Source: Trichosphaerium sp. ATCC 40318
Taxonomy: Eukaryota > Protista > Tubulinea
NCBI GenBank assembly: GCA_038496445.1
Contig: JALMLS010000385.1
Location: 62,001 to 126,000 of the forward strand
Length of the DNA: 64,000 nucleotides
Direction: 5' to 3'
The translations under genes were made by a program, and so were the position numbers. A model generated the notes under the pieces. It was given only the letters and a program-made list of their open reading frames with translations, did not search any database and was not told the origin of the DNA. The number at the start of each line of letters is the position of its first letter. The stretch's first letter is position 1. This document shows positions 1 to 64,000 of this stretch, in pieces.

Positions 1-1501
1 GCTTCTCCTCTCCAAAATAGGCACCATACCTCATGTTGAATTGAGATTCAATTTGACCATTATCATACCATGACTTTTGCTCTCCATGCTGCTTTCCATC
101 GACATAGAGATTCAAGTGTTTTAACTGACCATTGTCGTACCATTCTTTAACCTCTCCATTCTCTTTTCCATTAATTACATTCCCCAAACGTTTCAGTTGT
201 CCGTTGTCGCACCACTTCTTTATTTCTCCATTCTTCTTGCTACCAACAAAAGTACACTGCAGCTTGAGCTGTCCATTCTCATACCACTCATTGAACTTTC
301 CTTCTCGCCTATTGTTGATGTAATTACAGTGCCCTCTCAGTTGGCCATTCTCATGCCAACTCTTGTAGGCTCCTTCAATTTTGTTGTTAACATAACTACA
401 CAGCTCCTCCAATTGGCCATTGTAATGCCAACTCTTATACTCTCCATGTTGTACTCCATTAGCATAGTTATTACACATCTTAAGTTGACCATATCTGTCC
501 CACTCCTTGGACTCTCCATCTAACTTACCATTGAAATAGCTAGTTTGTTCCCTCAATTTACCATTCGTGTAATGTGTCTTCTCCTCACCGTGTATTTCTC
601 CATTGACATAGAAACAGTGTACCCAAAGAGTACCATTCCAGTGCCATCTCTTGTATTCACCTTCTAATTTGCCATTAACATAATGACGCTGCTCTCTCAA
701 TTGTCCGTTGATAGATCGCTTCTTCTTTTGTTTACTTTTGGTATACGGCTCGGCTTCCAATTGATGCTCACAGCAATCCCATAATGAGTCATTGTGGTAT
801 TCCCAACATTCATTGTAATAATCTATAATCTCGTCCATATCAACTCGTTTTGTAGTGGTGTTACTTTCAATATACCAATTCTTATAATCTCCATGTAAAA
901 CACCATGTTGAAAATGAGCTACAACCTTCAAAAACAATTGTATTAGGACTTGCATTTGGTTAAACACAGTATTAGGATAATTACATATTTTGTTGACATG
1001 CGTAAACATTCACCACGTGGTGTGAAAAAACGACAATCAAAGTGGTTTCGTGGAAAATGAGTTTGATGGTACTATGAAAATCTATTTGATTTTTGTCCAA
1101 ACAACAGTCAGCGACGTTTCTAAGTCTCAAATGTTGATTTTCTTACTGTTTTGCGAAAATCCAAGAAAAACAAAAAAACGATGTACAGTACCTTGGTATT
1201 TGTGTACACTAGATTACCTCGTGAGATGCTTTTATGATAGTTCTTTGCGTTTGTAGTATTCTTTTTCCATTTCCCATGTTTTTCCAGTTTGTTATCGAAC
1301 CTTGTTGTCGTTGCTGCTTGTTTTGATAGAAGAGGCCATATTAGATACATTTCAAAGTCTAAATCAATAATATCACGCTGTAATTCAAGTGGTAGTTGGA
1401 CCAGACGGCAAATATGTCGCTGTGAGCCTAATCTTTTCTTAGCAATGTAAAACTGTATTTAACGCTGAACTACCTTGTGTCTTTGTGTTATGTTCTGTCA
1501 T
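1..1501 (-). CDS. F-box + MORN-variant (YwqK-like) repeat protein; runs off the left edge of the window
   Basis: Manual splicing: ATG at 1501, short intron, exon with LVQLPLELQRDII (F-box-like), intron ~926-1194, then an open frame to base 1 with repeats such as LHGDYKNWY, NGQLREQRHYVNGKLEGEYKRWHWNG and KSWYDNGQIE. Confidence 0.75.
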
Positions 1502-2427
1502 GTCCAAGTTTTCAAAGAGGTGAGGTGTCTTCAGTGTGGTTGTCAAAATTATGTTAGGTTAGGCTGCTGCACCGTTCAGCATCTATTCAAAGAAATCAGA
1601 GAAAGAGAACTTCCCCAGGCTTTCTATCGAAGTACCTAATACTACCACCATTCTTCTGCGGTTTTACGGGGTTTTTTGCTGATAGTGCTGTTATTATAAG
1701 TTCGCAGGTCTGTGTGAACCAAAAAACCAACGGCTTATTTTTTTTGGAAAAGACAAATTGTAAACTTAACTATTTACTAGAATTCCGCACAACTCCGATA
1801 GTTTATGTCAATAACACTTTGTATTATGAATCACAGTATGTGTGTGTACTAAACCGTAATTAAGTTCTATTTTAAGCTGACTTGTGACAAGTAATAAAGA
1901 AAATATAGTTTATTAAAATGCCTTCAAGGTAGTACTTCTTCTTGATGGAGAAGTAATATACCTGTGCGGTAGCGTCTGTTATACATACAAAATTACGAAG
2001 CTCGTTTAACCAACTCTAAAACAAGTGCATGTTTTCATTTCTGATTTAGGCACAGGAAGTAAAAAAGATAAGTTGCTAATGGAGAAGAACAAAAAGGTTT
2101 TCGATTCGCAATATGAGACGTTGCTCTTACTTTCCCACCTACCATACCATCAGGTGGTTTAATGTTTCTATTCATACAATCACAAGAGCAAATACTCGCT
2201 GAATGTGAACAACAGGGTAAAGAACGAGATCTTGATACTTCAGTTTATCACTAAGATAAGAAGCAATGTAGTTATAGTGACCCTTGTTACAAGGGTAGTA
2301 AGCGAGAATAGAATAGGAGCTTAGCTAAGCAAAAAGTTGAATGATAAAAACTGCACATTGTGTAGCAATTACTAGCAGATCCAAATTCCAATATGTGGCA
2401 TACAGATATCAACAAATACTGTATGGT

Positions 2428-2764
2428 AAAACAGAATACTCGAAAACAGTGTAATCGTTTAGTTGCACGTTTTTCAAACCAAAACATCGCTGAAACGGTA
2501 CTCAATACGTCAACATAGATAGCTCAAGGGTGTATGGCGTATTAAAATGTGCATTATCCATATTTAGATAATACAAATAGATATTTCAGTGAAGGTATAG
2601 ACAACAGAACCTGAAAATAGAAGATATTGGCTAGTTGCACGTTTTTTCAACCAAAACTTCGCTGAAGGTTTCCACGTGTGTAAATAGCTACCACAAGCCT
2701 TTAATAGCGTTTTGAAATGTGCATTATCCATATTTGAGTAATTACAATAGAATTTTCAGTGAAA
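2428..2764. repeat. Degenerate tandem duplication, unit ~172 bp
   Basis: AGTTGCACGTTTTT..AACCAAAAC.TCGCTGAA at ~2461 and ~2634; AAATGTGCATTATCCATATTT at ~2545 and ~2715; TTTCAGTGAA closes both units. Confidence 0.75.
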
Positions 2765-2953
2765 TGCAGTCTGTATCCCACAATTTATTTCTGAGTAGTT
2801 TTTATGGGTATAAAAAGAAACGAAAATATGTTTAAAAATTGTAGCAGTTGCAGTGTGTGCACCACGCGTGGGGCTTCCTAGCCATTTGGTCGAAAACATT
2901 TAAGGGAGTCCTCCGTCTAGCTTAGTGGGTGTATGCATTGCGAGGTGGAGCTG

Positions 2954-5900
2954 TTAAAGTTCCATCTTAATCCGACGTAGTGTGAAAGCTTGAATCGTTA
3001 CATTAGCCAGCATGTCCTCGTAAGTAGCACGTAATTAACTTAGGAACTCGGTCTGGGCCAAGAAAATTATAAGGTCCGATATAGAGGTGAGTTCTGCCGT
3101 TAGGGAAAAGCTCTATATAAACTTTGATTAGGTGATAGTACCTATGATCGTTCTTTTTGCTCAACAGTATTTGTGCATGGTAAGACTAGAGTTTTCTATG
3201 TTTGAGCAGCAGACCACTTCTAGCATCTTGAAGGCTGATGGCTCTTACAACAACGAATCTGCTAGTCCATACATAGGTATAAAACTTGTGGATCCATAGA
3301 TTCTAATCTGGGTGATTAAAAAAGGCATGTTCTTACGTTGTCTAAAAATACCTTGGCGAATATGAAGATATTCAGCTAATGATCTGAGACTCAACAGGCT
3401 CCATGAGAGTCTAAGATGTAATGCTATAGACTTGCAATAGAGCTAACTTACACATGCCACTCATCTTGTTATATCTTTTCCACTACATTCAGTGTTTGTG
3501 AGCACTACCCAAAACGTAATTATGTTTGATATTAGTTATTTTTATTATATCTTTTTCTTCTGTTGTGCTCTAAGTGTAGTTTCAAGAGAAATTGTCTTTT
3601 TAAAGAACTTTTCTACTTTTCCTTCAACAAATAATGCAATGAGTAATACTACAACATTTACAATAGTAACAAGAGCTAATATAATAGCTTGACCGTCTTC
3701 TTTTCTTGAGTTAATTGTATTGATTAAATTAGTTAATCCGAAAAGCCATTCCAGAGCAAGACCTAAGCAACTAGATGAGTCAAAACACTATAAACCATAG
3801 CGATAGAAAAAACGAAAAGAATATCCTCAAGCACGTGCTACAAGAAAGAAGGTACGAAAACGATAAAGAAGAAAAAAACAAGAAAAAAAATCTTGTTGAT
3901 TTTTAGGGTTTTTTTGTTGTTCGTTGATGTGTGATCACGTGTAAATTGTGTTTTTCAAGATTAATGTATTTTTTAAAGTACCTAAAGGTAATACGATTGC
4001 TAGGAATAGAAGAAGTCCTACAATAGTAGCAACAATTTCAGCTTTTGCGTTTCTTTCTTTTGCTTTCTTGACTTTGTCCTCTTGTTTTGGCTTTTCTACA
4101 AAACAAACGAATAAGATACTATCAAAGTTATTTGAGTATTAATTTGAATGATATTGGTAAGTAAAAATTGGAAAAATTAGCACCCGGCTATTCACATTCA
4201 TTCAATGGGAAGAAAAACAGAAAAAAAAGAGAAAACTTCCAACTCTTTTCTGCTCAAGTACTTACGGCTATTTGTTGATACAGGATCTTCAAAGTCATCA
4301 AGTCTATCATCATCATCATCATCACTATTATCATCAAGTAAAACACTGTCTTCTTTACTTGGAGATAAGAAATCTTTTAAACCATCTTCGATATCTTTCA
4401 TTGTTTCTTTAACATCTTCACCTGCCTTCTTGCCAGCAACATTAGTTACAACAGTCTCAACCATATCCTCTAAAAAAATTTCCAATAAGTAACAACACAA
4501 CATACAATAGCCTTAACATACCAATCTCTTCATCCTCATGGATGATGTCCTTTGTTATATTCGTCCACGAAGACAAAACATTTCGAATGACTGGTCCGTT
4601 TATAATGACGACACCAGATATCGTTATGAGCATACGGTTGAATATAATAGGAGAGAATAGTATATATGTTATAAAGAATAGTAAATGAGTAAGCCATCGA
4701 GTAAGTGTTGGTACAAAACTCAAAAACCAAAAAGCGCGAATGAACCAAGGATAAACTAAGAAAAAAGTGAGATTTCTTCCATGACACAAAAGTGTTCATT
4801 GTTGTATTATTTTTTTACCTTTACGATGTAGAATCCATCTCTGTGCACTACGTAAACAACCAAAACAACATAATCCACCACTTGAGCATTTCTTGGCATC
4901 CTTTGGGATAAAACTGCATAAATTATCGAGAATGATAAAAAGCCCATATCCCAAGATCCACAAGCAATCTAGTGCTACTTCTATACCCTAAAAAACAATA
5001 TTAATCATCTGCACGTGTAGTAAAATTTTAAGATTTCATAAAACACGTGCCAGAATTATTTTAACAGGAAGCTGAGATTCGATATCGTAAATTTTAAGAG
5101 AAGAAATAACAGAGAATAAAGGAAGAACACCAAATAGGCCAAAGTATATTGTAATTGAATAAATGTACTTTAGTACATTATCTCTCTCACAACTCCATGC
5201 ATTAAAGGAACAACAGCAACTAAACAACATACAAAGTGAGATATAATTTGAAGCAATAACAAAGGAGTGATGGAATACTCTTGCTTAACGAAAAAAAGTA
5301 GGAATAAAGAAATGTTGACGTTTGTGTTCGTACCATTTTTTTTTCTTGTCTGGTGCTCCTGTCACTTGTAGTTCTACCTCTTTTCTTATATCTATGCTAT
5401 CGTTTAATTTTGTTTTCATGTAATCATACTCCTCTGAAGAACGACAACAACGCCAACAACAAGTACAAAATCTTGTTGTGAATACTTTGAAAAAATGAAA
5501 TTGCTGAGAAAGTTCGTCTTTAGCAAGACGTTCACCAACTGCATATGCAATAAATAGAGCTAAAACAAACGATACAATATAAAAGAATATTGTTCCGAAC
5601 GTTCCCTTGACAGGGTCTCTAATGGTACACTCTGAAAGCTAAAAAGATGTGAGGGAATGCAAACAAAAAAACTGTAAAAACAAATGAAGTTGTACCTGCT
5701 TTATACAACAATAAAGCGCGTCACCATCACCCCTGTAACACGATGTAAATCGTGAAGGTAAGTAAGATAAGAATGGCGTGTCTTTAGTAAGAACAGGTTC
5801 TACTTCGCTATCTTCTTGGTATTCATGCATGCGGAACAACACCTTCAACACAAAATTAAAAAAGTTTTTAAATGGTATTAAATTAAAAAAAAGTACACTT

Positions 5901-7479
5901 AGGCCCCAACCTCCTATCAGTTGCCGTCTTTTCAATTCAGGGATAGAATCACATAACGGCTATAAAGAGAAAGGCTAAATAAGTAATATTACTAATAAGT
6001 TATACCTTGCGAAGCTTGAAGTCTATATCAAGAGCGGGAAGAGATTTTGGAAAATGTCCATAAGACATAAAATCAACAAAATCAGCTGCAGCTTCCAACT
6101 CAACAAACGCAGTAAATAGCCATCTAGCGTATACTGTCTACAAATAAAGTTGTTACTAGGCGCATGCGTAATACATTTTTGAGACATACCTCATTCATGG
6201 TATCCATGACGTTAATTCTTAATTCTGAAATATCAGAAATTGTAGGAAGCTGTGCCACGAAGTCGTCCATTGTTTCTGTAGGTACCATGAAATCTTCAAA
6301 TTCCTGAATATCGTATATATCTAATTCAGCTTTATTGTTGCCACCTGATAGTGACCAGCAACCGTAGTCTCCTAAAGACAACTATAAATACAACAAAAGT
6401 TTGTACCTGATTTTTTGATTTTCCCAAAAAAAGGTTGATTTATCGTACGCTTGTCAACAGCCACTACTTCAGTTACATAAGCGGCTAAGAACCCATCTTC
6501 TCCGTAAAGAAACAATGCTAGATGGTACGATCCACTTTTAGGAAATGATACAGTCCACTGTTCGCTCATTGTGAAGTTTTGTGTAATTGTTTCAGTGCCT
6601 TCGTGAACTTGCACTTTAAGTACAAGGTTACCTAATAGAACATTAACGGCAAACCGAAATAAGAAGTGACAAGACAAAAATATTGATGTAGTACCTGTAG
6701 AAGGTATAGGATGCTTCTGATGAGAAGAATCATACAACAGTACATTCATAGGTAAATCTCTTTCTGAAGGCATATGTACAACGTTTTTTCTATCAGTCCA
6801 TACATCAGTATCATTGAAGGTAACATTGAGGTATCTAGGGATTCCTGCACGTTTGAGAGTATTAGGTTATAACAATCATACCGGGAGAGTAGTCAAATTA
6901 AATTAAATGGTAGCTCGTACCTGACTTTACAAGTTCAATTGTAAATAAAGTTGTGATTGGAATTAAAGTTGGTTTACTTGTAATTCGTAGTCTGAAGCTT
7001 ACACCAACCTCTCCAGTGAATAATAGTTCTACGAATATGTAAATAATAAATTGAAAGGATCTTCATTATATAAGATGCTCGTACTAGGGAATGAGACTGT
7101 TCCGTTTGATTGCATAATTGCTTTATTTCCATAAGCTGTAACTTCAATACCCTCTGATACAATTGGCTCTATAATGATTTCTATACCTTCTACACTACTA
7201 CCAGTCTCTGTATTACCTACTCGATAATTAATATTCACGTGTATAATTGAGCATTCGCCTAAAAAAGAAAGTTCGGTTTCAGGATTTTTTTGTACCAAGT
7301 TTGTCTTTGACGAAAACTGTTAAAGGCGTTTCCTCAAAGGAAAGACGTTCTTCGACAGGTAGAACTACTAGAAATTGATCATGATTGTGTGGTGAGTATC
7401 CAAGGTGCGTTGCTTGGGTCGTTAATGAGCCATACGCCAAAATGAGCACCAAAGCAAAGATTAACGCTTTTGACGCCAT
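2954..7479 (-). CDS. Large multi-exon protein of unknown function: signal peptide, long beta-rich ectodomain, C-terminal multi-TM region (may be two genes)
   Basis: Signal peptide MASKALIFALVLILAYG at 7479; ORF fragments 7029-7298, 6372-6773, 6124-6381, 5036-5230, 4457-4789 and 4198-4503 joined by short GT-AG introns; hydrophobic segments at 3600-5600; last plausible exon ends ...RRIKMEL* at 2954. Confidence 0.5.
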
Positions 7480-8193
7480 TTTCTACTACCAGTGGTTTGT
7501 TAGAGAGCTCACACGGACAAGGAAAAGAAATAAACCCATTTCGCGCTAAAAGGTAGATGATACCGAAGGTACGCCCTCAAACGTTATAATAACTGCGCTT
7601 ACTACGCAACCATTTACAGTTGAAAATACGTACTTCGCGCTTTATTTTCCCGCTATATTAATTGCAGCGCGTACAGTGCCACTACAGGTTCTATTGATAA
7701 AGTAAAAGGCCAGTCTGAAAAAGTCTGTCAAAGCCTGTGGCATCATCGCCTAATATAGCTTCAAAGCTTGTTAGTACACACAGCGCTAGCGTTCTTTGTA
7801 CTGCCAAACCGTCTACGCCAAATTCCGCTAGTTGAAATATTTTCGCCCAAACAGCGTCAAACACGTCGCGATAGGTGCCAAAAGCAATATACGCTCTTTC
7901 TCTTACTGAGTAAAACACTATAACTACACGGAGATAAAACCAGGTCTGATCTTCCCAAAAAAATAGCTCCATCTATTGCTTGACGGTTGCGTACACTTCA
8001 TGTGCTTAAAATAGACTTTTACGTTGAGTTCAAAAGCGAATTTATCACAAGTTCTCTACAGCACTCCAGAGTTACTCACTACGTCAAAACGAAACAATCA
8101 CGTGATATTTCGCTTTTTGTTTTTTGTACTCGGTTTTTTTTCTTCGCTTCTTTAAACAAGTACACAATACAATCATTTCAAGCTTCCACCGCT

Positions 8194-10985
8194 ATGGCAA
8201 CAAACGATAATGAACGAGGTCTTCCTCCCGTACCTGTGGAGGACGGTAGCCGCGCCCTTCCAGCAGCTCCAGACGACGCACGTGCTACGCCTCCACAAGA
8301 CGATACGTACCAAAGCAGTGGTTACAAAGAACCGCTTTCAGCCATTCAAACTGCGAGCCCTGCTTCTACAAATCCTATTCCTGCTACTAGCGGAGGTTAT
8401 AGAAAATCAAAAGGCTGTTGTAGTACCCTAGGCGACTACTGGACCAACGAGGGAGTCAAAGTGATATTTATTAGCATTTATGTAATTGTAAACCTTATTT
8501 TGATTGTAGAGCGCTATCATTGTACGCTAGTGTTTACTACGAACTACAGTATTACTCACACGTATTAGTTTATTGGTTTAGACAAACTGCGGCTGATTTA
8601 CCAGGGAATAGTACGATTACACCTTTCGATGTACGTTACGAAGAAATATAAAGCGCTAGCGCTCTGTTTAAAGAAGTTCATGTTAAAGACTTTACGAAAA
8701 GGGTTTTGACAACTTCTTATTTTAGGTTCTTGGTCACGGATTATGCGTAGCACGTGGTACAGCTGCTGCTATTAAGTTTAACTGCGCGTTTCTACTGATT
8801 TGCGTACTTAGAAACTTTTTATCTTTGTACGTGTTTTTCGAAAATTACGTTTTTTTTTTTTCATGTTAGTGGCTTCTGACTGTTGTCACAGCCTTCGAGG
8901 TTCGTTTGTGGGAACGTACCTTCCCATCGATAAAAATATTGTGCTTCACAAATATATTGCGTGGTTTACCCTTATACTGGTTACACTTCATTCTGGGGCT
9001 CATTTCATCAATTTCTTTCGAGTTACAGATGGCCGTGCTACAGCTGATGAATTACGTGCTTTGAACCTTGGTACTACGCCTGTCTCGTATTGGATAGTGG
9101 TATGTGCCTTCAAGCAGCCAGAAAAAAAATGCGAAAGTAACACGTAAAACGTGATACCTCTACACGTTTTTATTTTTACAAGCGACGTCAACAAGCACAG
9201 CTAGCGCTATCGCTTGTGAATTCGTTTCCTAGTGCTCCGGTTTTTTGTAGACTAACTCTGTTTTTTTAACTCCAGGTTGGTACTCGATTGCCTGGTATTA
9301 CTGGCGTTATTACTAGTATCATTATGATTCTAATGTATACATCTGCTGTCGAGTATGTTAGAAGTAATATGTTTGAGGCTTTTTGGTATACACATCATCT
9401 ATTTATACTATTCTATGGTCTTATTGCGGCGCATGGTACACATCTTAGTTCACAAATATAAAAAGCCAGTGCTTTTTCTTTAGAGATTTCGCTATCGCTT
9501 TTGCGTACTCCAGAAAACAATAACAACAAGAAAACAGTGTCTTTGTGAGATTGTAAAACTGTTGTAAACGGTTTTTTTTGTAAAAATCAAACTAATCTCC
9601 TACTCTAGGTCAACTCGAGTTACTGGAGAGATCTAGCTTCTGGCTTTGGACTTTTGGACCTTTTGTATTCTATTGCCTTGAGAGATTAGTCAGGCTTATA
9701 CGTGGTTCTCAAAAGACGATTATTTTAAAAGCTATACAGCATCCTTCGCGAGTTGTAGAGCTTAGAATGCGTAAAGTCAGTTTCAACTACCAACCAGGTC
9801 AATACGTATTTTTGCAGTGCCCTTTCATTGCTAACTACGAATGGCATCCTTTTACTATCAGTAGTAGCCCTGATGAAGATTTCTTGTCTGTACATATTCG
9901 CGTAAGTGGTTTTTCATCTACGCGACAAATACTTCTCTTTAATCTCATTTTGGGGTGGTTTTTTACTTCTATGCTTATATGCTAACTGTGCTCTTAGGTT
10001 GTTGGTGATTGGACAGGAGAACTTGCAAAACTTCTCAATCCTAACGGAGATATGGGCGTAGTGCAAGAGAACATGATTACAGCTCCAAATGGAACGCCTA
10101 TCATGCTTATAGATGGTCCATATGGTGCTGCATCCGAAGACTTTTACAAGTTTAAGAATTTGATGTTATTCTCTGCTGGTATTGGTGTTACACCTATGGC
10201 ATCCATCCTAAAGGATATGTACTATCAGATGAACAATGGAAACCTAGTAATCAACAAAGTTCACTTTTATTGGAGTAACAGAGATCGTCATGCTTTCGAA
10301 TGGTTTATTGATATTCTTACAAGTACGTTTTTTACGTGCTACGTTTTTCTTTATGTCGTCAACAAAAACTGCCTTAACCACTCATCACTTAACATTTCAA
10401 CAATCGTTCTTACAGAAATTGCACTATGTATTTAAAAAAACGGAGTTGGTGTATTTTTAGAGGGAAATCTGAGTTTTATTCAAAGTCACGTGATATTTTC
10501 TAATCGCTATGTCTAGACATGGAAAAAAAAGCAGGGATTGATTTCATTGAGATAAATATATACCTCACATCCAGGCTTTCGCCTGATCAAATTAAATCTG
10601 TCATGGCTGCTGGTGATGATGTACCTGATCAAGTAACAGGGTACTACATTTTTTCCTATTTTTTTCTTTGCTTTTTTGGAACGACAAAAAAACCAATCGT
10701 ACTGAAGTCGGACCTGTGCTAAGTTTTAATTTTGAACTACGTAATAGTTGTGTTATTGTTTGAGCTTCTTTTTTGTTGATTTTTTATTTAAGGCTTGAAG
10801 CAAGAACGAATTATCATCGTCCTAAGATTGATCAAATATTCCGTCAACAAGAACAAAGATACAAAGGACAAAAAGTAGGTGTATTCTTCTGTGGACCTCC
10901 TGTATTTTCTAAAAAACTGAACGCTGCTGCTAAAAAGTATACAAGACATGGTACTAAATTTGTATACCACAAGGAGAATTTCTAA
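8194..10985 (+). CDS. NOX: NADPH oxidase, gp91phox/NOX-type flavocytochrome without EF-hands, with N-terminal extension
   Basis: Heme His motifs HKYIAW..HSGAH and FWYTHHLF..AAHG; FAD motifs PGQY, EWHPFTISS and GDWT; NADPH motifs DGPYG, AGIGVTP and GVFFCGP; C-terminal YHKENF; multiple GT-AG introns. Confidence 0.96.
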
Positions 10986-11355
10986 GTTAGTTACAAAGTA
11001 CAAATTAGACCCAACCATATAATGTATAATAAAGCCCATTAAGTTGACTCTTAATTTTAATTTTGAACGATGACAGGTTCAATGGCTTGTGGTGTTTATG
11101 GTAAAATACAACCTCTTTAGAAGTCACTTCGATAAAATTTATCTGAAATGTGGCGATGTTTCGGCCTAAAGTCCAATGAAAGCTCGTTGGTTGTAACGTT
11201 TAGTTCCTAACCCAACTTATCAGAAGATAACTTAGAACAACACCAATACTCCAGGAGTATAAGGAGAAGACTCACCAATAGTAACAACATAAGGTAGCGG
11301 CATCTGAAGTAAAATAACTGCTAGTGTAATAAAACAATACTAAAACCGTTACAGT

Positions 11356-12367
11356 ATGACTTCAACGAGCATCTCAACTATTCCTACAGAGTTATTACAT
11401 GATATATGCGCTGTAGCATCTGGAAAAGATTTACTAACAATATCTGCGTTAACTACACGCTTCGTTGACGCCTCAGGTAATAATTAAAACTGTTTTAACA
11501 TGAATAATAACTTTAATCGTTTAGAATCGGCTTTCAGGCAAAAAATCAATAAAAAACTACAAAGACAGGTACTCCCACGCCCACTGACATTCTTAAAAAG
11601 ACAATAACAACAAATCGTTAACGTTTTTTTTTCTCATTCAAGCCGACACCTTCTGAGACCTGGAAAATGCAGTATTTTTGCCTACAGCACTTGTATTGTA
11701 CTCATAAATCGAAAGGATGGAGAGGGCAAGAAATAAGTATTTTTCCAGATGGTACAGCGGTTATTTGAACTGAATTATTGTAAAAACCTTAAGGGCTCTT
11801 TATAATATTTATTTGGGTTAGGTACATTTAAAGGATTCTTTATTATTCACCAAGGATGTGGATGGTCACATCGTTTTGAATTTGAAGGAACGTCTACATT
11901 CTCTTTGGTTGAAAGTGGCGTAAAAGGAACCTTTTTGCCTTCTTCTGTAGTTTACAGCTATCATAGTAAACGCAAATGGCAAAGAGGCGAAACAGTAAAA
12001 GTAACAGAAAAAAGTAAGTTAATTTAAAAATATTTTTTTGCACTATTTTTAGCGTCGACTTGGCTCTAATCAATTTTCCGAAAATCTATGCTAACTCACC
12101 GCGTTTTTGTACAAGCTTAACAAAGAATTCAAAACACGTCATTTCTTTGACAAACGGCAGCTGTTTGATCTCAAAATTAGCCAAAGAGCCATCCAAGAAT
12201 TAAGGGTTTTTTGCTTATGATTTACCTTCTGTCTAGATAGGAATGTTTTAGTACCAACAAAAGGTGGTATGGTTGCGCCTGTAGAATTTAACATAACTTT
12301 TACACGCCTTGGTAAGGCTGAAAATGGATGGGATAAGGAAATGAAAGAACAAGCAAGTGCCGAATAA
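11356..12367 (+). CDS. F-box protein with unrecognised C-terminal domain
   Basis: MTSTSISTIPTELLHDICAVASGKDLLTISALTTRF is F-box-like; several short introns; last exon NRNVLVPTKGG...EQASAE* ends at 12367. Confidence 0.65.
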
Positions 12368-12507
12368 ACTTTTTTTTTATTCACAATTTGATTAACATCC
12401 AACTTAGATGATCAGAAAGCATATAGGTGTATTTGGTTGTGGTATGGGATAGCACCTAGTATTACATAATACCATGCTGTAAAAATAATAAAAAACAAAG
12501 AAAATAC

Positions 12508-12676
12508 AGAATGGGGAATCTGGAAGTATAAAGAAGTACTGTTCTCCCACACCATCAATATTTTGAGCCCTCAGTCTCCGAACACGGACTATAGCACTCC
12601 GGCCCTCATTATGGGGAAGATTGGTATTGATGGTGAGAAAAAAACACTTCCATCAAACTTCCAGATTTTCCCTTCT
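12508..12676. repeat. Imperfect fold-back (hairpin/MITE-like) element
   Basis: Left arm GGGGAATCTGGAAGT...GAAGT...CACCATCAATA pairs with right arm TATTGATGGTG...ACTTC...ACTTCCAGATTTTCCC. Confidence 0.55.
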
Positions 12677-13069
12677 AAGATGTCCACATACCTTCAAAAA
12701 AAAGCGTGAGTTTAAAATACTTCCAGACAATGCTCCGTCAAGTGAGAACAGCGAATTATTGTTGTTCATTGTACAAGTTAAAGACTCGTTTCTTGAAAGT
12801 GTTTAAAAGAGAACCCGTTACTTTTTTTTTGCAGACAGTCAAATAAAGTAATTATCACGTGATAATTAGTGCTTAATTTTTCAGCACGTGATCAGTAACC
12901 ACGTGACTACCTTACCAAACTCACAACTCGGTTAACTTTATCAGTTACAACCACCTAACAGAAACTTTTAACGTTCAAGTACGTAAAACATAACCAACGT
13001 ATTTAACGGATATTAAGGTTAATCAACCACGGTTTTGTACATTACGTTTTAGACCATTATTTTACCAAA

Positions 13070-14073
13070 ATGGCGGAGAAATACATAAACAACGCTAATT
13101 CACACATATTTGACCTTGTTGCGCTTCCAATTGAACTGATAGTTCATATTCTCAAGCAAGGGAGTTATACACTCCATTCAGCCCAAACTTGTCGCCTTTT
13201 GCGAGATATTGTACATAACCATGTTGGATATAATGAAATCCGTATTGACCGTGTAAGCCAACTGAACATTCTTTCTGGCAGCCCATTACTCCTGAATACA
13301 CCTATTTATGTGCGCCCTTCAATATCTGATAAGCATTTCAAGATGTTAGCAGGTGTACATACAATTGACTTGCGATTTCGTGTAGCAATAATAGATGAAG
13401 GTTTAAAGGCATTGGCAGGTGTACATACGATAAATTTATCACTTACAAATGTAACAGATGAAGGTTTAAAGGCATTGGCGGGTGTACATACGATACATTT
13501 ATCATATACAGCTGTAACAGATGAAGGTTTAAAGGCATTGGCGGGTGTATATAAGATTGATTTATCACTTACAGCTGTAACAGATGAAGGTTTAAAGGCG
13601 TTGGCGGCGTACATACGATAAATTTATCATTTACAGCTGTAACGGATGAAGGTTTGAAGGCGTTGGCAGGTGTACATACAATTGAGTTGTACAAGTGTAC
13701 AGCAGTAACAGATGAAGGTTTAAAGGCATTGGCGGGTGTACATACGATACATTTATCACATACAGCTGTAACAGATGAAGGTTTAAAGGCATTGGCGGGT
13801 GTACATGAGATTGATTTATCATATACAAATGTAACAGATGAAGGTTTGAAGGCATTGGCGGGTGTATATAAGATTGATTTATCACATACAGCTGTAACAG
13901 ATGAAGGTTTAAAGGCATTGACGGGGTGTACATGATATTTATTTAGCAGGCACAAAATATGAATACAGGTATGAAGCCATTGGAAGGCGTATGTATAATG
14001 GAATTGTAAATCAATAACAGTTGATGGTATTTTTGCATTGGGAGACAAAGGTGTAGCGATACTATGCAAATAA
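13070..14073 (+). pseudogene. Intronless F-box + 24-aa leucine-rich-repeat gene, frameshifted
   Basis: F-box LVALPIELIVHIL, then about 8 near-identical 72-bp repeats encoding LAGVHTIxLSxTxVTDEGLKA; 1-nt deletion at ~13607 (TTGGCGGCGTAC vs TTGGCGGGTGTAC), 1-nt insertion at ~13924, further decay downstream. Confidence 0.8.
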
Positions 14074-14433
14074 ACAGACTCAGCTCTGAACACTTCAAAA
14101 TATTTGATAATTGCAGCTTAAAATTTATACATACAGATTCTTAGAGCTTGTTTATCTTAGTAAACAACCTGGGGTACTTGTAGAAACAACACAAGGAATC
14201 TGTAACGCTGCCAGTGTCCTCTGGCATCAAGAGACCACACCAGTTAAATAACGCTCAATAAACAAGTGATGGAATCTGAGCTTTGGAAATATGTAAGGCG
14301 ATGTAAAAAAGCAGATTTTGGGCCACCTTTTACGGGTACCAGGTAGCAACTTAACATGGTTTGTGCCATGCGGCTTAACTTCCTTTTTCAACAATTGTGA
14401 ATCTGTATTTCTTACTAGCGATAGGATACATAA

Positions 14434-15635
14434 ATGGGGAACAAACAACCTAAGCAGTATACGCAATCCGCACTGCTGAATATGCCCAATGAAGTGCTGG
14501 TTTGTATTTTGGTTCAATGTAAACCGAATCAGCTAAGCACTACAAGACTTGTAAGTACACACTTCCACGACCTCACACACGCAGCTGCAAAACAAAGAGT
14601 ACGTTTCACAGTTAACTAAAAAAAAAAACCGTAAGACGATATCAACGAAGTGTTATTTCTAGAATCTACGATCATATACTCCACAGATGAAAGATTTAAC
14701 AGTTTATATGATGGGAAGCGGTGGTAGACTACTATTTATTCATTGTTTCTTTCTATTTACTTATTATTTTGCGAAACCAGGGACCTACAAGTCATGTTTC
14801 ATGATACAATTTTGTAGTAAATATTTCGCACGTGATTTTTTTTTGTTGACACCGGACTATTGGACTAACTTTTTGTTTGTGTAGAGATGGCAACACGATG
14901 CAACAACAGAATTGGTACGTTTTTTCGTATTCAACTCTGTTTTAATTTGTCGTAATTCTCTTTTTTAGTCTGATCGGTGCGATACACGATTTCTTTGCGT
15001 CTCCTCTGACTAATACAAAGAAAAATTATGAAAGTGGATGGACTTGATGTACAGTTCGATATCATAGATACAAATGGAGAAAGAGACGTAATTGCTTTTT
15101 GTGCAGATGTTAGCAGTATGTTCTGACATTATTCTCTGTAGAATAGTTCCATGCATGAGTCATGTGTAAGGAATTATGATTCTTTTATTATTGGATACTC
15201 TATTACTTCACTGAACTCTTATCAATATTGTTATGAATACATAATTCCTACCATTCTAAGAATTAAACAGAATGACGATTTTAACAAAGTACATCACTTC
15301 TTCATTATGAGTACGGTTTAATCTTGTTTTTTAGATACCAGTAGTATTAATTGGAAACAAGAAAGATCTAACCAAAGAGCGTGAGGTCTCATATGCTGAT
15401 GGAAAAGGTGAAAAACATCAGCATGGTTTTTTTTTCTGATTTTTTTCTGTTTTTTTTTGTAGCATTGGCTGACAAGTACAGTCTTCCTTTTTTAGAAACA
15501 TCAGTAAAAGCAAGAGAAAATGTTGATGAGACTATGATGACCTTAGCAAGAGAGTATTGGAGAAAAAATTGCTCAGGTGGACAAGCATCATCGCCTAAAA
15601 AGAAAAAGAAGAAAAAATGGTACAAAATTGAATAA
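14434..15635 (+). CDS. F-box / Ras-family GTPase fusion (probable pseudo-GTPase)
   Basis: Exon 1 MGNKQ..LLNMPNEVLVCILVQC..RLVSTHF (F-box) splices in phase 0 to a Ras domain: GSGGTYKS, DATTE, DIIDTNGE, VLIGNKKDL, ETSVK; polybasic tail KKKKKKKWYKIE*. Eight exons give an uninterrupted frame. Confidence 0.85.
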
Positions 15636-16111
15636 ACCAGGTTTCTGCTGTCTAAAAGCAACAAGAAATAGAATTCATCATTGAAAAACAATAAATTGAT
15701 AAACAACCTACTACATGCGCTCTTGAAATTACCTCAATATGTTTGAGTTTGACTGAGTATACATTGTCAAGATGTTGTGCATCATTAATTTTGAGTCTGC
15801 TCATAAATATTGGCAGACTGATGGTGTCCTACTAGACCAATCCAAAATTTGTTAATATGAACGAAGATAATAGCGTTAAATAAGACAGTGTTTAGCAAGT
15901 AAAACAGTAATGGTAGATCAAGAATAGAGTTCATTGCATACACATTTGAACATTACTAAAAATGAACATGCGCTTATTGGGTCTGATTGCGTTTCCTTCA
16001 ATATAGCGTACTGTCTCTTGGACAATAATGTTTAATTACTTCAATAGCACCAATTGAACACTTACAATGCTTTTACATAAATGGCGTTTATTAAAGTAAA
16101 GATTAGTTTTT

Positions 16112-17889
16112 TTATTGTACATTAAAAACTGCCATCGGCTGTTGTGATACTAGTAATAGCTGTGACCCTTCCTTTATCTTTTTTTTTTTATGTCTGCAAT
16201 GTTTTACTGTAAATACAAGTATACTAACGAATGCTGATATAAATAAAATAACACAACAGGCACCAACAGCAGCACCAATAATGATGTAAATAAAATTACT
16301 TTCACCTTCTTTTTCATCAAGAACAGTGCCACCATTCTTACAATCATCAGTGATGGCAAAAGAGATGCCATTCTAACAAACGTAGGAATATCATCACATA
16401 ACTCATCTCCAGATGAGTTTATGATTGTCACCTCTGGCTTAAAATCTTGATTGCAAAGACGATCAATTGTCAGAACTGTAAAATTACCATTTGCTACTAT
16501 CTCATCTAGAACTGTATCATTTTCAATCTTAACATTAATATACCTGATACTATCAGGGAAACCAATAACAGTTACAGGTCTACGAGTGTTTTCAAATATT
16601 AAGGTAATGTTCGTTTGGTCAACGGCAGTTGATATAATGATTGGTAACAACCTGATAATACTGGCAATCTTGAGTCAATAATGACCATTGATGTGGGCGA
16701 AGTAGGAGGAATAGGAGAAGGTACAGGGCGCGAAGTTGTAGGAGGTGTAGTCGGCCATGGATTAGGTGCTGGTGTTGGTGGATCTAGAAACACTTAGCTT
16801 CGATCAACAATTTGTTTTGTGTTTTAATAAATGTTCAGTAACATACTCTCAGGACAAGATATCACAAAGCTTTCTGCGTTCCAAAACCCAATGTAGGAGT
16901 TATTATTGTCTTGTTGTATAACAACCTATGTGGATTGTTACGATGGATGAACAAAAGGCTGGAATTGAAATTAAGTATACTGTGATAACACAAGAAGATG
17001 GATCAAATACAGCACTTGACTTTGTCATTCCTCTTGAGTTTGGTATGACAATACCATTGACAAAACCGGTTGAGCGTCCAACCTAAAACAAAAGTTAAAC
17101 ATATAGAATAAAAACCACTTGATCCAAACTTTGCGAGGTGAACAAATAACAACATCATTTGGTATTAAAAAACAAACTTGTACGCATACCATAAGTTGTT
17201 ATTTTAAGAAACTCAGCATTGCCATAAACCAAAGCCACATCAACGTCAACAGCTGTAGGTACCGCAACAACAGATAATACATTACTGTTTAGACCTGAGA
17301 CTGAGACATCGTTGAACCATACTTGTAGAGGAGTTTGCAATAATGTAGTTTCATTGCTACAATCTACTTCTGAGTAATATAGTGATACTATCCCTGGTAC
17401 ACCAGCAAAAGTGAACACGTGGTTATTCTAAAGGGTTGTAACTGAAGAGTCTATATCACCAATCATTGATGAAGCTCCAACTTCAGTTTTGAACTAAGTG
17501 TAAATGAGCAAACAAACAATCGGATAGTTTGGTTTTTTTTTTTTAAGTACGCTAGTTAAGTTGTATCGTGTGAACTTGATGTCTGTGTTGTTCGTGATTG
17601 AAGGTTTTATATAACAACTGGCAGCGTTTATTCCAATAAATCCATGATCATACTTCTCAAAGGTTCTGTTGCTGAGAGAATTTGTTTTCCATTGAATAAA
17701 GGTTCTAACTCTTGTGTGTTCAAGAAAGTATTCATCATTGGGTTTGTGAACGCACAGAGAGCACCTGTACCAGTAAATTTAATCATCACACAATAACATG
17801 GATGTTATAAGGTTATTCTTGCGGTGCCAATACGTACCTTGAATGTATAGTAGCAATAGAAAGGATATGATACAATTATGGAAACCCAT
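16112..17889 (-). CDS. Type-I cell-surface protein (signal peptide, P/T-rich linker, one TM); two apparent frameshifts, possibly a pseudogene
   Basis: Signal peptide MGFHNCIISFLLLLYIQG; linker PPTPAPNPWPTTPP; TM FIYIIIGAAVGACCVILFISAFVSILVF followed by a basic tail; frame changes at ~16650 and ~16375 without a usable intron. Confidence 0.6.
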
Positions 17890-18707
17890 TGCGAAAAGTA
17901 AACTAAATACAAAGGTTTCAATGTCCAATATGGACGAATACCGCTTTGGGAATTTGACTTAAAAGCCTCCAGAAAACGAAAAGGTTATTTCAATGTTGTT
18001 GGGCTTAGTGCCGTTTATGACTGTTCTAACAATAAAGTAGTTTGACCATATATTTTTTGACTTCAACTTTATCTTGTTGTAAATCACGTGGTAGCTAGTG
18101 AAGCCCCTTATGTGATAAGATGTTATTTTGGTTATTGAACAAAATACTAAGCTAGATGATTTGCTCTCATTTATAGAAATCTAAAAGCCTCGAACAGTGT
18201 TAAATACCAGTTTTCACGCGTAGAAAATAACGCCTGGCATAAAAGAAGATAAAATGATGCGTTTGTTGCGTTCTTTTTATTTGTTTTTATGAAAACTATC
18301 CAGTCAATATAAACGAGCGTGCAAGTTGTTTTGTTGCACGAAAAGGCTGTGTGGGATAACAACACAGCAGTGATTTTGGTGTCGTCTTTACAAGCCTCCT
18401 ATTGTTTATAAGGGATACGTAGAAGACTGTTTAGCGTATGCCAAATCGAGTTGATTATTTTTGCGTTGACTAACGTTGTTTTTAACAAAAAAAGTAACGG
18501 ATATCCACACAGCACTGTCAAGTTCATTACTTGGCTGGAAGACTATTTAATTGTTTTGTTTACACTGGTACAACAATAACCAAATTAAATTTGAAAACTA
18601 TGAGCTTATATCGCCATGTAGGTGTATTAACATAGTATCACGGCGATAGAGGGCATTTGTATTGAAATACTAATTCGGAAACTTCCAAACCTGTTCAAAT
18701 CATCCAT

Positions 18708-21700
18708 ATGTATCAACAACGCGTTCTAATAACATTACTCCTGCTATGTCTTTCATTTCCACAAATACAGTCCACAATACATTATATGCTTCCTAACGCG
18801 ACTGGTGATGGTACAGGCAAAACACTGTCGACGTACGTTGTGTTTAATTGTTTTTCGGCTTTAGTCGCTTATTTTGCCAAAAGAGCTTCACCGACACTCA
18901 AACTGCTTTCGACGAGAGTAGAGCCTGGTGATATTATTTATGTTCAGGGTGGATTGTACCAGGTTAACTTTACAACAGACCTTCTACAGGGATTCAGAGG
19001 GAACGAAACGCATCAAATAACTATCACTAATTATCAAGGTAAGTATTGTTAGCCTTTAGCAACTCCAAGAACCTTTTTTTCTCGGACACAATCAAAAAAA
19101 AAAAAAGAAAAAGTTTTTGCGCACGTGTATTCTCAAGGCGTTCCTATCTATGCCACAGCGATTACCCCAGTTACCATAGTGCGTATGGTTCATACGGTAC
19201 CACTGGTATATCTCAAACGTGTTCTAGGCTTCAAGAATTGAGAAAAGAGTCGTGGTGTTGCAAAAACTTTTTTTTTTTGAAATTCAAACTTTAGCTTATT
19301 TTTTTTTGCAGATGAAGAGCCGGTATTTGAAATGCGTTCAAATGGTAGTATAAATTTAGGTAATGTCAGCTGGGGTGAGCTTTCTGCTCGTGCAGCTCTA
19401 TCATTCCATACTCTAGTACACGTTCATATGTCAAACCTTCATGTCAACTACTCAGAATGTACGTACAAGGGCACAGCCTCCTGTGCTTGTGAAGTTTTCT
19501 TTCGAATAATTTTTTGTTTTTAGCACGTTGCTTGGGTTGTGATCATTGCGAACATGTATCTTTTACTAATATGACTCTATCTGGATGCGGAAGACATGGT
19601 GTTGTTATTGCTTCTGGTAGCCATGATATAACTTTGGAGAATATCACTATTGTTGGTGGTTCTCTTAAACGTGAGTACTTCTTTAGGTTTTTTTCACTCA
19701 AAAGTTTTTACGATATTTCTTGTTTCCTGTCTTGATTTCATTGTTGTAATACTTATGCTTACTATAGATTACAATCTCACATTTAATCTACCAATAGGTT
19801 CGTATTTTTTAGAACAAGTCGTTGATTGATTCAATCAAAAAAGATAAAATAACATTCTTTTTTAGGCATATCGTTATACGACAATATTTCACGTATAACA
19901 GTCAATAACGCTCATATAACAAAATGTATGTCACCTATAGCTTTTTATAAGGGAGTATCAAATGTTGTACGTATACATACCATCAAAATAGAGAACTAAA
20001 ATCACTAAATGAAAAAAAAACTAACTGCCAGATCTCGACATTCTCTTTTATTAAATACTTTTTTTGTTATTACTTCAGTACATCACCTTATTGTTGGGTA
20101 ACCGCCCAGGCTATCCTGTCCGTTTTGAAGCCAAAAAACCAAAAAAACTAAAAATAGTTACTCATTTATAAATAGCACGTGTCAAATATGTTCTATAAAG
20201 CAAATAGCTTGGATGAATGGTTTGGTATGATTTTTGACTCTAATGACCCTTTCGCTGAAGTATTTACGAACATAACTATCACAAGGTACATACACATTGT
20301 GACCACCATTTTTGTCATTTTTCCTTTGTCGCTTTTTCTTCTTTTTCACGTGTCTTCTTCTCTTTACTTTGAACTTTCCTCACCTTGTTTTCTTATTGCA
20401 CACATAGGTCTCATTTAATATTTTTTCCGTCTTCTTCAGTGAAGTTTATACAAATACCCAACCCCATAATACTACTCAGAAATATAACACTTTCAAATTC
20501 TATGATTGTTGATGCTCCTCTCTTCACAGGACAATCTTCTGTGCTAGAGAGTCTTCAATATGGATTTGATGTTATTTTCAATGTATTTAAGGTAAAATCA
20601 GAGTATACTCCATTGGATGAATCATGCTGTGTGTTCAAAAACAACATATTTGTTGGGTACGGTTCAAATCATCGTTTTAGGCTCTTTTTTTTTGACTGAA
20701 ATTTTGTTGACCCCATGTGACTTGTATTAACTTCATATCATAGTCCTGTAAACTTTTCAAGTATAAGCGTAATACCTGAAACATATTCTCATAATAACTT
20801 CCATTCTACTTCATTTAATAATGAAGGAAACAGAACTGAAATTCCTGGTGAGAACACTTTTTATGATTCAAGGTTTGTTGGTACAATTGGAAGAGATTTT
20901 CCTCTAACAAACGCTGTACTATATCCTTCATCTCCAATACTTCAAAAAGGAACACCTCTAGATAATGAATTACTCGACTACGACATGATTCAGCGTGGTA
21001 ATCCTCCTTCAATTGGTAAGCAAACAAGTTTTGTAATTTCTGATTGTTGAAGGCATGTTCGAGACACCGTCTGAATTTACAGCACCGTCAACCACTGAAT
21101 CTCCAACAACTGAATCTCCAACCACTGAATCGCCAACACCTATTGCATGTATTGGCGAAGGTGTTATAGGTTCGGAGTGCCTTAATGGCACATGGACTGT
21201 TGATGGAAACTTTGATAAGAATATAGGCTCTACCACACCTGAGATAGATTTTGACTTGCAAGATAATTTATTCACTGTTACAGGTACACAAAAAGACATC
21301 ATCCTAGGCTTCATAGAAAATACATCTTGAAACTTTTTCAAAACACAAAAACCTTCGAGTTTTTCTCGGGCTAATGATTCTTTTCAAAAATAGGTAACGT
21401 AACATTCGTCAATGAAACTATTTTTGTTAATCCTTCAACTAAAATAACTGTACTAAATGGTTGTGTTAACTTGAGTGGTACGTAGTTTTATATGATAGTG
21501 TTATAACTTCAAATGTCACATGTTTTTTATGAAAACTATTAAACACAAACTAGGCGTTGTTCGTGTTAACACCACAACACTTGACAGTAATAAGATCACT
21601 CTCTTTGAGATTCCTGATAGTTGTACCCCACAACTTGATAACGTGGACGTAGTCCCTACAGATCAATGTATAAATGGAGAAGCCAAAGAAGAAGGTGCGC

Positions 21701-22005
21701 AACCTTTTCGGTTGGACCGGTTTTTTTTTATTGACTTCTTTCTCTTCTTTTTCTTATATTTTTCTTCAGCGTCATCTATTGTGTTACTGTTTTCAGTAAA
21801 CTCCTCTAAGAATAAATGCAATGGTGGAGGTGATAGTAATATGTTGTATTATATCGTAGGTGGCGTTTGTGGATTTATTTTCTTGCTTGTTGTGGCTGTT
21901 ATTGTATTAATAGCAATCATACAACCTGAATGTATCTTTCCTTACAGAAAGTATAAAAATGGACGTAGACCAAAGTCAACTCAAAAACCTGTTAATTATG
22001 AGTAA
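18708..22005 (+). CDS. Type-I membrane protein with right-handed beta-helix (pectin-lyase-like) ectodomain and mucin-like stalk
   Basis: Signal peptide; VEPGDIIYVQGGLY..GNETHQITITNYQ (beta-helix N-cap pattern); HVSFTNMTLSGCGRHGVVIASGSHDITLENITI; (TTESP)x3; TM YYIVGGVCGFIFLLVVAVIVLIAII. Confidence 0.7.
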
Positions 22006-22179
22006 CCCAAGTAGTCAAAGATTATTAGTATTTACTCTAAATCGTTGTAACATTGATTGAAGTAAAAACAGCTAAAATCAATAAAATATTGTTAAGATTT
22101 TTGAGTATCAAACTAGCGAATAAGATTGTAGTAGTTTTATTTGTTTTTTTTCATACGTTTTCAGAACCAGTTTGATTTG

Positions 22180-23084
22180 TTATTCTTCAATAAGTTCAAT
22201 GATAGAACCTGTGATTGGTTTGAGTCCCCACAACTTGTTTGGAAAACCACAACTTATTTGAGCAAAGGTTAATCCAGGTAGTTCTACCCAAGGATCCTCA
22301 ATATACTTCTTTGTAAAGACTTGATTACTTGATGTAGCACCGTAGAAACCACTGTAACAAACTGTAAAATGCTCAAAAACAGGATTGCCTGCAGCCATCA
22401 CCGCCCATCCAGTACCAGCAGGTGTAGAAACAGTGACACCTGTTCTGTACTGAAGAGATCCAGTAATATCTAAGGCATAAGCGACGTTATCAGGACCAAC
22501 ATGTACTTCTACGAATGAATTTCTTGGTGACATCTGTAGCACACAAACCGTTAATAAGTCTCACATTAAAAAAGAGGAAAAATAATAGCTCAGTACTTAC
22601 AGATTGCCATGGGCCTGTTGGTTCTGTTCGAAAGAACACTTCGCTATTTGCATTTACAGCCCATACACGCCCATCAACGCCAACAGAGAGTTGATCAACG
22701 TTTCCAGCTACCGTAGTCCAACTATCTCCAGCAGGATTACAATCCTGTTCAACTGATTTAGCAACGTGAACAAATAAAAAAAAAAGAAGTACTTACTGAT
22801 GTGTTGACTCGGTAGTAGATTCTGCCATTATTCGCGGTTGCCCAAACATCACCAGACTCGCCAACTGAGACGTACTTCACAGGTAAAGGAGTAGGAATGA
22901 TTACCGCACTTTTTGGTACTGATGGAAGAATGTAGGCTAGTCCATGAACATTAACGCCCCATATGCTTCTTCCAACTGAAATATGGGTTAAGGAACCGGG
23001 ATACTGGTCTTCTGTGTATGTTTGGGTGATCGCTAGATGTATCAGACATGTCAAGGTAACGAATAATGTAAATCGAAGAGTCAT
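22180..23084 (-). CDS. Tectonin-like beta-propeller lectin, copy A (3 exons, signal peptide)
   Basis: Tectonin repeats LTHISVG.SIWGVN, VSVGESGDVWA..GRIYYR, QLSVGVDGRVWAVN, LQYRTGVTVSTPAGTGW, QISCG...LWG. Confidence 0.85.
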
Positions 23085-23249
23085 TGCTTCTAACGTTAAG
23101 GTTTTGGTGTTAATGAATGATACTGTTTAAGTATTGTGGTATGTTCAGCAACCCTTGTGAACATGTGACCTCAAATCTTTTTCATTTGATTTGTAGGTTT
23201 ATCCATCTCATACCTGGTATGAATACGAGCGACGAATGAACAAAGATAT

Positions 23250-23780
23250 AGTTAAACTCCGTTCAGACATTATGGATGTGAAATACTTCCTTCGAAGATT
23301 ATTGACAGGTGTGGCAGTATTATTGCAGTTTTTCGTATTTTCACGTAACTAAGAACTATATGAAATGTTAGAGTGATAAAAAGCGATCACGTGTTTCTAG
23401 TGGTGTAACATTAATAGTTCACCTCAAGTTTCGCTTTTTGGACTGATTATGGCTATTTATAATCACTAGTTCCGCCCAAGGCTAGGTGCTGTAGCTTTAA
23501 ACATTACCATGTGAAAACTTCAAAAAATTTGTAGTAAAGTATTACTTCGAGCGACGGAGATATCTCTAGGTCTAATTTAAAATAACTTTAACGGAAACAT
23601 GTGTTACCATATCATGTGACTTCTATCACTTTGTACTCCTTATTTCCGCCATTATTACGTCTAAATACCTCTGTTAGGTCAAGAACATGTATTACGAAAA
23701 ACCGCAATAATACTGCCACCTGTCAATAATCTTTGAAGGAAGTATTTCACATCCATAATGTCTGAACGGAGTTTAACTGC
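23250..23780. promoter_or_regulatory. Inverted-repeat upstream block shared by the divergent tectonin genes A and B
   Basis: ~23252-23338 (CTCCGTTCAGACATTATGGATGTGAAATACTTCCTTC.AAGATTATTGACAGGTG) is a near-perfect reverse complement of ~23692-23778; the same core recurs between C and D (~26461 and ~26870-26915). Confidence 0.55.
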
Positions 23781-23948
23781 TTCTGTAGTTGTTTGGTAAT
23801 TGCTAGTATTCATATCAAGGGACACGACGAACGAACTAAAAAACAAAACGAGAAACTTTTGAAGAAATCATTGTTCACAATTGAACGTACCACAACCACA
23901 ACACTTAAACTTCATTCATATCCACCAAAATAATTAATACAAGAAGCA

Positions 23949-24838
23949 ATGACTCTTCGATTAACAATATTCGTTACCTTGACATGCATGATACATCTAG
24001 CGATCACCCAAACATACACAGAAAAGAACTACCTTGCTTTATCCCAAATATCAGTTGGAAGAAGTGTATGGGGCGTTGATGTTAATGGACAAGCCTACAT
24101 TCTTCCATCACAACCAGGAGCTGTAAACATCCCCACGCCTTTCCCTCTGCGTTACATATCAGCTAGTGAAACTGGTCACGTCTGGGCTACCACAACTAGC
24201 GGTAGAATCTATTACCGAGATGGCATTACCGTAAGTGTTATTGTCCATCATTCTTCAGTATATCGCAATTAATCCTTTTAAAAGGATTGTAATCCTACTG
24301 GAGATACTTGGATTAGAGTAGGCGGAAACATTGATCAACTATCTGTTGGCATTGACGGTCGCGTGTGGGGTATAAATTCTAATAAAGCATTATATTTTCG
24401 ACGAGGAGTGAGAGGAGGATGGCAAGCTGTAAGTACTTACATTGATATCTTTTTTCAAACTATTCATTCACTAACATTAGTTGCTAGCTAACGCGATCAA
24501 ACACTTACAAAGAGGTTCATGTGGCCGCTGATAATGTTGCATATGCCTTAGATATTACTGGATCTCTTCAATACAGAATAGGTGTCACTGTTTCTGACCC
24601 TAATGGTAATGGATGGGCGACTGTACCTGGTAATGCTGTTTTAGAGCATTTTACTGTTTGTTTCGATGGTATATATGGCGTTACATCAAGTAATCAAGTC
24701 ATGAAAAAGAGGCGTATAAATGACCCTTGGGTAACACTACCTGGATTAACCTTTGATCAAATAAGTTGTGGTTTTCCAAACAAGTTATGGGGAATCAAAC
24801 CAATCACAGGTTCTATAGTAGAGCTTACTGAAGAATAA
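23949..24838 (+). CDS. Tectonin-like beta-propeller lectin, copy B (3 exons, signal peptide)
   Basis: Paralogue of copy A with the same intron positions; QISVGRSVWGV, QLSVGIDGRVWGIN, YRIGVTVSDPNGNGW. Confidence 0.85.
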
Positions 24839-25388
24839 CCAAAAATCTATAACCACGTGACCTACAACAGAACAAAAAATAAATAAAACTACTCATTTTT
24901 TTGTTTGATTCGTTGGTTTGCTACTATGGTTTGTCACAAACCACGTGATTTTTTCATTGTAAAATCTGTCAGAGTTGTTGGAAAAAGGGCATAAAATACC
25001 AGAAGAATGCAAATACAACGATCTAAGACAACACTAAAACAAGAGTGTTTGTTGCTTTTGATTGATCCAAGGTAATTTGTAATAATGGAAGGTTGGTCCA
25101 ATGGAATTCTTGAACCGGAGTTGCAATGAGAGATGGAAGTTACCATCTTGGCACAAATTAACAATAAATCTTTTGAAGTTACTATACACCCAGCACGAGA
25201 CATGTAATTTTGGTTATCACTGTTATTCAAGTATAAATAAGACGGAAACACTAAGAGTTTAAAAGCAAACAAGCTCATATTAAAAACATCACAATAACAA
25301 AAGGAGTAGTTTTATTTGTTTTGGAACTGTAGGTCACGTGGTTAGATTTTTAGATAAAAAACAATTGGGAGCACGATGGTTCTTGTAT

Positions 25389-26281
25389 TTATTGTTCAAT
25401 AAGTTCAAAGATATGACCTGAGCCTGGTTTGAGTCCCCATAACTTTTTTGGAAAACCACAACTTATTTGAGCAAAGGTTAATCCAGGTAGTTGTACCCAA
25501 GGATCGTCAATATACTTCTTTGTAAATACTTGATCTAAAAATGAAACGCCGTAGATACCACTGTAACAAACTGCAAAATGTAAAAAAATAGGATCGCCTG
25601 CAACATGCTCCCATCCAGTACCAGCAGGTGTAGAACCAGTCACACCTGTTCTGTAGAAAAGATCTAGAGTAGCATTTAAGGCATAAGCGACGTTATCAGG
25701 ACCAACATGTACTTCTATGAACGCATTTCGTGGAGACTTCTATAGAAGACAAATCGTTAATGAATACTTCAAAAATCAAGGTAAAAAAATTATCAGCACT
25801 TACAGATTGCCATGAGCCTGTCGTTCCTTGTCGAAAGAATACTTCCTTATTAGCATTTACAGCCCATACGCGACCATCATATCCAACAGATAGTTGATCA
25901 ACGTTTCCACCTACTGTAGCCCAACCATCTCCAGCAGGATTACAATCCTGTTCAACCGATTTAGAACGGTGAACAAATAAAAAAAAAGTTTCGTACAGAA
26001 ATGTTGACTCGGTAGTAGATACTGCCAGTATCTGAGATTACCCATACATCATCAGAATCACCAGCTGAGATGTACTTTGCAGGTTCAGGCGTGGGGATGT
26101 GTACAGCTCCTGATTGTGGCGGAAGAATGTACGCTAGTCCATTAACATTAACGCCCCATACACTTTTTCCAACTGATATTTGGGATAAAGCGCCAGGATA
26201 CTGGTCTTCAATGTATGTTTGAGCAAACACTAGATGTATCAGGCATGTCAAGGTAACGAATATTGTTAATCGAAGAGTCAT
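25389..26281 (-). CDS. Tectonin-like beta-propeller lectin, copy C (3 exons, signal peptide)
   Basis: QISVGKSVWGVN, ISAGDSDDVW, YRTGVTGSTPAGTGW; same exon structure as the other copies. Confidence 0.85.
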
Positions 26282-27102
26282 TGCTTCTTGTATTAATTAT
26301 TTTGGTGGATATGAATGAAGTTTAAGTGTTGTGGTTGTGGTACATTCAATCGTGAACATTCTATTTCTTCCAATAGTTTTTCCGTTTAGTTTTTACTCGT
26401 TCATCGTGTTCCTTGATATGTATACCAGCAATTACCCAACAAAGATAGAGAATTAAACAAGCATTATGGATGTGAATACTTTGTTCAAAGAGTATTGACA
26501 GCTGGCAGTATTATAAAAATATTCGAAGTAATCCAAAGCTTATAATCTCTTATAGTTCTCATAGCTTGTAGTTTAAAGTCATGCTGCCGACTAAACTATT
26601 TTAAATGTAGCGATTGTCAGTAAACGACGCAGTTAAACGTTAGTCGTATGTGAATCGTTTTAAAGCCTGTATCCGCCAAGCCAACGCGTAGCTATTTTCA
26701 TTCTACTAGAAACACGTGACGATATTGTAGTTCAAATAATTTGTTGCGAATGTTAACAAAAACAGATGTTATTTTATCACGTGGCTTCTAATTCGCTTTA
26801 CATTCACTCCAACATTTCATACCACTACTGTTAGTTAGCTAAAATACGAAAAAACGCAATAGTACTACCAGCTGTCAATAATCGTTGAACAAAGAATATT
26901 CACATCCATAATGCCTGTACAGAGTTTAACTACATCCTTCGTTGTTTGAAAATTGTTAGTATTCATATCAAGGGACACGATGAACGAGCTTAAAACTAAA
27001 TGAAAGAAACATTGGAGAAATCATATGTTCACGATTGAATGTACCACAACCACAACACTTAAACTTCATTCATAACCACCAAAATAATTAATACAAGAAG
27101 CA

Positions 27103-27999
27103 ATGACTCTTCGATTAACAATATTCGTTACCTTGACATGCCTGATACATCTAGTGTTCACCCAAATCTACGCAGAAGAGAACTACCTTGCTTTATCCCA
27201 TATTTCAGTTGGGAAAAGTGTATGGGGCGTTGATGTTCATGGACAAGCCTACATTCTTCCATCAGTACCAGGAGCAGTAAACATCCCTGCGCCTTTACCT
27301 CTTAGTTACATCTCAGCTGGTGAGTCTGGCGATGTCTGGGCTATCACAACTGACGGGCAAATCTATTACCGAGATGGCATCAACATTACTGTACGAAATC
27401 TTTTTACTTGTGCATCTTAGTAAATCTTTGAGAAGGTGTGTGATTATGTTGGACATAGTTGGGTTACAGTTGGTGGTAGCATTGATCAACTATCTGTTGG
27501 AGTTGATGGTCGTGTATGGGGTGTAAATGCTGTTAACGCACTATACTATCGACCAGGAACAACAGGCCTATGGCAACTGGTAAGTACCTCATACATTGAT
27601 ATCTTTTTGCTCTTTTTTCTGTTGCGTACTATTCAATAATTGCTTTAGGTCTCAGGAGTAAACACTTTCTTAGAGGTTCACGTTGCCGCCGATAACGTTC
27701 CCTATGCCTTACATATCAGTGGATATCTTCGATACAGAACAGGTGTCACTGTTTCTACACCTACTGGTACTGGATGGGGTGCTGTGCCTGGAAATGTTAT
27801 TTTTGAGCATTTTACTATTTGTTACGGTGGTATCTACGGCGTTACACCAAGCAAACAAGTCATGACAAAGAAGCGTATTGATGACCCTTGGGTAACACTA
27901 CCTGGATTAACCTTTGATCAAATAAGTTGTGGTTACCCAAACAGGTTATGGGGAATCAAATCAATCACAGGTTCTATCATCAAGCTTATTGAACAATAA
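27103..27999 (+). CDS. Tectonin-like beta-propeller lectin, copy D (3 exons, signal peptide)
   Basis: HISVGKSVWGV, QLSVGVDGRVWGVN, YRTGVTVSTPTGTGW, QISCGYPNRLWG. Confidence 0.85.
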
Positions 28000-28465
28000 C
28001 CAATAATCACGTGACAATGCAAGCCTAAAAAACATAACAAAAAACAAATAAAACTCCGTTTTTGCTTTGTTGGTTTGATACTCACATCTGATATCCATGT
28101 TTAGTATTGAATAAAATCTACCCTTGTCTGTACTTGCTTAATTAATTCTTGATACAAGCACAGAAAATGCGATAATATCGATACTTATCAACTGTTACCA
28201 TGCACCGCCATGTTTATGTAGTTCAGAAGCAACGACATTTTTTAGTTAGTAGGCACATAGCAATAAGGTTCAAACGATATAAAGCGCAGTAACTGTTACT
28301 CCACTTTAACTATTTACAGCATAGATCGTCAGGTAGTAACATGACTCACTTTACGCCCAGAAAACGGTTTGGACTTTCATTGAAAATGTTGCAAAATTTT
28401 TTTTGGTTTTTGTTTTTGGTTTTGTGAATTTTATACATGGGTTACAATAATTGTAGGAAATCTAG

Positions 28466-30485
28466 TTATTGGTGTTGTTGTTGCTGTTCATCATATGGTT
28501 TAGGGTCTTCAAAAAAGTTGAATGCGCTTGCCATTATTGTTGGTGGCACTAAATAAAATAAGCATTCGCGGCCAAAAAAAAACTAAAAAAGTGACTTAAG
28601 CGAGAACTGGTTTTTGACAAACAACATTGTTTGTCAACTCTAAGTTCTAATCTTGTACACCGAAAGTAGCACATGGTTTAGCGCGTATTATGGTTTGAAT
28701 AAATTTCAACCAACAACACACCCATGAGGTGCTGTTTTTTGTAAAAAAAGTAAATTTATTTTTTGTACCGAGATCTTGCTTCATCTGCCCTGAGGATACA
28801 CAAGGACATCCTGTGGATTCAGTGTATTGGTCATTTACATATTCATCAATATCATTTAATGACTTGACCCAATTCCTAAAAGCGTTGTTACTTCAAATAA
28901 CAAGCACAAAAAAACCCAAAACTCAAAGACAACAGTTGGGAAATTGGTTACCTTGTTCGACGCTGAATAAAGTTGAGAAATTTAACGTTTTGTTTATCTT
29001 CTGGAGATATTGTATGAACACTCGAAGCGAAAGCACAACCTTTGATTATTGTAAGCAACGGAGAATCTAAAAAAAAAGCCAAAACTGAAATTTTAAGTAG
29101 TAACGCTGACTTCACCAAATCTTTTGTATTACGTACGACTTATGCGATCAAGAGCGTCAGCTATATTATATAAGTATTAAGGAATCATAAACACATGTTT
29201 AGTCGACCAGCAAGTCTCATAAAACACCAAAAACAAAGAAAAAAATTGGCGTACCTCTCTGTTTCAACAACTCTACAACAACAGGTCCACCAAGTGAATG
29301 AGCCATGAAGAAAATATGTGAAGCTTTTGCCTTTGATAATATATTATCCCATACATACAATAAGTGATTTGTAGGTGTGTCATTCTCAGGAACAGGAACG
29401 TCTGTACCATTAACTTTCACTACAACACCAAATTAGCAACATCACAAAAAAAATTCAGTGAAATTCTTGAGACTGTTGTATCACGTGACGAAAATAATTT
29501 TGCCTTAAAAAGAGATATGGGCTAGTTTGTTATAAATAGCGCACCTGAATTCGCGTTTGGATTTAATACAATGACAGCATAACCTCTTTGTTCGGCTTCT
29601 TTTAGGTACGAAAATATTGTACCAGTTTTAATGTCTACTTGTATACAAAGGCTTCTAGACCATAATCCAACCCTATATACGTTATTGCTAAACAGTAACA
29701 GACTAAAAAATCTAAATTTAAAGACAACAGAACGCACAGTGAGGTCACAAACGAGAAAAACTTTGAGCATAAAAAAAAACAAAAAAAAATTCCTGCGCAG
29801 TTACTATTTCGAAAAACTTCCTCGGAGTGAGCGTTTAACGTTTAAGCATTTAAAGCGCTTCCAATCAAGTGGTTTTTACGTCTCAGCCGTTTACAAAAAA
29901 TTTTCTTAAACGTACGTTTCTGGTCGTCTACCACCACAGCTTTGTACAATGACAAGAATCTTATTGCTAGTTGCGAGATTTTCTGTGTGATAAATCGGTA
30001 TCCGCGGCTCGTCTGATTTAGCGCCAATAGGCAAGTGCATGAGCTATTACGTGCGTAAGTAGCCTATATATGTATTTTAAACAACATCTAGATGCGTACC
30101 TTGAGTTTGTAGTCAGAAACCATCATTTGTACCAAATCTTTCTGTAATTGCTCTCCAAGTGCCACATAATGGGGCTGGTCTATGAATTTGAACTTTTCAC
30201 CTTGAAGCGACGTGTTAGAGTAAAATTAGTTTTTCCAATTAACGCCCTTACCAGTCGTAGAATGTCTTAGAACACCGTTTGGGTCTATTTGGTACTCAAA
30301 ATCAGCAAGACTCTGTGGATTGGCAGGTAATTTCAATAGAACGTCTTCCTACACATACTACGTCATTTTGGAGGTCAATATAACGTTTAACGAACTTGGG
30401 TGTCACTTGTTGATCTATAAACCATGTATGCCGCTAAGGCCGCCGCGCCTAAAACGGCAGTACCCAGAGCGATGCGAAACTCCAT
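28466..30485 (-). CDS. FAM172A: FAM172/ARB2A-family (Arb2 domain, alpha/beta-hydrolase fold) protein
   Basis: SLADFEYQIDPNGVLRH..GEKFKF..HYVALGE; GLWSRSLCI...GTIFSYLKEAEQRGYAVIVLNPN; HLLYVWDNILSKAKASHIFFMAHSLGG all match FAM172 motifs; hydrophobic N-terminus MEFRIALGTAVLGAAALAAY. Confidence 0.85.
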
Positions 30486-31053
30486 ACGATTGCCAATAAT
30501 AAAAGAGAATAAGTGACAGCCCTGAAAAAAAATCGATGTGAACCTTTTTATTCCTTCCATGTATTAAAAGGAGCCTTTACATGCATAGTAAAACTAAGGA
30601 AGTGAAATCATAGAAACAAGATTTGTCAAAAGTCTAACAGCTAAAAACAGATGTCATTCAATTGGTAGCCAGCTACGCTATGCAAAATGACTCCAGGCAT
30701 TTACTCTTGGAGTATTTGGAGACAAGAATCCGCGTTGGATTTGTTCAAGCTCTATTACTACACCCACAACTAGTGAGGGTAAGCTTGTTACTGATCTTCG
30801 TAAAACATGTTTCTACATAATTCCGCACAAGAAACACTACATCTGTAGTCAATGGGTTCAATATCCTCTAGAAAACGTACAATGCACGTATAACATGAAG
30901 TGCATCAAGGAAATAACAGTCTTGGTAGCGAAAAGATACATTGTAGGTGACAATCTGCCTTGTGGAATGAATGAATTCAGAAAAAAATGAGAATACAACT
31001 GTTAGCCTCACAATTGTTATTGCAATAATTTATTTTGTGGTGTGATCATTACC

Positions 31054-31860
31054 TTACATTAAAGAACATGAGTTTGTGTCATTTGATTCTGCCAACTTTT
31101 CAACTTTGAACTTGATAGCACTCCCAAGCATGGCAGCTTCTAAAACGACTACATTCTATAAATTTTGTGTTGAAGATAAATTACTATTTACCTTCTTTTA
31201 CACCAATGCCATCTAAAGCGCTTGTTTCAATGTAGCTGTACAACTTGTATTATGTCAAAATTACAAGAGTAATATAACATGACGTACATTGTATTCTTGA
31301 ACAACTTCTATTACTTCTTCCTTTGTCACTTCTGCTTTGAATTCTTTTCGCAGATCAGACTTGGTACCAACAAGTACTTTAACTACTCCAGGCCTAAAAT
31401 GATTTGCCTCTATAATCCACTGTAATATGAACGTAAGATATAGGTAACTATATATTTATTAATCCTGTACCCTTTCTTTGATTTGTGTAAACGACGTTCT
31501 GTTTGATACATCAAAGACTAATAGCAAAATATCCTAAATTTTTTTTTAACTGTTATTGTCTTTGTTCACGTGCTATTATTTTACCGTATCGCTGTATTTC
31601 ATTGCGTGGCGATAATTGTAGCAACTTAGTCCGTCATAATTTCCAGCTGTATCCCAAAAGGCTTTTTTTTGAACCGGGTGTTAGGATTGACTTGATTTCT
31701 TGGGGCAATGCTTACTTAACTCAACATTTTTGTAAAAAACTGTTTGCAGATTTATCCTGTTCCGAGTTACATCCGTCAATTCGTTTTTTTTACGCTACCT
31801 GGACAAGTCCATCATTTTAACGTATTCACGGGGAAATCTATCTATGTTTGCCTAACTTAG
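31054..31860 (-). pseudogene. Rho/Rac-family small GTPase, divergent or 5'-truncated (P-loop exon not found)
   Basis: Exons give FPREYV, WDTAGN, DILLLVFDVSNRTSF, WIIEANHFRPGVVKVLVGTKSDLR, YIETSALDG and a CAAX end CSLM*; no GxxxxGK[ST] exon recognisable upstream. Confidence 0.65.
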
Positions 31861-31997
31861 AACATTCATAAAGGTGAGTGGGTTACATTCAAACTCATAC
31901 TTGAGAATATCGGTAAAAAAGAAGAAATAGTGTGAAACACGGCCGGTCCGTAAGTTTACAGAATATTTGAAACCAGGAGATAAGAAAATATATGAGA

Positions 31998-32749
31998 TAT
32001 TGTATGTTTCATTCAAGTTTTACTAATATTTTCTAGAAAGTGAGTTTTTAGCACTTTTAACAGATCTAGCAAGATCTGACACTTCTGTCAAATGGTGTAG
32101 ATCTATCACAATGTGAACTATTTGTGTTACAATGTTGTCCTTCATTGTATGCCTTAAGTAAGCGATGGCAAAATTTTCAATGTAAGTTTCAACAGACCAT
32201 GGAAGATGATCGCAGTATTTTACCTACGCCAACTGTACACGGTACGATCCCACAGAGGTGTTCAATGCAAAGCGAATTAAAAAGGTATGATGTCCTACAA
32301 AGCTTCGCATTACCGCCAAACACAGTATGAATGCATCAAACACTGTTTGCTGTATGTTTTGCTTCAAAAAATCAAAACGTGTATAACTTACTAGCGCTAC
32401 GCTAGCGCCTACCCCACGCTAACAGAAGCGCTACTATCATCCAAGCAGCAATGAAGGTGTAACAACGTCAAAACCGCCCCAAAACACCACCAGCGTTGCT
32501 GTAGGCTTTGTAAACGCCGCTAGGCGTCAAATATGTAAATAAAAAAGTTTGCTCTGGGTTTGTTAAATCACGTGGGTTTGAAACGGTTGGAGTCACTGGA
32601 CAGGCGTGAGGGTAGATCACATTTAAAAAATGACAATTTGCAAGATCTGTCAGAAGTGTCAAATCCGTCAGATCTGACAGATCAGGCAGAAACTGGATTT
32701 TTTATGCTAAAAGTCAGTCTGTCTCAAAACTTGAATGAAACAGACAATA
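31998..32749. mobile_element. MITE-like non-autonomous DNA transposon (~750 bp)
   Basis: TATTGTATGTTTCATTCAAGTTTT (31998-32021) vs reverse complement of 32726-32749, 23/24 identical with TA at both extremities; subterminal IR GATCTGACACTTCTGTC; no transposase ORF. Confidence 0.65.
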
Positions 32750-33549
32750 CTTGTTCGTTTCAACAAATCAATACCACACTATGGTACCAGCTCTCGCTTT
32801 GGATCTTCAAGTCGTTTCAGCGATACCCTTTCTCTTCCAGGGTCAAACACTCACATACATGTCGCAAACACCTGATGTGTTCCCCTTCAAGTATAGAACA
32901 TACATGGTACACAATAGTAAGATGTACAGTCATTGTTCATTAGTTACCAGCAACATTGTGGATCTTACTTTGTACAAATCATAGTAATAAAATAGATAGC
33001 CGACACAGCTCTATTCTTAACAAACTATCCCACAGTGTTTATGATAGCAAGCGCTTGTTATCTATCTCATGTAGCAGCGCTTTTTACTGGTCAATAAAGT
33101 AGTGATACGTATCGTGTACTTGCTAATCACGCGACTCTTTATCTTTATCTCCTTTTACGACCTAACTCTCATTCAGGTTGTCAAGACATTGAGTAGATTT
33201 AGGCTTAAGTAGCAACCATATTAAGATGCTTTTTATCGCGACATGACACGTGCTTCTTTTTGAAAAAGTTGATTTTAAAAAAACACCAAACTGTATCAAT
33301 AGGTAGGTAGTAATGTCTGAAAACGTATTATTTGCGCGTGTTCGTGAAGGAACTCTTTCCTACGAAAAGATAAAAACTGAAAACAAATTATCCGGATGAA
33401 TTTGTTAAATGGTCAAAACTATCCCAACTGTGACGAGATAGAAAAGAGAAATTCATAACTTCAGAAAACACTAAAATCCATTTTGTCGCTGACCACGACA
33501 GACTTTATTATAACAGATATACTGTTAAACGTACATATACATAGATTTT

Positions 33550-36500
33550 ATGATCACGTGGAGCGTGTTTACATCTGCTGCGCTAGTGTGGATAACGTTG
33601 GTTACATTTGGCTCGCCAACTAATTGTGAAACGAAGCAAATAAACGTTGGTGCGTTTACAGTTAGATGTAGAATCTATGTGTGTGGGTGTTATTTACGTC
33701 ATACTTTAGCTCTTTCGTTGCCAAGAGACAACGGGCATTTGCCTTTCCCCATTGGCACAAACCTGTTCTTGTACGGCGTTGTTAGCGTTTTGAAAAAAAA
33801 AACTACAACAGTTGAACAAAAAAAGCCAGTTTGTGCGCTATATCTAACCCACGTGATTAGGGATGGATTTGAATACTTTGAGAAATGGCTATCACATCAT
33901 CCAATACAAGAAAGTACACCAAACTGCGACGCTCTAATAACACTTGATTTAGCTTCCAAATAGCAATTTAAACATCACATTGAAGTTTATTGTCGAAGAC
34001 GACAGTTTTATATTACCTAACGCCAAGCGCTTTTACAAGAGTTTTGCTGAGCGCAACGATATATCTTTTTTACTAGCACCATACGGAAAAAAATTAGCAG
34101 AAGCTGCAGCTACCATAACAGAAGAGAACGATCTGACTCTATGTAAAATTTTTTTTCGGACTGTTTTTATTTTATTTATTTTTATCCTTAGTGAGCTTCA
34201 CAAACATTGATTCGAAACTTCCACTTATTGGCAGGCAAGTATTGCCGTTGAGGATACCTACAAACAAGGATTATGAGTACGTCATTCCATCCTTTCCTTC
34301 TTTGTTTCCAATGTTACCTAACATTCACTAAGGATTACTCTCGCTCCTCTTCGTGTTGCAGGCGCCAAAACAGTTGTCATCATTCAAAGGAATGATACAG
34401 AAGCAGAAGATTGTCTGCATCCAGATTTTAAAGAAGCCATGTTTAATCAAGGTCTTGATGTTGTTGATACAATTCACATGCAAGGAATAGGTAACACCAA
34501 ATTTTTTTTTGCAAAGTTGTACTAAACGCTGTTCCTGCCAGGACTGAATTTCCCTGAGCTCCCATTTGGCGATCCAACAGAAACAGCGCGTATTGAAGAA
34601 TATGTCGCCAGGGAGACTCTAAGAGTTATACGAGAAAAAGATCCAGACGCATGGTTTTTCTGCGATTATTCAAATGGAGGTCATTTATTGGAAGTAATGC
34701 AAAGTGTAGATTACACTCCAAGAGCGTTTATTGGTCCTGGTAGAAGAATATTTGGTCCCACATGGGATTATGAGTCTAATATATTATCCGTACGTGATGT
34801 TATATATCATGAAAGCTAAGAATGGCACTCCCAAATTCTCTTCGAGTTGTAACTTTTTTTATTGTAGTTTGATAGTCAAACAGACTTTCCTAAAAGCGAT
34901 GACCCTTTTGGTACTATGACGTCACTTGCAGCAGATTTCTTTTCGAGAATGAATAGAACAATAGATACAACTACTTTCGATGCTATATTGCCAGGAGTAG
35001 TAATACAGATGGGACTTGAAGAAATGGACAAAAATGGCAAAACATTCGAGGTACAAATAGTTAGTGGTCCCAATTCACTACAAATAGTTAAAACCCCCTT
35101 GCACACCTTGTCATGACACCTTTTTCTTTCTTCTTTTATTCTAATCGCCAAAAGGTTGATGGTAATGGCCGACTAAGAGTTGCTAATTACGAAGGATGTA
35201 TGGGCAATAGTAACGTACTAATTTCTACTTGAATAAGTTGTTTAACATAACTTCTATTTTAGAACCAGGACGCTGGGTTTCTTTATCTACAAACTGAACT
35301 TAAAGACACGCTTGTACGAATGGATATTACTACAGTAGTAGGTCCTTTAGGATGGGATACAAGGAACAGACAACAGAGGAAAAATTTGTTTGTACAAGTC
35401 GTCAATGGTGACGACAAAGTAGTTTCTCCTATCTCTATTCAAGAAACCCAGTTTGTTTATCCCATGCCCACATGGAAAGAGCGTGTTTTTAATCCTGAAT
35501 TTGGTACGTTTTGTTGATACATTAACAGCGAAAAACACCTAATACTACCTTTTAAAGGTCATTGGACAGAGGTCATTGTGACTATTATATCAATCTTACT
35601 TTCTCTTGTAAGTATTGGATGGGCTACCTTTACACTGGTTCTATTCTTAGGGTATGGTCCAAAACAAATGCAGTGCGCAATAAAGGTGAGAGACGCTTTA
35701 ATAATTATTCTTAACCTGGTTTCATAAGGCTTCATCTCCTTTATTTATGTGCCTCACACTCCTTGGAAGTATTATATTATACTTATCTGCTCTTACGTTA
35801 CTTCCAAACTTGGTTTCAGATTTCACTTGTGCGGCAAGGGCGTGGCTTGTTGATATTGGATTCATTCTTCTTTTTGGGTTTGTTTTTTCTTTTGAAGTTG
35901 TTGATTTTGTTTCTTACTTTTTTCTTAGGCCATTCTTCGCTAAAGCACGTGATAATTTTTGAAATCATTTTTTTAATTTATGAGTGCTCTAGACTTTCAG
36001 AATTGAACGGCTGTGGAGTATAAGAACAACAGAAGTCTTTACTATTTCGAATCTGATGCTTTTCACTTGGGTGTTTGGATTATTTGTCGTTCATGTTGTT
36101 CTTCTAAGTACAATGGTACACGCTCACAAATCGTAACTATATTTATAAACTGTCTTGCTAATGTTTGTTACAGACTGTTTATGGAAATATAAGACGAGAA
36201 ATTGTTGTTGTGGATAGTGTAAGAGTTATCAATAACTATTATAAATGTAAAGCGAATACTTTTTATGTAATAATGGCATCTTTTCTTGTAGCACTAGATG
36301 TACGACAATATCAAAATCTTAGTGAAAAATGCCACTAATTTAACTATACTAGGCTATTTTAATGGGATTTGGAGCATTCTTGGCATTCAGAGTGAGAAGG
36401 ATACCGATCAGTATTTACAACGAATCGAAAGTGATTTTTTATGCTGTTTACAATGTAATATTTTTTTCAATCATTTGTGTTGCTCTCTTCACACCAGATG

Positions 36501-36789
36501 ACATTGAGCAATTCACACAATTTTTCATTGTAGCACTTCTTATAATGCTAGGATCAGGTACGATATTTGCTTGGGAGAAAGCTAACCATAACATGAGACC
36601 AAATTCGTCATTTTGATGTGCTAATTGTTTCCTGTTTTAGCGATCACAGTGAACATACTCTTTCTATTTAAAGTGTCACACATATTTTCTGAAATCAGTA
36701 AGACGTCAAAGTCAGCAACTGATAAAAATACAAGATCACAAGCAACTGCACCTGCTCATACTGCAACAAATAGTTGTCAAGAAGTTTAA
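33550..36789 (+). CDS. Family C (GABA-B-like, Dictyostelium Grl-type) GPCR with periplasmic-binding-protein ectodomain
   Basis: Signal peptide; Venus-flytrap-like segments (FIVEDDS..FLLAPYG, TTVVGPLGWD); 7TM motifs KASSPLFMCLTLLG, CAARAWLVDIGFILLFG, FAKTFRI, IYNESKVIFYAVYN. Confidence 0.85.
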
Positions 36790-37233
36790 AATAAATCATT
36801 TTGAATGAGGGGTTTTGTTCATATAAGTCAACCTAAGGATATCACTCACTCAATCATATACACGTTGAAAAACCGTAGCAGAGATTCACATAAGGCGTAA
36901 GCCATGAAAAGAAAACGCTTGTGACACGTAGTCGGCATGTTCTATTTCTTCGAAATCCGTTCTTTTTGGAGGCTTTTGTACGACATTTTTGTAGAAAACA
37001 TACCATTTTTTAGTCAATCGTGGCTCTAATCAATTTCGCGAAAGTATTGCGCGTGTTTTAACAAAATGCAGGACATCTCCTGGAATCAGAGATGTCATTC
37101 AGTATTCGTAAGACTAACAGTAGTTCGAGAAATCATCACATTTAAATGTTGTTGCATACCGAAAAATCTGTAACTTTTCTTTTTGAGTCATTTCTCTAAC
37201 TCTTTGACACTGTTAACAGCTGTTTCGCTCGCC

Positions 37234-38035
37234 ATGTCAAGTACTACTGAAGCCTCCAGAGTCCTTTTTCAGATGCTTTTTGATCAAAAAGAAGAAGAAG
37301 CGCTCAAATTTGCTTCAACGCTTGACGTTAGCGATGGCGCTACCGCCTCTATTGTTAATTACACACATAAAGGCGCACCAGTCTCAGGATGGACATGTTG
37401 CCATCTTGCGGCATTTAACGGCTACTCTAAAGTGTTGCGAATGCTAGTAGAGAAGAAGGCGGATTTTAAAGTGTATTCAGACAAAAAGAGCTCACCAATA
37501 CATCTGGCATGCTTACGTGGAAGATTGGAGTGCCTACAGATACTTTTAAAAGCTGGTAACCTAAATAATCACAATAACATCCTAAAATGCTTATTTAGGC
37601 GCTGACCCTAACGCACGATTAACAGAAGGGGATAATACGCCTCTAATAACCTCATTCATGTGTCCAGAGGAGGATGAGAGGAAGGATATCATTAAGGAAC
37701 TTGTCAAAGCAGGTGTTGACTTAAACCAAGAACTTCCGGAAGATACCTCAGATGAGAACCAGCCTCATGGTCTTGACTATGTTCTATGGGCTATATGGAA
37801 CGATAGAGAAGACGTTGCTATAGATTTAATCCAATGTGGAGCCTCAGTAACGACAGTAATGACAGCTTCCGCTTGGGCCTTTCAAGTTCGAAAGTTTGGC
37901 GATGTTACTATTATGACAAAAGGAAGGTTTGGCGCTGTTGAAGATGAGTTTTATGAACGTGAAGAGTATACTGCTTTGACACTTGCACAAGCTTTGCATA
38001 TGGATAAACTCATAGCTGTCATACAAGCCTTGTAG
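37234..38035 (+). CDS. Ankyrin-repeat protein (2 exons)
   Basis: GWTCCHLAAFNGYSKVLRMLVEKKAD, SPIHLACLRGRLECLQILLKAG|ADPN, ELVKAGVDLN; intron ~37556-37598. Confidence 0.88.
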
Positions 38036-38159
38036 TTGAGATATTACCATTTCAATAAAGCGTCTTACTCACAATTGAAAAAAAAAAAAAAATACATCTG
38101 TTTATTCCTTCACAATGGACCGAGATTATGCTTGTGTTTGTTTCTTTATTTTTACATAG

Positions 38160-38630
38160 AAATTATGTAGTACTAGGTTTACTATCCCCTACCTCAACCA
38201 AATATACTTAATCGCTTCGTATCATCTAAGTGGGTGTTAATTAATTATGTGAATAAAAACAGAAAGTAGTTTGGCACTTGCGTGTTCTCGCATTTCCCTA
38301 TCCCAACCATTATCAGCCTTACCAAGGCGAGTAAAATTTATGATAAATTCTACAGCGCAAACATACCACCTTCTATTGGTACTACATTCCTATCTAGACA
38401 CAAGGTAAATCATAAGAAAAAAACCCGAAAATTCTTCGGCAATTTAGATCAAACAGCTGCTGTTTGTTAAAGAAATCACGCGTTTTGAATTCTTTGTTAA
38501 GTTTATACAAAAAGACTCTCAGCTAACATATTTTCACAACATTCATAAGATCAGAGCCAGTCAGACGCTAAAAATAGTGCAAAACAATTATCTGTTACCT
38601 TACTTTTTTCTGTTTCACGTATTTGCCATA
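38160..38630 (-). pseudogene. Inverted, degraded copy of the 3' end (last intron, last exon, 3' flank) of the F-box gene at 11356
   Basis: Reverse complement matches ~11975-12470, e.g. TTTTGCACTATTTTTAGCGTC, CTTAACAAAGAATTCAAAAC, TCTAGATAGGAATG, GCCTTGGTAAGGCTGA. Confidence 0.75.
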
Positions 38631-39012
38631 GAAATAATCACGTGACTCAAACACAACTTTCAATTGCACCAAACACTTTTTTACTCTGACAAAAAGAACA
38701 TACTTGTAATAATGTATGGACTGCTGTCTATAAAACCCCAATGACAGCTGCATACTGTACGCAGCTTAGTTAGAGTTCTAGATAGTAAGATTGTTCTAAA
38801 CATCTACATTAGCTTTAACAATCTTAGTTTGTGGTGTGGTACAGCGTATTAAAGCTATAAGCCCAGGGAAATAGTAACAAAACAAACTGAATTTAAGATT
38901 TAGCCGTCAGCTGAGGTTTTAATTTGACACCTGCTGCTTCCACTATCATAGGATTTATTTGATCAATGTTGTACTTGTTACGTTTCAGACTACATACTGT
39001 ACAGGATCTTCT

Positions 39013-39312
39013 TCAGATGTGCTTCATAGCTTCATGCTGTTCTCTGCGTTCCTTCTTCTTCAAGTTCCACCAAGTTAAAAGCCCAACGCAACCAGCAGCT
39101 AGACCAGCTTCTCCAAGGGCTACCAATACAATAATGTACCACAAATTACGGTGTGAGGGTTGATAGATTATCAATGCTCCTATTTGTATTGCCGTAGCTA
39201 GAACAAAGAGAACAGCAATAGAGAAAAGTGATATGAACAGAGCGTCTTTTATTTTTTCCTTAGGTTTGTATACTTTTGCTACCATAAAAATAAGAGCCGC
39301 TTCGTAGCACAT
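39013..39312 (-). CDS. Small 2-TM hypothetical protein
   Basis: Intronless 99-aa ORF with two long hydrophobic segments and a basic/charged tail; no recognisable family. Confidence 0.45.
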   Translation of the reverse strand: MCYEAALIFMVAKVYKPKEKIKDALFISLFSIAVLFVLATAIQIGALIIYQPSHRNLWYIIVLVALGEAGLAAGCVGLLTWWNLKKKERREQHEAMKHI

Positions 39313-40413
39313 GATGGTTTCGGGTTTAGTTCTTTTGGTTTATCAAATACGTGGGGTTATGTGATGATGAATTTTAAGTGATTAGAATGTGATAGGGTTT
39401 TTTATTCATCCTTGGTGGCATGAATCAGTGAAACTATCTCAGTGGAATAAAAGGCAGAACAATCATATTCTTATGCTTTACGTATACCTATGGTAATAAG
39501 TACTCCTGCGTCAGAATGTGCCCTAAAGGAACGTCCCTCGGAACCCATATACCGGTAAAACTGTACTAACATTGAGAAGTTTCAACCCGACAAATACCCA
39601 AGTCTCTAAGAACGACAGAGGCAACCCATATTCAAACAACATCTCATAATGTTGCTGGGATATTTTGGTAGTTTAAACCCTGTTCATTATTCAGCAACTA
39701 ATGCTACTGATGTACGTGGTTAATGTCATTGTGGAATCACGTTTTAAGTAGGTAACATACGTTGTTAAATCACGTGTTTTGATTCTTTCACGTGATTCCT
39801 CTGACAACGTTATCAGAATCCTGTTATTACACTATTTGCAGTTTGTTGGGTAGAAGGGTTGTTGTGTTAATGTTCTTTAGATACACCGCAAAATTACATG
39901 GTGGCCAAAGCTGACACGGCTTTACTGCAAAAATTCTAACAGGTAATGCATTGGTATTGCAACAGAAGGTACAGATGGTTTACGTCAAGTTAGGCAACCG
40001 CATCACGTCATAACAGACATATTTTGGGTAGTTTTTGTTTCACCGCTTTAACGATGTAAGGCCGATATTGGCTAGACATAGTCCAACGCAAAGTACCTTC
40101 ACACGACCGTTTTACTGAGTAGCTGTCGTCCCTCTTGCGCACATCTACTATGCACCACTCACTCTAACAAAAATAGTCATATCTAAACTCCTCATGGATA
40201 TAAAAGTAATGAAGAAGGCACGCAGAGCTTAGCCCAACACTGTATCATGTTACCAATAATTGCCACAACCCTTCAAGTTATTACAAGCATCTCCTCATTG
40301 CTTCAGTTTCGATTTCTAAAATAGTTTTCAGTGAAACAGCGTTCGTCAACAGCTTGTACCTTAATAAAAGTTTATAGTCTACTAAACGCATCTGATACGC
40401 CACTGAGTAAATA

Positions 40414-42212
40414 ATGGCAAACGAACTGAGTATAATTGTTTTTGGCTCAGGAGCAGTTGGAAAATCCTCAATAACTAATTCATTCGTTGGAAACATGGCC
40501 ATAGATGACTACGACCCAACACTAGAGGATTCGTACGCGTTACAACTAAATTTAACCAACTTAGTTAACAAAAAGACATCTAGATTCGAAAAACAGATAG
40601 AACTAAACGGAAAACAGCTGATTCTGCGTATTACTGATACTGCTGGTCCGGAAGAGTTTGCATCCTTACGAGAAGAGGTAAAACTAGTGTTAACCGCACA
40701 ATCTAACGTCTGATAAACAGTACATACGCAAAGGGGATGGATTTCTGGTGGTGTACAGTATTAATAACAAAAGTACATTTGAAAACGCTCTCAAGATTTG
40801 TGAACAAATATTCAAGTACGCGCTATCTAACGCTCTAACGCAGCTGTCATGAATATTGGCGTAAACTGCTGTTCCATTTTTACCATAAATGTCAATAACA
40901 ATTAAAAACAAGAGCACGTGATTGATGGCTCGCTCCAAATACATGTTGTGCTGTTTGCATTGCTATTCTTTTAATATCTTGTTGTAAGCAAAGGAAGTGT
41001 TAAGTTTTCGCAATCTATTCTACAAGCTGATTTTGCTTCATTAGCCTTTTAAACAACTGTTAGTAGTGATTTGGAGCAGTTTGAGGCCAAAAAAGAAGGC
41101 ACTCGCAGTAACAATAAAAATGTAGCTGTATTACTTTTAAATGCTGTTTTTGGCGTTTTTGTACAGTAGAGAGCCATGTAAGAGTATTGTTACACCAAGT
41201 ATTGCTTTCCCAGTTAAGCGGGGTTTAAAAAAACCAAAACACACTCTAATAGCCCCTCATGGCATCAAATAACCACATACAAGCGTTTAACATACCTATT
41301 GCAACGATGAGACAATGTATTTCATGTAAAGCAGTAGGAGGATCAATTAAACACCTAAAACACCAAGTATTGCATTGTGTGGGCAAAAAAAAGGCAGCAG
41401 AGCTTTATTCTATGCACGACATTTTTACAAATTCAAAGAATCATAAGTTATGTATCACCTAACAAAAGAGGAGCTAAGCGTAAAATGCAAAGTGTAACCT
41501 TAAGTATACAGACGGAGAAGAGGAAATTGTTAATTTGCTGAAGGAACATTTGACTTTTATGCCAAGTGAGCTGCATCTGCTTGGGTTATGTGTAGGGCCT
41601 ATTTACAGCTAAATAAAGTAGTTTAGTAACACGGAAGGGTTTTTAAAGTATTATTTTTAGACAATGATTGTTTATTGCTCAAATACTCCATTTACGCGTA
41701 GAAATCGCCATGTAATGTAGTTTAAGCAGTTTTTATTGCTTTTATCCATTTTTATACGAGTGCCGTATTTTGCAGCATTTAAATGGTACAGCACACCTTA
41801 GCACTACTGTTTACATCCGTCTAGTACAAAACTAGCTCGTAGAATAGATTGGATAAACTTAACATTTCCTTTAGACTTTGATTTACGCGAGCACATGTTT
41901 ATTCTTTGTTGTGATTGTTAAATACTCGGCTTACAACAAACTTATTTGGTTTTTTAATACAGGCTGAAAGAAGATGAGTATCCTGCTGTAGTCCTTGTAG
42001 GAAATAAAGTAGATTTGGAAGAACAAAGAGAAGTAACAAAACAAGAAGCAGAGGACTTTGCAGAGAAACATGATATTGCTTTTTTTGAATCATCCGCCAA
42101 AACACGTGTCAATATCACTGAACAATTCTACGAAGTAGCTAGAAGAGCAATTGATGATGAGCCAACTGATTTATGTTCTGTACAAAAAAGACGTCTTTGT
42201 ATGTTAATGTGA
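40414..42212 (+). CDS. ras: Ras-family small GTPase (4 exons, one ~1.15-kb intron)
   Basis: GSGAVGKS, YDPTLEDS, DTAGPEEF, GFLVVYSI, VLVGNKVDL, ESSAK, CAAX CMLM*. Confidence 0.92.
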
Positions 42213-42526
42213 AAGACTTGAACTTACATAACTAATTACAACCTTGTGCTATATACAACTGCATTAAACTCCATGTGATCTAACACTGTTGTGGTTAAGT
42301 TGTTGAAATTGAGACAAACAAGGAACTGATGGATCTTAACGTAACATAAATCAATCATTATAAGACAGTCAATGAAATCACTTTTCAGCTCTGCACTGTA
42401 TTGCTTGTTTGTAATAGTACAAAGCACAAAATTCTGATTTATTATCAACGAGCAATACTGATGGTTCAAAAACTAAAGCAAAAAGTAAAATTCTACAAAG
42501 TTCGTTTATTTCTGTTGCTATGTACA

Positions 42527-45217
42527 TTAGAAATTGAATTCTTCAAGAATAATGTTGGCTGACGGAAATTTCAATGTTTTTAGAGACTTCTGGATAGATT
42601 CCATAAAAGCCTCTGGTCCACAAATGTAGATAATGCGACTATTAAAATCAGGGATATTGTCTTTAATCATTTGTGCATCAATCCTCCCAGTAATACCTTT
42701 CCAATTAGTTTGTGATTGTTTTGTTGTGATTGTATTGATAACTTTGATGTTCGGATTCTGTTCGTTATATTTTAATAGCTCATCCATATATATTATATCT
42801 TCTTTAGTTCTATTGGAATTAAGGAGAGCTATATCCACGTTGCTTTGCCTAAAAAGAAAGTAAAAAAAATTGGTACACCAAAAAACATGAAAAAAAGCCG
42901 TTCTTGAGACACTGAACTTTAAATTTCAGCCGAATAAACATGTATTGCATGTTAGCGCATGTCTATTGAATGGTACAAACGAAATTCTTTGACAACAATC
43001 GTATCACAACATCAAAAAAACCGATTTGATTTTTATGATCGAATTCAAAAAAAAACTTACTTTTGAACTGATTCCCGTATCATAGCCATGAACGGTGTTA
43101 TACCAACTCCACCTGCAATAAAGAGTACCTTCTTAGGCACCTCTTTTTTAGCTTCAGCATCACCAAGAGTAAAGCTACCACCAACACCGTTAAGCTTAAT
43201 CTGCATGCCTTCTTTCATATTTTCAAATAACCAATTCGATATTTTACCACCTTCTTTTCTCTTTACAGTAATAGAAACACTTGACGTTGAGACGTCCTAA
43301 CATAAAGGCTATTAGAATAACTAGTGATGATACCTTTCTTCGAGCAGTACGTACAGCTTGGGGCATAGAAATTGTCCATGTGCGGATGTATGTTTTACCA
43401 TCGACTTCAAGTTCAAAAGTAGCATACTGCCCAGCAATTCTTGGCACTACTACACGATGCCTGTCCGCGAAAGTATACGTTTTAACATCTTTTGTTTCCT
43501 GTTTTACACTTTTACAGGTAATAGTTAAAGAGCTAAGGCCACTAACACCGCCTTCAATATCTAAAGAACAATTAGCCCAAAGAAAAAGAAAAAAATAAAG
43601 TTGTATACAGTTGAGCTTTGCTCTTCAAGCTTAGAATGTAAACTATTATTGGAAGAGTATTGTATTTTCATGGTTAATCGACTTGAATTCAATCAATGGA
43701 GGACGAAAGTGTCACTCACAAAGCGACAAAAATCTCCATGAGAAAAAAAAACCAGATTTTTTTTGAAAGGTTTTAGAGGTTTTGTTGTAGTTTTTTCGTA
43801 ACGTACCAGTGATAGCAGGACAGTAAGGAGATATGCTTATGAATTTCCAGTCATATGGTACTGCACCAATAATATGGTTTACCTGTTCAACAGTGAAAAC
43901 AACAGTACGTTGAGCACCTTCATTGAAAAAGAATCAGTGTAAACACAGGAAGATATAAAACGTTTACCCGGCATTGATTTATCATCAAAATCGACAACTG
44001 TTGAACCAGAGAGTTGAAGTAAATCTCCTTTCTAAAGGTATGTCGTAAGCTCACAAAATTTTTTTCGTAATTTTTTTGAACACAAAACTTGGATGCTTGA
44101 GATGTCGTACTTCAAAGTCTATGAATAATATTCCTGTCTTAGGATTCTTCATTATATTACCAAGAGTATTGAAGAAGAAATTACCAATATAATCTGGGAA
44201 CGATATAGTTTTACTGTCACGAACCTATATCAGGTAAGAAGAAGGAAAAAAAAAAATCACGTGATTGTTTTTTCTTACTGTAACAAATCCTTTGTTTCCT
44301 CCTCTATGATTTATATCAGTACCAGAGGATCTATCTGTATTTTTTCTATCATAACTCGATGCAATATATAAGTTGTCAGACGTAGTTATTAAAGCCTGCT
44401 GGCCTTCATTCAAAGATGTTCCTTCAAGAACCTTTTCAAAAGAAATTAGTTTCAAAAAACTAAAAGGACATGACCTTACTTTTATATCTCCCTCTGGAAC
44501 ATCTTTATACGTCCAAGATCTCGCTTGAATATACTTATACATTCAATTAATCATAACAAAAACTCCATTGAACAAAGAACCATCACACTCGTACCTTTGG
44601 GCAATTTCCCAAACTTTGATCGACTTCAATATTAAATTTCTTATCATCAAGTCTTGTAACTCGCCCGTTCATTTTATTCCTTCTTCGAGTCGGAAACTCG
44701 ATTCCTTGATAAGAGGCACGATGAGATAACGCAAAATAATCAAAGTAGCGCACCCAGCAACCCAAGTTTCGCGCCGACTTTAAGATTTTTCGTCAATTTG
44801 TCATGTTTTATAGGCATGCTGTCAAAAACAAGCTCTGTGTTGCTAGGCGCATCAACCAGATCTATTGACGCATTAGCAGCGGTAATCAATGGAAAATAAA
44901 CGTGCTTGGCTTTGGAGGCATTAATGACGCCCATACTGATCCGTTATCATCTACGCTACCAATAAATAGCAGCGGTTTAGCTCCTAAAGGCGTTTTAGGA
45001 TGAAAATCGTGATATGACGTTAAAACCGTTACCTTCGCTTTGGAAAAAGTCTATATGCTGTTGAGGCATTTCTTTGCGCATTATACGATCACCGACTTTG
45101 TCCAAATACTCTTTCAATCCAAGAGTCCCTTGCATCTCCTTTTAATCGGTTAGAAAGGACTACTACATGATCACTAACTTGTTCTCCCTCATGCCAAGCG
45201 CTAGTAGTGGCCGCCAT
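42527..45217 (-). CDS. Pyridoxamine-5'-phosphate-oxidase-like split-barrel + FAD/NAD(P)H ferredoxin-reductase fusion oxidoreductase
   Basis: WHEGE, MPQQHIDFF, TRRRNKMNG, LGNCPKYIQAR, DINHRGGNKGFV, FPDYIGNFFFNTLGN; then GQYATF, RTWTIS, IAGGVGITP, YICGPEAFM, EEFNF*. Confidence 0.88.
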
Positions 45218-46493
45218 GTTGATTTGTGAGATTATACAACCTTAAATAAAATTAATAAAAAACGGGGAATAGTACTTGAAGGAGTTCCGTCAAACATCAA
45301 CTCACAATGGATTGTTTGAGATGGAAGGTTGTATCAAATTCAAACTCAGATATAGTAGTATTGGCATACAGTCCGGTAATAGAATATTACTGGACTAGTG
45401 CCTTGCGGGCAATACAGTTTTTCCTGTTAAGTTACATCTCCGCCACTTTTTCCGCACAATGTCCCTACTCTAGAATAGAGTGGGCATGTATATTTTGTAG
45501 TGCAGCAGTTCACGCTTCGTGAACCTACGTTTGTTGCCTTACAATAAATCCTCAGAAACTTTAACAATTCCATTGAAGGCGAGGATACACTGGGAAGTCC
45601 TTCTAACCTAATCAATGTGATCAGTCTCTCACACTCAGACATGTGCGTTGACTTGATACATGTTTTACCCCTGACAGGTGCAAGTCACAGATGTAGAAAC
45701 AATCAACCAGCGAACAAAAGGAAATTATAATGCTGTGAACAAATAAACTCTTGTTGACTGACTCGATATTGTTTTTAACCCCTACTCGGGGCATGACTGA
45801 ACTAAAGTTGACTCATCACAGTACGCATAACACTGCATGAGTACCACCGCACTGAGTCGCACTGAACACACGTTTTAACCTGATTGGCTAACCAAACGTG
45901 TAAAATGTACACTAGTCACGTGTTATTATTAAAAACACCCTTTGTGACTTGATCCCATTCTTAACCTTACAACTCAATAGTTGAGTATACCTAACGCCAC
46001 ATGTTGTCAGTCGATAATTGTGCCTCATTGAGTGAGTAGAGTGTACAATTTACACTGATTCACATTGTGGCAGTTGTTGGTAAACACATGATTTTAAACA
46101 ACTCAGCTTTTGCAATACTATGACTTGGGAGTTTCCTCACCAAACGATACCGACGCTTGTAGATACAACGATTAATGATTAAATTACAACACGTGCTTTT
46201 CAGTTTGTTCTAACAGAGTACCTGTTAAGCGGCATTCTTATTCAATCAGTTCAGGGCGTTTACCCTCAAGCAATAGATAGCAGATGGTTCCTCAAAAGGT
46301 CGTTCAACGAAAAACAACTTTTGAAGTGGCTTAACCATACCAGAAGCTTTCTTATGTACGGAATCGCATTGCGATACGCTCTTTATGCTCTAATATGAAC
46401 GGAAGACCGAACGAAACGTACGACAATCGAACAACAGCGCAAAAAGCCGAAAACCGCATTATTAGTCTAAATATACATTTTTCTAGTACCGAC

Positions 46494-47581
46494 ATGTACA
46501 ATGAATCGCCTAAGCCGACTAAAACAAAGAAAATATTCGAAAACACTTTAAAACAAAACCACACGCTTCAAACGCTACCAAAAGAGTTACAAATACTTAT
46601 ATGCACGTATTCAGCGGATACGTTCAAAAAATGGCACGTGTACTATCTTATCAACACGCTCAAACTCCAAAACACTTAATCCTCATTTTTGCTTTAAAAT
46701 CGCAAGGTCTCGCCCTTGTGGTACCCTACGCCAACCGATGAATTGGCGTCATGTTTTTCTTGTTTCTATAGACCCATGTTATGACCTTTAGTACGACTAG
46801 AAGTCCTTTATTGACCTGTATGTTTAGGCATACTTTATCAAAAAAAGCAGCTTTATCAACGCATTTTGATGCTTATTTAAACCGTCATGGTACATGGATA
46901 AAATGGTATAAAACAGGCTCAGTATGGAAGAATAAGTATTATAAGAATGGTATAGCTCAAGGTATCCAAAGACAATGGCATAGAAACGGTCAATTAAGTG
47001 TTGAGACACCAATGAAAGACGGACAAAGACATGGACTTTTAAAAAGTTGGCATAGTAATGGAGTACTAAGTGCAACATGTACTGATGTTAATGGTGTAAC
47101 TGAGGGTGTATCAAAGTCTTGGTATGATACAGGACAACTTGAGATTGAATGTACACTTAAAGGAGGGTTAGAGCAAGGTATATTCAAACAATGGGATATT
47201 GATGGTGCAAGTGCTACTTATGAGATGAAAGATGGTAAGATTGATGGTGTTGTTAAGAATTGGTTTTCGAATGGTAAGTTAAGGTTTGAAGGTACTTATA
47301 AGAATGATGGTGAGCATGGTGAGTGTAAGAATTGGTATGAGAATGGTTCTATTGCTTATCATTATTTTGCTGTTCATGGGTTACATCATGGTATGCATAA
47401 GCAGTGGTATAATAATGGTCAGTTATGGGTTGACGCTTCAAAGAAAAGAGGTCTTTTACACGGTGAGTATAGAGAATGGCATGATAATGGACAAATGGCT
47501 ATAAGCGCTACTTATGAAGATGGTGAGGTTGTTGGTGAGTTACAGAGATGGGATCATAACGGTGTACCTCAAGAAGAGTGA
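46494..47581 (+). CDS. F-box + MORN-variant repeat protein (2 exons)
   Basis: LQTLPKELQILICTY (F-box-like); intron ~46638-46771; about 9 repeats of the form HG..K.W..NG.L. Confidence 0.82.
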
Positions 47582-47649
47582 AAAACAATCGTTTTGTAAT
47601 TTTTTCCTTGTAAATGATTTAATTCCACTTATAACTATCTCCGTTATTA

Positions 47650-50600
47650 TTACTTCCTAACTTTGCTAGAAGGTATCCCATTACGATAATCAGGTCAATT
47701 CCTTCCATTCAGAGTAGGTATCTTTCGTTCTTCGCAGTAAGTGCTAGAAAAAAAGGTTTAGTTTTCACTATAGCTTGTGGCCTTTTACTTCGCAACAGTA
47801 ACTACTTGAGGCTTTGGTCATCGGGGCTATATCAAATGAACAACTGGCATGTTCAATAACAGTTGGTGTATTCAAGGCTTTAATTAAGTAGATTAGACAA
47901 GATTGCATCCTAGAATGCATATTTATTTACACAAAATTTTCTTTTTTTTCATATTTCTACAACACATAGCCAATAGCATTATCATCTACATTGATATTCG
48001 GTACATCAAATGCCACTGTTGATGCACGAGACTTTTCTTTATGACGTCTATTCTTAGGTCTCGGACTCTTTGCTGAAGAAAAGTGAATACCACTTGAAAA
48101 TACTCTTTTTTTGGTTCTGTACTTACGCTTTGTTGAGGCCTGTCTAGCAGTTTGTGAGCCTTTATTGAACTTCCTCTCCTTGCGTTTTACTGTAGTAGTT
48201 CTGTCAGATTCATTACCTTCAGTAGTCCTTGAACGAGGCCTTGTGAAGTGAAAACTATCAATATGTATTGACAATCGTCCTGCAAAAAACAATTAAAACT
48301 TGTCATCAAAAACTAACAAACCATTCAACATACGCCTTTTTGAGCGATCTGTAACATCTCTAGCGCTCTTAAAACCTGTTATCCATCTCCTTCGAGAATC
48401 CTCAGTAGAAGTTTGGAGTAAATAAACACGTTGTAATGGTGTTATTATCCGGATATGTCGTTCAGCTAAATGGAAATAAACAATCGTTTTTTTGATAATC
48501 GTTCAGTTTGTTAATAGTGGTGTACGTACATTCTTCTTTATATTTTATAACAGAGTCTTTTAGGTTTATCTGCTCTCTAAACATGAACTTATTCTGACCT
48601 CGCTGTGTAGTAAAAATGACAAGATCATTAAAAACATATAAGTAGTATTCTTTCCCTTCTACCACTTCATACCTAGAACAACAATCAACAACCGTACTAT
48701 CAACTAACCTCCAAAACACACGTGGTTTAAAAAAATAACATAATTTTATGCACGTGAAAGCGTATCCGTTCAACAAAGAAAGAAAACAAAAAGAAAGCAT
48801 AAAAAAAATCAACTCGGACTTACAACACGCCTTCTTTGATTAACCGCCTTCCTGGTTGTATTATATCAGCAACACCAAGAATATTTTCTTGGATACCTAT
48901 TCATTAATATGAGTTGATAATGTTTTAGCACACTTAGAAAGGACATACGGTATAAAGCTTTAATAGAAGGTGACGAATTAATAAGTCGTTCAGACTTCCT
49001 TGAATTAATATGTTGTGAGACATCTTGTATTAGTGTTAACGCTGCTTTAAGACCTTTATAGTCTCTATGAGCTTTAGAAGTGTATTCAAGCAAACTCTAT
49101 ACGAAGTACTAATCAGCAATCCGTTTAACAATCAAATCATAAAAAAATCATAAAAAAATCACAATGTAAAATGTTGGCGCTACAACACGCACATTAAGAA
49201 GCATTTTATATCTAGGAATCCTCTGAATAGGTAGAATAAGGAATGAAGATAAGTCTTGTAATTGCATTTCTGGAATATTCTCTATTTTCTACGGAATACT
49301 GTAAGTAAAGCTAAACCAACGAAAACAGGTCACCCCAAATGGAAAAAAAAAAGTACATTAACATATTGGCTGAACTTGACGTTTGACGCTTTCAAGTCAC
49401 AAACAGTCTTGAATGCAGCATTATATTGATCAATATACAAATCATATTTTTTAAAATTACTCGCCTAAGCATGCGTTAATTGGTTAACCTAACGTGAAAA
49501 TGGACAAGAAAAAAATGAGAAAAAATTAATAGGATCCGTACATTTTCTAAAAACACGTCACTAATTATAGTCGTATTGGAAGATAATACTTTACATCTTC
49601 CATGTAGTTGCGATAGCAACTTTTCATTAATAGCTAGAATAACACCAACACGGCCAAAAACAGTGTCGAATTCTTCAGGTGTCATAACTAGAAGAAAAAA
49701 ATAAGAACAAAGCACTACTTGTCAGCATAACAGGATTTATAAAATAAAAAATAACGTACTAGGTTCATCACTTTCTATAGTAGCTCCTATAGGAACCACA
49801 AAATTCTAAATAGCTCCATTAGGAAGATGAAGACTTCAAAAGCATAAAATCTACTGTAACATTTTTAGAAAAGGACATACCTTATTTAAAAGATTCAAAG
49901 ATGCTACATAGCTCTTTTCTGTATCATAAATCTCTTTAATAATATTCACACGCTTTACAGAATCATGACCTACACCCAAAATACAACAAGTGAGTCGACA
50001 GACACGACATAAAGTCAACAACTAAAAAATCAAAAAATCCAACAAACTCACGTAAGTTAGCAAGTTTACGACACGCCAGTCCTCTTCGAAAAAGACACTG
50101 AGCATTTATAACCTAAAAAGGTAAATAAACAAATTGACTCTGACACCAAAATTAAAGCAAAGAGAGGAAAATCAACAAACCTGTTCAACAGGCGTCTGCT
50201 CTGCTCTATGACGCATTTCTTGCTTCTCTAAAATTGCTTCAATATTATCAACACGATCAACCACCTAAATACTCCAAAAATAAGTTTCCAACGAACACAA
50301 TCACATGTTTGTGTCTTCCGAATTTTCGGTACAAATTGATTTGATGTTCAACAAATAACCGCCAAACAATTTAACTCTAACGTACAGAATCAAAGCGTTT
50401 GTTTAACTGGTTAAACTTAACAGTCATTACTTGAAGTATATGTTCCTCAAACTGTTCCAACTTTTCAACAAGGATACTCGCTGAAAATAAAAAAAATTAA
50501 CACGTGTTTCCCAAACCGTAATGGAAAAACTCCTGTACGTTCAATAAAAAATCATTTGATCAAATAGTGCAAATTAGAATAGAGAAGGAATTGTGAATAC

Positions 50601-51770
50601 ATGATGGAAAATTAAGGCATACCCATTGCGCTTGATACGTCACTTGAGTTTGATCTTTTTCTCGAAATTGTATTGTTATTGTGTGTTGCTGATACCCACC
50701 CTGCAGTAGATAATTGAGATGAAATAGACACTGAAGGCTCTGGCGAGTCAATCTAAAATTAATTAATTTGAGAAAATAGCATTTAACAAACCAAAGATAA
50801 AATCAAATCAAATCAAGTACCTCTATTTTAGAACTTTTTAACTTTTTCTTTTTAGATTTCTTCAACTTCGATTTTTTTGTATCTGCCTAAATAGTAACTG
50901 TTAATATCATATACTATAGTTGCGATATCAACAAAATTTATGCTAATTGATGAGAGAGCCATGAAGGCCAAAAACAGCATAAATGGGGTTTTATTGGTTT
51001 TTCAGAAAAACATAAGTTCACTTCTTCTTATGTAATGCTACTTAAATTAAAGACTGAGCAAGAAAACGTACTTCTCCAAGGCTCATAATATGTGAATCAT
51101 TTATCAACTTTGATTTTCTCTTTCCTACAATCACATAAATTGGTAACGGATGTAATTATCAAAAAACCAATAAAATCTTTTCGCTTCAAACCCTCAATTA
51201 ACAACTCATAAAATAATCTCACTTACCTTCAACTTTCTTCCTTTTACTCTTTTTAGGTCCCCTAAAACTCCAATGAATAAAAGAAGTCCAGAGTGAGTTG
51301 CAAAATGGAAAAAAAAAATCAAACTTCCAAAAAAAACAATAAGAATGCCCAGTTTGGTAGTATGTAAATCAGGACACTCAAATTGAGGTATAAAATGCTT
51401 AAAATGTGAAACAGCAACCACAGTGTAGTGTTAGGAGCTCAAAAGCAAGGAAAGAGGGGCTTCATTTAGAAAGAGTTGCCCTAATGAGAAAAAGTAGTGT
51501 GAATAGGTTTCTCTGAGCGTCAAATAGCGCATAAAGGTATTTCGGCGTTACAACAAAAAGAAGTAGTTTAAAATTCCCGTACTGATTTAGAAACCTTCCT
51601 GAACGCTCTCTTTCATCAACAATAGATCCAGTGCTGAACCCTTTCATTATTTGTTGCTTTTCAAAAAGAATTGTGGACTTTTTATCTTTAACTCGCTTTG
51701 CCACTCTATGGCTAAGAGGACGAACAAGTGGCGCCGGCAAGCTTTTTAATTCCATTCTATTCAGAGACAT
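47650..51770 (-). CDS. DH-PH Rho guanine-nucleotide exchange factor with IQ motif
   Basis: IQ-like AQCLFRRGLACR; DH RVNIIKEIYDTEKSYVASL, LSSFLILPIQRIPRYKMLL, YTSKAHRDYKGLKAAL; PH YYLYVFNDLVIFT; 3' end approximate. Confidence 0.87.
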
Positions 51771-52099
51771 TTTCCTTATTAGCAACGGTATGCGGTACTA
51801 TCGCTGAAATCGTCTTAATTCGTGTCTATAGCGGTATAAGCTAAAGAAAAGGTGTTTTTCTGCACAAAAAACGCTAGTTCACTCTAAAACAATGTAACTT
51901 ATTTTATTCTATCATCAACGTGTACGTACCTTTTATTGACAGTTATTTATAAGGTCTTTAGAACTAATGTACGCATTTGTACAAAACTTTAAACATTTGA
52001 CTCACAATTGACCAAATTGAAGATCATTCAGCCAAAAATTCGCTAAACTCAGCGTGGAACTCATGAAGACGTTGAGTAATCGCTAAAAAACTTGTAGAA

Positions 52100-53715
52100 A
52101 TGACAGAAGACAACGAAAAGGTTGGATTGCAGTTATTGCTCGCATTTGAGGGTGAAGAGAGCCCAAATATTGCTATACGTACGCTATATTGGTTTATCCG
52201 TTACAAATGTTTTTTTTTTGATAGAAAATGATAACAAAGACAGCGGCCCTGTCCTTGACATGTTCGAAAGGCGTATGAGAGGTTCTACTGTAGAATATAT
52301 CAACGCAATTGAGAATGAGATAAAAACCGCAGAAATACAGCAATCAAAGGAGCATTCGCCATTGGTATTCGAAGATTTACCTCCAAGCGAAACTACAACC
52401 AAATCTGAAGAAACGCCCACAAAACCAACGGAAGTTAAGCATTGGGCAGGATTCTTGTCTCAAACGCAAGGAAAAACGAAGCATTATCGACATGAATTGG
52501 ATAAATGGAAAGAGTTAGAACAAGAGCAATTTGAAGAGCAGCAAAGTACAATAGACGCGTTAACAGAGTCTCTGGAGATACCTAACGATACAGCTGACAT
52601 TTATTCAAAAAGGCGAAGCCTGCAGGTACGTTTTTTTGTTAACGACCCCTAAATACCTTCTCTGGCATTAAAACAATCTAACACGGCGAAACAATCGGTA
52701 TTTACGCCATAAAGACGCTGTCAAAACGAAGTTTCTTTTATTTTTTTTTTCTGATAAAACCTGTTTTCTCGCGCCTACGACATGATCTTATCGCTTACAC
52801 GTATGTTTCTTAGTACAATCAAAAAGGACTTGACAACTTCGCTGATAAAAAGGATAATCTTGAGATCTTTTTTCAAGAATTCGATAAACAGATTGAGGAA
52901 AATCGTAAACAACTTGGTAAGGAGGTTACAGAGATGCAAAGGAAGCTAGAACAACACCAAGCAAAAATAAAGGACAGGTACACATTACGCAACAACAGTT
53001 TTTTTGAATCAATTTTGAAAAAAAAAAAAGGAAGAGCTTGCAACGAAGAGGTTGCTCTTAGTTGGATCTTTACTGCTAGATGATGGATTATATCTTAAAT
53101 TAATCACTTTATTATAGATTATCACGTCACATTACACCTGTTAAGACTGATGGTAAAGGCGGTAATCGCATGTCTATTGCTTTACCTCGAAATACAGCGC
53201 CAGTATCAATTCACGGAATAGATCCAGTTTTTTCAAACGGTTACTTAGAAACAGCTTCTTCAATGACACCTCCAGGACCTGCTGGTCCATTACTAAGTCC
53301 TAGAGGTAGAAAAAATAGTGTACCTAACGATCCATCTCCTTTACAACCTGCACCAATTAATGAAGATTTATCTGAATCTAACAATAACTCGGTACGTTTT
53401 TTTTTAAAAGTATGGTTTCTAAAGTCGCTTCGGTTTTTATCTACGGTTCCTTTTGTGAAGTATTTAAACAAACAATACCTAAGCGATTTAAGAAGCTTTA
53501 TAAAAGTTTTAAGAAATTAAGCATGGTGCCGTACTGACAGCTTTTCTTAGGAAGACGAATTTTTTTCAATGTCATCTGGTGATGAAGATGAAGTTTTTGC
53601 ACCTATAGACTCACCTAAAAACCCAAATGATGAACTTATGTTTGATATGGATATGAACAAGAATAAAGGTATCTCACACTCTAGATCAATGCCTAATCTT
53701 GTTGGGAGCGCGTGA
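52100..53715 (+). CDS. Hypothetical coiled-coil, Pro/Ser-rich protein
   Basis: Spliced exons from MTEDNEK to ...SMPNLVGSA*; acidic coiled-coil and SP-rich segments; no domain recognised. Confidence 0.6.
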
Positions 53716-54097
53716 AAGTCGTCCAACAAAAAAAAAACTAAAATGAGAAATTCATAAAAAAGAAACCGCCCAGCACGTTGTAGGCAACACTGTACTATAC
53801 AAGACACCAAAAAAAAAATAGAGAAAATATAAAACCCCCTTTGTACAAATAAATGACATCCTAACGAAACATTTTTGAATTGACAAAAAAGACAAACCCA
53901 TGGCAGTTTCCTTTTAAACGCTACCTACCAGTCACAAGAAACCTTCAAAGCAAGAGTGTTTACATGATTGTGGCATTAACGTTGTTGTTGTGTATAACGA
54001 GTAATGACAACAAGATAGACACAGAGCCAGAAACCGATGAATTATAAACTCCTTACGTGTAGTAAAAAAAAAAGTTACGTGTAGTAAAAGTATTTCG

Positions 54098-55422
54098 TCA
54101 TTTATTTTTACTGATGTGATCTTTTGTGTACAAAGTTACATTGAATAGCAAGCTAGCAGCCTTGCGCCCACTGACGGTGAATTTCAGCGTTTTATCAGGT
54201 GTCATACTGTCGATAATGGCATGTAAAGATGTTAAGGTCAGTTTCATAAGACCTCGTATCATGCGACATTTCTCATTTTGCACCGGACCCTTTTCAACAT
54301 TACACCATGGCAGCTGGTTGGCCTTATCCACAGAGCAAAATTTGGCCTTATAAAAGGAATGCAAAACAGCTTTGTCAGTTCTGGGACGGCCTACAAATAA
54401 ATCAAGCTCTTTTTCTGCATTTTCAAGTAGATTTGGATTTGTGGCTCGAAGAATGCGATTGATCAAAACAGGCTTGTTGCCATCTGATTTAAGTAGTAGC
54501 TTCTTGCATATAGACTGAAGCTCTGGTTTGTGTTTGGATTTTAGAATTTCCTCTGTCCATCTCAATATTTTTTGTCGTTTTTTTGCTTGTTGCTTGCTGC
54601 AGTTGTAACAAGACCATGAATCGCCCTCAACGTTTTCCTTGTGCTCCTCAGAATCCCAATTAAGACATTCAGTGTGATACCAAAGTTCACAATCATCACA
54701 CAAAATCATTTCAGGTCCATCAATTTCTTTGTTTTCAAATTTACATTCATCTATGCAATGATATTCAACAGCATCAGGGAGGGGTTTGAGAAGGATTTTT
54801 TCTTTCTCCTGCAATACTTTAACATCTTTTAAAGAGAGTCCAGTCTGATTCTAGTTCATACAGCCACAGAATTCCAAAATATTTCATAATCTCAGAAACA
54901 GCTATTGGCATCTTCCAAAATGAATTTAACTTGACACCTTTTTTTGTTCGGGCAGTGTATATAATACCTCGTTGAGCTTCAGAGCATGTTGCAAGATATT
55001 CCCAGACTCTTATCGAAACCAGCTTTGAATAAATAGATTTAACTGAGTAATTACTAATATTCCCTCTGTCAAACAACGCAAAATTAGGTTCTGATACTTG
55101 AACTTGCTTTGATTCTTTGATGGAGTGGAATTCCTCATTTAACACTTCCCAACCTTGTTGTTTTACTTTGAAAAGGCTCTCAGAGATTTGTACTAGATAG
55201 GCACGCTGTTTGGCAGCATTTTCTTTGCTACCGTTGTAGTCTACAGGCTTTTTCTGCAGCTCTTTTTGCATTTTGCCTGTATGCGTTAATTTGCACTTTG
55301 GCCTCCAGAGCGCTGATGTCCATCACGTAAAATATTTGTAATTTCCGTTTAATCCAAATCATAATTTTAATTACACAACAATGACTACTTACAAACTCAC
55401 ATGCTTTAACTGGCGCGTACAA
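54098..55422 (-). mobile_element. Frameshifted, intronless piggyBac-like transposase remnant containing a PHD finger and a SAP domain
   Basis: FWKMPIAVSEIMKYFGILWL resembles the piggyBac N-terminal W..(T)..EI..F.G motif; HSFYKAKFCSVDKANQL resembles the YN..MGGVD..DQ motif; between them PHD (MILCDDCELWYHTECL..WSCYNC) and SAP (ELQSICKKLLLKSDGNKPVLINRI); frameshift at ~54820-54830; no TIRs found. Confidence 0.5.
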
Positions 55423-56115
55423 GACTGCAAGGTATATATTCGTTGGGAAAGGTATTATATTAATACATAGTTTTTCGGAGATAAGATAGCTAAGTCATCA
55501 TGTACGTCGCATTGATGCATTTGACACTGGTGCAAAAGGTATCCATCCAAACAGAGTATCCTACCATGCAAAAAGTCAGGTAATTCCAAAAAGAAATACC
55601 TTTTTCCATTCCTACTTTGTTGATAGAGAAGTTACTGACAGTATATGAAACATTGGCGTACTGTTGAAATCTGTGTAGATACAGTGACCCTTTCTACTGT
55701 CATGAACAGTCGTGGATTGTTAATAAAAACCCAGCAATCCTAGTTGTGTAAGGGTATTATTTAATCTAGCAATACTACACATTCAGACAAAGTGATGCCT
55801 ATTCGTTCTGTGGTTTGTTTAAGGAGCACGTGACAAATATCGCTTTTCTGCCCTCCAAAATACACCGTCAAGATTGGCGCATGACCGGTTTTCCAGTTAC
55901 CACGAATGAATACTTACCACCATCAAATAATTTTCAAAATATCAAAATCATGTACGCACTAGCAATACAAAGTTGATGAATAAGAGTTTTATGTAGCACA
56001 AGCAGTGTTTTGTGTAACACACGCAGTGTTCTTTGAATTCGCCACGTGACATTACATCAAAAACCATTATTCCTAACAGTGACCCTAAATACAACAACTA
56101 AACAACTAGACAAAA

Positions 56116-56823
56116 ATGAAACCTTCACAAGGAAAAGAAGGTGCTGCATTGCCTAAACCCATCTCGACACTGAAATTAACAGCAAGTAGCTTCCAAAAAC
56201 TACCAGAAAAACATGTATCAAAGGCAGAACAACAAAAAAGCATTCGCGTTGCTGATGTTTATTCCAAAGCGCTGATTAAAAACATGTTCTCACTTACTCC
56301 GGATGGTGTCTCTCTAGGCACATTACAAGACGATAAAGCAACACAAGAAAGAGTATTACATAACCTGCGGTACCTTGGTCTTAGCATAGAACGAAGAGAA
56401 AAAGTCAAGCAGTTTTTAAAAACATCGAAGGATTTGCCAGCAGAAGTTGCACCTATTGTAAACTCATACATCGATACCCTTAAGGTTGAAAGCCCGTATG
56501 TATCAGAACGTCCCGTTTCGTGTTACCATGGAGGAGGGTTTGGTAGTATGAGTGCAGGTTATTCATCTTCTGCTGTATCGTTACAAACACCAAAAGACAA
56601 AGTCTTCTTAGCATATAACGAATTTTGGATCTCTTCTGACTCGTCTGATTATAAATCTTCTTCTCGCACCTGTAACGACGTAGTAATACAACCTGATGAT
56701 GAGGAAAATACGACAGAGGAAATTTGTGAGATACTTGATATCTTAATGCTACCCAAAGGAGACTGTGATGAAGAATGGTTAGATGAATTTTCAGAATTAT
56801 TTGATGTAATGCTGGGTAAGTAG
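56116..56823 (+). CDS. Intronless hypothetical protein (235 aa)
   Basis: Long ORF with normal composition and a downstream AATAAA; no recognised domain. Confidence 0.7.
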   Translation: MKPSQGKEGAALPKPISTLKLTASSFQKLPEKHVSKAEQQKSIRVADVYSKALIKNMFSLTPDGVSLGTLQDDKATQERVLHNLRYLGLSIERREKVKQFLKTSKDLPAEVAPIVNSYIDTLKVESPYVSERPVSCYHGGGFGSMSAGYSSSAVSLQTPKDKVFLAYNEFWISSDSSDYKSSSRTCNDVVIQPDDEENTTEEICEILDILMLPKGDCDEEWLDEFSELFDVMLGK

Positions 56824-57154
56824 CGAGGCTACACAAAGATATATGGTTGCGCTAGAATGTACTGTTTAATAAAATTGTTGTAAAGACAAGAAAAAGAAGG
56901 AAAATTGTTTTTTTGAATTTACACGTGGTTTTTTTTAAGTCGACTTGACTTAAAACTGAGTCATTAAAGCTAGAGTTTAAGACTCATATCGATCTGTTTT
57001 GCAACAAGGTTACGGATTAGTTCCATCCTAGTCAGCTACAACAAAACTGTTAACATCAGCCAAGAGAATGGGAGAGAAGCCAGATTTTTTTAGCACAATA
57101 TTGTAAAAAATAAACTACGATACACAAAATATTGTTACAAGTTTATTTGTATTA

Positions 57155-58165
57155 CTACAAATCATCACGTGTCATTAAACCCATTGGGTTAGGCGTTACC
57201 ATACCGTTGTGATAGTAAGTAGAGCCTTCATGGTACTCGTCTTCATAGTATTCTTGATCATGTATAAACACTCCTCGTTCTCGCAGTGTATCTTTTACAT
57301 CTTCGGTTACACCCAATTGCCCAAGTCCGATAACCTTCAAGTTATCATCAAGTGCCTGAATACCTTCGTTTGTCACATTTGTACAGAAGCATAGTCTTAT
57401 ATCATATACACCACTTAATGCCTTTACACCTTCATCAGTTATCTTAGTGCCAACTAAGTCAATCGTATGAACACCCGCTAATGCCTTGACACCACTATCT
57501 GTTACCTTTGTACAAGTCAGATAAATCTTGTGTACACCTGCGAGAGCTTTTATTCCTTCATCTGTGACACGTGTTCCTGAGAGGTCAATGCTATGAACGC
57601 CTGCTAAACACTTTATGCCTTCATCTGTAATATTTCTGGCACATTGAAGATTAATTGTATGAACACCAGCAAGCCCTGATAGGTTCTTATCAACGAGATA
57701 ACTCCAGCTACTACTAAACTTGTACAATCCTTTGAACAAGTGAAGATATGTCCCTTCAATGGATGTATGATCTACATTCAAAGTATGAACGCCATTAAAC
57801 CCTTTTATATCTTCATCTGAGATATCTGATTGCTTGAGGTTGACAACTTTTGAGCCAGCTAGGTAAGGAATCATTTCAGCGGCTTCTTTTCTTCTCATCT
57901 CCAATGTGCTATAATCAACGTATTCGTGTAGCCTATTTTTAACATTTATTGTAGTATGCTGGAGAACACCGCTGTAACCGCTGACGCGTTGGCAGTCTCT
58001 TACGTGTATTCGTATACTTGTGTATCCGATAACGTCATGAACAATGCTAGCGAGACGCTTACACGTCTGAACTGTTGTGAAACGCTCTTTTGATACGTTT
58101 AGCAATATTGCTGCTAGGAGTTCTGTAGGTAGCTCTAGAAGGTTGGTAGTTTGTTGTGTATTCAT
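57155..58165 (-). CDS. Intronless F-box + 24-aa LRR protein (intact paralogue of 13070)
   Basis: LLELPTELLAAILL..VQTCKRL, then repeats LAGVHxIxLxxTxVTDEGIKA; 336 aa uninterrupted. Confidence 0.88.
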   Translation of the reverse strand: MNTQQTTNLLELPTELLAAILLNVSKERFTTVQTCKRLASIVHDVIGYTSIRIHVRDCQRVSGYSGVLQHTTINVKNRLHEYVDYSTLEMRRKEAAEMIPYLAGSKVVNLKQSDISDEDIKGFNGVHTLNVDHTSIEGTYLHLFKGLYKFSSSWSYLVDKNLSGLAGVHTINLQCARNITDEGIKCLAGVHSIDLSGTRVTDEGIKALAGVHKIYLTCTKVTDSGVKALAGVHTIDLVGTKITDEGVKALSGVYDIRLCFCTNVTNEGIQALDDNLKVIGLGQLGVTEDVKDTLRERGVFIHDQEYYEDEYHEGSTYYHNGMVTPNPMGLMTRDDL

Positions 58166-58599
58166 TCGGATAGTTGTGTTTGGATTGTTGAGTAGATTGT
58201 TAATAATGAGCTGTCAATACAGTATTTTCACCGAATACTTTTCAATTTTTCAAAAAGTTGAAGAGTGCGCCAAGTTGAGAATGTTCATTTAATGAATACC
58301 TACAAAGCCTAATAAATACACAGTTTTAGAGCACTTCCTCAGAATAGGTATTCTATACACTAGACTCCCAGATTCTTCAAATCCATAGAGATGTTATGGA
58401 GAACTGATAATTTCAAAAATTGCAAAATTTTATGAGTTTGCTGTTTCTAACGAAAAAGTACCAACAGCCACTTTTTTGTTGCTCTACAAGGCGTAGAGTC
58501 TGAAAAAGGGTTCAGAATTTTGCTAAAACATGTCATAATTTGAAACGTAAACAAGAAAGGTGCCACGTGATATTTTTCAAAAATTAGTTTGCCATAATC

Positions 58600-59171
58600 A
58601 GATAGTGTGCAAAAAATATCGAGTTTTGTTTGAGTATGAAACTAACAATACACCATCAGGTAAGTTCTAAATATAGAAAAAAGTTTAAGTGCTTACAATT
58701 TATTATAGAACCATTTGTAGCCGACACTCCTACTGTTAAGATACAGAAGAACTTGTATATTTCAGGTACATCACTGCTATCTGGCAATAACTAATGTCAA
58801 TTCAAGGAAACGCTGAGCTTGATGGCACAGTACTAAATGTAGCAAAGTCATCTGTAATTGATGTCCAAGGATGTGTTGAAGGAGCGTTTGATATATCTTT
58901 TAAAACAGATGAGGTACAGACGAGTTAGTTAGATGTTTAGACTTACAGGTATTCAAAGGAGATTAAACTAATAATAACTCAACAAAAGGCATGTAATGAA
59001 ATAGAACCAATTGTATTAGTACCACCAGAGTAATGTGTTGAAAGATCAAAAGCGTTTTTCAGAAAAGCATTCAAGAATGTTTTTTCAAATCGTTGTAGTT
59101 CCTCTGGAAATGTGGTTATGCGTGTTTGGATATTACCAATAATAGTGTTAATTACTATGATAATACTGTAA
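58600..59171 (+). CDS. 3' exons of a small, probably GPI-anchored surface protein (5' end not resolved)
   Basis: Spliced GNAELDGTVLNVAKSSVIDVQGCVEG..ACNEIEP..DSSGNVVMRVWILPIIVLITMIIL*: small-residue omega site followed by a hydrophobic tail. Confidence 0.45.
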
Positions 59172-59421
59172 AACAAAGAAAACTCAACAATAGCAAACAG
59201 CTGGTCGTGGTGAAATTAAATAATTTCTGCTCGGCGAATTAAATAATTTAGAGCTTTATCTCATTTTTTTAGGGGAATTGAATGTGACTCCCTTTCTGTA
59301 AAGAAGTACCCAAATCAATTCGATCCATACATTTTATATCATTCGTCAACGTGTTTCTATACTACTAGAAGTTCTGACACGTGTATAAACGCCAAGCAGA
59401 CAAGGAAAACTATAGATTAAG

Positions 59422-62142
59422 ATGATGTCTTTTATACCTTGGAAAGCACTGGTCGTCTGTTGTTTTTTTTTATCTACCAGCTTTGGAACATGCGTTCCAT
59501 ACGTTGTGAATGTAACGGGATCACCCAACAGGTGAGGAAGGACAAGTTACCTCAACTTTTAATTTACAAAGCCAAAACAAGTATTTTTGCCGTTCTACCA
59601 GTGTAGTACTATTATTATTAACGAACTAACGATATCTTAAGGTGTGATACCATCATTGGTAGTAATACTCTGGTGTACTTACCCGGGAACGATACACAAG
59701 AGAGAGTACAAGCGTAAGTACTTAATTTTTAATTAATTACAAATAAAAAAGATATCGCGCGGTGCGTGTGATTCACACACGTGAGCGCCATTTTAATTCA
59801 TGAACAGGAAATTCATCCGCACCGCGCGTAATAAAACCTGCCAACCAAAATAATCGCAGTATCTATCTTTTAAGCCCAAAAGAAAAATCACGTGATATTT
59901 TTTTTAATCAGATTTGAAAAAACTACAAACTACAAATCAAGAGAAATAGCTCAATGAAACGCCTCAAGTTTCTTTTCAGAAAAAAAACTGCATAACTGTG
60001 CCAATAGTTTTCTGTATTTTGAAGAGTACTAATTCATGTAGTGATATAGAGGTTGAGTTAACAGGTATAGATATCTTGGATGATTTTGGTGGATCTACTT
60101 GCAAGTTATTTGCTGTTCTCTATGCTTGTCAAACCGGATTTAAGCGGTGTAATGATTCATACCCAAATGGGTTAATGTTGCCTTGTGTTGAAACTTGTCA
60201 GAATATTGCTATTCATTGCGAACAATTCTTGGCTTTTAGCTCTCTAGAACTTCCAGATTGTACAAACGAAACGCTTGTATCTTTTGATTGTAATACAACG
60301 AGAAACGACAATATAACAGGTACTGAATTTTCTCGTCGTAAAAACTCTGATTTTGTTGTAGCAGCTGATACAACTTTGAAGTGTCCGTCCCGACTATTTC
60401 GAGATGTCAAAAGCGCGATGGTCACACCGTGTACTAAGCAAGTCGTTTCATTTAATTAATAACAAGTTATGTAGATGAGGCACCATGCTGGGCATGTCCA
60501 GCACCTGCTTATTCAGGTACTTAAACCAGATTATTTCGTATTTACAAAATCCATGCTAGATAGGTCAACAATTATTGTTAAGTATTTCTCTACTGCTGTT
60601 GGTATCTGTGGGATGTTGACGTCATCATTTTGTTTCTTTGTGTTCATGGGAAGCGAACAGTACGAAGCTCATAACCAAACCAGAGCATTCCGTAATTTTT
60701 TTGTTAGATTCAGGCAATTTCAAACGCAATACTTTAGCATCTTATCTGCTGACTCCTTTATTACTGGTTTATGTCTTTTTATGACATCTCTCGCTCAGGA
60801 ATTCTTTACTTGTGAGAATAAAGCACGATTAGCGCATGCATGGCAAGCTCCATGTACCATCCAAGGTTTGTATCAGACAAACTATTTCATTGAAAAATAT
60901 TTGTTTAATAGGTATGCTATTGGTATTTGCCGGAAACCAACTCGTATTCTGCTGGCTCTTGATGGCTTTTAATGGCGCTTACATAACTTTACGAGGAGTC
61001 AAACTGATTAGTGGTAAATATCCACTTAATTACAGAATTGTACGGACATTGTTGACGTGTCAACTCGTAAAACCCTGTTTTGCTGAAAAAACCGATTTTT
61101 TAATTTTTGAACTTTAAGATAGTCTACAGTACTTTATGGGGAGCGCCTTTACTTATAACGTGCGGAGCTTTGTTTGGCGGATACATAAGAGGCGTCCCTG
61201 GATTCACATTTTGCTTCAGTACGTGTCAACCAAACTCTTTGAAAATTTTAACTTACTTAACCACCTAAGTTACTGTAAGTAACAGATGGGCACAGTGGGT
61301 GTTCTTTTTCGGACCTATTATACCTTGCTCCATTGTAGGTATATTCAGTTTCCTCTATTTGATTTACCACTTGTACCACATAACACAACAAAAGGTAATA
61401 GCTATATTAAGCCAGCTTAAGTCATATCTGTCCGCCCCTGAACTTATCATAGAATATAGGCTACAGTTTCTGCTAATGACTTTAAACGAAGCCGCACTAG
61501 GAATCTTGTACTTGCTCATGTTGTATTATATTGGCTTGTGATGATGTACATTTTAATGTACACTGTTTTTTGTTTGGGTTTTTTTTTTGGTTTTTAGTTT
61601 CGATGTACTTACTTCGTTTTCTAGGTACCGGATTTACATAGAAACTGCGCTCAGAGATGTTGGAAATAATTACATTGATTGTTTTAGTACATCAAACGAT
61701 ATTGATCAGTGCTTTCAAAATGATAGCTTGAATGTACCAGCAACCCTTATATTTATTTTTTGCATTGGAGGTACCGTACATTTTTGTCTCTTTATTTGAA
61801 ATCTACAAGCTTGAATATGTAAAATTAGCAATGTAATACTTAACAATTAACAAGGGAATGGTATGGTAATATTTACAGCGTTCATGTTTATGCGGTAAGT
61901 CCAAAAAACTAGAAAACAGTTTTTTTTTATTGTCCACAAATTGCCAAATTTCTTATTGGTATTATAGTTCTTTCCGTCGATTAGTGAGAGGTTATTTGGC
62001 GATGTTATGGCCTTATGCAGCATTTTATAAGAAAGATATGTCCAAGGAACCTAATTCTGCAATGACATCAAGTGGTGGACGAGAACTTGACGAAAAAATA
62101 ATCCAAACCAAAGAGGCTGGAAAGATAACTTCAGCACAATAG
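59422..62142 (+). CDS. Frizzled/Smoothened-like GPCR (Dictyostelium Fsl-type)
   Basis: Signal peptide MMSFIPWKALVVCCFFLSTSFG; CRD C..LYACQTGFKRC..LPCVETCQNIAIHC..LPDC; CP..L..CAGHVQ linker; several TM exons with TCEN..PCTIQG. Confidence 0.78.
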
Positions 62143-62805
62143 TACAACGAAACAGTCAGGAAGAAGAAATAGTTACATAGTAGAGAGTAATGAAAGCGAT
62201 ACTAGCGAAGCCAGCAACAGTAACCTTTTGAACTAATAAGACATGTAAGACCGTCCAAGTGTTTTGTGTTTTTCCAATGTAAATGGGGAACTCAACTGTA
62301 GTTACAACCCAACTAGCAATAAGATTACAAATTTGATACTGGCATCCACAAGGTATTTCTTCACTATCTTGACTGATTACGATTGTTGAGTAGGTACAAC
62401 TAGATTCACAGAGTGGTTTGTTAAATCACGTGCCAACAAGAAGCAATAAGTCTAAATTTAAGTTCAGATTGCAAAGGATGTATTGTAAGCCACAGAGCAC
62501 ATGCTAATTTGTACGAGACAACACGTAATCTTTACAGTTTATTCGAAAAGGTAGTTTTTTTGAAAAGCCTTGAATTCTAAAAGTCTAAAAAAGTGAAGGT
62601 GTTCAATAACTTTTCACATAACAGCACAGTGCTTACTTTTCAAGTAAGTGGAAAATATCACGTGATGTTATCACCAACGTAAATGCTCCAGTAAAAGATG
62701 CGTGTAGGTCCAGGAGCACCTAGTTCTTATGACTCACAATCACGTGCAGAAAGGCTTTGACCGCCATTCCTAGTCAAGCATTTGGGTTTCACACCTTCAA
62801 CAAAA

Positions 62806-64000
62806 ATGCATCGTGCTCTTAATACATATCAAGATGAAGGACACGTGCGTTTTGGAGAAGAATCTTTCCAAACCGTCAGTATAGACAGATTAGCAATGTC
62901 TTCGGACTTTCGAGACGGTCCTACGCCACCAGGTATATCTGAAGAACAGAGACGCGTCGAAGAAGCAAGGATTAAAACAGAAAAACTACAAAAAAAGCTG
63001 GCTTCTGTTGCTCGTCAATTACAAGAGGTTTGTGGCTTGTTATCAAGGAGTTTTTTGTTCAACGTTAGCTAATGATGTTTCCAAAGAGCGAAGATCAGTA
63101 CAAACAAGTGGAGGCTCAATATTCCGCTACTGTAGGTAGAAAGAGCATGCTTCGTAGTTCATCAAGTCCACATATAAGCCGTAAAGCTAGAAGACGTAGT
63201 TTATCAGCGGCAGTAAGACCAAAGGCCATACGAAGTAATATACCTGATTTCAGGCGTCGTTATGATCCAACAAATACGGCACCGCCTAATGCTATTAGTA
63301 CACCGCCTGTACGACGCCATTCTGCTTTCTATAACCGACAAAAAACTAAACGACCAAAAAAAAACCAAAAAAACCTCAACTTCTTTTCGTAACACGTGAT
63401 TAGGTCCCTCAATACGTTGATATCCAAGAAATACCTCCTCCTGTTTCTATACCATCTGATAACTATGAACCCGATTATTTACGCACTGGTATCGTAACAC
63501 TAAATATGCCACCGCCTCCACCACCGGTAAAACCTAAAAATAATCTTTTATGTTTGTTTTTGGGATTAATTTTTAAAATGGCGTCTCACACTTGTGTTAG
63601 GTTTTTAGATCGCCTTCTCTAGACGCTCTTAAAGATGAAGTAAAACACCACAGTAGCTATGGTAATATCCATATTGGTTATCCTCCCCCACGTGCACTTC
63701 AGGTACATTTGTAGAAAAAAACCCATTTATTAAAGATTGTCGCTTACCTCCAGAGCTCTAGTCAAATCTTCCTCCTGATAGGAATCTATACAGCTCTCCA
63801 ACAGAGATGAGTAGTAATCCAGACGAATTTAGAGGCAAAAGAGACTCAAAGGTGAATAATAACGAGAATAACCTCAACGTCATTCATTGACCTTTTTTTG
63901 TTTTTTAGCGAAATACTGTAGCACTCTCTGAATTGAGGAACAGGCGATATACCGTTAGTAATGCGCCTAAAGCAATATCGTATCAAACAATATCCCCTCC
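62806..64000 (+). CDS. Pro/Arg/Ser-rich multi-exon hypothetical protein; runs off the right edge
   Basis: ORFs 62782-63072 and 63072-63392 plus further exons with PPPPPP and RRRSLS; short GT-AG introns. Confidence 0.55.

Follow-up and report, generated by a model that had tools for sequence, protein, structure and literature searches.

Can an F-box and a Ras-like domain belong to one and the same protein in an amoeba, and if so, what is such a protein likely to do? This question is raised by a locus in the marine amoeba Trichosphaerium sp. ATCC 40318. The locus lies in a window of 64,000 nucleotides, by which we mean the whole stretch of DNA that was analyzed; it consists of AT-rich, intron-dense eukaryotic DNA. 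A preliminary description of the sequence had proposed that a single gene at this site joins an F-box to a Ras fold with an altered nucleotide pocket.

The coding sequence of the F-box/Ras gene extends from 14434 to 15635 on the plus strand and encodes 256 amino acids with no internal stop; all features of this gene mentioned below are on the same strand. The ATG at 14434 is directly preceded by an in-frame TAA, and the stop codon occupies 15633-15635; the start and the stop are exactly those given in the preliminary description. Two transcript contigs from a public run (X1) cover the gene. A contig of 428 nt contains 14461-14598 followed by every downstream exon up to 15218, and a contig of 351 nt corresponds to 15211-15662. 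Together they show that the F-box exon belongs to the same mRNA (14461-15662) as all of the Ras exons, and that every intron is gone from it; this disposes of the possibility, raised at the outset, that the F-box and the Ras exons are separate genes. Run X1 is labelled only 'RNA?', but because all eight introns are missing from the contigs at consensus borders, their source can only be mRNA.

According to the contigs the gene has nine exons, one of them a micro-exon of only 8 nt, and one of its introns is GC-AG. The earlier proposal that splicing creates one open frame was hence correct, although its count of eight exons was not. Exon 1 (14434..14598) encodes residues 1-55, with the start codon, the MGNKQ N-terminus and the whole F-box, and it ends in phase 0. 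The joint to exon 2 (14598>14663, GT..AG), at which the proposed fusion was to be checked, is seen directly in the contig. Exon 2 (14663..14723) encodes residues 56-75 plus one further nucleotide; besides the linker and strand beta-1 it contains half of the P-loop (MMGSGG). After a second GT..AG joint (14723>14781), exon 3 (14781..14827) completes the P-loop with TYKS and encodes helix alpha-1 (CFMIQFCSKYF). The next joint in the contig, 14827>14885, is GC..AG; the intron removed here, intron 3 (14828..14884, 57 nt), is non-canonical and reads GCACGT...TGTAG. Exon 4 (14885..14914) encodes switch I (RWQHDATTEL) with a retained equivalent of Thr35. It is followed by the micro-exon, exon 5 (14969..14976, TCTGATCG), which serves the codons for S-D-R and has an AG before it and a GT after it in the genomic sequence; in the transcript contig, TCTGATC stands between 14914 and 15020. 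Exon 6 (15021..15087) covers beta-2, beta-3 and G3 (DTNGE, 15067-15081), and it aligns with DILDTAGQED of Ral-A. Switch II/alpha-2, beta-4 and alpha-3 are encoded by exon 7 (15142..15288), beta-5 and the G4 motif NKKD (15356-15367) by exon 8 (15335..15407). Exon 9 (15463..15635) contributes alpha-4, the motif SVK (15501-15509), alpha-5, a poly-Lys stretch (15597-15617) and the stop. The corresponding joints 15087>15142, 15288>15335 and 15407>15463 are all present in the transcript contigs. An AATAAA at 15631..15636 overlaps the stop codon and would be the polyadenylation signal; the transcript contig ends 26 nt further, at 15662.

When only GT-AG introns were allowed, dozens of open paths were obtained, none of them with the Ras-like frame of switch I. 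This frame of exon 4 is unreachable with GT-AG splicing only, and it was the transcript contigs that settled the model with its GC-AG intron and micro-exon. Gene prediction in the Trichosphaerium genome must therefore allow for GC-AG introns and 8-nt micro-exons, since otherwise the Ras frame cannot be assembled.

Pfam and PDB searches were run exon by exon, and the whole spliced protein was compared only by script. The F-box motif comprises residues 14-47 (14473..14574; LLNMPNEVLVCIL...RLVSTHFHDL). In Pfam, exon 1 matches the F-box profile PF00646 with 26 bits (E 8.1e-6), above the curated cut-off of 20.5, so that the presence of an F-box holds in an HMM comparison as well; the F-box-like profile PF12937 scores 23.7 bits in the same exon. 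A phmmer search of the PDB with exon 1 gave no match. The upstream neighbor of the gene encodes an F-box/LRR protein, the F-box of which has no detectable similarity to exon 1; there is thus no sign that this neighbor was the source of the F-box exon. In the complete protein, a 13-residue N-terminus (MGNKQ...) precedes the F-box, which is followed by a linker of ~15 residues, a Ras-family G domain and a poly-Lys tail.

The Ras-like G domain C-terminal to the F-box comprises residues ~66-232. Exons 7, 8 and 9 match the Ras profile PF00071 collinearly at positions 63-102, 105-128 and 130-159, with 16.4, 20.8 and 17.7 bits respectively; each score is below the cut-off of 21.6 when taken alone, the pieces being short. 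The window also contains a canonical Ras gene (40414-40677, 40721-40815 and 41963-42212, assembled in this analysis) with the motifs GSGAVGKS, DTAGPE, NKVD and SAK and the CAAX box CMLM at its end. BLASTP aligns the F-box/Ras protein with the product of this gene over residues 66-229 (E 2e-20). The nearest solved chains for single exons in the PDB are K-Ras, Ral-A, M-Ras, R-Ras2 and R-Ras. Exon 7 aligns with M-Ras, with R-Ras2 and with residues 65-109 of H-Ras, and the best PDB match of exon 9 is a KRAS4b chain that reads ETSVKTRQ and so has an A146V change. The poly-Lys tail is aligned by HMMER to the polybasic region of K-Ras4B. Judged by these matches, the G domain is a member of the Ras family proper (Ras/Rap/R-Ras-like) and not of the Rab, Rho or Arf families. 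Transcripts, Pfam and BLASTP together bear out the earlier claim that an F-box is fused to a complete Ras-family G domain in a single expressed gene.

We then compared the residues of the nucleotide pocket with those of Ras. The P-loop GSGGTYKS (residues 73-80, 14714-14794) departs from the Walker A pattern GxxxxGK[ST] by a Tyr (Tyr78) at the position of Gly15; Lys16 and Ser17 are retained, and the equivalent of Phe28 is present (KYF). Switch I (HDATTELS, with DATTE at residues 96-100) has kept Thr35 and the core D-x-T-x-E, and it has Leu in place of Asp38 and Asp in place of Tyr40. G3 (DTNGE, residues 120-124) differs from the pattern DxxGQ: Asp57 and Gly60 are retained, and Ala59 and Gln61 are replaced by Asn and Glu. 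A change from Gln61 to Glu is not known to be inactivating in Ras. G4 (NKKD, residues 183-186) is intact, and G5 (SVK, residues 213-215) has a change of the A146V type. All of the motifs listed in the preliminary description (GSGGTYKS, DTNGE, NKKD, SVK and the Thr35 equivalent) are therefore found in the spliced protein.

A G15A-type change lowers the affinity for nucleotides dramatically (PMC4905258). With a Tyr in place of the invariant second glycine in Walker A and a Val in place of Ala146, the F-box/Ras protein probably has a weakened nucleotide binding, while the retained nucleotide and Mg ligands (K16, S17, F28, T35, D57, G60, NKxD and SxK) suggest that some GTP binding may occur. The term 'nucleotide-poor', which had been used for this domain, is hence plausible with respect to G15Y, though the retained residues leave room for some GTP binding. 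The same set of residues, with NKKD unchanged, argues for a working GTP switch that gates the recruitment of SCF substrates or the localization of the protein; GTPase-dependent ubiquitination has been suggested for F-box-GTPases of Naegleria (PMC8296547, Additional file 4). We regard this as a serious rival explanation, albeit a doubtful one. It must accommodate a Tyr where GxxxxGK[ST] has a near-invariant second glycine, and it must also accommodate the sole relative of the protein, P0001 (see below), which has kept the architecture and lost all G motifs.

The altered pocket had originally been read in a different way, namely as a trap. A nucleotide-poor mimic of Ras would capture Cdc25-type RasGEFs or effectors at the membrane and deliver them to the SCF for ubiquitination. 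This idea draws on the observation that substitutions of the G15 type result in nucleotide-free GTPases, which bind GEFs tightly and are used as GEF baits (PMC4905258). It is also in line with the equivalent of A146V, which recurs in the KRAS chain matched by exon 9, and with the conserved core of switch I. The contact residues, however, point in the other direction. Alignment of switch II with H-Ras gives Asn for Tyr64 and Cys for Tyr71; Met67 is retained. Tyr64 and Tyr71 of Ras are key contacts for Cdc25-type GEFs. Since the equivalents of these two residues are lost, and since the effector loop has Leu for Asp38 and Asp for Tyr40, a canonical Ras partner cannot be inferred. Furthermore, P0001 is devoid of the whole P-loop/alpha-1 segment and of Thr35, and thereby of the region that a GEF would open, which makes a common interface of the GEF type unlikely, and the motif for myristoylation is non-canonical. 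The proposal of a RasGEF bait is thus weakened by the residues at Tyr64/Tyr71 and Asp38/Tyr40, and we consider it improbable. A comparison with the known Ras mutants G15A, S17N and A146V leads to a similar view: the F-box/Ras protein resembles them in that it, too, is altered at G15 (to Tyr) and at A146 (to Val), but these are point mutants of canonical Ras, whereas here the contacts of switch II and of the effector loop have diverged as well. For this reason the behavior of mutant Ras is not simply transferable to the F-box/Ras protein.

A phmmer search with exon 1 of 1.84 billion representative proteins identified P0001 as the only true relative; P0002, the second match in the same set, was discarded as an unrelated multi-F-box protein. 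P0001 has 244 amino acids and comes from an MMETSP transcriptome, where it is labelled as a complete ORF. It starts with MGNKQ, carries a Pfam F-box (27.9 bits) as well as a Ras match and ends in a poly-Lys tail. The Ras match starts at profile position 31, with positions 1-30 absent; P0001 is without ~15 residues that cover the P-loop lysine and helix alpha-1, and Thr35 is also absent. At G3, G4 and G5 it reads DICTFD, GYKM and ATV, so that it has no P-loop lysine, no DxxG, no NKxD and no SAK. A protein with this sequence cannot bind nucleotides in the canonical manner.

P0001 and the F-box/Ras protein are 43% identical overall. The identity is 62% in the F-box exon and 40% in the G domain, and conservation between the two proteins is seen at the N-terminus, in the F-box, in the region of alpha-4 and in the poly-Lys tail. 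For ordinary, working Ras proteins the opposite would be expected of F-box exon and G domain. An F-box that is more conserved than the G domain fits a constraint for docking to a ligase combined with a binding domain that diversifies. The fact that P0001 has lost every nucleotide-binding motif and still kept the F-box and the layout suggests that nucleotide binding is not what this family depends on.

The same comparison bears on the view that the gene belongs to a birth-and-death family and is merely drifting, i.e. that it is transcribed and open without a maintained function. Both of the known members have degenerating G motifs, and F-box-Rab-like clades of Naegleria show birth-and-death dynamics (PMC8296547, Additional file 4). 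Neutral drift nevertheless appears very unlikely to us: a frame of 256 codons is intact over nine exons, the micro-exon and the GC-AG intron are correctly spliced in RNA, and the four conserved regions named above are shared with a protein that is only 43% identical overall.

Further members of the family were sought in larger collections. A search of 5.8 billion proteins with P0001, and another with a profile built from P0001 and the exons, gave nothing besides P0001 itself, and a scan of metagenomes with exon 1 gave no match. Four metagenome loci that were matched by P0001 turned out to be ordinary Rab8/10-like genes, which share DKYGIPFFETSAK; they are not members of the family. As far as these sequence collections can tell, the present fusion is lineage-restricted. 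An AlphaFold model of P0001, computed from a 4-row alignment, had a pLDDT of 37 and was too low to use. The model of P0001 in the Atlas (pTM 0.62) matches folds of the Ras family with a TM of about 0.6. A feature search of the Atlas with P0001 placed FBXO4 clusters at the top with a score of only 0.83, which is below the level treated as meaningful and serves as a lead only. The chordate FBXO4 clusters in the Atlas are without a Pfam Ras match, and a mollusc cluster has an Arf match.

Both ends of the protein were examined for signals of membrane attachment. The start MGNKQ, the poly-Lys end and the lack of a CAAX box, all noted before, are confirmed in the spliced protein: the C-terminus (...KKKKKKKWYKIE) has no Cys in the last 20 residues and hence no CAAX box. 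The claim of a probable myristoylation signal, on the other hand, was not upheld. The PROSITE pattern PS00008, G-{EDRKHPFYW}-x(2)-[STAGCN]-{P}, is not matched by MGNKQPK, which has a Pro (residue 6) at [STAGCN], nor by the MGNKQQK of P0001, which has a Gln there; both proteins thus deviate at the fifth position of the pattern. Gly2 is conserved in both, and with this in mind N-myristoylation is possible. The poly-Lys tail could form a membrane patch like that of K-Ras4B, though without a lipid, or it could act as a nuclear signal.

The preliminary description had regarded this architecture as not characterized. In this broad form the statement is wrong, because fusions between an F-box and a GTPase domain have been described for FBXO4, for trypanosomes, for Naegleria and for the ARF family. 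Human FBXO4 (Fbx4) is the substrate receptor through which an SCF recognizes TRF1 and cyclin D1, and its GTPase-like domain is nucleotide-free. To our knowledge it is the only characterized case of a GTPase fold used as the substrate-binding domain of an SCF. Two reports state that the substrate is bound by means of a small GTPase domain termed 'atypical' (PMC7086354), and that an N-terminal dimerisation (D) domain is followed by the F-box, a linker and the substrate-binding domain (PMC9101129). The F-box/Ras protein resembles FBXO4 in that an F-box precedes a domain with a small-GTPase fold, which here too would act as a substrate-binding module and not as a switch. It differs by the absence of the dimerisation domain and linker region, as the F-box begins as early as residue 14 and is separated from the G domain by only ~15 residues. 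Furthermore, it is clearly of the Ras family and has retained most of the G motifs. The fusion most likely arose independently of FBXO4.

A second precedent is TbFRP from Trypanosoma brucei, a FYVE-F-box-GTPase that is found across Euglenozoa; it has a Rab18/Ypt6-like G domain and no CAAX box, and a membrane-targeting element was proposed at its N-terminus (PMC3593210). The two proteins share the F-box directly upstream of a Ras-superfamily G domain and the missing CAAX box. In contrast to TbFRP with its functional, PI3P-binding FYVE domain and its Rab18/Ypt6-like G domain, the protein from Trichosphaerium has a Ras/Rap/R-Ras-like domain with a defective P-loop, and no FYVE domain was found by Pfam in exon 1. 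In Naegleria, F-box-GTPase fusions are numerous and include Rab-like, Rho, Ran and G-alpha partners, while the one multidomain Ras of this organism carries a BTB domain and not an F-box (PMC8296547, Additional file 4). Members of the ARF family are fused to an F-box or a BTB domain in a lineage-specific manner (PMC8358228). These fusions resemble the present one in that F-box and Ras-superfamily domain are joined in families that are specific to a lineage and have expanded, with some members decaying, and they have been interpreted as a link between GTPases and ubiquitination; the difference is that here the partner is a Ras-family domain and the host an amoebozoan. The surveys of Naegleria, trypanosomes and the ARF family list no Ras-family domain proper that carries an F-box, and our literature search found no paper that uses the terms pseudoGTPase and F-box together. 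The novelty thus lies in a partner of the Ras type, in an amoebozoan as host and in a pocket that is half degenerate; fusions of this sort were known in principle.

How, then, does the protein work? SCF receptors are, as a standard, built with the F-box at the N-terminus and a domain for binding at the C-terminus. On the grounds of this layout, and with FBXO4 as a precedent, we propose that the F-box/Ras protein acts as the substrate receptor of an SCF and binds its partner through the Ras-like domain; we estimate the probability of this reading at roughly 55%. In this ubiquitin ligase (Skp1-Cullin-1), the F-box would dock on Skp1. The partner that is destined for ubiquitination would be bound by the Ras-like domain, which is the sole other domain, and nucleotide cycling would, to judge from P0001, be dispensable for the family. 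The role in an SCF that had been proposed earlier is in this sense the natural reading of the layout.

The F-box could alternatively serve the turnover of the protein itself, in that it couples a Ras-like signaling protein to the SCF for its own rapid degradation. The authors of the study on TbFRP tie the F-box to rapid proteolysis of that protein (PMC3593210), and the Lys-rich tail of the present protein could provide an acceptor site. We consider this the least probable of the explanations. F-box proteins are generally adaptors, their autoubiquitination is a by-product that needs no fused signaling domain, and the degenerate G motifs speak against a signaling GTPase that requires tight control.

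If the F-box/Ras protein is indeed a substrate receptor, its targets might be chosen by virtue of its likeness to Ras. A speculative and rather unlikely version of this idea is that the family comprises amoeba-specific 'decoy-degraders', i.e. Ras look-alikes that do not cycle and that present, on an F-box, a bait for Ras-grabbing proteins, which would then be ubiquitinated and destroyed. The targets would in this case be either endogenous regulators and effectors of Ras or proteins of intracellular bacteria that are aimed at the small GTPases of the host. A rapidly changing G domain next to a conserved F-box would then be the mark of an arms race, comparable to that of the integrated decoys in plant immune receptors.

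We know of no protist F-box-GTPase fusion that has been shown to work as a subunit of a ligase. The gene from Trichosphaerium offers a compact, transcript-verified example of the Ras type with only 256 amino acids; its P-loop is part of the way towards a pseudo-GTPase, and P0001 has gone all the way. Together the two proteins make up a simple system for asking how a switch domain turns into a pure binding module, and what the resulting receptor recruits.

The F-box/Ras fusion gene (window 14434-15635, plus strand) shows signs of having relatives in the same organism. Over window positions 15175-15211, the region encoding SFIIGYSITS in exon 7, contigs from the public run X1 (labelled only 'RNA?') agree with the window for only about 37 nt and diverge on either side. 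These contigs are probably transcripts of paralogues that have a conserved stretch in common.

Its upstream neighbour on the plus strand (13070-13935) is an F-box-like/LRR gene, with a Pfam F-box-like match of 17.5 bits. It carries numerous LRR_6 repeats that are almost identical to one another (VTDEGLKALAGVHTI...), and its Pfam match to LRR_6 has E = 2.8e-13. Because many X1 contigs align to this gene only in part, or at two places, the data suggest that it is part of a large repeated family. Similarity between its F-box and exon 1 of the Ras fusion, which encodes the whole F-box, was not detectable. A second F-box-like N-terminus (LLELPTELLAAILL), followed by LRR-like sequence, is located on the minus strand of the window at about 58199-57752.

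The window also contains a canonical Ras-family gene on the plus strand, predicted in three segments (40414-40677, 40721-40815 and 41963-42212) solely by joining GT-AG sites so that the frame stays open; one of its introns is about 1.1 kb long. Its motifs are GSGAVGKS, DTAGPE, NKVD and SAK, with Pro at the Gln61 position; an insertion of about 17 residues lies between switch I and beta-3, and the CAAX box is CMLM.

An 821-nt contig represents a spliced minus-strand transcript at 11821-12625. Read on the plus strand, one of its introns is GT..AG and one is GC..AG, which suggests that GC-AG introns are no rarity in this genome.

Four metagenome loci were recovered in a scan with P0001, a 244-aa MMETSP transcript ORF that is the sole relative of the Ras fusion found. 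They were rejected as ordinary Rab8/10-like genes, with GDSGVGKT, WDTAGQE, NKCD, a C-terminal CC and an intron after the P-loop exon; their match to P0001 rests only on the common DKYGIPFFETSAK.

The first six residues of the Ras fusion protein, MGNKQP, are identical to a stretch that is present after 22 residues in the corrected Naegleria F-box-Rab-like protein XP_002677491.1 (PMC8296547, supplementary file 10). This identity may be a coincidence. If the Naegleria protein starts at the Met of MGNKQP, the motif may be an N-terminal signal common to both proteins.
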